Assembly (NCBI GenBank): GCA_022844165.1
Contig: JALHMH010000001.1
Span: forward strand, 96,001 to 160,000
Reading direction: 5' to 3'
Source: Lysobacterales bacterium
GTDB lineage: Bacteria; Pseudomonadota; Gammaproteobacteria; Xanthomonadales; SZUA-5
Length of the DNA: 64,000 nucleotides
This document shows positions 1-64,000 of the stretch, in pieces (within the stretch, counting starts at the first letter, position 1; each line of letters begins with the position of its first letter). Position numbers and translations under genes: made by a program. The notes below the pieces were generated by a model, which had not been told where the DNA came from, made no database searches, and was given only the letters and a program-made list of their open reading frames with translations.

Positions 1-630
1 TTTTTGTACTCCCGCGCGTTTCAGATGATGGTCAGTGTCGACCAGATGGCCGTCATGCGCTTGTTGGCCGATACCACCAACACGATCGCCGCTGGTGAGG
101 TGCTGCAATTGTTGCAGATGGGCAATCCCGATCTTTCGCAGAGCCAATACTACGAAGTGATCCAACGCAAGACCGCGATTCTGTTTGCCGCAGCTTGTCA
201 ACTGGGCGCCCTGGCGGCGGGCGCGGACGAAACGTCGCAGCAGGCCATGTATCAATACGGTATGGCGCTCGGTATGGCATTCCAGGTGGCGGACGATGTG
301 CTCGACTACACCGGCGAGGTCGGTGTGATCGGCAAAAACGTGGGCGAGGACCTGGCAGAAGGGAAAACCACGCTGCCATTGATCCTGGCGCAGGCGCGCG
401 GTTCAGCGGAAGACGTCGAGGCGATTCGGGCGGCTATCGCGAATGCCGACCGGAGCGCCTTAGGCACAATCCTCCAGGTGATCCGCTCGACGGATGCAAT
501 CGATGCCAGCCTTGCCTGTGCAGCACAGTTTTCCGCCGCCGCAATTGCGGCGCTGCCCGTGCTCGCGACCTCGCCTAGCAGTGCGGCACTACTGGAACTG
601 GCTCGCTATTCGGCGCAGCGCGTTCGGTGA
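1..630 (+). CDS. ispB: Polyprenyl (octaprenyl) diphosphate synthase, 5'-truncated by window edge
   Basis: GEVLQL, RKTA, FQVADDVLDY (second Asp-rich motif) and GKNVGEDLAEGKTTLP, typical of trans-prenyltransferases. Confidence 0.85.
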   Translation, partial: FLYSRAFQMMVSVDQMAVMRLLADTTNTIAAGEVLQLLQMGNPDLSQSQYYEVIQRKTAILFAAACQLGALAAGADETSQQAMYQYGMALGMAFQVADDVLDYTGEVGVIGKNVGEDLAEGKTTLPLILAQARGSAEDVEAIRAAIANADRSALGTILQVIRSTDAIDASLACAAQFSAAAIAALPVLATSPSSAALLELARYSAQRVR

Positions 631-650
631 ACGCGCAGGCCGGCGGTGCC

Positions 651-1097
651 TCATTCTGCTTTGTACTTGTCGTGGCAGGCTTTGCACGCATCGCCAACGA
701 CGGCGAACTGGGCTTTGATCGCTGCTTCGTCGCCGGCCCTTGCTGTGGTTGCGAGTTTTGCTGATGCCTGCTCAAAGGTTTTCATCTTCGCAGTAAAATC
801 CGCGAAGTCAGCCCAGATGTCTTTTTTGGCCGACGTCTCTGCGCCGCTGTCCGAGCCTGCCGGGAAACCTTCCAACAACTGCGGCGCCACTGACGCCACG
901 CGTTCGGCACGTTTTGCGAACTCTTTGGCATCGAACGGAATGCGCCCGCGGACCATGCCATTGAGCGGCATCCAATTCCACAGAATCACTGAGAACTGCG
1001 ACTGGCGGTAGTGAATCGCATCTTCGGGATTCACTTGCGCCGCAGCCGAATTGGCGACACCCATCAACAAGGCAATCAAGGCACAACGCATGCGCAT
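651..1097 (-). CDS. Cytochrome c' / c556 (class II c-type cytochrome)
   Basis: Signal peptide, helical body, C-terminal CKACH heme motif; GGGAG RBS upstream of ATG 1097. Confidence 0.9.
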   Translation of the reverse strand: MRMRCALIALLMGVANSAAAQVNPEDAIHYRQSQFSVILWNWMPLNGMVRGRIPFDAKEFAKRAERVASVAPQLLEGFPAGSDSGAETSAKKDIWADFADFTAKMKTFEQASAKLATTARAGDEAAIKAQFAVVGDACKACHDKYKAE

Positions 1098-1262
1098 AAG
1101 GCAACTCCCAGGAGGCTGTAGGTGAAGTCTAGTGTGGTGCGCCGGAAGTTTCACGCCCCTTTATTTCTGGGGCTGCAAAAACCAAAGCCGCTTCAGAGAA
1201 TTTCACTCAAATGACAAGGTCCGGCTCTGTCAAGGACACCAACAGGGGGCGTTCTCGCCGAT

Positions 1263-2324
1263 TCATCCCTGACCCAGCCTGAACGTGAGCGTTTTGCGCC
1301 CTCGTGCCGCCGTGGGTGCTCCATTGATGGTCTTCGGTTTGAATCGCCAACGCATGGCGGCGCGCATCGCCTCGCGATCGAAAACGCCTGGCGGTTCGCT
1401 GCGCACGACGACGATATCTGACAATGAGCCATCAGTGCCGATCGTGAATTCGAGGTCGACCAAGCCCTCAATGCGTCGGCGCGTGGCGGCAGGCGGATAG
1501 GTGGGTCGCGCATCGGCGATTTGGACCGGCTCTACCACCACCGAGCTGCTCGGGCGCGGGGCAGGGCTGGTCATTGGCTGCTGCGCTGCCGCGTCAGAAT
1601 CGGCTCGGGTGGTCGCCGCCGGTGGGTCCGGCTGCGCAGCGACTGAGCGCGTCGTGCGCGAAGTCGGCGCTACTGGTTCTACAACGGCGGGCGCTTCGAC
1701 CGACGCAGTCGCAGCGGGTTGGGCGCGTTGGGATGCATCGATCGTTGTTGCCGCTGGCGCCTCGTTCGCCACCAACGGTGCTTGCGGCTGTTCTTCGATC
1801 GCAGTTGGCGCCGACGCACTGGCGCGCGCCTCGGCCAGCGAGCGGCGCATATCCGTCAGACGCAGTTCGCTGACATCCATACGCTGAAGTAGTTGAATTT
1901 CGCGCTCTGCCTCAGCCCAGTCGCCGGCCGCGATTGTCGCCCTGACTTCAGCCACTGCTGGGGACAACAGCTCCAGCAGCGCCTGGCGTGCCGCAACTGA
2001 GGTCGTCGGCTCTGCGGCCGCGCGTAAGTAGTATTCGATCGCATTGTCGCCCGCAGGTGCCAGCAGACGACGTTCGCTTAACGCATCGCCCGCACGTTTC
2101 AGCCAGTCTTTGCCCAGGACGCCGTCACCGCTGCCGACGATCGGTGAGCCTGCCGCTGGCAAGTCCGTCTTTTGTGCCGCGGGTGCTCCAGATGGCCGCA
2201 GTTGCCAGAACAAGAGCACCGCAACCACAAGCAGTATCGTCACGATCGCTGCCGGAACCAGCACTGCACGCAGATTCTCCAGTGCGGTGCGTTGATTCGC
2301 CTGCTGGCGATCGGAAGTCAACAT
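1263..2324 (-). CDS. TonB-family energy transducer with extra helical domain
   Basis: N-terminal TM, Pro/Ala-rich linker, C-terminal YPPAA...IEGLVDLEFTIGTDG...FDREAMRAAMRWRFKP TonB_C domain. Confidence 0.85.
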   Translation of the reverse strand: MLTSDRQQANQRTALENLRAVLVPAAIVTILLVVAVLLFWQLRPSGAPAAQKTDLPAAGSPIVGSGDGVLGKDWLKRAGDALSERRLLAPAGDNAIEYYLRAAAEPTTSVAARQALLELLSPAVAEVRATIAAGDWAEAEREIQLLQRMDVSELRLTDMRRSLAEARASASAPTAIEEQPQAPLVANEAPAATTIDASQRAQPAATASVEAPAVVEPVAPTSRTTRSVAAQPDPPAATTRADSDAAAQQPMTSPAPRPSSSVVVEPVQIADARPTYPPAATRRRIEGLVDLEFTIGTDGSLSDIVVVRSEPPGVFDREAMRAAMRWRFKPKTINGAPTAARGRKTLTFRLGQG

Positions 2325-2566
2325 AGGGCGGAATCCTCAGACTCGTCCAGACAGCGTGCGGCACGATCATTGCGCTACGTTTGCAAACGTGTCACAGATT
2401 GCAGATGTCCTTCATCGATGGCATGGAACCTTCAACGCTGTCACGTGTAGACTTCGGCCGCGTGAACTGACGTCCACGACAGCGACGAATCACCGCGAGC
2501 GATGCTCGCGGGCCGGGAGCCAACTCCTCGGCTCCAGCGATGCAGAGCATTTGGCGAAAGAAAAAC

Positions 2567-2654
2567 GGAAGGGTGGCCGAGTGGTTTAAGGCACCGGTCT
2601 TGAAAACCGGCGATGGGTAACCATCCGTGGGTTCGAATCCCACCTCTTCCGCCA
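2567..2654 (+). tRNA. tRNA-Ser(TGA)
   Basis: GGAAGGG/CTCTTCC acceptor stem, CCGGT-CT-TGA-AA-ACCGG anticodon arm, long variable arm, GGTTCGAATCC, encoded CCA. Confidence 0.97.
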
Positions 2655-2659
2655 TCAAC

Positions 2660-2698
2660 AAAGCCCAAGCCCTGTGAAAGCTCGGGCTTTTTGGTTTT
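2660..2698 (+). terminator. Rho-independent terminator after tRNA-Ser
   Basis: AAAGCCCAAGC...GCTCGGGCTTT hairpin followed by T-rich tail. Confidence 0.7.
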
Positions 2699-2737
2699 CA
2701 CCATCGGCGCTTGCCATCCTTTTGGCCATACATTGCG

Positions 2738-3475
2738 ATGCTCCCCATCCGTTTCATCAATCTCGATCGCGACCATCAGCGCTGCCAGCGCATGCAAGCC
2801 GAGCTTCAGCGCGCGCAGTTGGACGGCGAGCGCTTCCCTGGTGTCTTGTGGACGGATGTGCCGACGGGCCAGCAGACGGCGCTCTACAGCGACGCCTTGA
2901 ACGATCAACAGTACTATAAGCCCTTGGTCAACGGCGAAAAGGGTTGCTACGCCAGCCATATCGAAATCTGGCGTTGGTTGCTCGGCTCGCCAAATGAAGC
3001 CGTCGTCATTCTAGAGGACGACGTGCGTCTTCAGCTCGGTTTTGCTGAGGTGATCAAGGCCATCGCCGAGCTGCACTCGGCCTGGGAGATGATCAAGCTG
3101 ATCGGTCGTCCGGCTGTGGGCAGGGCAGAAAAGCTGCGCGCCCAGGAACCTCTCTGCCCGGGTTTTGCGCTGGTACGCTACCGGCGGATACCGAGTCTCA
3201 CGGCGGGTTATGTCGTGAATCGAAAGGGCGCGTCCAAGCTGCTGGCAACTCGAGTGCCATTTGGCCGCCCGGTCGATGTCGACCTGCGTCACTGGTGGGA
3301 ATGCGAGCAGCTGATCGTACGCGGCGTTAGCCCGGCGCCGATCGCGCTGGACGACACCAGTGCCCAGAGCAGTATCGGTGCCAAGTTCGGAGAGCGGGGG
3401 CTGCGGCAGAAGTGGCGCAAGGCACGCTTTCTCCTGGCATATAGCCTGACCAATGCCTGGCGCCGCGAACCATGA
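2738..3475 (+). CDS. Glycosyltransferase family 25 (LPS/LOS biosynthesis)
   Basis: FINLDRD..R, GEKGCYASH, ILEDD, AGYVV, PVDV motifs. Confidence 0.88.
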   Translation: MLPIRFINLDRDHQRCQRMQAELQRAQLDGERFPGVLWTDVPTGQQTALYSDALNDQQYYKPLVNGEKGCYASHIEIWRWLLGSPNEAVVILEDDVRLQLGFAEVIKAIAELHSAWEMIKLIGRPAVGRAEKLRAQEPLCPGFALVRYRRIPSLTAGYVVNRKGASKLLATRVPFGRPVDVDLRHWWECEQLIVRGVSPAPIALDDTSAQSSIGAKFGERGLRQKWRKARFLLAYSLTNAWRREP

Positions 3476-3640
3476 GTTCCCGGTTGGAACGACCGCTGGT
3501 ACGGGAAGTTGACTGGGTCAAAGTGCGCAGCCTCTGGCAGCAACTGTTCGGCCTGGGTCGCCCACGGCGGCGCTGGCCGGAACAAAACGACATGATCGCC
3601 CTGCGAACGTTTTAGGTCCGGGCCAGGCTCGCTGCCGCTG

Positions 3641-4177
3641 CTACCAGCCCATCGCGACGCGATAGTGACGCAGCTCGGCGATGGATTCGCGGATGTCTTC
3701 GAGCGCCAGATGGGCGCCTTTCTTGATCACGCCGGCTGCGATGTCTGGTTTCCACCGTTTGGCCAGTTCCTTTACCGTGCTGACATCCAGATTTCGATAG
3801 TGGAAGTAGCGTTCGAGTGCCGGCATGCCGCGGTAAAGAAACCGCCGATCCTGGCAGATCGAATTGCCGCACATCGGCGAGGTGCGCTCGGGAACCCATT
3901 CGCGCAGGAACTCGATGGTCAGTGTTTCGGCAAACGCAGTGTCGGCGTTCGATGCGAGCGCGCGCTCCCACAGGCCGCTCTGACCGTGGTGCTTGCGATT
4001 CCAGTCGTCCATGGCTTGCAGGCGCTCCAGCGACATCTGAATCGCCAATACCGGGCCCACGGCCAATTCGTTGAGATCTTTGTCAGTCACGATGGTGGCG
4101 ATCTCCAGGATTTGATCCTGGTCCGGGTCCAGGCCCGTCATTTCGAGGTCGATCCAAATCAAGCGGGTTGCATCCAT
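3641..4177 (-). CDS. orn: Oligoribonuclease
   Basis: [48 protein letters not shown]. Confidence 0.97.
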
Positions 4178-4315
4178 GGGGTTGCCTGCGATTTTGTGAG
4201 GGTGGAGCTTACCCGCCATGCGAAACCTTGTGAATCGACCCGCTCTGGGCATTTGGCCTTGTTATGCTTAGGAGCTCTAAGCCGCAGAGTGAGCGGCGAC
4301 GTTGGCTACCGCGCA

Positions 4316-6043
4316 ATGCCCGATACAGCTTACGAACATTTGAGTGCTGCGTTACCGCGCCGCGAACGTGCGGGGCGCGATTCGTTTCCCGCCACCAGCA
4401 AAGCCGTTCGGGCCTGGATCGATGCGCTGCCGCTGGCCAACAGCGGCGCCACTGCGCGATTGCTTTACAACGGACTCAAAGAACTCAATCAGTTGGAGGT
4501 CGATCCGGGTCAGCGTTTTGAGATCTTGGAGCAGATGCGCCACCCGGTGGCTGTGGTGATCACCAGCATGGAACGCCACGTGCTCGGTCAGCCGCTGCCG
4601 CTGCCGAACCAGAAGCGACAGATCGGCGCGGTCATGCGCGATTTTCATCGCGAGCTGGCTGTTGGTTACGCCGAGTGCGTGGTCGACATCTGCGCGCCAC
4701 GCGGCAATGTGCCATTTCTGCGCGGCAAAGCAGCCGCGGCAGCATTGTTGCGCGCGATCACGCATGCGGCGCAGCTGCTGAGCAAGTGTTACATCTCCTA
4801 CAGCGAAGTGCCGAGCGCCACTTGGGCGTTGTTGCACCGCCTGGCTGCCTTCGGGTTCGATGTGCAGTTAATGGATAAGAGTCAAAGCGATGGTCAATTC
4901 GCTGGCGTTACGCTCAGCGGCGAAACCATGTACATCCAGGCGCTACTGTCCTTTATTGGCAATCCTTACCGGCTGACGCAGAAGGAGATTGTTGATGTCG
5001 AAGCTGCTGCGCGCATATGGGCGGGTCAGGTCCGTATCGATCAGCTGGGATCGGGCGGGAGTTTCGTGATCGATCCGAGATCGGATTCGCCGCCGATGTC
5101 GCCCCGTGCGGAGCCGCAATCGCCATTCTGGCGATTGGATACCTCGCAGCTCGTGCTCAGCTTGAAGAGCCAGATGCAAGTGCGCCCAGGGATCGATGCG
5201 CCGGTGTCTGTCCGTGGGCGATTGGGACATGGGCCGGACATCGCTGCCGATGTTGTCGATAAACTGATCACCGCCTGGAGTTTTTCCGGCGAACGTTCCC
5301 ATCCGCGGTTGCAAGCCAACCACCGGATGGAGGCCTGCATCGGCCTGCATGCCGTGCACTATCTGGCTGCTCAGAAGCTCGACTTTAAGGAGTTCGCGGC
5401 CGAATTGTCGGGCGGCGTTGCGCTGTCCGATCGGGAGCGCTCGGCGGCATGGGCACAGACCAGCTCCGAATCGCAGATTCCGCTGCCAGCCCGGGTGCGC
5501 GTCATCGACCAGAGCCTGGGCGGATATCGTGTCATTTGGGAGAACGCCGAAGGCCTTAAGGCCAAGGTGGGCGAACTCGTGGTACTGGCGGCGATCAGCG
5601 ATGACGACGACGAGCGCGATTGGCTGGTGGGCGTGCTGCGCTGGCTGAAGGGTGGATCGACCGAAAGCCTTGAGGCGGGTATCCAGCTGCTCAGTCGGCG
5701 CGTCGAGCCGGCGGCGGTGCGTGCCACAGGCGAAGCTAATTCTAGCCGGGTCATTCTGCGCGCGTTGTTGCTGGCGCCCTTGGCGATCGAAGGCGATCAG
5801 AGCTCAACCTTGTTGGTGCCTTCGATCATGGATGCCGCTGCCGGGCTTGAGCTGTTGCGCCTGCAAGATCCGCTGGGCATTGAGGAGCGCCGCGTTCTGG
5901 AGCCGTTGGAGAATCTCGAGCTGCTGGAAAATACCGGTGCTTTTAAACAGTTCCGTTTTGGCAAACATGCCGCTACGCCGGTGCTGGGTGCGCCAGAGGC
6001 ACCGCCTGCGTCGGAACTGGACGAAATATGGTCGTCAGTGTAG
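4316..6043 (+). CDS. FimW-like cyclic-di-GMP receptor / degenerate PilZ protein
   Basis: [24 protein letters not shown]-terminus, [16 protein letters not shown] and DQSLGG PilZ-like motifs; start placed at ATG 4316 rather than the ORF-track start overlapping orn. Confidence 0.7.
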
Positions 6044-7275
6044 ACGCATACGGCGCGTTGTCGCGCCGGTCCAGTGAAGCGGTGCGAATCGGCAAAGTCC
6101 TGGTCGGCGGTTCGGCGCCGGTCGTGGTCCAATCAATGACCAATACGGACACGGCCGATATCGACAGCACCGTCAAACAAGTTGCTGAACTATGGCGCGC
6201 GGGTTCGGAGCTGGTGCGACTCACCGTCAACAACGAAGATGCAGCCGCGGCCGTGCCGCTGATCCGCGACAAACTCGCGCAGCGTGCGATCGACGTGCCG
6301 CTGATCGGCGATTTTCACTACAACGGTCACACGCTGCTGACGCGCCATCCGGCGTGCGCCGAAGCGCTGGGGAAGTACCGCATCAACCCAGGCAATGTCG
6401 GCTTTGGCGCCAAGCGCGATGTGCAGTTTGCGACCATCGTCGAAAAGGCGATCGAATATCGCAAGCCAGTGCGCATCGGCGCCAACTGGGGCAGCCTGGA
6501 TCAAGCGCTGCTGACGAAAATGATGGATGAAAACGCGGCCAGCGAGGCGCCATCCGACACAGCGACGGTGGCACGCGAGGCCTTGATCTATTCGGCGCTG
6601 CACAGCGCGGAACGTGCCCGCGAAATTGGTTTGGGCGCTGATCAGATCATCATCTCGTGCAAAGTCAGCGGCGTGCAGGAGTTGATTGCCGTGTACCGCG
6701 CACTGGCGCAACGCTGTACCTATCCGCTACACCTGGGTCTGACCGAAGCCGGTATGGGCAGCAAGGGCATTGTCGCGTCCACAGCGGCGCTCGCAGTGCT
6801 GCTGCAGGAGGGCATCGGCGACACCATTCGCATTTCGCTGACGCCAGAGCCCGGCGAGTCGCGCACGCGCGAGGTGATCGTCGCGCAAGAATTGCTGCAA
6901 ACGATGGGTCTGCGTGCATTTACGCCGATGGTGACGGCGTGTCCCGGCTGCGGGCGCACCACCAGCACCTTCTTCCAGGAACTGGCCAAGACCGTTCAAG
7001 ACCATGTGCGCGAGCGCATGCCCGAATGGCGGCTGCGCTACGACGGCGTCGAGAATCTCACGCTGGCGGTGATGGGTTGTGTCGTCAACGGCCCGGGCGA
7101 AAGCAAATACGCCAATATCGGTATCAGCCTGCCCGGCACGGGCGAGGCGCCCAGCGCGCCGGTGTTTGTCGATGGCGTCAAAGTGGCGACGCTACGCGGC
7201 GAGCGCATCAGCGAGGAGTTCGTCGCGATGATCGAAAACTACGTGCAGCAACATTACCAGCCGATCGGAGGGTAG
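6028..7275 (+). CDS. ispG: (E)-4-hydroxy-3-methylbut-2-enyl-diphosphate synthase
   Basis: [47 protein letters not shown]. Confidence 0.97.
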
Positions 7276-7277
7276 GG

Positions 7278-7808
7278 TTGAACGCACTGACGTTTCGCTT
7301 CGCCGAAGCCAGCGACGTTTCGGCGCTTGTGCAACTGGTCGAGTCGGCCTATCGCGGTGATGCATCACGTCAAGGTTGGACGACAGAAGCCGATCTGCTC
7401 GGTGGTCAACGCATCGATGCGGAAAGTCTGAATGCAACGCTGGCGAAACCCGACTCGCTCGTGGTCGTCGTCGAGCGCGATCAGACGATGCTCGGTTGCG
7501 CGCATATCGAGCGCCAGGGGACGGGCGCGTACTTCGGCATGTTTGCAGTTGTGCCGACGTTGCAAGGAGGCGGCGTCGGCGCGGCCGTTCTGGCGCACTG
7601 CGAAGGCTTCGCGCGTCAGCAATGGCAATGCGATGCCATGCGCATGAGCGTGATCTGGACACGCAAAGAATTGATCGCCTGGTATGTGCGCCGCGGTTAC
7701 GCCAGCACCGGCGAGCGCAAGCCATTTCCCTATGGCGATCCGCGTTTCGGCGAACCCCGGCGGGACGATCTGTATTTCGAGGTTTATGCAAAGGCGCTGA
7801 GCGAATGA
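7278..7808 (+). CDS. GNAT family N-acetyltransferase
   Basis: AYRGD..GWTTEADLL, FAVVPTLQGGGVG acetyl-CoA motif, WYVRRGY; TTG start just after ispG. Confidence 0.88.
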   Translation: MNALTFRFAEASDVSALVQLVESAYRGDASRQGWTTEADLLGGQRIDAESLNATLAKPDSLVVVVERDQTMLGCAHIERQGTGAYFGMFAVVPTLQGGGVGAAVLAHCEGFARQQWQCDAMRMSVIWTRKELIAWYVRRGYASTGERKPFPYGDPRFGEPRRDDLYFEVYAKALSE

Positions 7809-8767
7809 AGCACGTGATCTGGTTGCTGCTGGCAATGCTCTGCACGAATGTTGCGAGTGCAGTCGACTTGCAGCCGCCGCTGTTAGCGATGAGCAGTGGG
7901 CAAGTGCAGGTCGCCGCCGGCGATATCGTCGGCATCGACCGGGACGCGGGAAAAATCCGGTTTGCGGTCAAAGAGACCTTGCGTGGCGATGCGGACGGCG
8001 AGATCGCACTGCTGGTCGATCCCGGTCCACTGAAAACCTTGTCGGTCGACCGCGGTTACCTGGTGTTTTTCAGTGACCTGACCAAAGGCGCCAAGCCCCG
8101 CACTCTGGTCCGCAATCGCGAGCGCGCGCATGTCCTGTCCTTTGAGGGTGTGAGCCTGGCGCTGTTTCGCGACAACGCGGCGCAGCGTGAGCTCCTGTTG
8201 TCCAATCCTTTGGAACTGGCCGCGAAACCGGGCTATCGCGATCGCGTGCTCGCCGGTCTGAACAGCGGCGATGCGCAAATGGCCGACCTCTGGTCGGGTG
8301 AGTTAGCGCTGCGCGCCGATCGTCTGTCGCCTTATTCGCCGGCTGAAATCGAGAGAATTCGCGACTTTATCGCGTCGCCGACTGCGCCGCCCGCCGGCCG
8401 CGCGCGTCTGCTGCTGCTTGCGCATGATCGACAGCCGGTCCTAGGGGAGGAATGGTTCAGCGCGTCGGCGGCGGCGTTACTCGCCCATTTGCCGCTGGAA
8501 ACACTGCATGAGCCAGGTTTTCAGCAGTTGGCGTTTGCGGCATTGACAGTGGTCGGCGGTCGGCCTGATACAGTAGCGCCCGAAGTACTGGAACGATGGG
8601 TCGGGGCCCCACCAGTATTTGCCGAACTGGCGGTTGCGCTGGTCGGGCGTCAGGGTCGGGATCGCGCCGCTGTGATAACACGGGTATTGGAACAGGTGCA
8701 TTTGCGTAGCGACACACGCACCTATTTGGAAGCCGAGCTTCGCCGCGCAAATGCGGCAGCGAATTAG
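7805..8767 (+). CDS. Hypothetical secreted protein
   Basis: ATGA overlap with GNAT stop; signal peptide MKHVIWLLLAMLCTNVASA; helical C-terminal half. Confidence 0.7.
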   Translation: MKHVIWLLLAMLCTNVASAVDLQPPLLAMSSGQVQVAAGDIVGIDRDAGKIRFAVKETLRGDADGEIALLVDPGPLKTLSVDRGYLVFFSDLTKGAKPRTLVRNRERAHVLSFEGVSLALFRDNAAQRELLLSNPLELAAKPGYRDRVLAGLNSGDAQMADLWSGELALRADRLSPYSPAEIERIRDFIASPTAPPAGRARLLLLAHDRQPVLGEEWFSASAAALLAHLPLETLHEPGFQQLAFAALTVVGGRPDTVAPEVLERWVGAPPVFAELAVALVGRQGRDRAAVITRVLEQVHLRSDTRTYLEAELRRANAAAN

Positions 8768-8776
8768 GGGAAACTT

Positions 8777-11656
8777 ATGTGGCGATTTGGGGTGATGGCG
8801 ACGTTGTTCAGTGCAGCGGCGCTGGCTGGACCGGCGGTTAAGAATGAGGGTAACCTCGAAGTCACGGTGGCACGAGAAGTGCACCGGGATGTGTCGCGTC
8901 CGATGCGCGATATCGTGGCCGAAATGGGCCCGACGCGCCAGACCGACCCAAGCGACAACATCGTGCCGAATCAGATTCTCGATTTCGCCGATTTGCATCC
9001 AGTTCGCGAAGATGGTGAGTTCACGAGCGCTCAGCGCGCACCCTCGGGCGATCCAATGCCGGCGACCTCCGTGCAGTTCAATGCGCTGCGCATTGGCCTG
9101 GGTGGTGGCGGGGTGCCGCCCGATACCACCGGTGAAGTCGGACCCAATCACTATTTCCAGTGGGTCAACACCTCATGGGCCCTGTTTTCCAAGACGGATG
9201 GCTCGCTCCTGAGCGGACCCACGCCCGGCAATTCGTTTTTCGCCGGTTTCGGTGGCCTGTGCCAGAGCACCAATCGCGGCGATCCGCTGGTGCTGTTCGA
9301 CGATATCGCACAGCGCTGGATTGTCAGCCAGTTTGCTTTCACCGCCATCGCCACGGCGCCGTGGCTGCAGTGTGTCGCGGTGTCGACGTCAGCCGATCCG
9401 CTTGGCACCTATAACCGCTATGCCTTCTCCTATCCGTCATTCAATGACTACGGCAAGATGGGCGTGTGGGTCAGCAATGATGGCTCGCAAAATGCCTATG
9501 TGTTTACGATGCATGAGTTCAACACGGCGTCGAGCTTTGTCGGTGCGTCGTTTGCACTGGTGGAGCGCGATCGCATGTTGAATGGGCAGTCGGCGCAGTT
9601 TATCCGCGTCGGCGGTATTTCGGCATTTGGTGCGATTCCGTTTCATCTGGAGGGCGTCAATCCAATGCCAGCCGGCGCCTGCCCGATGTTTGTGCACTTC
9701 CAATCCAATGGCAGCGGCTATCGAATTTGGGATATGTGCGTAGATTGGGCGGCCGGGACAACCAGCTTCGTCAACGCGCCGACGCTGCTGGCTTCGAACC
9801 CGTTTACGCTTGGTCTGGCAGGCATCCCGCAGCTGAGTGCCACACAGCGGCTCGATGACTTCGGCGGCAACACCATGTACCTGGCGGCTTTGCGATCCTT
9901 CGGTCCGAACGGTCCTCGTGAGGCGCGCGGCGTGATCCACCACGCGGTTGATGTGGGCGCCGATCAGGCAGGTGCGCGATGGATCGAGTTCGGGTTCACC
10001 TCTTCGGCCACTCAGGGATCGGGCGATGCGCTGTTCAGCAGCGGCTTTGAGGATGTGACACCCAGCCCGGCAGCGGCGACCGCGCTGAACAAGCGCATCG
10101 TCGATCAAGGCACCTATGCGCCGGACACCACAAGCCGCTGGATGGGCGGCGTCAACATCGACGCCAACGGCAATCTCGCGATGGGTTACAACGCATCGAG
10201 CAGCGCGGTCAATCCTGAAGTTCGGTACACCGGGCGGCTGCGAACGGATTCGGCCGGCACGATGCGCGACGAAGTGACCTGCACGCCAGCGAATACCGGC
10301 GCACAGACCGGAACTTTCAGTGGGCGCGCGCGTTGGGGCGACTACGCAACGATGTCGGTGGATCCTTCGAATCAATGCACCTTCTGGTTCACCAACGAGT
10401 TCTATGCAACAACATCCTTCAGCACTTGGAATACGCGTGTTTGCGCGTTTACGTTCCCAAGTTGTGGTCAACCTGATTTCGTTTTGGAGGTTGGGGACGT
10501 CGCCGCCTGCGGCACCGGCGCCAACGCAGCAACCTCCACCGTTCGGGTTGGTGCGCTCGGTGGTTTCAGTGGCAGCGTAGCGCTTTCCGCCGGAACCCTG
10601 CCTGGCGGCGTCACCGCATCGTTCGCGCCGACGAGCATCGGCGCAGGCGCAACCGCAACCGCGTCGCTCAATGGCGCGAACGCGCTGGCGCCGGGTAGTT
10701 ATCCGTTCACCCTGAACGGCGCTTCCGCTCCGCTGAATCGCACGGGTCAAGGGAACATTGTCGTTTCGGCTGATTCGCCAGCGGCACCTGCTCTGACCGC
10801 GCCAGCCGATGCCACGACAACGTTCGCCATACGCCCCACCTTTACCTGGGCGGCCAGCGCGGGCGCGCTGAGTTACATCGTAGACGTTGCGACCGACGCG
10901 GCGTTCAACAACATCGTGTTCAGCGGCACGACCACCACGACATCGCTGACGAGTTCTGTCGCGCTGACGTCTGGCACCACCTATCGCTGGCGCGTACGCA
11001 GTCGCAACAGCTGCGGCGACGTGACGTCGGCCGTCCGTCAGTTCACCGTCGGCACGCCCGGTGCATGCCCTGCCGGCACCACGCTCACGAGCGCCTTCAG
11101 CGACGATGTACAAGGCGATACCGTGGCTTGGGTCACCGCGTCGGTCTCTGGCGATGCAGGCACGGCATGGTCAAAACGTATTCCGCCTGCCAATACTGGC
11201 TTGCCAACGCGCGCATGGTATGCGGGAAATTCCGGTACCACCGCCGATCAGCGCTTGACCTCGCCGACGATCAATCTGCCGCCCGCAGCACAACGGCCGA
11301 TCTTCCTGAGCTTCGATGCGTATCACCAATATGAGGTCGATGGCAGCACCGATTGCTGGGATGGCGGACATGTCGAAATCAGCGTCAACGGCGGCGCATT
11401 TACGCCGCTCGGCAATGCACGCAATCTGACCGATCCTTACCTCGGTACGCTATCGACCGGTAATCCTGCGCAGGGAACCGAGGCCTGGTGTCGACAACCC
11501 GTCGCTGCTACGGCCATCCGCACGCGCTTCCTGCTCGACGAATTCGCCGGGCAAGCCGTGCAACTGCGCTTCCGCTCGACGGCCGACAGCAATACCGTTG
11601 GCGATGTACCCAACGGGTGGGGCATCGACAATATCGCCGTCGAAGGTTGCCAATAA
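8777..11656 (+). CDS. Large secreted multidomain beta-rich protein (putative beta-propeller + Ig/Fn3-like + C-terminal jelly-roll)
   Basis: Signal peptide; PPDTTGEVGPNHY.QWVN and RWGDY motifs; Fn3-like TFTW..Y.V..TYRWRVRS.N; C-terminal WDGG.VEIS.NGG...QLRFR...GWGIDNI. Confidence 0.75.
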   Translation: MWRFGVMATLFSAAALAGPAVKNEGNLEVTVAREVHRDVSRPMRDIVAEMGPTRQTDPSDNIVPNQILDFADLHPVREDGEFTSAQRAPSGDPMPATSVQFNALRIGLGGGGVPPDTTGEVGPNHYFQWVNTSWALFSKTDGSLLSGPTPGNSFFAGFGGLCQSTNRGDPLVLFDDIAQRWIVSQFAFTAIATAPWLQCVAVSTSADPLGTYNRYAFSYPSFNDYGKMGVWVSNDGSQNAYVFTMHEFNTASSFVGASFALVERDRMLNGQSAQFIRVGGISAFGAIPFHLEGVNPMPAGACPMFVHFQSNGSGYRIWDMCVDWAAGTTSFVNAPTLLASNPFTLGLAGIPQLSATQRLDDFGGNTMYLAALRSFGPNGPREARGVIHHAVDVGADQAGARWIEFGFTSSATQGSGDALFSSGFEDVTPSPAAATALNKRIVDQGTYAPDTTSRWMGGVNIDANGNLAMGYNASSSAVNPEVRYTGRLRTDSAGTMRDEVTCTPANTGAQTGTFSGRARWGDYATMSVDPSNQCTFWFTNEFYATTSFSTWNTRVCAFTFPSCGQPDFVLEVGDVAACGTGANAATSTVRVGALGGFSGSVALSAGTLPGGVTASFAPTSIGAGATATASLNGANALAPGSYPFTLNGASAPLNRTGQGNIVVSADSPAAPALTAPADATTTFAIRPTFTWAASAGALSYIVDVATDAAFNNIVFSGTTTTTSLTSSVALTSGTTYRWRVRSRNSCGDVTSAVRQFTVGTPGACPAGTTLTSAFSDDVQGDTVAWVTASVSGDAGTAWSKRIPPANTGLPTRAWYAGNSGTTADQRLTSPTINLPPAAQRPIFLSFDAYHQYEVDGSTDCWDGGHVEISVNGGAFTPLGNARNLTDPYLGTLSTGNPAQGTEAWCRQPVAATAIRTRFLLDEFAGQAVQLRFRSTADSNTVGDVPNGWGIDNIAVEGCQ

Positions 11657-11666
11657 CCAACAAAGA

Positions 11667-11692
11667 CGGGGCGGGCCTCCGGGTCCGCCCCG
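11667..11692. terminator. GC-rich hairpin, probable terminator
   Basis: CGGGGCGGGCC-TCCG-GGTCCGCCCCG about 10 nt after the stop codon; weak U-tract. Confidence 0.5.
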
Positions 11693-11984
11693 CATCCACT
11701 CCTGGTTTGTAAAGCCCAAGTACGTCGCGCAATTCGATAGCGAGTAGCGATCCATACGATCGGCGTAATTGGCTCAAGCGATCGGCTTGCCAAACACGGT
11801 CAGTCGGATCGAGCAGCACGGCTTTGTCGGCTGATGCGTAGGCGCCGGTATCGGTCACAACTACGTTCCCGGCCGCTATGACCAGATGCAGGCGTACGAT
11901 CCAGCCTCTCGCTCATAGCGGCACCGCGGCGCGTGCGCCTCGCGCGGGGCTATCATCGGGTTGACTTTCGATCGACTGGTGACC

Positions 11985-13787
11985 ATGCGCGCCCTTTACT
12001 CACTTGCCTTCGCCTTACTGATGTCGAATCCGGTCGTAGCAAGCGAGTCGACAAAGGAGGTCGAGGAAGATTCCAAAGTCCCAATGGCGTTTGTCGAGGC
12101 ACTGACCTCAAGCAACGAGCAATCGATGGATGCCAGGCTGGCGCAATGGGTCGACAGCGCGGACGACGCGGCGCTGCGGCAGTTGGTACCTGAGGGAGAC
12201 GCGCAGGAGTCCGCGTTGTTCCAGGCGTTGACATGGGTTCTTGTGACGGCAGACGGCTCGCCTCCAACGCAAGCGTCGCTGACGATCGATGACGTGTTCG
12301 CGCGAATTCCCGAAGTGGCGCAAAGCGGGCCGTGGCTCGCCCTGGCGGCGCAAGCGCAGCTTTTGAACGGCCAAATGGATCGGGCACTCGCGAGTGCAAG
12401 AGCGGCTCTTGCTGCTGGCGGGACGCTGTGCACCGATCGTTGCTCGGATCTGGTCGAAGTGTGGCTGAAAACTGGCACCGTTCCGGCCATTGGTGAATGG
12501 CCGAGAATGTCGGTTCCGACAGTTTACAACCCGATGCAGGCGCAGTGCGAATCAGCCAGCGGCGGCGATCCGTTCGAGGCTGCGGTAGTTCGCGGCAATC
12601 TCGGCGTTGACGGCGAGTTGGCGCTGCGATTGCGCCGACAGTGGTCCGCCGCACTGAACGGCTGCGTCGACCATAGCGACTACCAACTCGATGAACTGGT
12701 CAAAGAGCGCTTTCCAGCGATGATGGCGCAACGCTCCTATACGGACGCGCTGCGGTCGTTGTCGAGTGATCTGCCGGCGTCGATTCAATTTCTTGGAGTC
12801 GATCTGCCGCTGCCAGCGAGCGAGTGCGATTTCTCGGGCAATGCCGATTGCGGAACCACCAAGGCACTGAGTCGCGAAACCGCCACAGCGTTGACACAAG
12901 TGCTGCGCAGTTTCTTGACGAACGGTGGCACTTGCCCTGAACCACTTAGTGAGACCGATTCGAAGAAACGCGAAGCGCTCGAAGCGCAGCTGGAAAAGGC
13001 ACTTAAGGCGCTCGATGCGCGCCCCGCGATGGAGCGCTTGAAGGGCACCCAGGCCATCCTCGGCGACGCACGCTTCAGATCGCTCTGGTCGCGACACGTT
13101 CAGTACGCCGTGGTCTGGCGCTTGCAAGCAGCGATGCCTGGCCCAACGGCTGCGCTCGCGTTGGACATCACCCAGGCGTGGAACGACAAGCTGGCCGTGG
13201 AAGTCCGCGAATCGACGTCGATCAAAGATCTCTTGGCCACACTTCTGGTGCGCAACGGCAAGGCCAATCTGGCGCTCGCGGAATTGGAATCGGCGCAACT
13301 GCGTAGCGCCGATGCAAGCCGGGCACTGACCATCAGTCGGCTGCGCGCCGCGGCTGCCGGCGCAGCCGTTCCGCTGCCCGAAACCCAGATCGCCAGGCCT
13401 TGGACGCTAGAGCCGTACGGAAATGAGTATCCGTTTCGCAACGAGATCAGCGATGCCGACATCGCATTTGTCGCTGGCGGCATGCGCGCTTACGCGCGCC
13501 ACGCGTTGGCCCAGTATTGGGCGCAAGCTCTGAGTTCTTCAGAACCACACAAGCCGCTGATCGCCATATTGGAGGAAGCCTATGGCAGCGAAGCGCTTCT
13601 CGATATGGGCGCAAAGGCAGTCGACAGCGCGGTACTGGATGGCGACGCGCATCTGGTATTCGATGGGGTTCACCTGCCGCTGCCGAATGCGTATATCGAA
13701 TGCGATGAAGAGGAGTGCTCAGATGAGCAAACCTGGACGAAAGCGAAAACCGAGCAGGCGATGCGCAGAGCGGGTATGTTGCAGTGA
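11985..13787 (+). CDS. Hypothetical secreted protein with TPR-like helices and internal duplication
   Basis: Signal peptide; two TPR-like stretches; FLGVDLPLP and FDGVHLPLP each followed by a Cys pair. Confidence 0.7.
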   Translation: MRALYSLAFALLMSNPVVASESTKEVEEDSKVPMAFVEALTSSNEQSMDARLAQWVDSADDAALRQLVPEGDAQESALFQALTWVLVTADGSPPTQASLTIDDVFARIPEVAQSGPWLALAAQAQLLNGQMDRALASARAALAAGGTLCTDRCSDLVEVWLKTGTVPAIGEWPRMSVPTVYNPMQAQCESASGGDPFEAAVVRGNLGVDGELALRLRRQWSAALNGCVDHSDYQLDELVKERFPAMMAQRSYTDALRSLSSDLPASIQFLGVDLPLPASECDFSGNADCGTTKALSRETATALTQVLRSFLTNGGTCPEPLSETDSKKREALEAQLEKALKALDARPAMERLKGTQAILGDARFRSLWSRHVQYAVVWRLQAAMPGPTAALALDITQAWNDKLAVEVRESTSIKDLLATLLVRNGKANLALAELESAQLRSADASRALTISRLRAAAAGAAVPLPETQIARPWTLEPYGNEYPFRNEISDADIAFVAGGMRAYARHALAQYWAQALSSSEPHKPLIAILEEAYGSEALLDMGAKAVDSAVLDGDAHLVFDGVHLPLPNAYIECDEEECSDEQTWTKAKTEQAMRRAGMLQ

Positions 13788-13798
13788 GGAACGGATAG

Positions 13799-14047
13799 TT
13801 GGATCGTCGTCGTCGACAATTGCTGCTGGCGACAGGGGCACTGGCAGCCTGCAGCCAGCCGCGCAATCGCGACATCCTGATCCACGATGTCAGCCAGATC
13901 GAAGCCTTCAAGGTAGCGTCCGTCGTCCGACCCACCAGCAGCGCTGAGATCGCAGCGCGATTGCGCGAATGGCGCGGCCCAGTCTCGATTGGTGGCGGTC
14001 GTTTCAGCATGGGCGGACAGGAAGTGCGTTTCTCGGCAACGCGCTAG
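13799..14047 (+). pseudogene. Truncated Tat/lipoprotein FAD-binding (PCMH-type) oxidoreductase
   Basis: RRRQLL twin-arginine signal with LAAC; VVRP.S..EI...VSIGGGRFSMGGQ FAD-binding start; similarity ends at 14020 where the repeat element begins. Confidence 0.75.
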
Positions 14048-14048
14048 A
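14017..14048 (+). mobile_element. Right-end fragment of MITE-like element (copy A)
   Basis: ACAGGAAGTGCGTTTCTCGGCAACGCGCTAGA, 29/32 identical to 33070-33101. Confidence 0.7.
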
Positions 14049-14074
14049 GACAGCCAAAATCTGCCATTGATGGC

Positions 14075-14326
14075 GCAGAACGCAGCACCGACGACTAGAC
14101 CACGCGCCGCCGATGTCCGAAAACGCGTCGTTGTTCGTAGTCGGCGCGCCACCGGTGCCCCGAAACGCGTCATCGACGTCCGCCAATGCGCCATCCACCT
14201 CGCTCGCCGGCGTCATCGATCCCGCGAAACGCGGCATCGGTGGCGCGAACCGAGATACGGCTGACCCAATTCGCGCCATCGCCGCCGCGAAACACGCCAG
14301 CGGCGACTCGCAAACCGCCGTCGTTT
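14075..14326. repeat. Degenerate 21-bp tandem array (~12 units)
   Basis: Recurring AAACGCGYCATCG-like core at a 21-nt period, e.g. units at 14117, 14159, 14180, 14222, 14285. Confidence 0.7.
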
Positions 14327-14495
14327 CTGGAGCTTTCCATCCGCGGTGCCGCTGAATTTGCGCATTTCCCGACGAACGGTCGTTTCCTGTCTCACGATAT
14401 GAGACGGGCGAGCGTTCAAATGTCACCCGTGCCGAGTTGGCACGCCTCTTCGGCGATGGCGCCGGGGAGTACTGAAGATGACATGGAGAAATACA

Positions 14496-14966
14496 ATGCA
14501 GAACTTCGCTACCTTGAACCTGAGCCAAGAGCAATTCGCCCTGATCGATCAGGCGTTGACGCAACTGGAAGAGCAGATGTCCAGCTTGCAGGCCTTCACC
14601 CCCGCCGACAAGGCGCGGATGGTGAAACTCGGAGACCGCTCCGAGGCCTTCTGTCGCCAATCGCTGCAGATGCTCGCGGACAACCCGCAAATCATCCCAC
14701 CCAACATCGATGTCGCCGATGCGGTGAACGATTTGCAGTCCCGCGATCGGCTGCTGCCTCGCTTGGGTCGCCTGGAACGCCTGCTGCAACGCGGCAACGA
14801 CACCGCAATGGCCTTAGGTGGCGATGCGATGAGCGTTGCGATGCAAGGTTACGGCCTGCTCAAACTCGTTGGCCGTAGCGAAGGCCTGGATGTGCTGAGA
14901 CGCGATCTCGGCAACCGCTTCAGCAAGTCCCGGCGAGCGGGAGCGGAGGAGAAGAAAGCCGCGTAG
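14496..14966 (+). CDS. Conserved helical hypothetical protein (Xanthomonadales-type family)
   Basis: GGAG RBS; KLGDRSEAFCRQ..LADNP.IIP and ALGGDAM..AMQGY.LLK..G.SEGLD motifs recalled from a widespread uncharacterised family. Confidence 0.8.
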   Translation: MQNFATLNLSQEQFALIDQALTQLEEQMSSLQAFTPADKARMVKLGDRSEAFCRQSLQMLADNPQIIPPNIDVADAVNDLQSRDRLLPRLGRLERLLQRGNDTAMALGGDAMSVAMQGYGLLKLVGRSEGLDVLRRDLGNRFSKSRRAGAEEKKAA

Positions 14967-14988
14967 CGAATCCGCTAACGCAACAACC

Positions 14989-15015
14989 AAAAAACCGCCG
15001 CAAGGCGGTTTTTTT
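14989..15015. terminator. Bidirectional rho-independent terminator
   Basis: AAAAAACCGCC-GCAA-GGCGGTTTTTTT. Confidence 0.92.
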
Positions 15016-15244
15016 GTGGGCGAAGACAGGAGGGTGCCGACACGAATCATCGGTGAATGACCCGAGAGCGCGGGCGCCATCAATGGCGCTCCTGCAGTAT
15101 CAGGGCTGCGTAGTGGCGCGATTCATCGCGCCCGGCGTCCGTGAGGTCGAACCAGTTGCTGGACAATTCGTTCTGCTTCGATAACAGTCTCCCGGATCAC
15201 GACCGGCTCACAGCAAACCGTCTCGGTCCGATAACTTTCCGAAG

Positions 15245-16846
15245 ATGACCCTAAATATGAAAAAAGCCGCACAAGGCCGCAAGAACAATTTCGTAGGTGT
15301 GAGCACAGAGAGCTTGGTTCGAGGCCAGTTCCAACTTTGGGAATGGAGTTCGAATAAACCCGAGCCGGACGAAGGTGTTGACCTCGTCGTTCAGACGACT
15401 GCTCCAGACTCTGCACCCGGTGCAGTGATTGCAGCACAGATAAAATCGATGCGTGCCAAGAAGGCTTCTGTCACGCTGGAACACGCAGCGGCGTGTCGAT
15501 TGCGCGACCAGCCGCTCCCGGCTTTCCTGTTTGCTTACGATCGGCACGCAAACCAGATTTATTGGGTATACCTCGAGCCCTTGTTTCGAACTAATCAGCA
15601 GTTCTTGAAAGGCAACCCGTTGCGTGTGCAGTTGGACGAAGCATCCAGATTCGCTCATCTCGCGCAAACGTGCCCGGAAAAGCTCTGGGATGCCTTGAAC
15701 GAAGCAAAAGCCCGTGGAGCCTTGAAGCTAGCACCCCGGCTCAGCGGACATGCTTCGGAATTGGAAACGTACTATGCGGAAGTCGATCCTCGTCTTCGTG
15801 TGAAGGCTACGCTGACGGAGCGTGGGGAGAGGTATGCGATTTACGCGAAGGACGAACCGGTCCCTCTGACGTTTCACATCAAAACCTCCAAACCTACGGG
15901 AGTTCGGATTCGCGATCTTTTCGAATGGGGAGGCAGCCTCGATCTCCCAGGCTCATTGACTATGGAGGGTTCAAGAGTCGTCGAAGATATCTTTGGTCCT
16001 GGAGCGGTAGGGCAGCTAACTATCCTGGCGTCGCCGATCTGGACTGGCCGCGGGATTGTCAATATCGGTTCTGAACAAGCGCTACTTCTGTCAGTGAGTC
16101 ACCACCAGGGGAAGGCCGGTGCCGAATGGATTTTCGCAACCGACGGGGACCTTCTGGTCTGTCGCTGCAGATTCACGTTCGGCATGGTCAACGACGAGCC
16201 CATGACCGCCAACATCACGATTGATTTCGACAAGATCCTCGCGGGCTCTGCCGATGATCTTTACAAGTTACGTGGCATCAGCGCGCTGTTGCACTCCAGA
16301 GAAAAAGGGTTATCCCCTCAACTGATGCTACTTCAGCATCCGACCATTCGCCGAAGCATCACGCTACCATCGCAATCTATTGCCGACGCTGCGTTTCGAA
16401 GCCATCTTCGAACGATAGAGGCCTTAGAGTCGCTGTCTTGGGTCGCGGACTTCTGTTCGATCAAACTCGATCGAGAACCACTCGGTGATCTGGAGTTCGA
16501 AGAGATTGAAAGCTGGCTTGCTGCATCAGCGTTGGTGCGCGGTGAGCGTCTCGCGCTGGATCGTGCGACCGCGCGCTTTGAGTTCGATCTCTCGGCGGAC
16601 GAACTAGCCGTCAAGTTTCATTCGGGGTGGGCTCTCGTCCTTCAAACGGCGTGGCTGGTTCGACTTCGAGGTCGAGTGATTGCCGAGATACCGATACGGA
16701 TGGATTTCATCAACTACGATTTCAACATCGATTCCACCGAGCAAGGATCCGCAGCTATCGCACGGCCGCGAGGTGATTCCTCGGCGCGGTATATGTCCAT
16801 TTGGTCTGACAGTCCACCGCTGAGTGCAGCTCTACAAACCGACTAA
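15245..16846 (+). CDS. DUF4365-like (PD-(D/E)xK fold) domain protein
   Basis: N-terminal PDEGVDLVVQ...AAQIKS and FLFAYD...IYWV; visibly lower GC than flanks. Confidence 0.7.
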   Translation: MTLNMKKAAQGRKNNFVGVSTESLVRGQFQLWEWSSNKPEPDEGVDLVVQTTAPDSAPGAVIAAQIKSMRAKKASVTLEHAAACRLRDQPLPAFLFAYDRHANQIYWVYLEPLFRTNQQFLKGNPLRVQLDEASRFAHLAQTCPEKLWDALNEAKARGALKLAPRLSGHASELETYYAEVDPRLRVKATLTERGERYAIYAKDEPVPLTFHIKTSKPTGVRIRDLFEWGGSLDLPGSLTMEGSRVVEDIFGPGAVGQLTILASPIWTGRGIVNIGSEQALLLSVSHHQGKAGAEWIFATDGDLLVCRCRFTFGMVNDEPMTANITIDFDKILAGSADDLYKLRGISALLHSREKGLSPQLMLLQHPTIRRSITLPSQSIADAAFRSHLRTIEALESLSWVADFCSIKLDREPLGDLEFEEIESWLAASALVRGERLALDRATARFEFDLSADELAVKFHSGWALVLQTAWLVRLRGRVIAEIPIRMDFINYDFNIDSTEQGSAAIARPRGDSSARYMSIWSDSPPLSAALQTD

Positions 16847-16937
16847 AGATGCTTTTGGTCATCGGTCGACACCGCGAAACGCATGTGCAACGGATTGGCC
16901 TAAAAAGTCGCGAATCACAGCTGGATTCTTGCCCAAA

Positions 16938-18655
16938 ATGAAACCCCTAGACGCACTCCATCGAGCTGCCGACCTCGGAGATCTCGAAACTGTCGTCGCG
17001 CTAGCGCACGGTGAAGCACTAAATCGCTTCGACGCTGCCGGCCTGACGCCGCTGATGATCGCGGCGAGTAGTGCGCAATCGGGTCCGGAGATCTTGCAGG
17101 CGCTGATCGATGCGGGTGCCAAGGTGAACATCGGCGCGCAGCGCGAATACGACCGCGGCCGCACGCCGCTGTCGTTTGCGTTGGCGGCTTGCGATGTTCG
17201 CAAGGCGCGATTGCTGCTGGATGCGGGTGCGGACATTCATGTCTCGCGCAATGGCGGCTCGGTGCTGATTGACGCTGCGTATGGCGCAACGTGGCGAACG
17301 CAGGAGGAGCTGCTGCCGTTACTGGCCTTGCTCATCGAGCGGGGCGCGAAGCTGGATGTGGTCACTCAATATGGCGAATCCGCCTTGTCGGTCCTGTCGA
17401 ACATCGGCCACTTCGAAGGCGTGCGTTGTTTGCTGGCGGCCGGCGCGCGTCCGACGCCGCTGAAATGGTCGGCGCTGCATCGGGCCATCGCGCTGGGCAC
17501 ATTGGCGGACGTCAACGCGGCCCTGGACGCAGGCGAAGATGCGGAAGGACGGGACGGCAGCGCACGCCGTTGCTGCTGGCAATTCAAACAGGCGATCAGC
17601 ACAAGGTTGAGCTGTTGCTGCTGCATGGTGTGGCGCGCAACGCCCGTGGACGTTGTGGCAAGCCGGCGGTGTTCTATGCCATCGAAATGCAAAACGTCGC
17701 GATGTTGTCTTGGCTGGTCGAGCAAGGCTTCTCATTGCTGGACTCGGATAAACACGGCAAATCGGCGTTGGCTCGCGCGTGCGAGAGCGGCTGCTTCGAA
17801 GCGGTGCGAGCGCTGCTCGATGCCGGGCACGATCCCGATCAACATCAGGACCATCTCAACGCACTGTACCGCTGTCGTGAGGTGACGACGGCACGGGCGT
17901 TGCTCGACGCTGGCGCGGACCCGAACATCCTGCAGTTCGAGATTCGGCGTGCGCTGGTGGGTCTGCCCGCCGAACCCTGTTTCCGCCAGCTCAATGTGAC
18001 GTCCGAGGCGTTCTGGCACGGCGCGCAACGGCGCTTCGGTGTGAGCAATCCTGAGCGCATGGACGATCCATTCTGGATGGCCATGGTGCGATCCGGGATC
18101 AGTGCCTGGCTGGCGCGAACGCAGTTCAGCGACAAACCGTCGTCCATTGAGCATCCGGTGTGGTGCGCGGAGCGATTCGGTCAGTCCATCAGTTTTCTGC
18201 CCGACGGGCGAATCATCCAGGTCGCGGGCGAACACGAGGATGGCTATGACCCGGACTTCTGCATCTACAACGATGTGTTTGTGCACTACCCGGATGGTCG
18301 CATCGAGATCTATGGCTATCCAGATGCGGTTTTTCCGCCGACCGATTTCCACACGGCCACGCTCGTGGGCGACACGATCTACCTTATCGGCTCGCTCGGC
18401 TACAGGCACCATCGCGTTCCCGGCGTAACGCAGGTTTTCGCACTCGACACGCGCACGCTGCGCATCACCCGATTGGAAACCAGCGGCGACTCTCCAGGAT
18501 CGATCTACAGGCACCGCGCAGTGCGGACGCCGACCGGGCGCATCCGCGTATTCGGTGGTCGCATCGAGCATGGCGATGATGTGCAAAGCGACAACGACGC
18601 AATGTTCGAGCTGGATCTGGCCCGATGGGTTTGGATTCGCCTCAGGGACGAGTGA
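16938..18655 (+). pseudogene. Frameshifted ankyrin-repeat protein with C-terminal Kelch-like domain
   Basis: Ankyrin repeats (GLTPLMIAA, GRTPLSFAL, GESALS) continue in another frame after ~17557 (QRTPLLLAI); C-terminus FGQSISFLPDGR..GEHEDGYDPDFCIYND, DFHTATLVG. Confidence 0.75.
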
Positions 18656-18688
18656 GGGACCGCGAGGCCGTAGCGGGCGTTCGCCGGC

Positions 18689-19258
18689 TCAAGGCGTCAT
18701 TCGCGCCAACAAGCGTTCGAACTCGCCCATCGCGTGCGAATCGTCTTTGGCGGCCAGTAACGGCGCGACAGCGGTGCGGACGGCGTTGAGGTCGAGGCCG
18801 TCCGGGCCGTATCGACGCAAGACCATCTCGACATCGCGCCAGTCGATCGGGCGACCGGCGAAGATCTTCATCGTCAGCAAATCTTCGGCCGAACAGGTTC
18901 GCAACAAAACGCCTGGCGCGAATTCGAACGACGATGAACGGGCGATCATGTCCGCCTCGAAGGGCAACGCGGTGAGCGTGGCGTCGATACCGACACCAGC
19001 TGCCGTGCTGAGCAGCAGCACGCGATAGCGCTCGGCGAAAGCGCGCGCGTCGCCGCGCCGCGCCGGAAAGGCCGCGAGCAAGACGTCGATAACATGCGCT
19101 TCGTTGCCCAGACCGGTGAGCACGGCGACATCGACATCGCGCGTGACGCGAGGTTCGGCATGGCGTTGTGCGGCAAAGCCACCGATGAAGCAAAAACCGA
19201 TGCCGGCTTCTTCCAGCACTCGCTGCACCGCTATCGCCGCATCGATCAGGACGTTCAT
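18689..19258 (-). CDS. Nucleotidyltransferase (AbiEii/AbiGii/DUF6036-like), putative toxin
   Basis: FIGGFA...PRVTRDVD NTase motif; EDLLTMKIFAGRPIDWRDV. Confidence 0.8.
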   Translation of the reverse strand: MNVLIDAAIAVQRVLEEAGIGFCFIGGFAAQRHAEPRVTRDVDVAVLTGLGNEAHVIDVLLAAFPARRGDARAFAERYRVLLLSTAAGVGIDATLTALPFEADMIARSSSFEFAPGVLLRTCSAEDLLTMKIFAGRPIDWRDVEMVLRRYGPDGLDLNAVRTAVAPLLAAKDDSHAMGEFERLLARMTP

Positions 19259-19464
19259 CGCAGCTTGGCGAAAATGCGCTGCATTTCAACCAGGCCCGAG
19301 CTGTCCGACAGCGGCTTTAAGAACACGGCGGAGTCGATCATGCTGGACAGTTGCGCCATCGCCACCGGCAGCGGCGTGGAGCGCAGTTCCTCATCGCGTA
19401 TCGCTTCGAGGATCGGCGAGACCTCGCGCCAGGCGGTAACAAAGGTTTCGAGTTCTTTGGTCAT
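19255..19464 (-). CDS. Small protein coupled to the NTase gene, putative antitoxin
   Basis: Stop overlaps NTase start (ATGA); W...PILEAIRDEELR..SGLVEMQRIFAKL. Confidence 0.6.
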   Translation of the reverse strand: MTKELETFVTAWREVSPILEAIRDEELRSTPLPVAMAQLSSMIDSAVFLKPLSDSSGLVEMQRIFAKLR

Positions 19465-19491
19465 TGGCTTAGCGATCCGTAACGCGGCGGC

Positions 19492-19575
19492 ATACTCGTG
19501 TTTGATCGGACTTTGTTCCTCAAACGCCAGGTACTCGGCAACCGACATCGAAGGCTGAACTTCGGGCATCGGCAA
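19492..19575 (-). pseudogene. N-terminal remnant of Uma2-family endonuclease
   Basis: MSVAEYLAFEEQSPIKHEY is the typical Uma2/DUF820 N-terminus; catalytic domain absent. Confidence 0.65.
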
Positions 19576-19626
19576 ACCCTCTCTCGGACTGCGCCCGGAT
19601 GATAGCCAATACCCACGCGAGCGATC

Positions 19627-20025
19627 TCAAGCAAGCGCGCGAAGATCGACAGCATCCGCTGGAAACGACTTCAGCAGTTTCGCGTCTGCCGTAACCAATT
19701 TGACGCGTAGGCGCTTGGCGAGCGCGACGAACTCGCAATCGTAGGCGGAGTGTCCGCTTTGCGATGCAAGGTTCAGGACCTCAAAAGAATCTACGTCGTA
19801 CTCACGGTCCGCCAGTTGTTCTTCTGCTTCGCGCTGAATCTGAAACGCTTGTTCGAACGACAGCAAGTTCGTGCGTATGTGGAGCGCGTGGATGTTGCGG
19901 AACTCGCTGCGCCATAGATGCGGGACGATCCAATCCGAATCAGTGCTCAACAGTCTCTCGGCGCGTTCGGTGAAGTCGCCCGGAAGAAATAGACAGGCGA
20001 TGACGTTGGTATCGACGACGATCAT
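19627..20025 (-). CDS. vapC: VapC/PIN-domain toxin
   Basis: IVVDTNV, WRSEF, SAYDCEFVALA, LVTADAKL. Confidence 0.9.
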   Translation of the reverse strand: MIVVDTNVIACLFLPGDFTERAERLLSTDSDWIVPHLWRSEFRNIHALHIRTNLLSFEQAFQIQREAEEQLADREYDVDSFEVLNLASQSGHSAYDCEFVALAKRLRVKLVTADAKLLKSFPADAVDLRALA

Positions 20026-20267
20026 CGTCTGCCTTGGCGTTTAAACTTGTCGATGCGTTCCGCCGCGTACAGTTCCACCGGCAACGACTCTCGGAGCGCG
20101 CGCGCGCGCGCAATCCGGTCGGCCGCCGTCGGCTTTCGTGGCAACAACGCCGCTTCGAGCAAAGCGATTGCCTCACTATTCAAACTGCGGCGCTGTAATT
20201 CGGCCGTGGCCTTCAGGCGCTCGTACACATCGTCCGGTATGCCTTTCAGCGTCAACGTTGTGGGCAT
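20022..20267 (-). CDS. Arc/FitA-like ribbon-helix-helix antitoxin
   Basis: TLTLKGIPDDVYERLK..AELQRRSLNSE; 4-nt overlap with vapC. Confidence 0.88.
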   Translation of the reverse strand: MPTTLTLKGIPDDVYERLKATAELQRRSLNSEAIALLEAALLPRKPTAADRIARARALRESLPVELYAAERIDKFKRQGRR

Positions 20268-20280
20268 GAATGACCTCGTT

Positions 20281-20301
20281 CATAATGGAACCATTATGGT
20301 T
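20281..20301. promoter_or_regulatory. Putative operator of the RHH-VapC operon
   Basis: Perfect inverted repeat CATAATGG-AA-CCATTATG overlapping AACCAT-T-ATGGTT, just upstream of the antitoxin start. Confidence 0.65.
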
Positions 20302-20641
20302 GCCTTGGTTTTAGGGATCAATCGGAGGTTGCGTATTCCACGCATGCCGGTCACCAAGCCATGCCGGTTGGGTGCAAAAGGTGTTTCACTGCCCTTTGAA
20401 TTACATCGTCGCGGCAATGTTCTTTTAGCTGTTTTGATCTCCTTTGTCTGGAACGTTTGAACGCCGTTCGCGCACAGCAAAATCGCGTAAGCATCGGCGG
20501 ACGGCTGTCCATGACCACAGTCTCGATTCCCGGTTTGCCTGTCGTTCCGTACGCCTGTGCCGCCATTTCTTCGACGTATGGTGGCATCTGGCAAACAGCG
20601 CGTACTTCAGCGAATACTTGATGCAACGATTGCTGAAGGAG

Positions 20642-20953
20642 ATGGCTGTGCCCGGATTCATCGTGTTCATGTACAACGACGTCGTCACTCGAGAGTTGGC
20701 AAATGACGATCAAAGGTGGGGCGACTATCTCGCCCGGCTGAAGGCAACAGGACGCTTCGGCGGAGGTAGCTCAATCGGTCAAGGCTGGAAGTTCAAGAAG
20801 GGCTCGCGGCCATCGCCGTCCGAACTCGGCATTGATGGATTTATGCGTGTCGAAGCTAAGGACGAGGAAGAGGCGAGGGAGGTTCTACAAGGCAATCCGA
20901 ATGACGAAGCTGGCGGAACCGTTGAGATCCGAGTACTTTTAGAAGACGCATAG
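20642..20953 (+). CDS. YciI/DGPF-family protein
   Basis: GFMRVEAKDEEEA...NP..AGGTVEIR. Confidence 0.75.
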   Translation: MAVPGFIVFMYNDVVTRELANDDQRWGDYLARLKATGRFGGGSSIGQGWKFKKGSRPSPSELGIDGFMRVEAKDEEEAREVLQGNPNDEAGGTVEIRVLLEDA

Positions 20954-21080
20954 CCCATTCTCGACTGGCCTCACGGGCGCAAAATGTGTGCATCACAACC
21001 TTTGATCCGTTTTGCGACCCTGGGCACCCAGATCGCCAGGTAGGCGAGATACCCTCAGGCAACCCGAAGCCTATCTGACA

Positions 21081-21644
21081 ATGACACCGACGTTTTTCGA
21101 AACTGCCGCAGATTTTCGTGTCTGGCTTGAGGCGAATCACGGCACCGCCGTCGAACTGATCGTAGGCTTCCGCAAAATCGGAACCGGACAACCCAGCATG
21201 ACATGGCCCGCGTCCGTCGACGAAGCTCTGTGCTTCGGCTGGATTGATGGCGTGCGCAAGCGGATTGACGACAGTTCGTACCAGGTTCGTTTCACCCCCC
21301 GAAAGAAGGGCTCGATCTGGAGCGTTGTCAACGTTCGGAAGGTTGAGGCCCTGCTCGCGAACGGTCGCATGTGTCCGTCCGGGATTGCGGCTTACGAAGC
21401 GAGAACAGAGCGCAAAACGGGGGTTTATGCGTTTGAAAGGCAGGCACCTGCCGAGCTGGAAGACTCAGAGTTGCGAGTCTTCACGCAAAACACTGGCGCT
21501 TGGAAATACTTCGAATCCTGCCCACCGAGCTACCGGAGAGTCATGCTTCATTGGGTGGTCAGTGCCCGACTGACCCAAACCCGAGCGCGCCGTTTGTCCC
21601 AGCTCATCGAGGCGTGTGCAGAGCAAAGACGCATTCTCAAGTAG
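21081..21644 (+). CDS. YdeI/OmpD-associated family protein
   Basis: FRVWLEANH, VDEALCFGWIDG, FTPRK..SIWS..N, PSYRR..LHWV.SA..TRARRL. Confidence 0.9.
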   Translation: MTPTFFETAADFRVWLEANHGTAVELIVGFRKIGTGQPSMTWPASVDEALCFGWIDGVRKRIDDSSYQVRFTPRKKGSIWSVVNVRKVEALLANGRMCPSGIAAYEARTERKTGVYAFERQAPAELEDSELRVFTQNTGAWKYFESCPPSYRRVMLHWVVSARLTQTRARRLSQLIEACAEQRRILK

Positions 21645-21840
21645 CACGTTGAGGGCATGCGCTGACGGCTTTCGAATTGCGCCCCTGAGCGCTTGTATCA
21701 GCGCGGCTTGGATCATCGTCCGTACTCCGACAGATGGGCGCAACTTGCAGAGCGACCGGCAGGTCCTGGCCTCGCTTGCGAGGCGATACGCATCGCATTC
21801 ATGCAGAATGCAGAGCCTACCTGCGCCAGGCCGCCGAACG

Positions 21841-22239
21841 ATGACATTACCGATCACTGCACTCTACTCCGGCCTATGCGGCATCCTTGTACTGGTGCTT
21901 GCGTATCGTGTCGTGGCGATGCGGCGGCGATTGCGCGTTGGCATTGGCGATGGCAACAACAGCGACTTGGCACGCCGAATTCGCATTCATGCCAATGCCA
22001 TCGAACACATCCCACTGGTGTTGATATTGCTTGCCTTGGCGGAGGGTCTGGCGGTCCCTGCACTCGTGCTGCACGTGTGTGGCGGCATTCTTGTGCTGGC
22101 GCGTGTGATGCACGCAGTCGGCATGACGCACTCGGCTGGCCATAGCCCGGGCCGATTCTGGGGCGTTTTGTTCACCTGGCTTGTGCTGGTGACTCTGGCA
22201 CTGTCGAATATCGTCTTTGCGTTGTTGCGAGGTCTGTGA
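21841..22239 (+). CDS. MAPEG family membrane protein
   Basis: VGIGDG, RIHANAIEHIP, ARVMHAVG. Confidence 0.88.
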   Translation: MTLPITALYSGLCGILVLVLAYRVVAMRRRLRVGIGDGNNSDLARRIRIHANAIEHIPLVLILLALAEGLAVPALVLHVCGGILVLARVMHAVGMTHSAGHSPGRFWGVLFTWLVLVTLALSNIVFALLRGL

Positions 22240-22685
22240 TGCGAACTGCCATTTCGTTGTGCTTGTTGCTGCTCTTGACGGCATGTTCTGGCGCGCCGAA
22301 GCGGGTCATCGGGCCGCCTCTGATCAGCGTGCAGGAGGTCGAACAACGCGGCGATCGATTTGTGGCGCGCGTACGAATCGACAGCCCTTCGAGCGACCCG
22401 ATCACGGTGACGCAGTTCGATTTTGAGTTCAGGCCCGGCGGCAGCGCGGGCGTGCGCGGCAGCCAGTCCTTGAATCTGACCCTGCCACCCGTCGCGGGCG
22501 ATGTCGTCGTCATTGATCTGGCTGCTGTTAACGAACTGCCCGACTTAGCCGCACTTTCGGGGGGAGACTCCATGCGCTACGTGTTAGAAGGCGAACTTAC
22601 GGTCGACCGGTTGCGCCGTAAGTTCCCGGTGAAATACCAAGGCCGACTTCGCCCAACACCGGGCAAACCTGGTTCTTATCGCTGA
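22239..22685 (+). CDS. Lipoprotein, LEA type-2-like
   Basis: Lipobox LTAC; beta-rich; C-terminal L.PTPG.PG.YR. Confidence 0.7.
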   Translation: MRTAISLCLLLLLTACSGAPKRVIGPPLISVQEVEQRGDRFVARVRIDSPSSDPITVTQFDFEFRPGGSAGVRGSQSLNLTLPPVAGDVVVIDLAAVNELPDLAALSGGDSMRYVLEGELTVDRLRRKFPVKYQGRLRPTPGKPGSYR

Positions 22686-22715
22686 TCGTCAACGCCTGAC
22701 TTTGAGGAATCCCAA

Positions 22716-24509
22716 ATGAAATACACTGCTCCATTAGCCGATATGCGCTTTGCGCTTTACGATGTGCTGAATGCGCCTGCCGTCTGGAACAGCCTTCCTG
22801 GCGGCGAAGATCACACGCGGGATCTGGTCGATGCGGTGTTGGATGAGGGCGCAAAATTTTGCGAACAGGTGCTGATCGAAACGAATCAAATCGGCGACGA
22901 AGAAGGCTGCCATTTCGACAAGGACAGCAAAGCCGTTACCACACCCCAGGCATTTAGGGATGCGTACAACCGATTCGTCGAAGGTGGCTGGACGGGTCTT
23001 TGTGGCGATCCAAAGTATGGCGGGCAAGGCATGCCCGAAAGCGTCGGCTATGTTTTTAAGGAAATGATCGAGTCGTGCAATGTCGCGTGGGGTACCTATC
23101 CCTTGTTGTCGGCTGGCGCCGTTGATGCGCTGGTGCACCATGGCGAAGAGTGGCAACGCGAGATTTTCATTCCGCGCATCTTGTCGGGCGAATGGACCGG
23201 AACCATGTGTCTGACCGAACCGCATTGCGGCTCCGATCTGGGATTGCTGCGCACGCGTGCCGAACCGCTGGGCGCCGATGCGTATGCGATCAGTGGCACC
23301 AAGATCTTTATCACCGCTGGCGAGCACGATATGAGCCAGAACATCGTGCATCTGGTTTTGGCGCGGCTTCCCGACGCGCCCGCGGGCACCAAGGGCATCA
23401 GCATGTTCATCGTGCCCAAGTTCAAGGTCGAACGCGACGGCTCCGTGGGCGAACGTAACAGCGTTGCCGCAGGCAATATCGAGCATAAGATGGGACTCAA
23501 AGGCTCGGCGACCTGCGTGATGAATTTCGACGGCGCCGTGGGTTACCTGATTGGCCAGCCCAATCGCGGCTTGAACGCGATGTTTACCATGATGAATACC
23601 GCGCGGCTGGGTGTTGGTGTGCAAGGGCTGGGACTGATCGAAGTGTCGCATCAGAATGCGCTGGCGTATGCCAAAGACCGCTTGCAGATGCGCTCCCTGT
23701 CGGGCGCTAAACGGCCCGACAAGCCGGCCGATCCGATCATCGTGCACCCCGATGTGCGGCGTATGTTGATGACTCAGAAAGCCATCGCCGAGGCCGGTCG
23801 GGCGCTGTGTTTCTATTCGGCGCTACAGGTCGATCTGGTTGCCAGGGCCGAAGATGCGCAAGCGCGTAAACGCGCCGACGATGTGCTGTCGTTCTTGACC
23901 CCGATCAGTAAAGCCATGCTGACCGAGCTGGCCATCGAGTGCACAAGTCACGGCATCCAGGTGCTTGGCGGACATGGTTATGTGCGCGAGTGGGGGCTCG
24001 AGCAATTGATGCGCGATGCGCGCATCACCACCATCTACGAAGGCACAACGCAAATCCAGGCGCTGGATTTGCTCGGCCGAAAAATCATGGGGCAACAGGC
24101 GGCGGGTCTGCGCCACTTCCTGGCCGATGTCTCAGCGTTCTGTGCAACTCACCATGACCACCCGCAAGCGGGCACCTATGTGCGCCGTGTCGGCGAATTG
24201 GCCAGCGAGTGGGAGGCACTGACCCAGGAAATCGGCAAGCGGGCAGCACAAAACGCGGACGAAATCGGCGCCGCAGCTGTCGACTACTTGTACTACTCAG
24301 GCTACGTGACATTTGCATACTTCATGGCGCTCGAGGCCGAAGCCGTCGCACGGCCGAGCTTTGCGGGCACGGCGGAATTCCGCGATGCAAAATTGGCGAC
24401 GGTGCGTTTTTACTTCGAACGCATTCTGCCGCGGACCTTGTTGCACGCAGCCGGTGTTCGTGCCAGCGCGGAATCGCTCACCAGCGGCGTTGAAGCTGCG
24501 CTGGCCTGA
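22716..24509 (+). CDS. Acyl-CoA dehydrogenase
   Basis: GTMCLTEPHCGSDL, GTKIFIT, IEHKMG, GGHGY, IYEGTTQIQALDL. Confidence 0.95.
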   Translation: MKYTAPLADMRFALYDVLNAPAVWNSLPGGEDHTRDLVDAVLDEGAKFCEQVLIETNQIGDEEGCHFDKDSKAVTTPQAFRDAYNRFVEGGWTGLCGDPKYGGQGMPESVGYVFKEMIESCNVAWGTYPLLSAGAVDALVHHGEEWQREIFIPRILSGEWTGTMCLTEPHCGSDLGLLRTRAEPLGADAYAISGTKIFITAGEHDMSQNIVHLVLARLPDAPAGTKGISMFIVPKFKVERDGSVGERNSVAAGNIEHKMGLKGSATCVMNFDGAVGYLIGQPNRGLNAMFTMMNTARLGVGVQGLGLIEVSHQNALAYAKDRLQMRSLSGAKRPDKPADPIIVHPDVRRMLMTQKAIAEAGRALCFYSALQVDLVARAEDAQARKRADDVLSFLTPISKAMLTELAIECTSHGIQVLGGHGYVREWGLEQLMRDARITTIYEGTTQIQALDLLGRKIMGQQAAGLRHFLADVSAFCATHHDHPQAGTYVRRVGELASEWEALTQEIGKRAAQNADEIGAAAVDYLYYSGYVTFAYFMALEAEAVARPSFAGTAEFRDAKLATVRFYFERILPRTLLHAAGVRASAESLTSGVEAALA

Positions 24510-25458
24510 ACTTGTGCCATTCGCACTGCTCTGCAGACCAGGATTCGAATCCGATCTGATCGCCGAGCTGGGCGCAGCGTCCAGCCCGCAACCCGGGCTG
24601 GTGTTGTGCGAACACTTGCCGCCGTTTCGCGATCTTGTCTTCGCACGCGATGCAATGGAAATCTCGCGCGAGTTGCCGTCGTTGGATGCCCGGGATCGCG
24701 TCACGCCGATTCGTGGCGCACTCGCAGCACTGGCGCCACTCGCATCGGTCGTCGTACTGCATCCTGATGCCGACAGCACGCGACCGCTGGCGCCGTTGGC
24801 AAAGGCCTTGCAGACGCGTCTGCAAGACTTGCAACAACCCGCCGGTGCACGCGGCGTGGTTTGGCTCACAGCGAGCACCTCGGCACTGGTTGGAATTGCG
24901 CGCGGTGGCGTTTTCCCTGGCGGCATACCGCGCTTGAAGTTTCCGCCCGCAGCGCCGTCGCGTTCGACGCTCAAACTCGACGAAGCTATCCACGTGTTGC
25001 TCTCAGTTCAAGACCGCGAACGGCTGTTCAGACCGGGCATGACCGCCGTCGACCTGGGTGCGGCCCCGGGCGGATGGACTTTTCAGTTGGTACAACGTGG
25101 GCTAAACGTGGTCGCTGTCGACAACGGGCGAATCGATGCGCGCCTGTTAGCGAGCGGAAAAGTGGAGCACCGGCGCGAGGATGGTTTTCGCTTTCGAGCG
25201 AAGAAGCCCGTGGATTGGCTGGTGTGCGATATGGTCGAACAACCCTCGCGTGTCGTCGCGCTGATGGTCGAGTGGCTGAGCCAGGGACGCTGTCGGGGCG
25301 CGATTTTTAACCTGAAACTGCCAATGAAGAAGCGTCACGCTGCCTGGATCGAGGCGCGCAAAGAACTGCTGACGCTCAGCAAACGCGGCATGCGGATAAC
25401 GGCGAAGCAGTTGTATCACGATCGCGAAGAAATTACGGTCGCCGTACTGCCGCGATAA
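24490..25458 (+). CDS. rlmM: 23S rRNA C2498 2'-O-methyltransferase
   Basis: CRPGFE, APSRSTLKLDEA, VDLGAAPGGWT, WLVCDMVEQP, FNLKLPMKKR, KQLYHDREEITV; start uncertain. Confidence 0.93.
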   Translation: MKLRWPELVPFALLCRPGFESDLIAELGAASSPQPGLVLCEHLPPFRDLVFARDAMEISRELPSLDARDRVTPIRGALAALAPLASVVVLHPDADSTRPLAPLAKALQTRLQDLQQPAGARGVVWLTASTSALVGIARGGVFPGGIPRLKFPPAAPSRSTLKLDEAIHVLLSVQDRERLFRPGMTAVDLGAAPGGWTFQLVQRGLNVVAVDNGRIDARLLASGKVEHRREDGFRFRAKKPVDWLVCDMVEQPSRVVALMVEWLSQGRCRGAIFNLKLPMKKRHAAWIEARKELLTLSKRGMRITAKQLYHDREEITVAVLPR

Positions 25459-25539
25459 GCTTGAAGAGCTGGATACTTAAGAAGCTGGACCGATGCCACC
25501 AATGTCGTTTGGTTCGGCCGTGCCCTGAGGGCTTCCGCA

Positions 25540-27804
25540 TCAAAACCGCCAGCGTAAATCCGCGCCGAACTGTCGGGCCTCGCCACGATTGTCTTGAAGA
25601 AGCCCGAGGAAGTTGATCAAGTCGAAGCGAATGTGGCTGTAAGACTCGTCTGTCAGATTCTTAACCCACACCGCCGCGGTCCATGGTCCATGTTCGTAAG
25701 CCACTCTGGCATTCAATAGACCAAAGCCTTCCTGGCTGGCGAAATCGTTCTGATTTTGGTCGGAATAGAACTTGGACTGGTAATTGCCATTCAATTGCAG
25801 CAGCCACTCGCCTGGGCCCGATGGAACACGATAGTCGACGTGCGCATTGGCATTCCATTCGGACGTCAACGGCAGACGATTGCCGCGCACGGTTCTGCCT
25901 TGCGCGTCGACGAAGGCATCCAGCGCCGCTTTCGGCAACCAGCCGATGCCGAATCGCAGATCGAGCGTGCTGGCGGCCTGCCACAGCACTTCGATTTCCG
26001 CCCCATGGATTCGCGATTGACCCACATTGTCGAGCAATTGCAGCGGCGGTGCGCCTGGGCGTACGGACGGCGTATTCATGAAGACTTGCTGGTCCTGATA
26101 GTCATAAACGAAAGCCGCGGCTTGCACGCGAGCCCGGCGGTCATGGGTGTACCACAATCCGCCGACTTCAAAAGCGTTGAGCGTTTCGCTGCCATACTCG
26201 TTGCGCTCGGCTTCTTCGGCCGAAAACGCGATAGCGCCGTTGTAGCCGCCACTCTTGAATCCCCGCGACAAGCTGGCCCAGGCACGGGTGCGATCGGAAA
26301 CGGCGTGGTGCAGGGCGAATTTTCCGGACACATTGTGATCGCCGACTTCGCCATTGAAGTCCCATGCCGGGATGGTGGTGCCAATCTGGTCGTTCACTGC
26401 CGTTGCGATGTTCACCCGCCCGAGCGCCCGCCAGTCGACGCTCTCCCGCGTGTAACGCAGCCCGGCGCTGACTGTTGTGCGCTCGTCGAGCGCAACATCG
26501 AGATTCGCAAAACCGGCCTGCGAACGCGTGTCGATTCGATTGTCGTAATCGAACCGTGCGGCGCTACCGAACAGCGCGGGGTCCGCACGGAAGTCGCGAA
26601 AAAGATCGATAAAGAAATCCTGCGTCAGCGGCTCTGCCAGGTAATACGCGCCCACGATCCAGTATGCCGGCCCGCTTTCGTGGTGATATCGGAGCTCTTG
26701 CGTCCACAGATCGCCCGCCACCTGCAACGAACCCTCGACGCGCCGAGCCGGGCTGGCGTCGGCGTTGTAGTGGTGCAGTCGCTCCAGCGCGTTGAAGCCA
26801 GTGACCGAAACCAGATAGCTACGATCGCTGAGCGGCCAGGTCAAACTCAGATTCGCGCCGCCACTTTCGCGGCGGTGTGGAAACCCGGCGAAGTCATTGC
26901 TGTTGGCGGACACGTCCTGAAAATGATTGGTGCCGACATTGAAGCCGAACAGATCCGTGCACGCTGTGGTGCCTGCCTGAGCTGGGGTACACAATTGCGG
27001 TGGCGCTCCGTCGACGCCGAGCGTCCGGATAACACCGATGTGGCGTACGGGTTTGGAAACGCCCTCCCATTGTTCGCCATGCGCCTTGAAATAAACCTCT
27101 ACCTCGTCGCGTTCCAGCAGCAACGACAAACGCGCTTCGGTTTGCCGCATGCCGGGTTCCGGCGCGAGCGGAAACAGGTTGTTGACGGTGTAGTCGTAGC
27201 GCCGCTGATCGAAGGCGGCACGCAACGCAAGGCCCTCAGACAAGGGCAAATTCAGAGCGCCACCAAGCCGATACGCATGATCGCTGCCAAGGCCCGCATC
27301 GACATAGCCCTCGCGATCCATCGCTGGGCGACGCGTCGTCACTAAAATGGCGCCCGCGGTCGTGTTTCGCCCAAACAGAGTACCTTGCGGACCACGCAAG
27401 ACTTCGACGGATTCGACATCATACAAATTGACCAGATGACGATTCCCGGTTCCGCCACCGACGCCGTCGACATAGATACCAACCGGCGAGGTCGTAGAGG
27501 TGTTGTAGTCCAGATTGCCGACGCCGCGAATGGTGATCGCCGGCGCCGTTCCTTCGGCCGTATTCTGAGTGACCTTGACATTCGCCGCCTGACCGCCCAA
27601 CTGCGATGTGTCTTTGATGCCTTGATCGTCCAGGGCCAGACCGTCGATCCATTGCATCGACAACGGCACCTCATCGAGCGACTGCGTACGCTTCTGCGCA
27701 CGAACTTCCACCGCGTCCAACGCCACGCTGGCGTCCGCGGAAGTGGCTTGCGGCGCCCATACCACGATGGCAGCTGCGCAAAACGGTGCCCGATAGGAAG
27801 TCAT
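25540..27804 (-). CDS. TonB-dependent outer-membrane receptor
   Basis: Signal peptide, V.AQKR.QSL.EVP plug start, VEVLRGPQGTLFGRNTTAG, SRGFKSGG, C-terminal Phe. Confidence 0.93.
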   Translation of the reverse strand: MTSYRAPFCAAAIVVWAPQATSADASVALDAVEVRAQKRTQSLDEVPLSMQWIDGLALDDQGIKDTSQLGGQAANVKVTQNTAEGTAPAITIRGVGNLDYNTSTTSPVGIYVDGVGGGTGNRHLVNLYDVESVEVLRGPQGTLFGRNTTAGAILVTTRRPAMDREGYVDAGLGSDHAYRLGGALNLPLSEGLALRAAFDQRRYDYTVNNLFPLAPEPGMRQTEARLSLLLERDEVEVYFKAHGEQWEGVSKPVRHIGVIRTLGVDGAPPQLCTPAQAGTTACTDLFGFNVGTNHFQDVSANSNDFAGFPHRRESGGANLSLTWPLSDRSYLVSVTGFNALERLHHYNADASPARRVEGSLQVAGDLWTQELRYHHESGPAYWIVGAYYLAEPLTQDFFIDLFRDFRADPALFGSAARFDYDNRIDTRSQAGFANLDVALDERTTVSAGLRYTRESVDWRALGRVNIATAVNDQIGTTIPAWDFNGEVGDHNVSGKFALHHAVSDRTRAWASLSRGFKSGGYNGAIAFSAEEAERNEYGSETLNAFEVGGLWYTHDRRARVQAAAFVYDYQDQQVFMNTPSVRPGAPPLQLLDNVGQSRIHGAEIEVLWQAASTLDLRFGIGWLPKAALDAFVDAQGRTVRGNRLPLTSEWNANAHVDYRVPSGPGEWLLQLNGNYQSKFYSDQNQNDFASQEGFGLLNARVAYEHGPWTAAVWVKNLTDESYSHIRFDLINFLGLLQDNRGEARQFGADLRWRF

Positions 27805-28042
27805 TCGTAGTGACGATCAGCAAAGCAGGGCGAAGCATGCCATGGCAAGTTCGCATCGCGCGCCGCCGTGATCACTTGTTACCAAATGTCTCGCTACGCG
27901 GCCAGACCGATCAATCGTTCCGAGACCGAAACGCCGCCACTTTCTCTCGTGATCCGAAGCAGTGGAGGGTAGCGACGCCCAAAAAGGTGCGGGCGCACTC
28001 GGGTTGCGTACAATCTGCGCCCAGGTTGTCGGGAGGAAGTAC

Positions 28043-31000
28043 GTGCGCGCGACTGGGTTCGACCTGGAAGAGGTGATCTATGCTGCGGGCGAAACGGTCG
28101 TTGCCAAGGCAACGCACGAAGGCGCGCGCGTGGTCTTGAAGTTCCACGATAATCCGCGGCCAGCGCCTGAGCTGCTGGCCCGATGGCGCCATGAGTACGC
28201 AACGCTGACGACCATCCGTTCGCCGCTGGTTGTTCGTGCGCTGGCGCTGAAGGAAAGCGAACGCGGCCTGGTACTGGTTCTCGAGAACTTCGAGTCGATT
28301 AATCTTGCGCAGCTGATTGCGCGAGATCAGCTGGATCTGGCCGATCGTTTGTCCCTGGCCATCAGCCTTGCACGCGGCATCGGTGCAGTGCACGAACACC
28401 AGTTCATCCACGGCGATATCGCACCGAAGAATGTGCTGGTGAATCCGGCCTCGCTGGATCTGAAGATCTGCGACTTTGGCCTGGCGTCACGCATCGATGT
28501 CCAGCCTCGCCGCAGCGACGGCACGATGATGGTCGGTACGCTCGAGTACATGTCGCCGGAACAAACCGGCCGGACCAATCTTGATGTCGACTACCGCAGC
28601 GACTTCTATTCCCTCGGCGCCACACTATACGAGCTGTTTGCCGGCCGAGTTCCGTTCCTGGCGCAGGACCCGATGAGCCTGTTGCACGCGCAACTGGCAA
28701 GCCTTCCCGTTCCATTGCATGAGCTCGATACGACGATCCCGGAGCCACTGTCGGCTATCGTACAGAAGCTTCTGGCCAAACATCCGGATGATCGTTACCA
28801 GAGTAGTTTTGGGCTCATCCAGGATCTCGAAACGTGCGCCGAAAGCTGGCGCAAATCCGGGCGAATCGAACGTTTCTCGCTGGCCAGGCACGACGTTCCA
28901 GAACATTTTTGCATCGCGCAAAAACTCTACGGGCGACAAGACGAGTGCGCCCGCGTGCTGTCTGCGTTCAAACGCGCCGTCGCCAATGCCAGCGTTGAGT
29001 TCTTGCTGATCGGCGGTTATTCGGGCATCGGCAAGACGGCACTGGTCAATGAACTCCACCGGCCGGTGCTGTCGCGTCGCGGCTATCTGTTGCGCGGCAA
29101 ATGCGATCAATACAATCACAACCAACCGTACATCGCATTGCGCCAGGCTTTTGGCCAAATGCTGCAAACGCTCCTGCAAGAGGGGGCCGAGCGCCGCCAA
29201 TTTTGGAAAGTGCGGCTCACGGATGCGCTCGGCGCCAATCTGGCTGCGATTTCCGACATCGTTCCTGAACTGTCCCAGCTTGTTGGCAAACCGCTGCCAT
29301 TGCCGCCGTTACCCGCCGCAGAGAGCGAGCAGCGTTTCCACATCGCATTCGCGCAATTCGTTTTGGCGCTCTCGCCGCGCTCGCACCCGCTGTTGCTGTT
29401 TCTCGACGACCTGCAATGGGCCGATGTACCAACGCTGCGTTTACTTGAGCACCTTGCACGTTCCGATGGCGAACAGAGCGTGCTTCTGGTTGGCGCGTAT
29501 CGCGACAACGAAGTCAACGCGGGAGATCCGCTCGATATCACGCTTCGGGCGATCGAAAGAACGATGCGTATCGACCGCCTTCACCTTGGGGCCTTGACCT
29601 CTGGCGACGTCCGACAGCTCATCGCCGACACGCTGCACTCAACACCAGAATCGGTCGCCGAGCTGAGCGATCTGTGTGTTGAGAAAACGCGCGGCAACCC
29701 TTTTTTCCTAAGTCAGTTTTTGCGCAGCCTCTACGAACTCGGCGATATCTGCTACGACCGCGGAAAAGGCGCCTGGAATTGGAATCTGCCGCGCATTCGC
29801 CAACGCGGCATGACCGACAACGTGGTAGACCTGCTGCTGACCAAGCTGGGTTCCCTACCCGACGAAACGCAAGATCTGCTGGCGCGTGCGGCCCACCTGG
29901 GCAGCCGCTTCGATCAACGCGATCTGATGGCGATTGGACAATGCGATGCCCCAACGGTCGCCGAACGCCTGTGGCCGGCGCTTCAGGCAGGGCTGGTGAT
30001 GCCGCTCAACGACGACTACAAGTATGCGCAGAGCCCGGAGCGGCTCCAGGATGCGCGGTATCGCTTTTTGCACGACCGCGTTCAACAGGCGGCACATGAG
30101 CTGGTCTCCGAAGATAAGCGCGCTGAGCTGCGTCTGCATTGCGGCAGATCACTGCTGGCGACCAGCAACGAACTTGAACTTGAAGCACGCCTGTTTGTCA
30201 TTCTCGAGTCGCTCAATGACGCGATCGAGCTCATCGTCGACGGCGCAGAGCGTCGGCAGCTCTTGGAACTGAACCTGCGCGGCGGAATTCGCGCCAAAGC
30301 GTCATCGGCCTTCGCTGCGGCATTCACCATGTTGAGTCACGCCGCTCGTTTGTTGCCCACGGACGCTTGGCAATCCATGCCAGAGACAGCCTTGCAAGTG
30401 CACCGTCACCGCGCAGAAGCAGAGTATCTGAGTGGCGATTTCGATCGTGCCGAAGAACGGCTGGCGGCACTCATCGCGCAAGCCCCAGGTGTGGCTGCAA
30501 AAGTCACCTTATGCCTGACGCAAGTCGAACAGATGCACATCCGCGGCCACTTCTCGGCGGCATTCGATGTGTTGTGCGATGCACTGGCGCTCCTGGGCCA
30601 TGATTTTCCACGTACCGAAGAGGCTGCGGGCGCGTGTTTCACGACGGAATTCATCGCTATCGATGCTCGCCTCGAAAACCTCACCGAAGCAGATCTCGTT
30701 GCGCGACCAGAAATGACCGATAGCGAGCGGCTGCTGGAGATGCAGCTGTACTTCGGGCTTGCCTATGCAACCTATCAGATCAATCGTGGGCTGAGTTATG
30801 TGCTTGGTGCCTGTCGCATGGTGCGGACCACACTGGATCACGGCAACTGCGACCTGAGTTCCATCGCCTACGTGACTTATGAAACCGCGATGGCAGCGAT
30901 GGGCAAGCCGTATCCCGCCGTGTTTGCCATGGGCAAACTCGCGCGGCGGTTGGCTGAGTTGCGCGACAACCCGTATTTTCGGCTGTCGGTTTATCAATAT

Positions 31001-33040
31001 TTCGCAGCGTTCTATCAACACTGGTGCGACCCGCTACGAGATACGCTTGCGCATCTTGAACTGGGTCTGGATATGGGACGCGCCGGCATCAATCCGCTGG
31101 CGGCCGGGTATTGCGCGTTGCTGCGTCCGGTGAATGCGTTTATCGCAGGTCAATCGCTGGAAGACGTCGAAATGGAGGCCCAACAAGGTCTCGCTTTCTT
31201 GCAGCGTAGCCGCCAGCCGGCAACCGAAGTCATGTTGCGTTGCGCAGTCCTGCAACCCATCGCTGCGATGCGCGGCCGTTCGGTTGCCATCCAGAGTTTC
31301 GACACCGCCGATGTTCGCATCGGGACGTTGCTCGCCGATGACTTGACGACGCCATCGATCGGTCTTGCTTTCTACGCTTTTGCGATGACGCGTCACGCAT
31401 ACATCTTCGATCTGCCAAACGAGTGGCGTAGCGCTTCGGTTCGCCTGGCAATGATCGGGGCGCTCTTACCGGACAGTCCGGCGTTGGTAGAAGCCAGTTT
31501 TTTCAGAGCACTTGGCTTGCTGAGGTTCGATGCCGGCAATGACGGTGCGCTCGAAGAGGTCGAGGCCTTGCTTGGAAAGTTCGAATCCTGGGCGACCCAC
31601 TGCCCGGCGAACTTCGAGCACAAGGCGCTGATGATCCGGGGCGAACTGATGCGCGTGCATGGCGATGCACAAGGCGCGATGGATGTCTTTGCGCGCGCCA
31701 TCGACGCTGCTGGCGAATCTGGCTTTGCCCACATGGAAGCGCTCAGCAACGAGTTGTACGCCCTTTATTGGCAAGCCAACCAACAGCGCCAACTGGCCGG
31801 TAATTTCATTCGCGAGGCCTACTATCACTATCAACGCTGGGGCGCGTCGGCCAAGTGCAGGCAGATCGAAGCCCGCTGGCCGCACATGCTGTTTAGAGCC
31901 GTCGAGTTGCGCCGTTTTTCCGCAGGCTCGACCGGGAGCTATGGCGCAATTTCGTCGTCTGTTGGCACACTGGATCTGCATTCGCTGCTCAAGGCCAGTC
32001 GTTCGCTTTCGCAAGAAGTGAATATTGAGAGCCTGCTGCAAAAGCTCTTGGGCATCGTGTTAGAGAACGCTGGCGCAGAGTTCGGCGCAATCATCAGTTG
32101 TGATGAGGAGGCGCTCGTGGTCGAGGCGCTTGGTCAGTTCGGCGAGGGCCGAATGACCGAATACTCGCGATTGTGCCGCTCCATCAGCGACTTGCGAAAC
32201 GAGCCGCCGCAACTGCCGCTGGAACTGATCGAGCACGCCCACCTCACGCGCAGCTTGTTGGTGCTGAACAACCCGGTCGACGATGTGCGATTTTCGGCAA
32301 GCGCGTACTTCGAACTGCGCAAGCCGAAGTCTGCGCTGGTGCTACCGGTGCTGATTCAGAGCCGTTTGATCGGATTGCTTTATGCCGAAAACGGCCTGCT
32401 TGAGGGCGCATTTACCGAACGCCACGTCAAGACGCTGGAGCTGCTCGGCGCACAGGCCGCGATCTCGTTGGTCAACGCACGTCACGTCGAACAATTGGAA
32501 CGCAAGGTCGCCGAACGAACGGACGAACTACGGCGAATGAGCATGAAAGATGGTCTCACCGGCATCGCCAATCGGCGCAGTTTCGACGAACGTCTGGCTG
32601 GCGAATGGCGCCGCGCGCAACGAACTGGTAAGCCGGTTTCGCTGATGATGATCGACATCGATCACTTCAAACTGTACAACGACCACTATGGTCATATTGA
32701 AGGCGATCGATGTATTCGAGCCGTCGCGCAGTCTTTAGAAGGTGTCATCAACCGCGGCACCGATCTGGTTGCACGCTACGGCGGTGAGGAGTTCGCAGCC
32801 ATTTTGCCCGATACCGATCGCGATGCGGCAGGATGGCTCGCGGCTGCCTGCATTCGTGCGATAGGCGATTTGGCACTGCCGCACGCCAAGTCCGGCGCCG
32901 GGCCCTTCGTGAGTGTCAGCATCGGCACACACACCGCGATTGCCGAAGGCGACAGCGAATCCTTGTTGTCGCAGGCCGATCGGGCACTGTACGACGCCAA
33001 ACGCGGCGGGCGCAATTGCTGGCGGGCTTTTACGCCCTGA
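28043..33040 (+). CDS. Ser/Thr kinase-AAA ATPase-helical-GAF-GGDEF diguanylate cyclase
   Basis: IHGDIAPKN/DFG/SPEQTGR kinase; GYSGIGKT Walker A and LFLDD Walker B; GAF; DIDHFK.YND.YGH, RxxD I-site (RGTD) and GGEEF; GGAGG RBS before GTG 28043. Confidence 0.9.
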   Translation: MRATGFDLEEVIYAAGETVVAKATHEGARVVLKFHDNPRPAPELLARWRHEYATLTTIRSPLVVRALALKESERGLVLVLENFESINLAQLIARDQLDLADRLSLAISLARGIGAVHEHQFIHGDIAPKNVLVNPASLDLKICDFGLASRIDVQPRRSDGTMMVGTLEYMSPEQTGRTNLDVDYRSDFYSLGATLYELFAGRVPFLAQDPMSLLHAQLASLPVPLHELDTTIPEPLSAIVQKLLAKHPDDRYQSSFGLIQDLETCAESWRKSGRIERFSLARHDVPEHFCIAQKLYGRQDECARVLSAFKRAVANASVEFLLIGGYSGIGKTALVNELHRPVLSRRGYLLRGKCDQYNHNQPYIALRQAFGQMLQTLLQEGAERRQFWKVRLTDALGANLAAISDIVPELSQLVGKPLPLPPLPAAESEQRFHIAFAQFVLALSPRSHPLLLFLDDLQWADVPTLRLLEHLARSDGEQSVLLVGAYRDNEVNAGDPLDITLRAIERTMRIDRLHLGALTSGDVRQLIADTLHSTPESVAELSDLCVEKTRGNPFFLSQFLRSLYELGDICYDRGKGAWNWNLPRIRQRGMTDNVVDLLLTKLGSLPDETQDLLARAAHLGSRFDQRDLMAIGQCDAPTVAERLWPALQAGLVMPLNDDYKYAQSPERLQDARYRFLHDRVQQAAHELVSEDKRAELRLHCGRSLLATSNELELEARLFVILESLNDAIELIVDGAERRQLLELNLRGGIRAKASSAFAAAFTMLSHAARLLPTDAWQSMPETALQVHRHRAEAEYLSGDFDRAEERLAALIAQAPGVAAKVTLCLTQVEQMHIRGHFSAAFDVLCDALALLGHDFPRTEEAAGACFTTEFIAIDARLENLTEADLVARPEMTDSERLLEMQLYFGLAYATYQINRGLSYVLGACRMVRTTLDHGNCDLSSIAYVTYETAMAAMGKPYPAVFAMGKLARRLAELRDNPYFRLSVYQYFAAFYQHWCDPLRDTLAHLELGLDMGRAGINPLAAGYCALLRPVNAFIAGQSLEDVEMEAQQGLAFLQRSRQPATEVMLRCAVLQPIAAMRGRSVAIQSFDTADVRIGTLLADDLTTPSIGLAFYAFAMTRHAYIFDLPNEWRSASVRLAMIGALLPDSPALVEASFFRALGLLRFDAGNDGALEEVEALLGKFESWATHCPANFEHKALMIRGELMRVHGDAQGAMDVFARAIDAAGESGFAHMEALSNELYALYWQANQQRQLAGNFIREAYYHYQRWGASAKCRQIEARWPHMLFRAVELRRFSAGSTGSYGAISSSVGTLDLHSLLKASRSLSQEVNIESLLQKLLGIVLENAGAEFGAIISCDEEALVVEALGQFGEGRMTEYSRLCRSISDLRNEPPQLPLELIEHAHLTRSLLVLNNPVDDVRFSASAYFELRKPKSALVLPVLIQSRLIGLLYAENGLLEGAFTERHVKTLELLGAQAAISLVNARHVEQLERKVAERTDELRRMSMKDGLTGIANRRSFDERLAGEWRRAQRTGKPVSLMMIDIDHFKLYNDHYGHIEGDRCIRAVAQSLEGVINRGTDLVARYGGEEFAAILPDTDRDAAGWLAAACIRAIGDLALPHAKSGAGPFVSVSIGTHTAIAEGDSESLLSQADRALYDAKRGGRNCWRAFTP

Positions 33041-33053
33041 TGCTGCCAACGGA

Positions 33054-33101
33054 CGACGTTGAGAAACGCACAGGAAGTGCGTTTCTCAACAACGTGCTAG
33101 A
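33054..33101 (+). repeat. Hairpin and right end of the MITE-like element; probably also a terminator between convergent genes
   Basis: GTTGAGAAACGCAC-AGGAA-GTGCGTTTCTCAAC perfect 14-bp stem; 33061-33094 identical to 47168-47201. Confidence 0.8.
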
Positions 33102-35208
33102 TGCTGATGCTGTTAGGAATCTGCGACGGCAGCTGATACGGATAGGGCATCGGCCTGTCGCGATTGCGTTTGCGAATTTCGATTTCGATGATTGCGAGTG
33201 CATCCTGCAACTGGGCGACGATCGGCTGCACACGCTGATCGGTGAAGTACGGATCGCGCGGATTGTGCTCGTAGCGCCCGAATGTGTCGTACTGCACGCC
33301 GGTCAGCAAATACTCGAAGGTCAAACCGTACAAAGCAACGTCCAACGGCGGGTACCATGGCAGGCAGTCGTCGATGCTGTTCAATACGGTGCTGCGTGTC
33401 GGCAAAGGTCGATACAAGCTGCCGCCCACGCTCGGCACGTACGACATCAGCGGGTACTGTGCATAGTTCACCGAGGCATGTCGCGGACCGGCGGTATACA
33501 AGATCAGACTCACCATCTCGATCAAATAGTCGAGACTATCGATACGCCAGGGGCGCCCGCTGTCGCCGGTCGCAACCAGTCCGTCGAGGCCCTGAAATGC
33601 GCAGTACTGTGGAGCCGTCAGCTCATAGACAAACCCCTGAAGTTCGGCATCGTCGCGCACGTCCTCATCGTTCCGGTAATAGATCCGAAGATAGGCACCG
33701 ACAAAGTCGGTGATGGCCTTCCACAACAGCAGCGTATCGTCTCGGAACGGAAATTGCGGGCAACGGTCTACGCCACGCGATACAAATTCTCGCGTCGGCA
33801 CGTGCGCATCCCAGCGCCACGCGCGGTGCGCCCGCGAGACCATGTCTAAACTCGATTCGATCGCTATGCCAACGTTGCAAGCCACCACGCCGCCGGGGAC
33901 GATCAGGCTATGGATGGCATCGTCGTTGATATTGATCGTAAACCTGAAGTGTGGAATCAGAAGTTTGTACAACGGGTGCAACTCGCTCACCTGCCGGTGC
34001 AACGCGACAATCATCGGCTCGATGATTAAATGGGTATCCCCCAGGTGCGCCACGGCCTCGTGTTGAATCGCGGAGCAGACGTTCACGGTGTACTTCGCGA
34101 TGCGCCACTTCAACAGATTCGCATCGTTACCCCCGGCACAATTGTTCGGCGTATACAGTGGCGCCGCTTCAGCGTCGAACCGCTGAGCAAGCTGTATTGC
34201 GATCGGCTGCAACGCACCGCCTGGCGGATAGCCCGGTGGCGGTGCATCGTTCCAATAGAACAGCGCAATGGGCGCGGTAATGTATCGCTGTTCCCCATGC
34301 AGCGCTTCGGTCTTCGCGCCATCCAACGTGACGTAGTCAACAACGAACAAGCGCCCATCTTGTGCCGCCGTCCTCAGCGAAATGGAGGCATTGCCGCTCA
34401 CGGACTGAAAATGCGCATCCGTGATCGGGAACTTCTTCAGCAGGTCAGGCAATGCAACTGCCTTCGATCCAGCTGTCACTTCAGGAACCACTCCCAAGAG
34501 TTGTGTTGTATTGAATCCAGCAATCTGGAGGTAGCCGAAGAACCAATCCTGTTCGCTGGGTTCGCCCGCCGGCATCCAGGCCTGGCGCTCAATCGTCAGC
34601 GCCGCCGGTTTGGGCAGCTTGGGATACAACTTCGCATAGTCGGCGATCGATTCTGGATGCAAATAAGCGCGACCATGTGCGCCGTTGAGCAAATCGTAGG
34701 CGGTGGACTTGAGTATTGCTGTCGGGCCCTCGGCCAGCACTTCTTTGAAAACTCTGTCGAGCCCCGTGATCATCGCTTCGATGTCTTTGGGAATGTTGCT
34801 TAGCGATCGCAGCGCCTCCGGCAGCTCGGACAAGGACTTCAAGAACGCCTTCATATTCTTCGCGTCGCGAACGGGATGCAGCGCGCTGAACTCTTCATCG
34901 AGCTTTTTCCATGCCGCCTGGATGTCGGCGAAAGCCTGTGTCGCGAGGTCGCCTTTCAGTTCCCGCTCGAGCAACATCTCGATGACGCATTTGAAATTCT
35001 CGAGCATCGGGCCGAACACTTTCAGCACCTGCGTTTCGTAGTCCAGCGTAAATTTTTCGGTACGCGGCAGATCTGCGGACATCGGCACGGAGTTCAAATA
35101 ACTCGTCATGTAGTTGTAGTTGGTCCGCGCCATCGACAACTGAAATGCGCGCGCTTGTTGCGCCTCAGGCGAGTCATGTTGCGGCAATGTTGGCAGTAGG
35201 TTCGACAT
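33097..35208 (-). CDS. Lipoxygenase
   Basis: WRIAK, HEAVAHLGDTH iron-ligand segment, HASVNYAQY, C-terminal PNSISI; AGGGGG RBS; no evident signal peptide. Confidence 0.93.
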   Translation of the reverse strand: MSNLLPTLPQHDSPEAQQARAFQLSMARTNYNYMTSYLNSVPMSADLPRTEKFTLDYETQVLKVFGPMLENFKCVIEMLLERELKGDLATQAFADIQAAWKKLDEEFSALHPVRDAKNMKAFLKSLSELPEALRSLSNIPKDIEAMITGLDRVFKEVLAEGPTAILKSTAYDLLNGAHGRAYLHPESIADYAKLYPKLPKPAALTIERQAWMPAGEPSEQDWFFGYLQIAGFNTTQLLGVVPEVTAGSKAVALPDLLKKFPITDAHFQSVSGNASISLRTAAQDGRLFVVDYVTLDGAKTEALHGEQRYITAPIALFYWNDAPPPGYPPGGALQPIAIQLAQRFDAEAAPLYTPNNCAGGNDANLLKWRIAKYTVNVCSAIQHEAVAHLGDTHLIIEPMIVALHRQVSELHPLYKLLIPHFRFTININDDAIHSLIVPGGVVACNVGIAIESSLDMVSRAHRAWRWDAHVPTREFVSRGVDRCPQFPFRDDTLLLWKAITDFVGAYLRIYYRNDEDVRDDAELQGFVYELTAPQYCAFQGLDGLVATGDSGRPWRIDSLDYLIEMVSLILYTAGPRHASVNYAQYPLMSYVPSVGGSLYRPLPTRSTVLNSIDDCLPWYPPLDVALYGLTFEYLLTGVQYDTFGRYEHNPRDPYFTDQRVQPIVAQLQDALAIIEIEIRKRNRDRPMPYPYQLPSQIPNSISI

Positions 35209-35369
35209 CGGTTTCCCCCTTAGAAGCACGATCGAAGCACAGAACCCTAACCGCTCATCATCACGACCGCAATGCAAGCTTCAATCCTTGACGATTCCAG
35301 TACGGCGCAGCCGCGTGCGCGTACTGGCCTGGCCTGCGGGCAAGCGCAGCAGAGGGGCGCGGTCGGCAG

Positions 35370-35906
35370 TTAGGGGACGGTCTGTTGCCAAGCGCGTCGA
35401 TCGATGCGGTAGAACGCGGTCGGTTGCCATGCTCCTCCCGAGAAGCGCGATTCGACGCGATCAAATTCTCCACCGATTTTCTCCATCGCTCGCCGCGAAC
35501 GCAGATTGTCGATGCCGATGTGGAACCAGACACGGTCGACATATTCGAAAGCTTGGTCGAGCATCATTTTCTTGAGCTCCGCATTCGCCGCACCGCCCCA
35601 CAAGTGGCGCGCCAGGAACGTATAGCCAATAGCCACCTCGCGCAGCTCCGGCCGCCATTCGTAGTAGCGCGAACTGCCGACAATCGCGCCACTTTCCCGT
35701 TCAATGACGATGAGTGCGCCATCACCGCACGCCTTGGCGAAAAAACCACTGAACACGGCCTGCTGCCAACGCAGTGGTTCCGGATGCAAGGCCCAGATGC
35801 CAGGGTCGCGGGCAACCGCGTACAGCGCCTGGAAATCGTCGCTGGTCAGAGGTCTTAAGAACAATCGTTCAGATGTTGCATGGAGTTGTTGCCACCCGGC
35901 AATCAT
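35370..35906 (-). CDS. GNAT acetyltransferase (RimJ/RimL-like)
   Basis: LFLRPL, AIGYTFL...WGG, NLRSRRAMEKIG. Confidence 0.85.
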   Translation of the reverse strand: MIAGWQQLHATSERLFLRPLTSDDFQALYAVARDPGIWALHPEPLRWQQAVFSGFFAKACGDGALIVIERESGAIVGSSRYYEWRPELREVAIGYTFLARHLWGGAANAELKKMMLDQAFEYVDRVWFHIGIDNLRSRRAMEKIGGEFDRVESRFSGGAWQPTAFYRIDRRAWQQTVP

Positions 35907-37000
35907 GGCTGCACCGGCTCTGGCGCGCCGCGCATGAAATAGACTCCAAAAAATCCGCGTTGCGTCTCAACGCGTACGCGTTGTCCGGTTTGCAGCCTGG
36001 CAAACTCGCCTGCACTCAGACGATAGCGGTTCGCCGGCACCTGACCCTCGTGCAGCAGCGGCAACTCGACGAAATACGACGAACCGCGGCGACGCTTGCG
36101 TCGCGATTGCTCACGCACGACGGCCACCGCCGTCACCTCCTCAGTGAACGCTGGCGCCGAAGCCAGCGCAACATTGAGCAGGCCGGCACTGATCGAGCAG
36201 ATCACAACAAAACTCGTAAAGCCAACGAGCGCCAGATCGATCAGCACCGGCCTGGCGCGGGCACTGTCTTTGATCCACTGTGCGGCGAACCACCACAACA
36301 CTGCGCCGATCAGGACGGACACCAACGACGCCGTGGCATACAGACCAAATCCCTGCGCATGTTGCGGAAATTTAGGCACCACATGAGCAAAAAACATCAA
36401 CACCGCAGTGACGCCCAGGCCGCCGGACAAGGCCAGCAAGATCAGTGCCCGTCCATAGTGAAACAGGCTGCGCTCGTGTTTGCCGTTGAGCGAATCCGGG
36501 ATGCTGTCCAGCAGTGCGATCAGTGGTTGCGCCAGTCGTTGACTTAACGCTTCGCCATCCGTCTGTTTCTTGGGGCCGCTCAGGCTTATCCACAGCCGCC
36601 CGTCGTAGGCCGACAATCGGTGCGCGCCAGCGTCGAAAATCTCGCCGATGGCGGCGCGCGCAACAGAATTGTTGCGCAGCCAGTGCGTAACACGTGGATC
36701 ATCGGTTTCAAATAGCAACAGCCGGTCAAGCGCACGGTCGCCGCAAGTCGCATCGCGGCCGATGTTCATGGACGCCAGAAATCGCGCAAAGGCATCTTCC
36801 TTCTGGATCCGCAATTCGAGCCCGCGACTACCAGACAACCCAAGTTCTAATGTGGTCGACGATTTGTGGTGCCGCAAACTACGCTCGAAACCTCGCCCTT
36901 GCAGCACCATTGCTTCACCGCGAAACGCACGCTGTTTGCGCAATTTCAACATCAACCAGGTGCTGGCAATCAGCGCCACTATCCCGAAAAAGAGGACCAT
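35903..37000 (-). CDS. Hypothetical membrane protein
   Basis: N-terminal TM plus three further hydrophobic segments; ATGA overlap with downstream GNAT. Confidence 0.7.
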   Translation of the reverse strand: MVLFFGIVALIASTWLMLKLRKQRAFRGEAMVLQGRGFERSLRHHKSSTTLELGLSGSRGLELRIQKEDAFARFLASMNIGRDATCGDRALDRLLLFETDDPRVTHWLRNNSVARAAIGEIFDAGAHRLSAYDGRLWISLSGPKKQTDGEALSQRLAQPLIALLDSIPDSLNGKHERSLFHYGRALILLALSGGLGVTAVLMFFAHVVPKFPQHAQGFGLYATASLVSVLIGAVLWWFAAQWIKDSARARPVLIDLALVGFTSFVVICSISAGLLNVALASAPAFTEEVTAVAVVREQSRRKRRRGSSYFVELPLLHEGQVPANRYRLSAGEFARLQTGQRVRVETQRGFFGVYFMRGAPEPVQP

Positions 37001-37079
37001 CGTGAATTCTCGCGACCAAGAGCGCAGAGCATAATGCGAACTCGCAACACACCGCTGGACGTCTCCACAGGCACACCCA

Positions 37080-37901
37080 ATGTCCATTCGTATCGACCGG
37101 GCGCTGACACAAATCGACGGCGCCTGGGTACACCATCGCGAAGCAGGCGCCGGGTGCCAGGTGCTGCTGCTCCATCAGTCGCCGCAGCACAGCGCAGCAC
37201 TGTTGCCGCTGTTCGAGGCCTTGGGCCATTCGGCCCACATCATGGCACCTGACCTGCCTGGTTATGGCCTGAGTGATCTTCCACCCGGGAGAATCAGCGT
37301 CCAGTCAATGGCGATGCACCTGGTCAAGTGGCTAGAAGAGCGTGGCTTGTGTCCGACGATTGTCTACGGAATCCACACGGGCGCGCTCGTAGCCCTGGAA
37401 CTGGCAGCAGCGATTCGGCCGGAGTCGATGGTTTTGGATGGTCTGCCGCTGTTTACCGCTGATGAGCGCAAGCAACTGGGCGAACATTATTTTCCCGATC
37501 TGACACCAGTGGCAGACGGAACACATCTGGTGACTTTGTGGCGGAGGTTCTACGACCAGTTTCGCTACTTTCCCTGGTATGCAACAGATCGGCCGTTTCC
37601 CGGTCGAGGCGCGCCTGACCCGGCAGCCGTTCAGGCCGCGATTGACGAGGCTATGATCAGTGGTGGGCGCTGTTGGGCCGGCTATCGGGCCGCAATTGCC
37701 TACGAACTTGTTTCGGCGCGCGTTGCACAACTCCGAGGCTCGGTCACACTGCTGTACCGCCCCGATGACCCGTTGCACGCGCACCGATTGAAACTTCCGA
37801 AACTGCCAGCCAATATTTGCGTCTCCGAAGACGGCGACGCATTGCGACATCTGCGTCTGGCCCTCGCCGCAGGCCATCACTCGCGGAATCACGATCAATG
37901 A
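37080..37901 (+). CDS. Alpha/beta-fold hydrolase with atypical nucleophile elbow
   Basis: LLLHQSP, APDLPGYGLSD; GIHTG in place of GxSxG. Confidence 0.8.
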   Translation: MSIRIDRALTQIDGAWVHHREAGAGCQVLLLHQSPQHSAALLPLFEALGHSAHIMAPDLPGYGLSDLPPGRISVQSMAMHLVKWLEERGLCPTIVYGIHTGALVALELAAAIRPESMVLDGLPLFTADERKQLGEHYFPDLTPVADGTHLVTLWRRFYDQFRYFPWYATDRPFPGRGAPDPAAVQAAIDEAMISGGRCWAGYRAAIAYELVSARVAQLRGSVTLLYRPDDPLHAHRLKLPKLPANICVSEDGDALRHLRLALAAGHHSRNHDQ

Positions 37902-38482
37902 CCGAAATCACGCCGCCGCACTCAATCCCAGGTCGCTCACACATTGGCGACCGGGAACCCTTCCTCGGCATCCTTGGTCGCAATACGGCTGACTATTCGA
38001 TTATGGCGGCGCAACGGCACCACGTCGCATTGAGCCAGATGGCGGACAACAAGGCCAATATCATCATTACGGTATCGTCGATCGTGTTAACGCTATCGCT
38101 GGGTCGCATGAACGATCCTGAATTGCGCGCAAGCATGTTGACGCTGGCGGGCTTTACGTTAATCGCGCTGCTTTTGGCCATTCTGGCCGTTTTGCCAAAG
38201 TACCGGCCGATGCGCTTGAGTAATACGCGAGACTTGCCTCCACACTTCAACATCATGTTTTTCGCGCACTTTGCGGAGCTTCCGCGCGACGAATTCATGC
38301 GTCGCTGGGCAGATGCCCTGCGCACGGATGCCGCGGTCTACGAAAACTTGGCAAATGATCTTTATTCCATAGGCACGTATTTGTCGCGTCACAAATACCG
38401 CTACTTGCGAATCTCGTACGTGTTCTTTCTGACCGGGTTTTTGCTGGCAGCCATCGAGCAAGTCATACGGTTTGCCTTCTGA
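37898..38482 (+). CDS. Pycsar effector-family (DUF5706/PycTM-like) membrane protein
   Basis: HVALSQMADNKANIII, AILAVLP, NIMFFAHF, DLY.IG.YL..KYRYLR.SY.FF. Confidence 0.8.
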   Translation: MTEITPPHSIPGRSHIGDREPFLGILGRNTADYSIMAAQRHHVALSQMADNKANIIITVSSIVLTLSLGRMNDPELRASMLTLAGFTLIALLLAILAVLPKYRPMRLSNTRDLPPHFNIMFFAHFAELPRDEFMRRWADALRTDAAVYENLANDLYSIGTYLSRHKYRYLRISYVFFLTGFLLAAIEQVIRFAF

Positions 38483-38489
38483 GGACGTC

Positions 38490-38517
38490 AAAAAGCCCGC
38501 CATGGGCGGGCTCTTTT
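38490..38517. terminator. Bidirectional rho-independent terminator
   Basis: AAAAAGCCCGCC-ATG-GGCGGGCTCTTTT between convergent genes. Confidence 0.85.
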
Positions 38518-38532
38518 ACGTTGCGCCTTGCG

Positions 38533-38874
38533 CTACTTGATGAGCAGATCGTCGAGCGATTTGCCGGCGGCAACTGCATCGCGAAACCAGTGCGGCTGTT
38601 TGCCACGGCCGGTCCAGGTTTGCAGGTGATTGATCGGATTTCGGTACTTCGGAGCCACCATTCGCTTGGCTTCGGCTGAACTGGCCAGCGCGGCTCGCGG
38701 ACCACGACCGGCGAAGAGCTCGTAAATATCGAACCCGGCTTCCTTGGCCTGCGCTTCAAGATTGCGTCGCACTTCGGCGAACTGTTGCTTTTTCAGGACT
38801 TCAATGCGTGCGCGCGCCGCAACTGCCAGCTGCTCCAGCTCCGAAATGGACAGGCCGCTAATATCAATCGACAT
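38533..38874 (-). CDS. H-NS family nucleoid-associated protein
   Basis: PKYRNP...TWTGRGKQPHW DNA-binding motif; AT-rich upstream region. Confidence 0.92.
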   Translation of the reverse strand: MSIDISGLSISELEQLAVAARARIEVLKKQQFAEVRRNLEAQAKEAGFDIYELFAGRGPRAALASSAEAKRMVAPKYRNPINHLQTWTGRGKQPHWFRDAVAAGKSLDDLLIK

Positions 38875-39299
38875 CGTTTCGCCTCTCTTTTATATGGGTG
38901 ACGCCACGTAGGATGCCAATACTCTTTGATTATTGCAATAAACAAACCTGTCTGATGCCTTTCCGATTAACTTCCCAACGCGTTCCTCTCTCCACGGCGG
39001 TTTGAATACCGGCACCGAGTGGGCGCAGGGAAAGGTGGACGATGCGTAGTGACGCAGAGATATCAACTAACGAGGCTGCGCCCCAGACCGCCGAGCATTG
39101 TAGGCTTCACCAGACACCGTACTTGCCAAAACCCCCATTGAACGCTATGCGCTCAATCGCCCTCTTGTACTCAAGGGGGCTTCAACAACCAAAGCCGCTG
39201 CGTAGAAAATTTGACTCAACTGTACAGATCCGGCGCCGTCAAGGGCTGTAGACAGGCAAGCTAGCGCCGCTCTACGCAGCCGCAGGCTTGCACAGCAGG

Positions 39300-40154
39300 T
39301 TATTCAAGCCGATCTCCAAGCACCGTTCGAACCTCCAATAGCTCAGGGAAAAACGTCAGGTCCAGGGCCTTTCGCAGAAAGGCGACACCTGAAGAACCGC
39401 CGGTCCCGCGCCGATAGCCGATGATTCGCTCCACCGTTTTCATATGCCGAAACCGCCAGAGTTGAAAGCTCTCTTCAACGTCCACCAACTGCTCGCACAG
39501 ATGATAGGCAGACCAGTGTGCGTCAGGCTTCTCGTAGATCGCTTTGAGCACTGGAATCAGCTCGGGCACGCGCTCGTGTGGTTGAGAAAAGTCGCGACTC
39601 ACACATCGATCTGGAATAGGGTGACCAACCCGGTACAAATGCATCAAGAACTCGTCGTACAGGCTGGGGGCGTGCAATGCCTCGACAAGATTGGCGTAGC
39701 TGACCGGGTCATGTGCGAATACCGCCAACATGTCGCCGTTTTTGTTACCCAATAGAAACTCGATCCAGCGATACTGGACCGACTGAAAGCCGCTGGCGGG
39801 CCCAAGTACATGGCGAAACGCCATGTATTCGCTGGGCGTGAGGGTCTCAAGCACTGCCCATTGCTCAAAAAGCTGCCGCTGTATGTGCTTGACGCGCGCC
39901 AGTATCTTCAAACACGGCCCAAGATCATCGCCGCGCAGTTTGGCAATCGCCGCGTGCAGCTCGTGTATCACGAGCTTCATCCAAAGTTCGCTGGTCTGAT
40001 GCTGGATGATGAACAGCATTTCGTCGTGGTGCATTGGCGACGAGAGTGGGTTCTGAGCACCCAGCAAACGATCGAGTTGCAAGTAGCCACCGTAACTCAA
40101 CCGTTCCCGCAGATCAGTGGTGATCTCGGCTTCCAGCGCACGCCGGTTGCTCAT
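39300..40154 (-). CDS. kynA: Tryptophan 2,3-dioxygenase
   Basis: [42 protein letters not shown]. Confidence 0.96.
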
Positions 40155-40381
40155 GCGGTTTGCCCAAGCAGGCTCTTGACGAACGCCGAGATCTCGTCTT
40201 TGCTGCCGTAGATCTTGGTGTGCGAATCTCTCCCGAGATTAGTGCCGACCGCGACCGAATATTCCATTCCCGCTGCGTTGCCTTCTTCATCCAGTTTCGC
40301 GAACGACTCGATCCGTCCTATGAAAACCACTTTAGATGCATCGATAAACCCGCCTTGCGGCAGCCTAATCCAGCGTTGCAT
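40151..40381 (-). CDS. Small hypothetical protein
   Basis: ATG 40381; stop overlaps kynA start (ATGA). Confidence 0.65.
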
Positions 40382-40532
40382 GTTCGCCTCGAAGAAGATG
40401 GCCCTTGACATGCTGAGTGTAACTAAGTTGCAGGGCGTCTGGGGGCGCGACTGAGAGGCCAGCATTCGTGCTTCAGCCTGGGCTGGCCCGCATCTTGCCA
40501 GAATCTGCGGACCACCCCGTCAGGAATGTCCG

Positions 40533-41360
40533 ATGAGAAACCAACTTCTGTACCTCATTCTTCTGGCTGCTGCCAGCGCAAACGCCGAGATGATCATCGC
40601 GCCGGGACTGGATATCGATGCCGGCGCGCGTTACGTGCAAATTCCGTCGGGTATGAGCGTGGGTGTGATCGACACTGGATCGGGATCGGTCCGGTTGGCG
40701 GAAAACGCCGGGGCCCAACGGATCGATACCGGCAGCGGCGATGTGCGCCTCGGTGCCGAGGCGGTCAGTGGCGATATCGATACGGGATCTGGATCTGTGT
40801 CCCTCGATGTGGGCGCACGAGCGGGAATGATCGACACCGGCAGCGGCAGCGTGGATCTTGCTGATCGCGCTGCAAGCGGCGGCATCGATACCGGCAGCGG
40901 CAGCGTCGACATCGGCGTACAGGCGACGGTCGATGGTGACATCGATACCGGTTCGGGTTCTGTGCGGATCAAAGAGGGTTCGCGAGTCAATGGCAAGATC
41001 GATACCGGGAGCGGCGACGTGGACCTGCGTGGAGTGATCGTCAAAGGCCCCGTCGATGTCGGCAGTGGCAACATTCGCCTGGCGGATGTTGCGGCCGAAA
41101 GCCTGGCGGTGACCAGTGGCGATATCACGTTATCGGGTTCCACCCGAATCGCTGGCGAGTTGCGAATTCGCAAACGTAAGTGTTGGGGTCTTTGCTGGGG
41201 CGGCAGAGACCCGGTGGTACGCGTTGGCCCAGGTGTTGTGATCGACGGCAAGATTATCGTGGAAGATGGCGCCAAAGCCGACATTTCCGTCGATCCTGCG
41301 GCGAAGGTTGGTGGCGTTATTGGCGCCACGGTGCGTGGTCTGGCGGAGCGAAACGAGTGA
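40533..41360 (+). CDS. Secreted DUF4097-like beta-strand repeat protein
   Basis: Signal peptide; seven IDTGSG repeats plus two degenerate units. Confidence 0.8.
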   Translation: MRNQLLYLILLAAASANAEMIIAPGLDIDAGARYVQIPSGMSVGVIDTGSGSVRLAENAGAQRIDTGSGDVRLGAEAVSGDIDTGSGSVSLDVGARAGMIDTGSGSVDLADRAASGGIDTGSGSVDIGVQATVDGDIDTGSGSVRIKEGSRVNGKIDTGSGDVDLRGVIVKGPVDVGSGNIRLADVAAESLAVTSGDITLSGSTRIAGELRIRKRKCWGLCWGGRDPVVRVGPGVVIDGKIIVEDGAKADISVDPAAKVGGVIGATVRGLAERNE

Positions 41361-41899
41361 GTCTCGGCGAAGCGGACGTCATCGAAGCAACGCGTCGCTG
41401 GATCGAGCGCGCGGTCATTGGATTGTCCCTGTGCCCCTTCGCGCGCAAACCCTATGAGCAAGACAGCGTGCGCATCGCGCTTAGCGATGCGCGCGATGCG
41501 GACGCGTTACTGCAGGCGCTCAGCGACGAGTTGACGCATCTTGTCAACTCCTCGCCGGCCAGTTGCGAGACAACGCTGCTGGTACATCCACTGGCGATGA
41601 CTGATTTTCTTGACTTCAACGACTTCCTGGAATTGGCAGATGCGTGTGTGGCAGCCATGGGACTTGAAGGCGAAGTGCAGGTAGCCAGCTTTCACCCCGA
41701 TTTTGTGTTTGCCGATGAAGCACCCGACGACGTCAGCAACGCAACCAATCGATCGCCGTACCCGACCCTGCACTTGTTGCGCGAAGCCAGCGTCGCACGC
41801 GCGGTCGACTCGCTCGCCGATCCGGATGTCGTTTATCAGCGCAACATTGCAAGCCTGCGCGCGCTCGGATGGGAGGGATTTCGTCGGGCGACAGGTTAG
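41357..41899 (+). CDS. DUF1415 family protein
   Basis: VIGLSLCPFA, QVASFHP, TNRSPYPTLHLLRE. Confidence 0.88.
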   Translation: MSLGEADVIEATRRWIERAVIGLSLCPFARKPYEQDSVRIALSDARDADALLQALSDELTHLVNSSPASCETTLLVHPLAMTDFLDFNDFLELADACVAAMGLEGEVQVASFHPDFVFADEAPDDVSNATNRSPYPTLHLLREASVARAVDSLADPDVVYQRNIASLRALGWEGFRRATG

Positions 41900-43158
41900 C
41901 CCGCTTTGTTCTGCCAGCGCACCAGGGCGCGGAGCACATTCAGTGCTTCCCGAAGCATGAAGTCGCGTTCAAGTGCGGGGCCGGTTGCCGTCGCGGGTGC
42001 TGATCCTGTTTGCAGGTGGCCTGGCAGGTCGGCCTCGCTGACGCTGCGTACGCCGCGATCGATGGGTGTCAGCTCAGCCGCTTGCAGTTCAACATCGGGA
42101 ACAATGCCGGCAGCCTGAATCGAGCGACCAGAAGGCGTGTAATACAGGGCGGTGGTCAGTTTGATGGCCTCGCCGCTCTCGAGGGGCAGGACCGACTGAA
42201 CCGACCCCTTGCCGAAGGTGGTTTCGCCCAAAATGAGCGCGCGACGTGTGTCTTGCAGGGCGCCGGCAACGATTTCGCTGGCAGAGGCCGATCCGCGGTC
42301 GACCAACACTACGATCGGCGCGCCTTTGAGTACGTCGCCCGGTGTCGCTACAAACTCGGATTTCGACATGCTCACTCGCCCCCTGGTCGAGACAATCACA
42401 CCGCTATCGATGAACAAATCGCTGACGGCGACCGCTGCGTCCAGCAGTCCACCGGGATTGCTGCGCAAATCGAGCACCAGGCCATCAATGGGAACACTGG
42501 GTTTGACCAGCCCGGCGATTCTGCGTGCCGTTTCTTCGCCGGTGTTGGTTTGAAATGCGGCAATACGAACGTATGCGAATCCCGGCGCCAACATCCGTGC
42601 GCGCACGGCGGTGATGTCGATCACAGCGCGCGTCAACTCCACTTCGAACGGCACGCTTGCGCCGCGCTGAATCGTGAGTCTTACCTTGCTGCCGACGGCG
42701 CCGCGCATCTGGTCGATTGCGATGTTCGCGTTTTCGATATCGATCGGCGTATCGTCGATCCGGCGAATAATGTCGCCGGGCTGGATGCCGGCCGCAGCTG
42801 CTGGCGTGTCGTCGATTGGCGAAATGATCACTAATTCACCGCCCCGCACTTGCACCTCGACGCCGAGCCCTCCGTAACTGCCGCTGGTATCGTCGGTGAG
42901 CGTCTCCAAATCCGTTTTCGCAAGGTAGGCGCTGTGCGGGTCGAGATCGAACAGCAGTCCGCGGATGGCCGATTTCATCAGTTTGTCGGCGCCGACTGGT
43001 TCGACATACGAGCGCTGGACCTCACGAAAGACGGCGGTGAAGATGCGAATGTCCTCGATATCGACCTCATCGATTTGGGTGCTCGTAACCACCGTCGTTT
43101 CATTGGCGAATACGGGAGTTGCGAGCGCAACACAGAGGCACAGAGCGAGGCGATTCAT
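41896..43158 (-). CDS. ctpA: S41 family C-terminal processing peptidase (PDZ)
   Basis: LDPHSAY, GGLGV, DLRSNPGG, SASASEI, TFGKGSVQ. Confidence 0.92.
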   Translation of the reverse strand: MNRLALCLCVALATPVFANETTVVTSTQIDEVDIEDIRIFTAVFREVQRSYVEPVGADKLMKSAIRGLLFDLDPHSAYLAKTDLETLTDDTSGSYGGLGVEVQVRGGELVIISPIDDTPAAAAGIQPGDIIRRIDDTPIDIENANIAIDQMRGAVGSKVRLTIQRGASVPFEVELTRAVIDITAVRARMLAPGFAYVRIAAFQTNTGEETARRIAGLVKPSVPIDGLVLDLRSNPGGLLDAAVAVSDLFIDSGVIVSTRGRVSMSKSEFVATPGDVLKGAPIVVLVDRGSASASEIVAGALQDTRRALILGETTFGKGSVQSVLPLESGEAIKLTTALYYTPSGRSIQAAGIVPDVELQAAELTPIDRGVRSVSEADLPGHLQTGSAPATATGPALERDFMLREALNVLRALVRWQNKAG

Positions 43159-43265
43159 GGTTCGGTACTCAAGTCTTGGTTGTGGATCTTCATCTTCGGC
43201 GCCCTCGTATGGTGGTCGATCAGGGTCGTACACCTCTGGCGAACGCTGTGAAAATGCGTCTGCCC

Positions 43266-44774
43266 TTATGAACTGCATGACAACATCGAGCAACCCGCGC
43301 GCGACCTTGCCCACTCCGGCCTCTTACTCGTCAGGTGCGCAAATTGCGGCTGTTTCGCAAACGGTTGTCGCAGCGCGGAGAGCAGTTCTTGCAGGATCGT
43401 CGCGTCGCCCTTTTCTGCCGCGTCGATGGACAACTGCAGCAGGAAATTGCGTGGGACCAGTCGCGGGTTGACGGCATCCATGTCATCGCGCCTTGCGCGC
43501 CCGGTGTAACGCGCCAGCCACGCCGAAAGCTGCTCCGCCGATCGAGCGAATTTTGCGGCGCTGTAACATGCGTCGGCAAAGTCCGTCGCACGCAGCTGCT
43601 GAGTATCGTGATCGCTCAACACCCGAAAGCCGAGCGTAAAGTCGCACTCGGCCGATTCCATCCAGGATAGAAAGCCACGCACAAGCTGAATGTCATCATC
43701 GCTTTCGTCGGCAAGACCCAGTTTGTGCCGCATCGCTGCCAGATAGCGCTCGGAGAACACGCGCGCGTATCTCTCCAGGCCTTCGTTCAGCGCGGCCTCG
43801 TCGACCACACCCGACAGCGCGTGGGCCAGAGCCTGCAAGTTCCATTGGGCGATCTGCGGTTGCCGTCCGTAGGCATAACGTCGCCCCTGAGCGTCGGTTG
43901 TATTCGGCGTCCACAGCGGATCGACATTCTCCAGCCAACCGAACGGGCCGTAGTCGATGGTCAAACCCAGAATCGACAGGTTGTCGGTGTTCATGACGCC
44001 ATGGACAAAACCCAGTCGCATCCAGTCGACCATCAATCGCGCCGTGCGTTCGGATACGTCGATAAACCAGGCGCCGCGATCCCGTTCAAGGTGCGGAAAA
44101 TCGCGATCGAGCGTGAAGTCGATCAGGCGATTGAGCAGAGCAGTATCGCCGCGCGACGCAGGCAGCTCGAAGTGCCCAAACCGAATGAAGGATGGTGCGA
44201 CCCGACAGACGATGGCGCCCGTTTCGTTTTGTGGACGCCCGTCGTAAAACATATCGCGAACAACACAGTCGCCAGTGGTGACCAGCGACAGTGCGCGCGT
44301 CGTCGGCACGCCGAACGCGTGCATGGCTTCGCTGAGGACGTATTCGCGCAGCGAAGAGCGCAGCACGGCGCGGCCGTCCGCGTGGCGTGAGTATGGCGTC
44401 GGACCCGCGCCCTTGAGTTGCAGCTCGTATCTGGAATTGTCCGTTCCGATGACCTCACCCAGGCTGATCGCGCGGCCATCGCCAAGCTGCCCGGCCCATT
44501 GGCCGAACTGATGGCCCCCGTAGTTGGTCGCGATCGGCGTCATCCCCGGCAACAGCGCGTTGCCGGACATCGCTGCCAGAAAGGCTGGCGATTCGCGCAG
44601 CGCTGAGTCGATTCCTATGGTCTGCGCCAATTCGCGATTGAATGCCAGCCACTTCGGTGCCATTACGGGCGTCGGCATCGCCGGCGAATACAGTGCGCCG
44701 CGTACCTGACGCACACCCGGCGCCTTGTTTGCATCGGCCGGCAACTCGCGCGCAAAGCGGTTGTCGAACTTCAT
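43266..44774 (-). CDS. selO: Protein adenylyltransferase SelO/YdiU
   Basis: YGGHQFG, QLGDGRA, QLKGAGPTPYSR, HGVMNTDN, IDYGPF, C-terminal CSS. Confidence 0.95.
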   Translation of the reverse strand: MKFDNRFARELPADANKAPGVRQVRGALYSPAMPTPVMAPKWLAFNRELAQTIGIDSALRESPAFLAAMSGNALLPGMTPIATNYGGHQFGQWAGQLGDGRAISLGEVIGTDNSRYELQLKGAGPTPYSRHADGRAVLRSSLREYVLSEAMHAFGVPTTRALSLVTTGDCVVRDMFYDGRPQNETGAIVCRVAPSFIRFGHFELPASRGDTALLNRLIDFTLDRDFPHLERDRGAWFIDVSERTARLMVDWMRLGFVHGVMNTDNLSILGLTIDYGPFGWLENVDPLWTPNTTDAQGRRYAYGRQPQIAQWNLQALAHALSGVVDEAALNEGLERYARVFSERYLAAMRHKLGLADESDDDIQLVRGFLSWMESAECDFTLGFRVLSDHDTQQLRATDFADACYSAAKFARSAEQLSAWLARYTGRARRDDMDAVNPRLVPRNFLLQLSIDAAEKGDATILQELLSALRQPFAKQPQFAHLTSKRPEWARSRAGCSMLSCSS

Positions 44775-45436
44775 GCGCAGCGCTCGAAGATAAGGTCAGT
44801 GACTGCGTGTCCGAGATTGCGACCACGGCGCTCGAAATGCGTTTCGATTCTCGCGGCGCCGCGCTCGGCGCGATCGGCAACCAGCCGCAGTCGGGGCTCG
44901 GTGCCTAGCACCTCACGCATTGATTCGGCGTAAGGCTGCCAATCGGTAGCCAAATGCAATCGCCCGCCCATTCGCAGTTGCGTTGCGATGAGCGCAACAA
45001 CGTCATGGCGCACGATGCGCCGTTTGTGGTGGCGCGCTTTGGGCCAGGGGTCGGGGAAGTAAATGCGCACTTCATCGAGGCTTGCGGCGGAAAAGACGTG
45101 CAGCACTTCGATCGCATCGAATCGTATCAGCCGTAGATTGCGCAACTCGGCCGCGGCAGCGGCGCGCAAGGCGCGGCCGACGCCGGGCCCGTGTACTTCG
45201 ATGCCCAGAAAATTGCGATTCGGATCGGAACTGGCGGCGGCGATCAGCGCCTCGCCGTTGCCGAAGCCCACTTCCACGACGATCGGCGATGCCTGGAGGT
45301 ACGCAGCGCGAAGCGCGTCTTCGGCGACCGGCCAATCGATACCGAATCTTGGCCAGAGCGTTTCCAGCGCCACGCGCTGAGCTTCGGTGGTCCGCCCCTG
45401 GCGTAGCACATAGCTCTTGATGTGCCGGTCGCTCAC
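44771..45436 (-). CDS. trmB: tRNA (guanine-N7)-methyltransferase
   Basis: [35 protein letters not shown]. Confidence 0.95.
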
Positions 45437-46212
45437 TCAATCAGACCTAGTTCGGGCGACGACGCATTCGCAAATCGCTTTTTCGGTATGCGCCCGGCCA
45501 AAAAGGCTTCGCGACCGGCTTCCACTGCTTTGCGCATGGCACTGGCCATCAACACCGGATCTCTTGCGCCGGCAATCGCGGTGTTCATGAGCACACCGTC
45601 GCAGCCCAGCTCCATGGCCACGGCGGCGTCGGACGCCGTGCCGACGCCCGCATCGACGATGATCGGTACCGTTTTTTCCTCGACAATCGTCAAGATGTTG
45701 TACGGATTGCGCACGCCCAGGCCCGATCCGATCGGCGCCGCCAGCGGCATCACCGCCACGCAGCCCCGCTTGGCCAGCTCGCGCGCAACAACCGGATCGT
45801 CGTTGGTGTAGACCATTACCTGGAATCCATCGCGCACCAGAATATCGGTGGCTTTGAGCGTCTCGACGACATCTGGAAACAGCGTCTTCGTCTCGGCAAG
45901 AACTTCCAATTTGACGAGGCAGGCACCGTCCAACAACTCACGCGCAAGGCGACACGTGCGCACGGCTTCTTCGGCAGAAAAGCAGCCCGCCGTATTCGGC
46001 AAGATGGTGTACCTGTCCGGCGGCAATACGTCGAGCACGTTTGGCTGCCCAGGCAAGTTACCGATGCTGGTGCGGCGTATCGCCACGGTGACGATTTGTG
46101 CTCCGGCGGCCTCGGTGGCAAGCTGCGTTTCCGCCAAATCTCTGAATTTCCCGGTTCCCGTCAACAACCGGGACCTATAGAGCTTGCCGGCGATTTCAAG
46201 TGCATCGTTCAT
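45433..46212 (-). CDS. thiG: Thiazole synthase
   Basis: [40 protein letters not shown]. Confidence 0.96.
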
Positions 46213-46409
46213 AGTCTGTCGTTCGGGACGCATTGACGACAGCATAGCGGGACTTGCGGCACGACTCCGTGCGCTGTGCAAACGTGGCGACGGATCGCGT
46301 TGGCGATCGCGCATTACAGAACCGCGAGTCCGGCGAAGTGCAGGACCGGACTCGCGTGGGGTTGAACTGGCGCTCTCCAATCAACGGTTGAGCGCATTTC
46401 TCATTCGAA

Positions 46410-46736
46410 TCACTCGATCAAGTTGATCGCAAACCCGATAAAAGTGGTTCCGACCGCATCGTAAGTGGCAATTTGCCCGTTGGGTGCGATTGCGACAAAC
46501 GGGGTTCCTTGCCCTGAAGTCCCAGCAACAGCATGCCCATATGGCGTCACCGCCAATGCATCGTCCGGGACACCAATTTCTTCGAGGGGCGGCGTGGTCC
46601 GGGATTGAGCAACAGGATAGTTTCCGCTGTTCCACTCCGTGGTGTTCCATTTTCCATCGCTTCCCAGCCATTGGACTGAGAAATTGAATACGTACCCACC
46701 CTTATTGTTCACTGTGATTTTCTGAACTGGTCGCAT
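46410..46736 (-). CDS. Small beta-rich protein resembling domain 4 of thiol-activated (cholesterol-dependent) cytolysins
   Basis: AGGAG RBS; KITVNNKGGYVFNFSVQW and C-terminal GTTF resemble recalled CDC D4 motifs (..HSGGYVAQF.ISW, GTTL); 108 aa. Confidence 0.6.
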   Translation of the reverse strand: MRPVQKITVNNKGGYVFNFSVQWLGSDGKWNTTEWNSGNYPVAQSRTTPPLEEIGVPDDALAVTPYGHAVAGTSGQGTPFVAIAPNGQIATYDAVGTTFIGFAINLIE

Positions 46737-47046
46737 GGCAGTCTCCTGGACGAAATGAAGAGGCTGATCGCCTCATGATGTGTGATTGCGACTCGTGATC
46801 CGACCACAACAAGCGAAACTGCGAGCCGCGAAATCAGCATCCACTTGCCAGCCAGAACCTGCCTTTCGGAAACCTGTTGGTGTCGGACCACAAGCAGTTT
46901 TTGTCTGATGGAAACCTGTGCTTTCACGTTTTCATTCTTGTCCTCGTCCTGTACCAGTGTGGAGACGACCGTTGTTGTAGAGACCAGGGATCGGCTGATC
47001 GCGCGTCCAGGTCAATCGACGCAGCGTCATGCGAATCACAGGCCAA

Positions 47047-47208
47047 TCTGGCAGGCTTTGAGGAAACAGCCTGCTGGTGCGAATCGGGGATGGTTCGCTC
47101 ATGGATCGAGCACGCAAGTGGCTAACCCATGGAGACCAAGTCCGGACATGCGCCGGACTCGCGACGGGAGAAACGCACAGGAAGTGCGTTTCTCAACAAC
47201 GGGCCAGA
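47047..47208 (+). mobile_element. MITE-like element, full-length copy B (162 bp)
   Basis: Imperfect TIRs TCTGGCAGGCTTTGAGGAAA / TTTCTCAACAACGGGCCAGA; internal hairpins; 47093-47208 aligns with the reverse complement of 52633-52748. Confidence 0.65.
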
Positions 47209-47286
47209 CGGGTGGGATTCCGGACCAGATTGGATCGAGCGTGTCCGGCCAGTGCGTGGGCTGACACCACGAGCAAAGGGAGTCGG

Positions 47287-47670
47287 TCAGCCGCCGTCGC
47301 CGGTTTCGCCGTCATTGCCGACCTGCGGGTCGATAGTGAGTACCGAATCATCTTCGATCAGGATGCAATACAGATGGAGATTGCCATCGAAAATGGCACC
47401 CTGAGGAGATTCAAAGGTCGCCGCCAGTTCGTCGGCATTCCGCGAGGCGCTGCTCCAGCGTGTTTCAATGCCGGGCATATTGCCTTTTGTTGGATGAAAA
47501 CGGCAGCCGCAAAACGCGACGGTACTCGAATCCAGTTTGAAAACGATGGTTCCGCGAACGCAGCCTTTGCCGAATTGGTAGCCAGCGTTGCCCGGAGGTG
47601 GGTCAAAAGAGAAACGACCTTCCGCGACAGAGACCGAGACATTCAGAAGCGTGACAGGGGGCTTTGGCAT
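47287..47670 (-). CDS. DP-EP-family-like protein
   Basis: AAGGAG RBS; beta-rich 127 aa; C-terminal IDPQVGNDG with Gly-rich tail. Confidence 0.6.
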   Translation of the reverse strand: MPKPPVTLLNVSVSVAEGRFSFDPPPGNAGYQFGKGCVRGTIVFKLDSSTVAFCGCRFHPTKGNMPGIETRWSSASRNADELAATFESPQGAIFDGNLHLYCILIEDDSVLTIDPQVGNDGETGDGG

Positions 47671-47715
47671 TGGACAACTCCTTGGTGATTGGATTTTCAT
47701 CGGAATCATCTGCAC

Positions 47716-47832
47716 TCAGAGGCAATGCGCCCAGTGGCAGGTGATACAGCGATAGTCAAAGTGTGGATCGAATGTAGCAAAATGAGGCCCGTTCCCAAGT
47801 GTTCTCGAGCCCACGCTTGCCTTATTCGTCAT
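47716..47832 (-). CDS. Putative 38-aa peptide MTNKASVGSRTLGNGPHFATFDPHFDYRCITCHWAHCL
   Basis: ATG overlaps the TGA of the upstream receptor gene (ATGA); contains CxxCH plus HC. Confidence 0.4.
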   Translation of the reverse strand: MTNKASVGSRTLGNGPHFATFDPHFDYRCITCHWAHCL

Positions 47833-50800
47833 GGCGAAGTCGGCCCATGAACAACAACGCCGAGTTGGCCAAGTTCGACGTGCACCGGATGGCGATAGTG
47901 ACTCTTCTGCAGCAGTTGGTCTTCCACGGGAGCCGGCATTCCCGCCAACAGATGTGCCTGCACCCAAAGGGCGAGCACAGTTGGATCGCGAGAGTTTCTT
48001 GCGATAGGCGCCAATCGTGCGCGGACCAGGGCCAAATCTGCGCCGGCCTCGTCTAATCGGCCGTTGCGCGCCAGGCGTCCACCGCGGGCGATCAGTGCTC
48101 TGGCCAGCGCAGCACGACCCGGCACATCTTCTGGTGCCTGATCGACCAGCTGGCCAAGTCGCTCCAGGTCTCGGGCCTCATCTTCGTATCGCTGTTCCCG
48201 AGCGGCCAATTGGATTGCGATCAGCGCCTCCATTCGCCGCCACTCTTCAGGTGCTTGTTCGTCAGAGGACAAGGAAATGGCCACCGCATTGGCTTGTTGC
48301 AAAAGCCGGTATTCCATGTCCAATTCACCATCGGAGCGCGCCAATTCGGCTCGTTCAAGCAGCGAATGCGCCAAGTCGCGCCGCCACACGCGGTTTTCTG
48401 GCGATTTTGGTAAGAGTGCTTCGAGTCGCAAAATACTCTCATCAAACATCTCTCTGGCCTTCTTGGAACGTCCAAGTTGCAAGGCAGCTACCGCGCCTCG
48501 CCGCAGTGAATTGGCCAATCGCCGCTCCCAGGCCAGTGCAGTCGGTCGATCGCGAAGCATCGTGCGTAGTAGTGCGATCTGCTCTGCAAAGCCCTCGGCT
48601 GCCGCTTCCAGCCGCCCCTCGGCACGTTCAGCGCTGCTGATCCAGGACAACGTATCGACCAGTTCGAAGCGGAGATCCGCGTCTTCCGGGCGATGCTGCA
48701 AAGCGCGCTGTTTCAGGGCCGCAGAGTCGCGAAATCGCGCCAGCGCTTCCCGGTTACGGCCCTCGTCTTTAGCCAACGTGCCCAAATTGTTCAGCGCATA
48801 AGACTGCTCCACGAGCCATTCCGGCTCGTTCGGCGCGCGCTTCAATAGTTCTTCGGTATGCGCCAGATAACGGTGCCAGTACTCCGACGCAAGCGTGTAG
48901 TTCTTGCGCCGATAGTGGTAATAACCAAGCCAGTAGGCAGCCGTCCCCGATTCGGCGATGGCGAGAATCGAATTCGTCGATCGGCTGCGCGCCATGTCGG
49001 TCGCAACTTCGGCCGCCTCAAAGGCCGCGCGTGCTGAGCCGAGCGCACCTTGTTGCATTTGTGATTCACCCATTGTGCGTAGTGCCCGTGCCCGATTGAT
49101 CAACTCCTCCGTGCTCATGCCCGACGGATTGTCGCGGCCGAGTACCGCCAACGCCTCGCGACCGACATCGTCGAGCAAGGCGATTTGACCTAGCGGGCGC
49201 AGCTTTTCAGCCAGGTCCGCGAGCATGTAATCGGACAATCTGATGGCCTCCCGCCGCCGTACCTCAGATTCGCGTTGCGCCAGCATGGCCCATCCAGCCA
49301 TCGCGAAAGCGACCAAACTGAGTGCCACCAGAGCGCCTTGGGCAACGCGCCGCACGCGCCGCTCGCGATCCTGCCGCCGTTGCGACGCCTTGAGCAACGC
49401 GCTTTCACGAGGACAGAGCGGCTCCTGCGAACGGGCAGCAGCGTCCAAGGCCTCTTGCAGAGGCAGTCCCGGTGCCAACAAATAATCGTCGCGCCACCCG
49501 GCCTCTTCCCATGCCGTCGTAGCGCGATGCAGCCGAGCCCGCGCCTGCAGCATCCGACGATTGTCATGCACCCAATCGCGCGCACGCGGCCACTGCCGAA
49601 TCAGAGCTTCATGGGCGATACCAACATCGGGTCGGCCCTGATCGCTGCCGGCCACGAACAATCGCGCCGCAATGAAAGCGTCGACCAATGCGCAGGTCTC
49701 GATATCCGGGAGTGCCTCTCGCAAAACGCGCCTGCAAGCGCCAGCACTATCGACATCGACCGTGATCATTCGCGACAGCACACCTTCCAGGCGCGCGCGT
49801 ACACCGGCCGCAAGCGCTGCGTAGGTCTCGTCAGCCCGTCGCGCCAACGCGCCTTCCAGGCCGCCAATCGCGCGATATGCCGCAAAGCTGAGCATGCCCT
49901 TGGCGTCGCGATGTTCGTAGAGCAGCTGCAGCGTGTGCTGCAGCAGTGGCAGCGCATCGGGTTGGGCGACAGCGGCGTCGCGGAGTACATCGTCCAGTCG
50001 CAGCGCGGTGGTTGGTTCTTCTTCGAAACTCAGGCCCGATAGCAGCGCCGGCATGCGCACGATCTGTGCGATCTCGCCACTTCGAGGCGGCAGAACATCG
50101 ACGTGACCATCGCCGCCTTTGCGCTCGGCCAATCCGGGCAACGCTGCGACCAGCGCCGGATAGTAGTCTGCGCGAACGATCATGATGCATGCCGCCTTCC
50201 GGTGCGCACAGATCGCTTCGATGGACCGCCAGATCTGACTTCTGCTGTCGCTCCGGGGCTGATGGCCGGCGACCAGCGTTTCGGCATGATCAATGGTCAG
50301 AAGTGCGAAACCATCGTCGGGCGAGCTCGGTGCACGCCGCCAGGCGTCATCGAGGGCGTCGACGATGAAGTTTGCGGACTCCGATAGTTTTGCTACCAGG
50401 GCTTCGGTAGGCTGTGGCGGCAAAATCGGACGACCATCAAGCGCCCAGGTCGCCAACGACTCTGCCAATCGCGACAGAAGCGCATCTGCCTGCGCCGCCG
50501 CGAAGTCGCAATGCGCCACCGCTGCCGCGGACATGCCGTCAAACCCGCCCGCCTGCCGCAGTAGCGGAACAATGCCAGCCGACAGCAGCGAGCTTTTCCC
50601 GCAACCACTGGCGCCAACCAGGAGCACCAGCCCGTTGCCATTCTCGCGCTGCCGACGCAATGCCGCGAGTGCTTCCGCCGTTTGTCGAGTCCGACCATAG
50701 AACACATCGGCGTGCGAACCATCGAACGCCGATAGCCCCACATAAGGATCGCGCCCCGTCCACCCCGAGGTCTGCAGAGGGTGCGGGCGGTAGTCCTCGG

Positions 50801-51149
50801 GAAAGACCACTGGCGCGATCAGTCGGTATCCGCGTTTGCGAATGGTTTCGATGCACTCGGGATGCTTCGGGTCGTCTCGAAAGTGACGGCGCAACTGGGC
50901 AATCGCGCGGTGGACGGGGTTGTCGCCGTAGAACGTGCCCCGCCAGACTTCAATCAGCAACTGTTCGGCGCTGACGACCTCTCCAGCGCGCTCCGCCAAG
51001 GCGACCAGCACTTCCATCACCCGCGGTTCGAGCGCGAGGACTTGTCCGTCGCGCTCGATCGCCAACCGCTCTGGAAACACCAGGCTGGCGCCCACCCGAA
51101 AGCGCGAGGCCGATACCAAACTGCGAATTCGGTCGCTGCGTCGCGGCAT
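47829..51149 (-). CDS. CadC/ToxR-type winged-helix + STAND (nSTAND1-like) NTPase + TM + TPR protein
   Basis: LEPRVMEVL..LAERAGEVVS, IAQLRRHF.DD....IETIRKRGY wHTH; PYVGL.AF....FYGR, GASGCGKS Walker A, LLTIDHAE Walker B, ALPLLQ, HEALIRQWPR; TM; TPR-like C-terminus. Confidence 0.88.
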   Translation of the reverse strand: MPRRSDRIRSLVSASRFRVGASLVFPERLAIERDGQVLALEPRVMEVLVALAERAGEVVSAEQLLIEVWRGTFYGDNPVHRAIAQLRRHFRDDPKHPECIETIRKRGYRLIAPVVFPEDYRPHPLQTSGWTGRDPYVGLSAFDGSHADVFYGRTRQTAEALAALRRQRENGNGLVLLVGASGCGKSSLLSAGIVPLLRQAGGFDGMSAAAVAHCDFAAAQADALLSRLAESLATWALDGRPILPPQPTEALVAKLSESANFIVDALDDAWRRAPSSPDDGFALLTIDHAETLVAGHQPRSDSRSQIWRSIEAICAHRKAACIMIVRADYYPALVAALPGLAERKGGDGHVDVLPPRSGEIAQIVRMPALLSGLSFEEEPTTALRLDDVLRDAAVAQPDALPLLQHTLQLLYEHRDAKGMLSFAAYRAIGGLEGALARRADETYAALAAGVRARLEGVLSRMITVDVDSAGACRRVLREALPDIETCALVDAFIAARLFVAGSDQGRPDVGIAHEALIRQWPRARDWVHDNRRMLQARARLHRATTAWEEAGWRDDYLLAPGLPLQEALDAAARSQEPLCPRESALLKASQRRQDRERRVRRVAQGALVALSLVAFAMAGWAMLAQRESEVRRREAIRLSDYMLADLAEKLRPLGQIALLDDVGREALAVLGRDNPSGMSTEELINRARALRTMGESQMQQGALGSARAAFEAAEVATDMARSRSTNSILAIAESGTAAYWLGYYHYRRKNYTLASEYWHRYLAHTEELLKRAPNEPEWLVEQSYALNNLGTLAKDEGRNREALARFRDSAALKQRALQHRPEDADLRFELVDTLSWISSAERAEGRLEAAAEGFAEQIALLRTMLRDRPTALAWERRLANSLRRGAVAALQLGRSKKAREMFDESILRLEALLPKSPENRVWRRDLAHSLLERAELARSDGELDMEYRLLQQANAVAISLSSDEQAPEEWRRMEALIAIQLAAREQRYEDEARDLERLGQLVDQAPEDVPGRAALARALIARGGRLARNGRLDEAGADLALVRARLAPIARNSRDPTVLALWVQAHLLAGMPAPVEDQLLQKSHYRHPVHVELGQLGVVVHGPTSP

Positions 51150-51346
51150 ACCTTGGCCCCCTGGCTTTCGAATGCGGTCGAGCGATGTGGCGCGCACTTG
51201 AGCCGCAAAGTGTACACGAGTGTTGTAAGAAGTATTCCGAGTATTGCGAAAACATTGCCGAATGCAATGCTCGTTGGCGCCGGGGCAGCCAGCGTGGACC
51301 TGCGCCGATAGAATTGCGCAGGTCGAAGGATGAAGAGCCGCCCTGC

Positions 51347-52588
51347 CTAAGATTTTTCGTGCTGCTCCGTTGCGGCAAAAAACCTCACCAGTTGCTCTGC
51401 TACCTCGCGACGTTTGAGTAAGGCAAAGTGGTTCATCGCGTATCCAATCCACTGCTGGTCGCATGGGAAGCGCAGATTGTGTACAGCATCCGGGTGTTGC
51501 CCAAGCGCACTGGCGATCGACACCAGGCCATCGCCCGTCGGACGTGCGGTCGGACCTGATGATCGGCTCGCAGCCAACGCAAAACTGCGCACATTGGCTG
51601 GCAGTTCGAGTGCTGCACGTGCACCTCGGCGCCGTTCGAATCGATCGGTGCCGCGCCAGTGTTCGTCAAGCACATTGCCATAACGCAAGTCAGTAATGCC
51701 AGCGCTGCGGATCCTTGCCAAACGTGCAAATGGCGCTGAAAACCGGCTGACGCCCAGCGCCATATCGACCCAATTGCCACCCCGTTCGAGCAGTGCACCG
51801 TGGTGCGGCGTGCCGAGGAACGCGACCTTGCTCAGTTTGTCCATCCAACGGTGGCCAGACTGCTCGGCAATGTGCATCGCGCTGCGTACCACCAGCCCAC
51901 CCATGCTGTGGGCCAAGAACGCCAGCTCCTTGGGCTGCGTGCCGCACGTCTGGTACTGGCTTTCCATCAGTTCCGCCAGCTCACGGCCATTCTCAGAAAT
52001 GTGCCTGCCGCTGTTGTAACGCAGATACATCGGCGAAAAGCCATGCGCTGCGGCCAGAGCGGCGCCGTGACTGTAGTCCTCTCCGATCCACTGTCGATCG
52101 CACATACACAGACCATGGACCAGCACCAGCCACTTCGGCTCAGCGCTTCGCTCAGAGGCATTGACCAATCGGGAATGGTCGTTGATGTGCGGCGCGAGCT
52201 GCCCCTCGTGAATCAAGCGCATTTCGATCGCCAGTGGGTTACCGCTCGCCGCCAGATGATCGCCGAGCACGCCATTGAGTGCGGCGATCAAACGTTCGCG
52301 CTCGATTGACGACTCGGGGCGCTCAAGCGCTACAGGCAGCTGTTTAAGCGCCAGATCCAGTCCGCTGCCCACAAGGCGCGTCACGCCGCGCACCGTGCGA
52401 TACACCGCACCGGCAATGCCGTCGGTGCGCTCACGTGGTGCACCGATCGGTTGGGCGATGGCGCCATGCAGCGCTTCGACGAGGTCGGTCACACCTAAGG
52501 TCGCTTGCGTAGCGAGGCGCGCCAGCCCGCGGATGTCAGATCCATGCAGGGGCGGTTTTGGCAAAAGAGAGTCCCTCGCGAACGGCAA
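51347..52588 (-). CDS. PGAP1-like alpha/beta hydrolase (esterase/lipase)
   Basis: VHGLC, YNSG, AHSMGG nucleophile, LGTPHHG, GDGLV, NHF. Confidence 0.85.
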   Translation of the reverse strand: MPFARDSLLPKPPLHGSDIRGLARLATQATLGVTDLVEALHGAIAQPIGAPRERTDGIAGAVYRTVRGVTRLVGSGLDLALKQLPVALERPESSIERERLIAALNGVLGDHLAASGNPLAIEMRLIHEGQLAPHINDHSRLVNASERSAEPKWLVLVHGLCMCDRQWIGEDYSHGAALAAAHGFSPMYLRYNSGRHISENGRELAELMESQYQTCGTQPKELAFLAHSMGGLVVRSAMHIAEQSGHRWMDKLSKVAFLGTPHHGALLERGGNWVDMALGVSRFSAPFARLARIRSAGITDLRYGNVLDEHWRGTDRFERRRGARAALELPANVRSFALAASRSSGPTARPTGDGLVSIASALGQHPDAVHNLRFPCDQQWIGYAMNHFALLKRREVAEQLVRFFAATEQHEKS

Positions 52589-52632
52589 ACTGCCGCAACG
52601 CTGTTCTACGCGAGCAAGGGTCGATTTGCGGC

Positions 52633-52795
52633 TCTAACACGTTGTTGAGGAAGTACTTAACAGCACCTTCTCAACGTCGCGAGTCCAGCGCAGGTCTGGG
52701 CTCGCTCTGCATGGCTCCAGCACTCGCGTGCTCGATCCGTGGTCGAACTCAGCGACAGGCCCGCTTCGTTCGACAGCGCACGGGCGACGCGCTAA
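52633..52795 (-). mobile_element. MITE-like element, full-length copy C (163 bp, inverted)
   Basis: Reverse complement aligns with copy B over ~115 nt; ends TCTAACACGTTGTTGAG and CGGGCGACGCGCTAA; one end overlaps the MFS stop codon. Confidence 0.6.
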
Positions 52796-54117
52796 TCGGC
52801 CACGTGGCTGCCCTTCGGCAACTCCAATCCATGACCATGCGGACCGCGCTCAGTGCGCCAAAGCAAGAAAGAGAACACCAGCCCCAGTGCCGAGAGCGCC
52901 GTGTAAAACCACATGCCGGAGGCATATCCGGCTGGATTGGTTTCGCTCGCCTGACCCCAGTCATTGAGCACGCCGATGATCAGCGGAACGACAGCCCAAC
53001 CCAGTTGTTGGCAAAAGGTCATCAACGAGTACGCCGACCCTAAGCGGCGAGGGTCCACGATGTAGGCAACCGCAGGCCACATTACTGCTGGGATCAATGA
53101 AAACACGCCGCCCAGCAACACGATGACCACGAGCAGCGTCAACGGCACCGCGCCGCTATCGAAGAAGGGCAGCGCGATGAGCGGGCCGGGCGGCAGATAG
53201 GTGACGGCCAGAAACAACGGCAACATCACCAATGAGCCGATCGCCATGAACCAGGAGCGTCGACCAACGCGGTCAACCAGCAATCCGAAAAGTGGTGTGG
53301 CAAAAATGGCCGACAGCGGCAACAGACTGCTCAGCATGCCTGCCGTTTCGCGGTCCAGGCCATGCGCTGTCTGGAAGTAGTTGATGGCAAAGCCGCGGAA
53401 CGGAAACACCGTCGAATAGAACACAACGCACAGCGCTACGATGTACCAGTACGACTTCGAAAACTGGTAAAGGCCCCGAAATTCCAGACGATCCACGTCG
53501 CCGCCGCGGCCCAGATCGACACAACCTTCCAGGCGACGCTCTGTCATCCAGTAGAGCATCGCCGCCGTGAGCGCCACCGCTGCCACACCGGTGGCGAGCC
53601 ACAGAGGATCTTGCCAGTTGCTGTACAGCGGGCTGGCAAACGATGTCGACCAATCAGCCGACGCTGAGCCCAGCCGTGAAATCGAAAGATTGATGCCGAA
53701 AGCGAAACTCAGCTCGCGACCGCGAAACCACTTCGCCAGAACGGTGGTTACGGCGACGATCAAAGGCTCGGCGCCCAGGCCCAGAACAAAGCGGCTGGCC
53801 AGAATGACTTCGTACTGGCTGGTCGCCACGGTCAGCAAAGCCGCGAGCAGACAGAGCGCTGCGAACACGACGATTGCGTTTCGCGCACCGAACCGGTCGA
53901 TGACATAACCGCCAGCCAGCAGAACGAGCAGCGCTGCAACACTGTATGCCGTCGACAGGAGGCCGATTTGCTGAAAACTGAAACCGAGTTGCGAACGCAT
54001 CAGATCGACCACCGGGCCAATCGAATCGTAGATGTAGTAGTTGCCGAACATGGCCAGGCTCACCAGCATCAATGCCAGCCAGCGTTGTGCGGTGGTCGGT
54101 CCAGGTAATGCGTTCAT
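52792..54117 (-). CDS. MFS transporter (MFSD1-like)
   Basis: About 12 hydrophobic segments; GYVIDRFG and GLLVDRVGRR MFS loop motifs. Confidence 0.9.
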   Translation of the reverse strand: MNALPGPTTAQRWLALMLVSLAMFGNYYIYDSIGPVVDLMRSQLGFSFQQIGLLSTAYSVAALLVLLAGGYVIDRFGARNAIVVFAALCLLAALLTVATSQYEVILASRFVLGLGAEPLIVAVTTVLAKWFRGRELSFAFGINLSISRLGSASADWSTSFASPLYSNWQDPLWLATGVAAVALTAAMLYWMTERRLEGCVDLGRGGDVDRLEFRGLYQFSKSYWYIVALCVVFYSTVFPFRGFAINYFQTAHGLDRETAGMLSSLLPLSAIFATPLFGLLVDRVGRRSWFMAIGSLVMLPLFLAVTYLPPGPLIALPFFDSGAVPLTLLVVIVLLGGVFSLIPAVMWPAVAYIVDPRRLGSAYSLMTFCQQLGWAVVPLIIGVLNDWGQASETNPAGYASGMWFYTALSALGLVFSFLLWRTERGPHGHGLELPKGSHVAD

Positions 54118-54233
54118 TGAGCCTCTCGTTGTCGGTCTATCGCATGCGCACAGCGCTCGGCGCCGATATTACGCAACTGCGGATGGCCAGGTTGATGAAT
54201 CGGCAAGCCGGTCGTTAACAATGGATCGTGTAC

Positions 54234-54812
54234 TCACCCAGACCACACGTCCGATGCAGCCAGGCTCGGGCAACTGTCCACCGGTTGGGCTTCTCGCCCG
54301 ACCAACGTCGAATCGAATATCCAGCAGTCATCCAAAACGGAGCAATAACAAACCTGGGCGCTGATATGGTGCCTTTCTACATTCATTGCGTCCCACAACC
54401 TCTTTGGATTCTCTGACTTGCGCAAACGGAACAGTTGCAGCTCGGCTTCAGGCTTCATGACCGGCTGCACTGACGATGTGATCGTGATCGTCGTTTCTTT
54501 CGCGTCGGGAATGCGGCAACAACGATCCAGCAACTGCGACTGGTTGGCAACGGCCTCGCCGCGATAGCGCAAGCTGACCCATCTCACGCGCGCAGGACCT
54601 ACTCCGGCGTTTTCGAGTGAGAGGCTGATCTCCGGTTCCAATGTATCGCTGAGGTTACTACTGCCAAATTGCAAGCTGGGCCAGGTGCTGGCCGCCAGCA
54701 ACTGCTCTTGAACCCGATTGGCAACCGTCGCGACATACACGGATATGGCCGAGATCAGCACGGCCGCCAGAGCCAGTAGCAGATCCACGGACTTGCTTCG
54801 ATTGTGGTTCAT
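54234..54812 (-). CDS. Hypothetical membrane-anchored protein
   Basis: N-terminal TM, WP.LQF, L.NAGVGPA, CYCSVLDDCW. Confidence 0.7.
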   Translation of the reverse strand: MNHNRSKSVDLLLALAAVLISAISVYVATVANRVQEQLLAASTWPSLQFGSSNLSDTLEPEISLSLENAGVGPARVRWVSLRYRGEAVANQSQLLDRCCRIPDAKETTITITSSVQPVMKPEAELQLFRLRKSENPKRLWDAMNVERHHISAQVCYCSVLDDCWIFDSTLVGREAQPVDSCPSLAASDVWSG

Positions 54813-54900
54813 AGGCCAGAGATTTGCGACGTATCGAGTGCACGGTCAAGTCTACCTTGCGCTACCGCTATGATGAGCGCGGCTTACTCTGGAGCACGCC

Positions 54901-56640
54901 ATGTCGACCCCGCTGCCGCAATTCTGGCCCGGATGGGCAAAACGACTTGCCGACTTGTACTACGCCGGGACGTCGGCAATGTTCTTGCTGCATGGGAATA
55001 CGCATGACCTGGTGCCGCTGGCAGGTACCGATTTGCCCCGTTATGGACCGCTCAATGAGTTCCTGGGCACACAGGTATTCGGGCGTTTCGACCTCGTGCT
55101 CAGCTACGATCTTGCACACGGAATACGTCCTCTGGGCGGTGGCGATATTGAACGCCAGCGGCAGATGGTCGGCGTGCTCTCGCGACGCATCGGCGATCCA
55201 GAAAAGCTCCCGCGCGACCCAACTCAAGCGCTGTTTTTGCTGGATCGTCTGGTACTCGATAACCTGACGGCCAAAGAGGCCGATCGTATCCGCGTCGCCA
55301 TCCTCTTCGACTTCGCTTCCTTCGTCGCGCCCGATGCCGACCGTGGTGGTACGCAGCTCGCTGCCAATCTGGTGACGTTGCTCAAGTGGGCGGCGAATCC
55401 CTATGTCAAACGTAGCAATCTGGCGTTTGTCCTGATTGATGAGCGGCTCGCGGATTTCCATGATCGGCTGTCGAGCAGCCCGCACGTCAACACCATCGAA
55501 ATCCCATTGCCGGACGAGAGTGAGCGACTGAGTTTTTTGCAGATGCTCACGCGCGATCAAGATGTTGCAAGTTTCAGCGACTTCTCGATCGAATCGCTGG
55601 CCAAACTGACAGCGGCAGTCACGCTTTCCGATCTTGCCGTTCTGATCGAAAGCTCGCGCCGTACCGGTCAGCGGCTCGACGACAAACGCTTCAAGGCTCG
55701 CAAGAAGCAACTGATCGAGCGCCAGGCGCAGGATCTGCTCGAGTTCATCGAACCCAAGTTCGGCCTGGAGCGTGTGGTCGGCCACGACGCTGCCAAAAAA
55801 CGTCTGATGGATGATGCCGAGATTATCCGCCGTGGGCGTCTGGACGTTGCCCCAATGGGTTATTTGTTCAACGGTCCGGTGGGTACCGGCAAAACCTTCC
55901 TGGCGACCTGTCTGGCCGGATCGATTGGCATGCCATGCGTGAAGCTCAAGAACTTCCGCAGCAAATATGTCGGCGAAACAGAGGCGAATCTGGAACGCGT
56001 GCTTGGCGTGCTGCGTGGCATGGGCCCGGTGATGGTCATCATCGACGAGGCCGATGCGATGCTCGGGCAACGCGAACAAGGCGGCGACTCGGGTGTCGGC
56101 AGCCGCGTTTTCGGCATGATCGCCAACGCTATGGGCGATACCGAATACCGAGGCAAAATCGTCTGGATGCTGCTGACTGCGCGCCCCGATCTTCTGCCGA
56201 TCGATATCAAACGCCAAGGCCGGGCGGAGATCCACATCCCGCTGTTTTATCCGCAATCGCAGGACGAGATTCGCGCGTATTTTGTGGTCATCGCCAAAAA
56301 ATTCGGCGCACCGCTGGAGCCCGGCGACGTGCCGGATGCACCCTATGTCGGCGACCTCTCCGGGGCCGACATCGAATCACTGGTGGGCCGCGCCTGGCGC
56401 GAAACCTTGATCGCGGGCGAAGACAAACTCACGCGCGAACGCCTGATCGCAACTTTCGACGGTTTCATGCCCTCGACGCAATCGCTGGAACGGGAGATGC
56501 AGGAAATCGCAGCGATCATCGAATGCACCGATCGCGCCTTTTTGGTGCCGAGCGCACTGAAGATGCTCCAGGCACATGGCGATCGCGAAGGATTGCAGAG
56601 ACGATTCAAAGAGATCATGCGATTGCTCGGTAAAGCCTGA
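54901..56640 (+). CDS. AAA+ ATPase (degenerate N-terminal module plus intact C-terminal module)
   Basis: GPVGTGKT, SKYVGETE, VIIDEAD, RQGR arginine finger, LSGADIE. Confidence 0.9.
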   Translation: MSTPLPQFWPGWAKRLADLYYAGTSAMFLLHGNTHDLVPLAGTDLPRYGPLNEFLGTQVFGRFDLVLSYDLAHGIRPLGGGDIERQRQMVGVLSRRIGDPEKLPRDPTQALFLLDRLVLDNLTAKEADRIRVAILFDFASFVAPDADRGGTQLAANLVTLLKWAANPYVKRSNLAFVLIDERLADFHDRLSSSPHVNTIEIPLPDESERLSFLQMLTRDQDVASFSDFSIESLAKLTAAVTLSDLAVLIESSRRTGQRLDDKRFKARKKQLIERQAQDLLEFIEPKFGLERVVGHDAAKKRLMDDAEIIRRGRLDVAPMGYLFNGPVGTGKTFLATCLAGSIGMPCVKLKNFRSKYVGETEANLERVLGVLRGMGPVMVIIDEADAMLGQREQGGDSGVGSRVFGMIANAMGDTEYRGKIVWMLLTARPDLLPIDIKRQGRAEIHIPLFYPQSQDEIRAYFVVIAKKFGAPLEPGDVPDAPYVGDLSGADIESLVGRAWRETLIAGEDKLTRERLIATFDGFMPSTQSLEREMQEIAAIIECTDRAFLVPSALKMLQAHGDREGLQRRFKEIMRLLGKA

Positions 56641-56774
56641 TCCAAAGCCAGCCTCAGGTACAGGCGTCATACGAGGAACGGCGCAAGATTGCGCCGTCGA
56701 GGCCGAACCGAGACTTTTGTCAGCCAGCGTCGATTTGTCCGGTCCATTTGTCAGCGCTGCAAAAGGATCGGCAG

Positions 56775-57482
56775 ATGTTGGCGTTGGTACTGATGAGTTC
56801 GATGCTCGCGACCAGTTGTGAGCTGAGCGCCCCAGCCATTGCGCCGGTGCGCATCGAGTTGTACACCAGCGAGGGCTGCTCATCCTGCCCACCCGCTGAG
56901 CGTTGGATGAATTCACTCCCAACGCGCGACGACATGTTGCCGATGGCGTTCCACGTCGACTATTGGAACTACCTCGGATGGCGTGACCGCTTCGCCGACG
57001 CGCGCTATTCGGCCAGGCAGCAGCGCATGGCAGAGCGCTTCGCGCGGCCCGTGGTCTACACGCCAGCCGTCGCGATCGACGGCGCCGAGTGGCGCTGGCG
57101 CTCGGCGTCGCCGCCCCTTGCGAACAGACCCAGCGTTGCGATGACAGCCAACATCAAAGTCAGTGCACATCGATTGCGCGTCCGCGCGTACGCCGACCGT
57201 GGGACTTTGCATGTGGCCGTCACGGAATCGAATTTGCATACGGAGGTGCGCGCTGGTGAAAACGCCGGTGCAACGCTACGACACGATCACGTCGTTCGTG
57301 CCTTTGGCGAAGAACGCCAGCGCGGCCCGGTTGATCTCAAACTACCGAACGATGTTCAACCGGCAAATGCGCGCGTATTGCTCTGGCTGGAAGACGATAA
57401 CGGAAGCACGCTGGCCGGCATCAGCGCCCCACTCGCAGATCTTGTCAATGGCGATTGCGCGCGGCAATCGGGCCGTTTGTAG
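56775..57482 (+). CDS. DUF1223 thioredoxin-like secreted protein
   Basis: ELYTSEGCSSCPPA, AFHVDYWNYLGWRD, VYTP, GENAG..LRHDHVVR. Confidence 0.88.
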   Translation: MLALVLMSSMLATSCELSAPAIAPVRIELYTSEGCSSCPPAERWMNSLPTRDDMLPMAFHVDYWNYLGWRDRFADARYSARQQRMAERFARPVVYTPAVAIDGAEWRWRSASPPLANRPSVAMTANIKVSAHRLRVRAYADRGTLHVAVTESNLHTEVRAGENAGATLRHDHVVRAFGEERQRGPVDLKLPNDVQPANARVLLWLEDDNGSTLAGISAPLADLVNGDCARQSGRL

Positions 57483-57533
57483 GCCGGCCACTTAAGTACC
57501 GATTCTGTTCCGCCGTTGCGCTTTGCGAGCGAC

Positions 57534-57773
57534 TCAGGCCGCGCGCCTGGGCTCGCGCAAATCATCAAACCGCCGATGCAGATCGTACGACGGTTCCGTG
57601 ACGATGCGCTCTAACGTTGCCACGCGTTCGCGCAGCAACTCAATCTCACGCTCCAATTGACGATCGGGCGCACGCGCGCTCTGCATACGCTCCTGATGCT
57701 TCAACCACCGCGAGCCCAAACCGGCCAATGTCGACACCACAACAATCACGGCCACCATTTCGAATACGCCCAC
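57534..57773 (-). CDS. Small PspB-like membrane/coiled-coil protein
   Basis: AGGAG RBS before GTG; TM then LRERVATLERIVTE. Confidence 0.7.
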   Translation of the reverse strand: MGVFEMVAVIVVVSTLAGLGSRWLKHQERMQSARAPDRQLEREIELLRERVATLERIVTEPSYDLHRRFDDLREPRRAA

Positions 57774-58299
57774 AGTTGTCTCCTGATACCAGACCAGCAA
57801 GATGTTATCTGGATCGGCTCCAAGCGTACACTGACGAATGTCATGGGCGAGAAAGTGCCAGCATTTCAGTCCTGACAGAGCAGGGCGAAGCGCCCGATTC
57901 GATGCTCAGTATGGGCAGCGCCTTAGAGATTCGAAGCTGCCCGGCAAAGCCTGGCAGGCGGTCAACGGTGATGCGCGCGCAGCGCGGCGGGTGCTGGCGT
58001 TTTTTAGACGTTGAGCGACGTTTAGCGATTCGCTGACAGCCCATCGGCACGATGCCAGCCAACAGCCAAAGCGCGAAGTTTTCTCCTATCGAAGATGGCC
58101 GCATCCTGCGAGGCCGGACTGTTCAATTGGGATCAGATCGCGGCTTCGCGCGATCTGTTCGTTGAGCGTCAACGCGGGTCAAGGAGCGAAAACTTTAAGC
58201 CGAGCGAAGCAGCTGCGGAGTGGTTTGGGATCGCGGGTAAGCACAGAATCCTGTTGACGTGGTCAACCGAGTACAACAGGCCACTTCGACCCGGCGCCT

Positions 58300-59456
58300 T
58301 CAACGGGTCACAGTTGGACCTTTCGCCTTGAGCGCTTTCATGACCGCCTTGAGCGCTTTCTTGACCGCCTTTTCGCCGCCCATGCTTTTGCCAGCATTGG
58401 CCACGATGAGTACACCGGACTCGGTTCGTGGGAAAAGGGCGGCAAAGGCGAACCAGGTCCCGTCTGACCCTGTATGCAGGAGCACAGGGCCAACGTGTCC
58501 CTGCATGGAATTCTGGAAAGCCCAGCCCAGGGCCATGCCGAACTTGCCTTGAGGTGTCTGTATCAGGCGATAGGTTTCCGTCTTCAGAAGCTTGCCTTGC
58601 CCATTCGCGCCTTTCATCTGGTCGAGGCAGAACGCTGCCCAGTCATCCATTGTCAGGTACGTATTGCCAGCTGGGGCGTAGAACAGCGGGTTGCCTTGCT
58701 GCCCGTCTGGGGGGGGGCAAATTGTGGATGGCCGTCCGACGAGGCCAGAACGGGTTTGCCGTCACGATGACCCAGTGGCTCGTCGCCACGCGTAATGCCG
58801 AACTGCGCACTTTCCATTCCGAGGGGATCAAAGACATAGCGGCGCACCAGGTCTTCGTAGCTGGACCCCGTGGCGCGCTCGGCGATTGCCGCAGCGATGA
58901 TGAAGCCGGAGTTGCTGTAGTGCGGACGTGCTCCCGGTCGGACGGCAGGCGGATCCTGCAAGGCACGCGCGATATAAGCCATGCGTTGCTCAGGTAGAGA
59001 GCGAGGATCGGTGTAGAGCGCCTCGAAGAGCTTCCAGTCGCTGCTGTCGTGTTCCAGCCCGCCGCGATGGGCCAGAAGCTGGAGTAAGGTCACGGACCGG
59101 TATTCGGGGCGCATCTGCGCCGTGAGATCAGGCAGCAACGTGGAGAGGGGTGCGTCCCATGACAAAGTCCGCTGTTCGACCAGCTTTGCGATCAAGGTTG
59201 CGGTGAAGACCTTTCCATTTGATCCGATATGCCAAACATCTCCTGTCCGGACAGGCTCCGCAGCATCCTGGCGCCGCAACCCTTGCACGGCCTTGCCCGC
59301 AGTCTCGCCATCCCGCATGACCAGAATCGCCATGGCTGGAACCTGAGTTCTCGCCCTCGCAGCGGCGAGGACGGCAGTAAGGTCCTCGGCGAAAACCGGG
59401 GGTGACAGGCCGAAAACACAGAGCAACACGGCAAATGCCCAACGATGCAAGGTCAC
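58300..59456 (-). pseudogene. Beta-lactamase-family serine hydrolase, frameshifted at a C9 tract
   Basis: Signal peptide, HIGSNGK (SxxK) and YSN in the first frame; GNPLFYAPAG..MDDW and HTGSDG in the second; switch at G9 58709-58717. Confidence 0.82.
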
Positions 59457-59547
59457 GTCAACCTCCTCTTGTTACGCCTTTTCCAAGATTGCGAGACGAA
59501 ACTTTCAGATTCGAGGGCGATTGCACAGAATCATGAGACGTCAGGCT

Positions 59548-60102
59548 TCAGTCCGGCAAAGGGAAGTTCAAACATGGTTCCGTTTCACCACCACGCCTCT
59601 TGAGCGACTCATCAAGCGCCGCCTTGATGCGTGCATCCTTTATGCCCAAAGCAGAAAGGCGTTCAAGTACAGCTTCAGTTGACCCGCACGCTCGAGACTC
59701 AAGTGCCATCAGTGCCAACGCAAGAGCCGCCCGATGAGCTTCTTCGCTGCCTGGGTTCGTCAATGACATAGAAGCCGACAGATTAGATGCAGCGAGCGCC
59801 CGGCGGGATGGATCACGCGGGAACGCAATTTCTATTGCCGCAACGAGCTGATACATCCTGAGGTCACCAGGACAACTGACGCTCAACTCAATGAACGGAT
59901 TCGTTGCGTCCGGTTCGCCACGAAGCGCCTCAGCAAGCGCCCCCGCAGTTTCATCCGATTTCAAATCACAGAAGTAGTCTGGATCCCAGGTCGCAGACTG
60001 AGTCTGGGACGCATCACTTGCAGCATTTGGCATTTTTCCCCACATCCAGGCGACTGCGCCGCCAAGCAAGAAGGTCATCAGGGGAAGTGTCCACCTGTTC
60101 AT
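59548..60102 (-). CDS. Hypothetical membrane-anchored/secreted protein
   Basis: GGAGGAG RBS; N-terminal hydrophobic segment; four Cys. Confidence 0.65.
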   Translation of the reverse strand: MNRWTLPLMTFLLGGAVAWMWGKMPNAASDASQTQSATWDPDYFCDLKSDETAGALAEALRGEPDATNPFIELSVSCPGDLRMYQLVAAIEIAFPRDPSRRALAASNLSASMSLTNPGSEEAHRAALALALMALESRACGSTEAVLERLSALGIKDARIKAALDESLKRRGGETEPCLNFPLPD

Positions 60103-60226
60103 CGGCCCCGAATCTCCTCCGTCCTCGATACTGAAACCTGACGCTCAGTAGATACAAGGTGTCTCAAGAAGCACACCTGGACCTTTGACCAGACGAAAGA
60201 CGATGGGTCGCAAGATGTTGACTGAA

Positions 60227-60302
60227 TGGTGCCGACGAAGAGAATCGAACTCCCAACCGCCTGATTACAAATCAGGTGCTCTACCAATTGAGCTACGTCG
60301 GC
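60227..60302 (-). tRNA. tRNA-Thr(TGT)
   Basis: GCCGACG/CGTCGGC acceptor stem, CCTGA-TT-TGT-AA-TCAGG anticodon arm, GTTCGATT, CCA. Confidence 0.97.
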
Positions 60303-60329
60303 GCTGCGAGGGCGGAGTCTAGCAAGTTG

Positions 60330-60806
60330 TCACTGGCCTTCCCAAGTGTGCGAGACGCGCTGTTCGTCGATGAGTGTGCGCATCTTAAGCTTGCCGCCTT
60401 CGATCCATTGCCACACCCGGGAGCGGAAGTTGCCGCAGTCGGAGATCTGGATCATCTCGTACAAGTAGGTGCCTTCCTGGCCTTTGCGCACCCAATACAG
60501 CATTACGGTGCGGTTAAAGCCATCCAGACCAACTTCGGCGGCCCATCCGGTGATCAGTTCGTTATCCCACCAGATGCGACCATTTTTGTAGGTCGCGGGG
60601 AAGTCGCGCGACTCGCTGCGACCGTCGGCCCACAGGTAGTGATTCGACTGGTGATAGGGGAACTCGCCGCCGTCTGGAAAGCGGCACACGAGGCGCGAAC
60701 GGTGTTCGTCGATTTTGTTGCCGTCGACGTCGTAGTAGCGATAGAAGCCTTCCCAGACGCCTTCATGGCGTGCGAGCAGCGGCATTGCAGTTCTGATGTC
60801 CGACAC
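60330..60806 (-). CDS. DUF3598-like beta-barrel protein
   Basis: HEGVWEG.Y..YD.DG, YHQ.NHY.W.DG, YEMIQ, RSRVWQW; GGAGG RBS before GTG. Confidence 0.75.
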   Translation of the reverse strand: MSDIRTAMPLLARHEGVWEGFYRYYDVDGNKIDEHRSRLVCRFPDGGEFPYHQSNHYLWADGRSESRDFPATYKNGRIWWDNELITGWAAEVGLDGFNRTVMLYWVRKGQEGTYLYEMIQISDCGNFRSRVWQWIEGGKLKMRTLIDEQRVSHTWEGQ

Positions 60807-60826
60807 GTAGACCTCCCAGGTTGGAT

Positions 60827-61174
60827 TTAGATCTTGCTCAGCTCTTCCGGCGTTGCCGCAAGACCAGGCGCTTCTTCGAGCGCCTCAAGCTCCTGTTGCA
60901 GCACGCGCAAACAGCGGCCAATGAGTTCTTTGTGCATGCTCGAGCGCGCGCTTGCTTCGGCGCTGTTGGGCGCAAATTCTTCGATCTCGCTGCGTGACAA
61001 GACGCCCCTGTTTTCCAGAAGGCGCTCCAGGGTATCGAGCCGCTCGCGGGTCACGGCCAGTTCCTGTAACAGCGCCAACGCGACATTGAAAACTCGCTCG
61101 GCTTCGCGATCGGTGAAAAACCACGGTCGTTTGCCTTTGGCCTTGGCGTTGGCCAGTGTGACAGGATCGCTCAT
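60827..61174 (-). CDS. Conserved hypothetical coiled-coil protein
   Basis: AKGKRPWFF...LAL.QELAVTRERLDTLERLL; ATGA overlap with the methyltransferase. Confidence 0.75.
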   Translation of the reverse strand: MSDPVTLANAKAKGKRPWFFTDREAERVFNVALALLQELAVTRERLDTLERLLENRGVLSRSEIEEFAPNSAEASARSSMHKELIGRCLRVLQQELEALEEAPGLAATPEELSKI

Positions 61175-62373
61175 GCGCGCGCACCGAACACGTACCACGC
61201 CGCGGCGCGACCGTAGTCCTCCTGGCGCTTCGCCAGTGCTGCTGCCTGCGGGAACACGGCGGCATCGACCACCGCACGCACGCCGGTTTCGAAGGTGTGT
61301 TCGCGTTGGAATCCGGCGTCGACAGCCAGCTGCGTCAGGTCCATGTCGTGCATCGTGGTCCAGAAAGGTTCGTTGTTGTTGTAGGCATCCCAGTCGCGAA
61401 CGAACTGCTCGTAGACATCCATATTCTGGTACTGAGGCTGCTCGACGTGCAGCGAAATACCGCCCGCTGCGAGCAATCGTCGGGTTTCGGCAAATACGCG
61501 TCGGATGGCGGTGTACGACGTCTCGTGCAAGAACATGCAAGTCGTGATCAGGTCGAAGCTGGCGTCTGGCTCCGGCACCGCCTCGGCGTCCGCTTGCACA
61601 AATCGCACGTTCCTGACGCCCAGCGAGCGCGCTCGCGCATGGCCGTAACGCAACATCGGTGCAGCAGCGTCCAGCGCCACGACCTGCGCTTCAGGAAACG
61701 CCTGTGCGAGTGGCAGGGTGTTGTGGCCAAGGCCGCAGCCCAGATCCAGAATGCGTTTGGGTTTGAAATCCGGATGCTCGCGCTTCAACCACTCCGCAAC
61801 CGCCGTGCCACCACCGTCGCTGTAGCGGCCAAGCGCGCCGCCGGTGGTGGCGAAGATGCCGACATCGTAATTCGCCGGTGCGGACACGTCGTCTGCCGCC
61901 AGTTCTCCGACGTAACCGCCCGGCATGCAGTGGTGATCGACGCCGGTCAGGTAGCGCGGCGGTTTGAAGCCGGGCGTCAGTTCCAGGCCTGGCTCCGCGG
62001 CAGCGGACCGGGCGATATCGTTGAGCCGATCGAGTTGCCGCAGCACCACTGAGCGGCCCGCCTGTTGGCGCTGCTCCATGGTGGCGCGGCGCATCGCGCT
62101 CCAAGTCTGATAGGCCGGCTCCTCGCTCATGAGTTCGCGCACTTCGCTGCGGTGTTCCGGCGCCCGCCCATGTTGTGCCTGAAAGCGCGGCAGTGCCCTT
62201 TTGTCGTACGCGCGTTTGACGCGTGGCAAAAACTCCGCACTCAGATACTGATTCATATTCGCCAGGAAGTTAAAGCGGGCAGCCTCATCGTGCCGGGTCT
62301 GCGGCATGACGGCATGTTTACCCACCGCCTGGTATGGCGGCGGACCCTGTGGGGCTGGGGCGGATGTATGCAC
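61171..62373 (-). CDS. Class I SAM-dependent methyltransferase
   Basis: ILDLGCGLG, DAE, FDLI...MFLHE, HCMPGGY, NNEPFW; start uncertain. Confidence 0.88.
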   Translation of the reverse strand: MHTSAPAPQGPPPYQAVGKHAVMPQTRHDEAARFNFLANMNQYLSAEFLPRVKRAYDKRALPRFQAQHGRAPEHRSEVRELMSEEPAYQTWSAMRRATMEQRQQAGRSVVLRQLDRLNDIARSAAAEPGLELTPGFKPPRYLTGVDHHCMPGGYVGELAADDVSAPANYDVGIFATTGGALGRYSDGGGTAVAEWLKREHPDFKPKRILDLGCGLGHNTLPLAQAFPEAQVVALDAAAPMLRYGHARARSLGVRNVRFVQADAEAVPEPDASFDLITTCMFLHETSYTAIRRVFAETRRLLAAGGISLHVEQPQYQNMDVYEQFVRDWDAYNNNEPFWTTMHDMDLTQLAVDAGFQREHTFETGVRAVVDAAVFPQAAALAKRQEDYGRAAAWYVFGARA

Positions 62374-62455
62374 GGCAGGCTCCAATGCGAAATTTGTCCG
62401 GACAAATAATAGGCCATGGACTGCGATGTGGCGAGTTTCCGTCTGCTCGGAAAGC

Positions 62456-63364
62456 TCAGGCGTCGATCCGTGTGTCTTCCGGGCGAACCAGGAATGCACG
62501 CGAGCCCGGCCAATAAAACCACTGCTCCGGCTGCTCACGGAGTGCGCTCAGGAACTGCGCATTCAAGTGATCGGTCAACTGTCGCAAATCGAGGCCACCG
62601 GGAAGCGTAACCAGATCGAGCCGACGCCGACCAGTGTTCCAGTCGATGGCCACGGTAAAGCCAGCCACAGGCGCATCGAGACTCTGCGCGAGTTTCAGAA
62701 TGCCAGACCGCCAATAGGCGACCCGCTCGCCAGGAAATCGAATCTCGACCAGGCCACGGCCGGCGCGCGGCGGCGAATCCGCGGCGACGATGATCGTACG
62801 GCCGGCGGCGATTGCATTGAGAATTTGAGCGCGCGCCCCGCCGGTAGCGATGCCGGTATTGCCAGTCACTTTCGCCACCGCGTAGAGCCGCAGGAGCAGG
62901 TACCAATACCGGGCAAAGCCGCAGCCGATGGGGCGCTTCTCCAGCCATTGGTGCACAAACTGCGGGCTCAGGCCCTGGGTGCGCGCGTAGGCCAGGGCGG
63001 GCAAACCCTGGTTGAAGTAAAAGAAGAACCACAAACCGCCGCGGGTGTCATCGATTGGCGCCGCTTCGATGGTTTCGGCCAACGCCCGCCAGCCGCGACC
63101 GCAGGCACGGAACGTGTCGCCGGCCTCCATCAGGAACGCGAACCGGAAGTTGCGCCAGAATCGATAGTCGAACTCGAAGCCCAGGTGGTCACTGTTACGC
63201 GTGCTGGCGACTTCCTCGCGCGCGACCCAACGGCTCGTCGACCACCATCGAAACCAGCGCAGGCACCAAGGCCAGGGCAGAGCGATCGCGACGCCAGGGA
63301 GCAGCCACAGTGAAAACAGGTCGCGTGTTTCGCGCTTAGCGACGCGCCAAAGGCGAGACAACAT
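62456..63364 (-). CDS. Lysophospholipid/lipid A acyltransferase-like protein
   Basis: GRTIIVAAD, VEIRFPG, GILKLA..LDAPV, LREQPEQWFYW C-terminal signature; canonical HxxxxD/E not evident. Confidence 0.65.
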   Translation of the reverse strand: MLSRLWRVAKRETRDLFSLWLLPGVAIALPWPWCLRWFRWWSTSRWVAREEVASTRNSDHLGFEFDYRFWRNFRFAFLMEAGDTFRACGRGWRALAETIEAAPIDDTRGGLWFFFYFNQGLPALAYARTQGLSPQFVHQWLEKRPIGCGFARYWYLLLRLYAVAKVTGNTGIATGGARAQILNAIAAGRTIIVAADSPPRAGRGLVEIRFPGERVAYWRSGILKLAQSLDAPVAGFTVAIDWNTGRRRLDLVTLPGGLDLRQLTDHLNAQFLSALREQPEQWFYWPGSRAFLVRPEDTRIDA

Positions 63365-63508
63365 GGAGACTCGATTCGGTCCAGGACGTTCCCATAGTAG
63401 CGACCAGCATCGATAAGTTCCAAGTTTGCCTAAGGCGTATGGACAGCCAATCGGTAAAAGGTTGTTGTAGTCTTCGCCTCTGGGTATCGCCAAACACGGG
63501 AATTCGCC

Positions 63509-64000
63509 ATGCGCGTAGTGATCGATCTGTCGGAAAACGACTTGGACCATTTTCGTTCGGCCATGCGCCGAGCGAAAGAGCTGACCAACCACCTGACCCC
63601 CGCGCAGATCACTGGCGCCGCAGAAAAATTGCTTGTGGATTCGCAGGGATTGCAGATGCCGGATTTTGTATCGTCGCGAATGGCCCGTCTGGGTACGCTG
63701 ATCGCGATGGTACACGACACGGCATGGGGCATTACGGATGCCGAACGTGGCGAGATTTTGTCGGCCCTCACGTACTTTTCCGATCCCAATGACGCGATTC
63801 CGGACACCATTCCAGTACTCGGCTTTCTCGATGACGCCATCATGATCGAGCTGGTGGTCGAAGAACTGAAACACGAGATCGATGCCTACGACGATTTCTG
63901 TGCGTTCCGCTCGCAGGCAGCCACCGAACATGGCGCCGAAGAAGCGAGCGGTCTGGTCCGAAGCGACTGGCTTGAGCAGCGTCAGAACGAGTTGCTGGAT
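63509..64000 (+). CDS. YkvA/DUF1232 family protein, runs off window edge (not in ORF track)
   Basis: ALTYFSDPNDAIPDTIPVLGFLDDAIMI motif read from the sequence. Confidence 0.85.
   Translation, partial: MRVVIDLSENDLDHFRSAMRRAKELTNHLTPAQITGAAEKLLVDSQGLQMPDFVSSRMARLGTLIAMVHDTAWGITDAERGEILSALTYFSDPNDAIPDTIPVLGFLDDAIMIELVVEELKHEIDAYDDFCAFRSQAATEHGAEEASGLVRSDWLEQRQNELLD

Follow-up and report, generated by a model that had tools for sequence, protein, structure and literature searches.

A wHTH-nSTAND1-TM-TPR receptor and a DP-EP-like partner as an undescribed two-gene module in a Lysobacterales bacterium

Introduction

Among STAND regulators with a transcriptional output is MalT. AfsR, a STAND activator with a wHTH output, is presented as a SARP + NOD + TPR activator (PMC10936776; see also bioRxiv 10.64898/2026.09.02.748808). 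AfsR, other large SARP and the MalT-type proteins resemble the receptor analysed here in uniting an OmpR-type winged-helix output, a STAND/NOD NTPase and a TPR sensor in one polypeptide, as well as in the expected logic of sensor-released, nucleotide-dependent oligomerisation leading to transcription. The idea of an NLR-like receptor with a transcription output, put forward in the preliminary description of this locus, has precedents in AfsR (PMC10936776) and in MalT. Our receptor differs from the AfsR/MalT type in its NTPase, which is nSTAND1 instead of NB-ARC, with no BTAD match among the Pfam matches listed; in a predicted transmembrane (TM) helix lying between the NTPase and the TPR region; in a conserved DP-EP-like partner gene; and in its host, a gammaproteobacterium instead of an actinomycete. 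What is new relative to known STAND regulators is the predicted membrane-spanning layout, together with a partner of the DP-EP kind.

Small partner genes such as those of ToxS and PsaF often lie directly downstream of membrane-bound one-component activators. For this type of arrangement, see also PMC8407435. ToxR-ToxS, CadC and PsaE-PsaF share with the predicted layout of our receptor a cytoplasmic N-terminal OmpR-type wHTH, one TM helix and an extracytoplasmic sensor. Unlike ToxR, CadC and PsaE, the receptor has a TPR sensor and carries a STAND NTPase of roughly 420 residues that sets its wHTH apart from its TM helix; unlike ToxS and PsaF, its partner is of the DP-EP kind and has neither a TM helix nor a visible signal peptide.

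The only studied relative of the partner family, SO1698 from Shewanella oneidensis (DP-EP PF08985, formerly DUF1888; PDB 3njh and related entries), is similar in length, at about 125 aa, and in its end, xDPQ(I/V)xNxP; it is said to cleave itself, and we know of no description of it in a receptor context. PMC11655445, citing Osipiuk 2012, calls it a self-cleaving endopeptidase.

Bacterial NLR-like, Avs and NACHT antiphage STAND proteins likewise have a repeat-type sensor coupled to a STAND NTPase. In contrast to these, the receptor described here has a DNA-binding domain as its output instead of a nuclease, TIR or protease, is predicted to span the membrane, and receives weak P-loop matches only from the PADLOC models.

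Results and discussion

Receptor architecture

The locus lies in the window, the stretch of 64,000 nucleotides that was analysed, and is flanked by thiG (PF05690, E 3.6e-107; Pfam) and a PGAP1-like hydrolase gene (PF07819, E 5.9e-7; Pfam). An Rfam scan of positions 45000-53000 gave zero matches at E <= 0.1. The receptor comprises the following features.

47829..51149, minus strand: receptor gene, 1106 aa, wHTH + nSTAND1 NTPase + TM + TPR tail (ORF list, Pfam, homologue alignments)
50820..51047, minus strand: OmpR/CadC-type winged-helix DNA-binding domain, residues 35-110 (Pfam Trans_reg_C, E 3.7e-18)
49494..50747, minus strand: nSTAND1 STAND NTPase module, residues 135-552 (Pfam PF20703, E 2.6e-81)
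50592-50615, minus strand: Walker A motif GASGCGKS, residues 179-186 (motif positions)
50280-50303, minus strand: LLTIDHAE motif, residues 283-290 (motif positions)
49278..49346, minus strand: single predicted TM helix, residues 602-624 (hydropathy)
47832..49232, minus strand: TPR-like C-terminal region, residues 640-1106 (weak Pfam TPR matches, clear in homologues)

The start was placed at the Met at 51149, from which the homologues align, within a longest ORF that reaches 51464. Pfam matches, the hydropathy peak and the TPR matches of homologues bear out the domain order wHTH-STAND-TM-TPR of the preliminary description. The P-loop domain is STAND-class as had been proposed, its PF20703 match scoring 274.6 bits, where the cut-off is 27.1, and covering profile positions 1-376 of 379. 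The wHTH resembles the NCBIfam CadC N-terminus (E 1.1e-18, far under the model cut-off); identity with CadC itself was ruled out by a score of 67.5 bits against the NCBIfam equivalog cut-off of 400. In the window receptor, all TPR matches fall under the Pfam cut-offs (ANAPC3, 8.6e-4; TPR_2, 0.01), and homologues match clearly, e.g. L165 with TPR_12 at 2.5e-11 (Pfam). Topology was derived from hydropathy alone: residues 602-624 form the sole strong peak (Kyte-Doolittle 2.14 over 19 residues), and by eye the homologues have a hydrophobic segment at the matching place. Because this single helix separates the cytoplasmic wHTH-nSTAND1 part from the TPR region, the latter is predicted to lie outside the cytoplasm.

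The DP-EP-like partner

Directly downstream of the receptor region lies the second gene.

47287..47670, minus strand: DP-EP (DUF1888)-like partner, 127 aa (RBS AAGGAG, hhalign, conserved position)
47290-47331, minus strand: conserved tail of the partner, DPQVGNDGETGDGG

The earlier guess that this protein is DP-EP-like is supported by profile comparison. It has no Pfam (including DP-EP) or NCBIfam match of its own and is missed by the HMM of A6, the set of 30 receptor-adjacent partners. Nevertheless, hhalign of A8, its own 8-member subfamily, against A6 gave 93.5% with E 2.3e-7 over 110 columns. Within A6, 9 of the 30 partners match Pfam DP-EP PF08985 at E <= 0.1 (best 1.9e-5), and the A6 profile matches PDB 3njh_A 'Peptidase' (E 0.0051) over chain residues 41-127, including the DPQ tail. 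Atlas neighbours of the partners are DP-EP clusters, with a language-model score of 0.93 for the window partner. The window partner is related to SO1698 and to DP-EP at the profile-profile level only. With a pLDDT of 53.4, the AF2 model is too poor to establish the fold, and in an alignment built from three sequences only the last 17-26 residues aligned. Conservation centres on the C-terminal tail, with the pattern xDPQVxNxP; D and P are invariant across A6, as is DPQVGNDG in the window-type subfamily. The body evolves fast, with a mean p-distance of 0.70 that equals that of the TPR region.

Conservation of the gene pair

The neighbourhood survey confirmed linkage of the DP-EP-like gene to receptor homologues: a partner-profile match lies directly downstream, on the receptor strand, in 27 of the 30 loci with a receptor homologue, the other three having no detectable partner. 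Outside the loci that had supplied the partner profile, 19 of 22 match (the misses being L033, L126 and L127). The window-type partner subfamily has two real metagenome loci, and both adjoin receptors; in one of them, L188, the receptor is 68% identical to that of the window and the partner follows after a gap of 160 nt. Across 24 pairs, partner distances correlate with those of the TPR region (Pearson 0.61) more than with those of the NOD (0.39) or wHTH (0.35), and the partial correlation is 0.67 for the TPR region versus -0.51 (24 pairs). This mirror-tree signal is weak (Spearman 0.19), and the sequences, being related, are not independent data points.

Twenty extra partner loci, chosen from 70 places, were surveyed for the protein encoded upstream. 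A divergent wHTH-nSTAND1-TM-TPR protein was present in eight, and in 11 the upstream protein had only the TM-TPR part in common with the receptor; in the remaining locus (L168), no receptor was found within 4.5 kb. Six of these 11 carry Pkinase and three TIR_2 (Pfam), and two are cut by contig ends, so that Ser/Thr-kinase (six loci) and TIR (three loci) heads replace wHTH-nSTAND1 within the same bacterial order. The present genome itself has a Pkinase-TM-TPR gene that overlaps by 10 nt with a following gene for a 119-aa protein matching PF08985 (E 6.4e-4). The TPR-like region (residues 640-1106) is the sole receptor part common to the kinase- and TIR-headed receptors. Because TM-TPR plus partner also carries kinase and TIR heads, the partner is tied to the sensor half, TM-TPR, and the head serves as an output that can be exchanged. 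The conserved unit is therefore the receptor plus its DP-EP-like partner, two genes instead of four, and constitutes an undescribed module.

Proposed mechanism and alternatives

We consider it reasonably probable that the module is a membrane-spanning one-component regulator with the DP-EP-like protein as co-sensor or modulator. With wHTH and nSTAND1 in the cytoplasm, one TM helix and the TPR region outside, the TPR half would sense an envelope or extracytoplasmic cue. Relay of this cue across the membrane would release NTP-dependent oligomerisation of nSTAND1, which would gather the winged helices on DNA and activate transcription, as in AfsR/MalT-type and ToxR/CadC-type activators. The partner may work via its conserved tail, possibly after self-cleavage at Asp114-Pro115, as is told of SO1698. 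Direct contact between tail and TPR region would need export or another contact site, since the partner has no signal peptide and the TPR region is predicted to be extracytoplasmic.

A less likely account, which we entertain tentatively, makes the pair an immune or conflict module, in which the TM-TPR receptor and its fast-evolving partner sense an invader (phage or competitor) and the head sets the response: NAD+ depletion by TIR, phospho-signalling by the kinase, and induction of defence or toxin cargo by the wHTH-nSTAND1 of the window. The TIR_2/ThsB_TIR heads on the same TM-TPR + partner chassis (three loci) speak for it, as do the first naming of nSTAND1 in counter-invader systems (PMC8195603), the divergence of the partner body as fast as that of the TPR region, and the patchy spread of the receptor N-half, which 35 of 299 genomes from this order have. 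Some relatives also have variable secreted or toxin-like genes after the pair; in G024 one resembles TcdA/TcdB glycosyltransferases (E 3.4e-15) and another ETX/MTX2 pore formers (E 2.2e-5), and in the window there is the D4-like gene only. Against it, no PADLOC system is matched (the weak P-loop matches are mad8, 6.5e-4, and mad3, 2.9e-3), and the ORF list and Pfam show housekeeping genes around the window locus and none of phage or mobile type. Moreover, ordinary envelope signalling explains the kinase and transcription outputs equally well.

Short or C-terminal peptides are common ligands of TPR domains, which lends some appeal to an RRNPP-like cell-cell or self-signalling pair, in which the partner would self-cleave at Asp-Pro and the freed C-terminal peptide of ~13 residues would be the TPR ligand. 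The tail is indeed the only part kept in all partners and aligns with the DPQ of PDB 3njh, and some modules (L166, L176, L113 and L173) encode a further copy of the partner whose N-terminus, judged by eye, resembles a signal peptide. However, the tail carries little signal specificity, because it is near-identical across receptors that are only 25-50% identical; the window partner lacks a signal peptide, and no exporter gene adjoins it; and the cleaved peptide of SO1698 reportedly remains bound in the fold. We regard this peptide-signal reading as improbable.

Downstream ORFs

Two further ORFs had been assigned to the system.

47716..47832, minus strand: 38-aa ORF with CITCH, probably no gene and outside the module
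46410..46736, minus strand: 108-aa beta-sandwich protein, cytolysin-D4-like fold (RBS AGGAG, AF2, Foldseek)

The ORF list of the window confirms the four co-oriented ORFs on the minus strand; as genes, three of the four are credible and the micropeptide is unsupported. The ATG of the 38-aa ORF overlaps the receptor stop (ATGA). No RBS was seen, Pfam, NCBIfam and PADLOC models gave no family match, and relatives are absent from 12 related loci (10 homologue loci plus L188 and L189). The CxxCH micropeptide was rejected as a module member, having no relative even beside the 68%-identical receptor of L188, and the ORF is probably spurious.

The 108-aa ORF is a real gene of a separate family, a neighbour instead of a conserved module member. 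The suggestion of a cytolysin D4-like protein held at the fold level: its AF2 model (pLDDT 95.5) has CDC domain 4 as top Foldseek and VIA matches, with 1pfo at Foldseek E 4.0e-5 and VIA Z 8.6 (rmsd 4.0 with 94 residues aligned), near-equal VIA scores being found for the PepT2 ectodomain (Z 8.2) and transthyretin (Z 7.6). It shares the beta-sandwich fold of CDC domain 4 and differs in standing alone, without pore-forming domains or a Pfam cytolysin match. A gap of 550 nt without a credible gene separates it from the 127-aa ORF.

That receptor, micropeptide, DP-EP-like and D4-like proteins act jointly as a four-gene system, the small proteins being ligands, modulators or effectors, is highly improbable despite their shared orientation and a D4-like gene 0.55-4 kb downstream of the pair in the window, L041 (94% identical to that of the window) and G024 (about 25-29%), since, of 39 genomic loci of the D4-like family, one adjoins a receptor, the family HMM matches 2 of 52 receptor/partner loci (with varied downstream reach, in some only 0.8-2.5 kb), L188, with the closest receptor relative, has no D4-like gene within 1.6 kb, and the micropeptide has no conserved counterpart. 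The D4-like family, with 117 homologues, is highly constrained and patchily distributed. Unlike CDC domain 4, the family most often neighbours a D4-like::FAD/ALO oxidase fusion, which follows it in 12 of 39 loci and bears a second copy of the domain.

Locus layout and receptor architecture

The preliminary description had placed four co-oriented minus-strand open reading frames (ORFs) between thiG (PF05690, E 3.6e-107) and a gene for a PGAP1-like hydrolase (PF07819, E 5.9e-7), and all four were recovered there from the ORF list and the Pfam searches:

46410–46736, minus strand, 108-aa D4-like ORF (fold resembling domain 4, D4, of cholesterol-dependent cytolysins, CDCs), AGGAG upstream
47287–47670, minus strand, 127-aa DP-EP-like ORF (the partner), AAGGAG upstream
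47716–47832, minus strand, 38-aa ORF with CITCH (the micropeptide), ATG overlapping the receptor stop, no ribosome-binding site seen
47829–51149, minus strand, 1106-aa receptor

The receptor start was assigned to the Met at 51149, which gives 1106 residues, because homologue alignments begin there. Its features are as follows:

Residues 35–110, Trans_reg_C (PF00486), an OmpR/PhoB-type winged helix (wHTH); Pfam E 3.7e-18, 65.8 bits against a gathering cut-off of 26.2
Residues 135–552, nSTAND1 (PF20703); Pfam E 2.6e-81, 274.6 bits against a cut-off of 27.1, profile positions 1–376 of 379
Residues 179–186, Walker A, GASGCGKS
Residues 283–290, LLTIDHAE, with the Walker B-type hhhhD as LLTID at 283–287
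Residues 602–624, predicted transmembrane (TM) helix, one strong hydropathy peak

The domain description given earlier was thus correct, including both quoted motifs, and the NTPase is STAND-class, as the nSTAND1 match lies far above the Pfam cut-off. TPR matches on the window receptor remained under the Pfam cut-offs, and its homologues score clearly. The N-terminal wHTH found by Pfam and the single peak at 602–624 would fit a ToxR/CadC-like layout with a putative extracytoplasmic C-terminal sensor, membrane topology being judged from hydropathy. The CadC equivalog NF007540 (NCBIfam) reached 67.5 bits against a cut-off of 400, with the match limited to residues 15–115, and neither BTAD nor NB-ARC was among the 14 Pfam families listed for E ≤ 0.1. 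Receptor homologues were found in 17 of 59 related genomes (E ≤ 1e-40) and the N-terminal half in 35 of 299 genomes of the order (E ≤ 1e-50); among 400 class-sample genomes, with two candidates scored per genome, only the window's own genome matched at E ≤ 1e-80.

The 127-aa and 108-aa ORFs, which have no significant Pfam or NCBIfam match of their own, lie 550 nt apart, with no credible gene in the ORF list and no Rfam match in the intervening stretch. A promoter scan of the locus returned no promoter-like sites, and five terminator-like sites against 5.2 expected. The sequencing runs that contain the locus are drinking-water metagenome DNA, with no RNA run listed. For comparison regarding an insertion at the locus, thiG and the PGAP1-like gene sit on separate contigs in five relatives. 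No system model of PADLOC-DB 2.0 matched; the P-loop region gave weak scores for mad8 (6.5e-4) and mad3 (2.9e-3), and the small proteins gave none.

A conserved receptor–partner gene pair

Neighbourhoods were fetched for 30 receptor homologues, and in 27 of these loci a partner profile matched the same-strand ORF directly downstream of the receptor. The profile was built from eight of the 30 loci, and 19 of the 22 non-contributing loci match. The profile found no partner at loci L033, L126 and L127, the last of which carries a truncated receptor, and three of the 30 loci hold tandem double copies. Both real metagenome loci of the window partner's own subfamily adjoin receptors; at one fetched locus, L188, a gap of 160 nt separates a 68%-identical receptor from the 57%-identical partner downstream of it. 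The conserved unit is the receptor together with its DP-EP-like partner. Of the linkages to small genes that the preliminary description had put forward for survey, the one to DP-EP-like genes was borne out by these loci, and the one to D4-like genes was not, a receptor lying near the D4-like gene in only one of 39 loci (L041, a Lysobacteraceae MAG).

Relationship of the partner to DP-EP proteins

An alignment of 30 receptor-adjacent partners (A6) showed a C-terminal tail, CDPQVxNxP, with an invariant Asp-Pro and a further invariant Pro. The corresponding D114-P115 of the window partner is invariant across A6, the alignment around the window partner (A1) and that of its eight-member subfamily (A8). 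Nine of the 30 A6 partners match the DP-EP family PF08985 at E ≤ 0.1 (best 1.9e-5). Searched against the PDB, the A6 profile reached (E 0.0051) the 128-aa "Peptidase" 3njh_A, together with the mutants of that series, in an alignment spanning chain residues 41–127, through ...DPQIINRPQ; A6 alone reached 3njh, and the profiles of A1, A3 and A8 retrieved nothing relevant from the PDB. We take 3njh to be SO1698 of Shewanella oneidensis, a DUF1888 protein. Work by Osipiuk et al. (J Biol Chem, 2012) is said to have found that SO1698 cleaves itself at the Asp-Pro bond. A passage of PMC11655445 describes it, second-hand, as a self-cleaving endopeptidase.

The window partner itself is more distant. PF08985 did not match the 127-aa protein at E ≤ 0.1 nor anything in its own genome at E ≤ 10; it gave no match in 401 class-sample genomes, where the controls likewise matched nowhere, which makes that search uninformative. 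The A6 HMM matched none of the own-genome ORFs, the window partner included, and the tail pattern DP[QE]..N occurred in six of them against 6.15 expected from shuffled tails, only the window protein looking credible. Both of these searches missed a second own-genome partner, on contig C46, that was later located by position. A three-sequence comparison of the window partner aligned only the last 17–26 residues, and its AlphaFold2 (AF2) model from A1 was poor (pLDDT 53.4). A profile search enlarged the subfamily to the eight sequences of A8, and hhalign of A8 against A6 then gave 93.5% (E 2.3e-7) over 110 columns, the full length. The language-model neighbours of the window partner are the same DP-EP-bearing clusters as those of a canonical partner (0.93 and 0.95). 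The window protein is assigned to the partner family as a divergent member, and its position, its size and its tail DPQVGNDG agree with this assignment. Partner clusters number roughly 310. As a separate observation, a 3721-aa protein in the representatives library (P0214) contains 11 stretches that match the partner profile, so that the DP-EP-like domain is also found repeated within one very large protein.

Exchangeable heads on the TM-TPR half

The A6 profile matched 49 of 299 genomes of the order, with 70 places listed. Twenty of these, none beside a receptor already found, were taken, and 4.5 kb upstream was fetched for each. Divergent wHTH-nSTAND1-TM-TPR proteins lay upstream at eight (two recognized by Pfam, six by blastp to the three parts of the window receptor), and at 11 the upstream protein has only the TM-TPR part in common with the window receptor; the remaining locus, L168, had no receptor within the 4.5 kb. 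Of the 11 TM-TPR-only proteins, nine were searched against Pfam, and of these six carry Pkinase and three carry TIR_2/ThsB_TIR; the other two of the 11 are cut by contig ends. The partner gene accompanies the TM-TPR half, and the cytoplasmic head is exchangeable.

Two genes in the window's own genome (G000), at G000:C46:8278–11125 and G000:C8:130649–133843, encode Pkinase-TM-TPR proteins paralogous to the sensor half of the receptor. The former overlaps by 10 nt the downstream gene for a 119-aa protein whose C-terminus reads DPAVVFEPE. This protein matches PF08985 at E 6.4e-4, its 20.5 bits staying under the cut-off of 25, and gives only 29% in hhalign to A6. Downstream of the C8 paralogue, a 142-aa ORF ending GDPE was considered as a partner and is doubtful, as no support for it was found.

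Inspection by eye identified a signal-peptide-like N-terminus on one DP-EP-like copy that is absent from its neighbour in the two-copy modules L166 (798–1232), L176 (798–1244) and L113 (4380–4844), and in the TIR module L173 (4243–4878). Such mixed copies suggest that partners lie on both sides of the membrane; the window partner, like wHTH-nSTAND1-type partners generally, has by eye no signal peptide. Across 24 receptor–partner pairs, partner distance correlated with that of the TPR region (Pearson 0.61), the NTPase part (NOD, 0.39) and the wHTH (0.35), with partial correlations of 0.67 (TPR) and −0.51. Because Spearman was only 0.19 and the pairs include related, non-independent sequences, this closer tracking of the TPR region is a hint only.

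Genes outside the pair

CITCH is present in the 38-aa ORF, as had been claimed. The ORF has no family match in Pfam, NCBIfam or PADLOC, and no relative was found in 10 homologue loci or in L188 and L189; at L188 the equivalent gap contains an unrelated ORF without CxxCH. The micropeptide is a bystander.

The AF2 model of the 108-aa D4-like protein had a pLDDT of 95.5, and its best Foldseek matches were domain 4 of perfringolysin, pneumolysin, listeriolysin and relatives (E 3.2e-5 to 1e-3). In VIA, CDC domain 4 gave Z 8.6 (94 residues aligned, rmsd 4.0), with the PepT2 ectodomain (8.2) and transthyretin (7.6) slightly lower. At sequence level no cytolysin family was found in Pfam, the only hit being DUF4774 at E 0.0063, below its cut-off. 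The protein has 117 homologues and 39 species-level genome loci, with up to 94% identity, assigned by record title to at least six phyla, Pseudomonadota, Acidobacteriota, Actinomycetota, Bacteroidota, Verrucomicrobiota and Planctomycetota. Within the family dS is saturated, dN is 0.035–0.2 and dN/dS, where computable, is about 0.02; saturated dS with low dN implies strong constraint and speaks against recent transfer. In 12 of the 39 loci the next protein is a second D4-like domain fused to a FAD_binding_4/ALO oxidase, a fusion that was not found in the own genome. A D4 HMM matched two of 52 receptor/partner loci, in many of which the downstream reach is short. The D4-like gene is real and is a bystander of the receptor–partner module; its association with the receptor is loose and limited by lineage (the window, L041 and the related genome G024), and could stem from variable "cargo" carried downstream of the pair. 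The four-gene system first proposed is accordingly not supported, as two of its genes are bystanders, the micropeptide without relatives in the loci compared and the D4-like gene rarely receptor-linked, which makes the finding a cautionary one as well.

An imperfect 24-nt inverted repeat (46323–46346 and 47140–47163, 79% complementary) flanks a stretch made up of the D4-like gene and roughly 400 nt on its upstream side. The repeat is probably due to chance, since nucleotide similarity among the D4-like loci (L041–L079 and the window) ends at the coding sequence.

Relatives carry other genes downstream of the pair. At L032 (G024:C48, 6003–10437), four genes lie beyond a 50%-identical receptor and its partner, encoding an XRE-type HTH protein (HTH_31, E 0.001), a TcdA/TcdB-like glycosyltransferase (PF12919, E 3.4e-15), a distant D4-like protein, which tblastn missed and HMMER found, and an ETX/MTX2 aerolysin-like protein (E 2.2e-5). 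These may be regulated toxin-like cargo. A conserved XRE-type HTH gene follows the pair at L032 (6814–7206), L033 (7095–7514), L034 (re-oriented, 6845–7447) and L041 (4203–4715), and a family of about 91–112 aa (GGWS.F.F..TP.AK..F...), with no Pfam match above noise, occurs downstream of pairs at L031 (7281–8086), L033 (6022–6309) and L034 (re-oriented, 6524–6799). No remnants of the relatives' HTH, secreted, glycosyltransferase or pore-former genes were found in the window or its genome.

Proposed working and relation to known systems

With a wHTH that has to be in the cytoplasm and a single TM helix, the TPR half should lie outside. A cue sensed by this outer half would license NTP-dependent oligomerisation of nSTAND1, which would bring the winged helices together on DNA, and the partner would be tied to the sensor half via its conserved tail. 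A possible, and by our own estimate rather unlikely, general account is that a constant TM-TPR half with an obligate DP-EP partner, whose invariant Asp-Pro tail would serve as a self-cleaving "fuse" or a docking tag, is joined to a swapped head, wHTH-nSTAND1, Ser/Thr kinase or TIR, for output as transcription, phosphorylation or NAD+-type chemistry, respectively. If this were true, the window would encode a genuine NLR-like transcription factor that spans the membrane, and the DUF1888 self-cleaving fold would gain its first biological role.

Membrane-bound wHTH activators with small partners are known from the ToxRS type. STAND transcription regulators and membrane wHTH activators are both established, and the function of the window module is putative. 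The logic proposed for the window receptor combines that of AfsR and MalT, in which STAND oligomerisation leads to transcription, with the membrane wHTH logic of ToxR and CadC. AfsR is presented in PMC10936776 as a STAND regulator with transcriptional output, and the definition of nSTAND1 appears in PMC8195603. AfsR and the large SARPs possess BTAD and an NB-ARC-type NOD, whereas neither gave a Pfam match at E ≤ 0.1 in the window receptor, whose NOD is nSTAND1. The literature search covered main texts outside subscription journals; within it, no STAND NTPase between a wHTH and a TM-TPR sensor, no head-swapped receptor family, no biological partner of a DP-EP protein and no biological context for the DP-EP family, PF08985/DUF1888 or SO1698 were found.

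What the window contributes is the wHTH-nSTAND1 version and a comparison of three head types within the same order. As far as found, the DP-EP/DUF1888 fold has so far been known only as a self-cutting structural-genomics curiosity; a DP-EP-like protein as the constant companion of TM-TPR receptors with interchangeable outputs provides a testable role for a self-cleaving protein. Among these outputs, the NLR-like NTPase joined to a DNA-binding domain is a bacterial STAND switch that would need to be driven across the membrane, and the head-swapped receptors offer a natural set in which to ask how a single sensor can drive three kinds of output chemistry.

The own genome also encodes, at G000:C49:23897–27877, a 1326-aa protein that is 30% identical to the receptor's nSTAND1 region. 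Judged by eye, its N-terminus is TIR-like and its C-terminus carries WD40-like repeats, which would make it a soluble paralogue with nSTAND1 of the kind seen in conflict systems.
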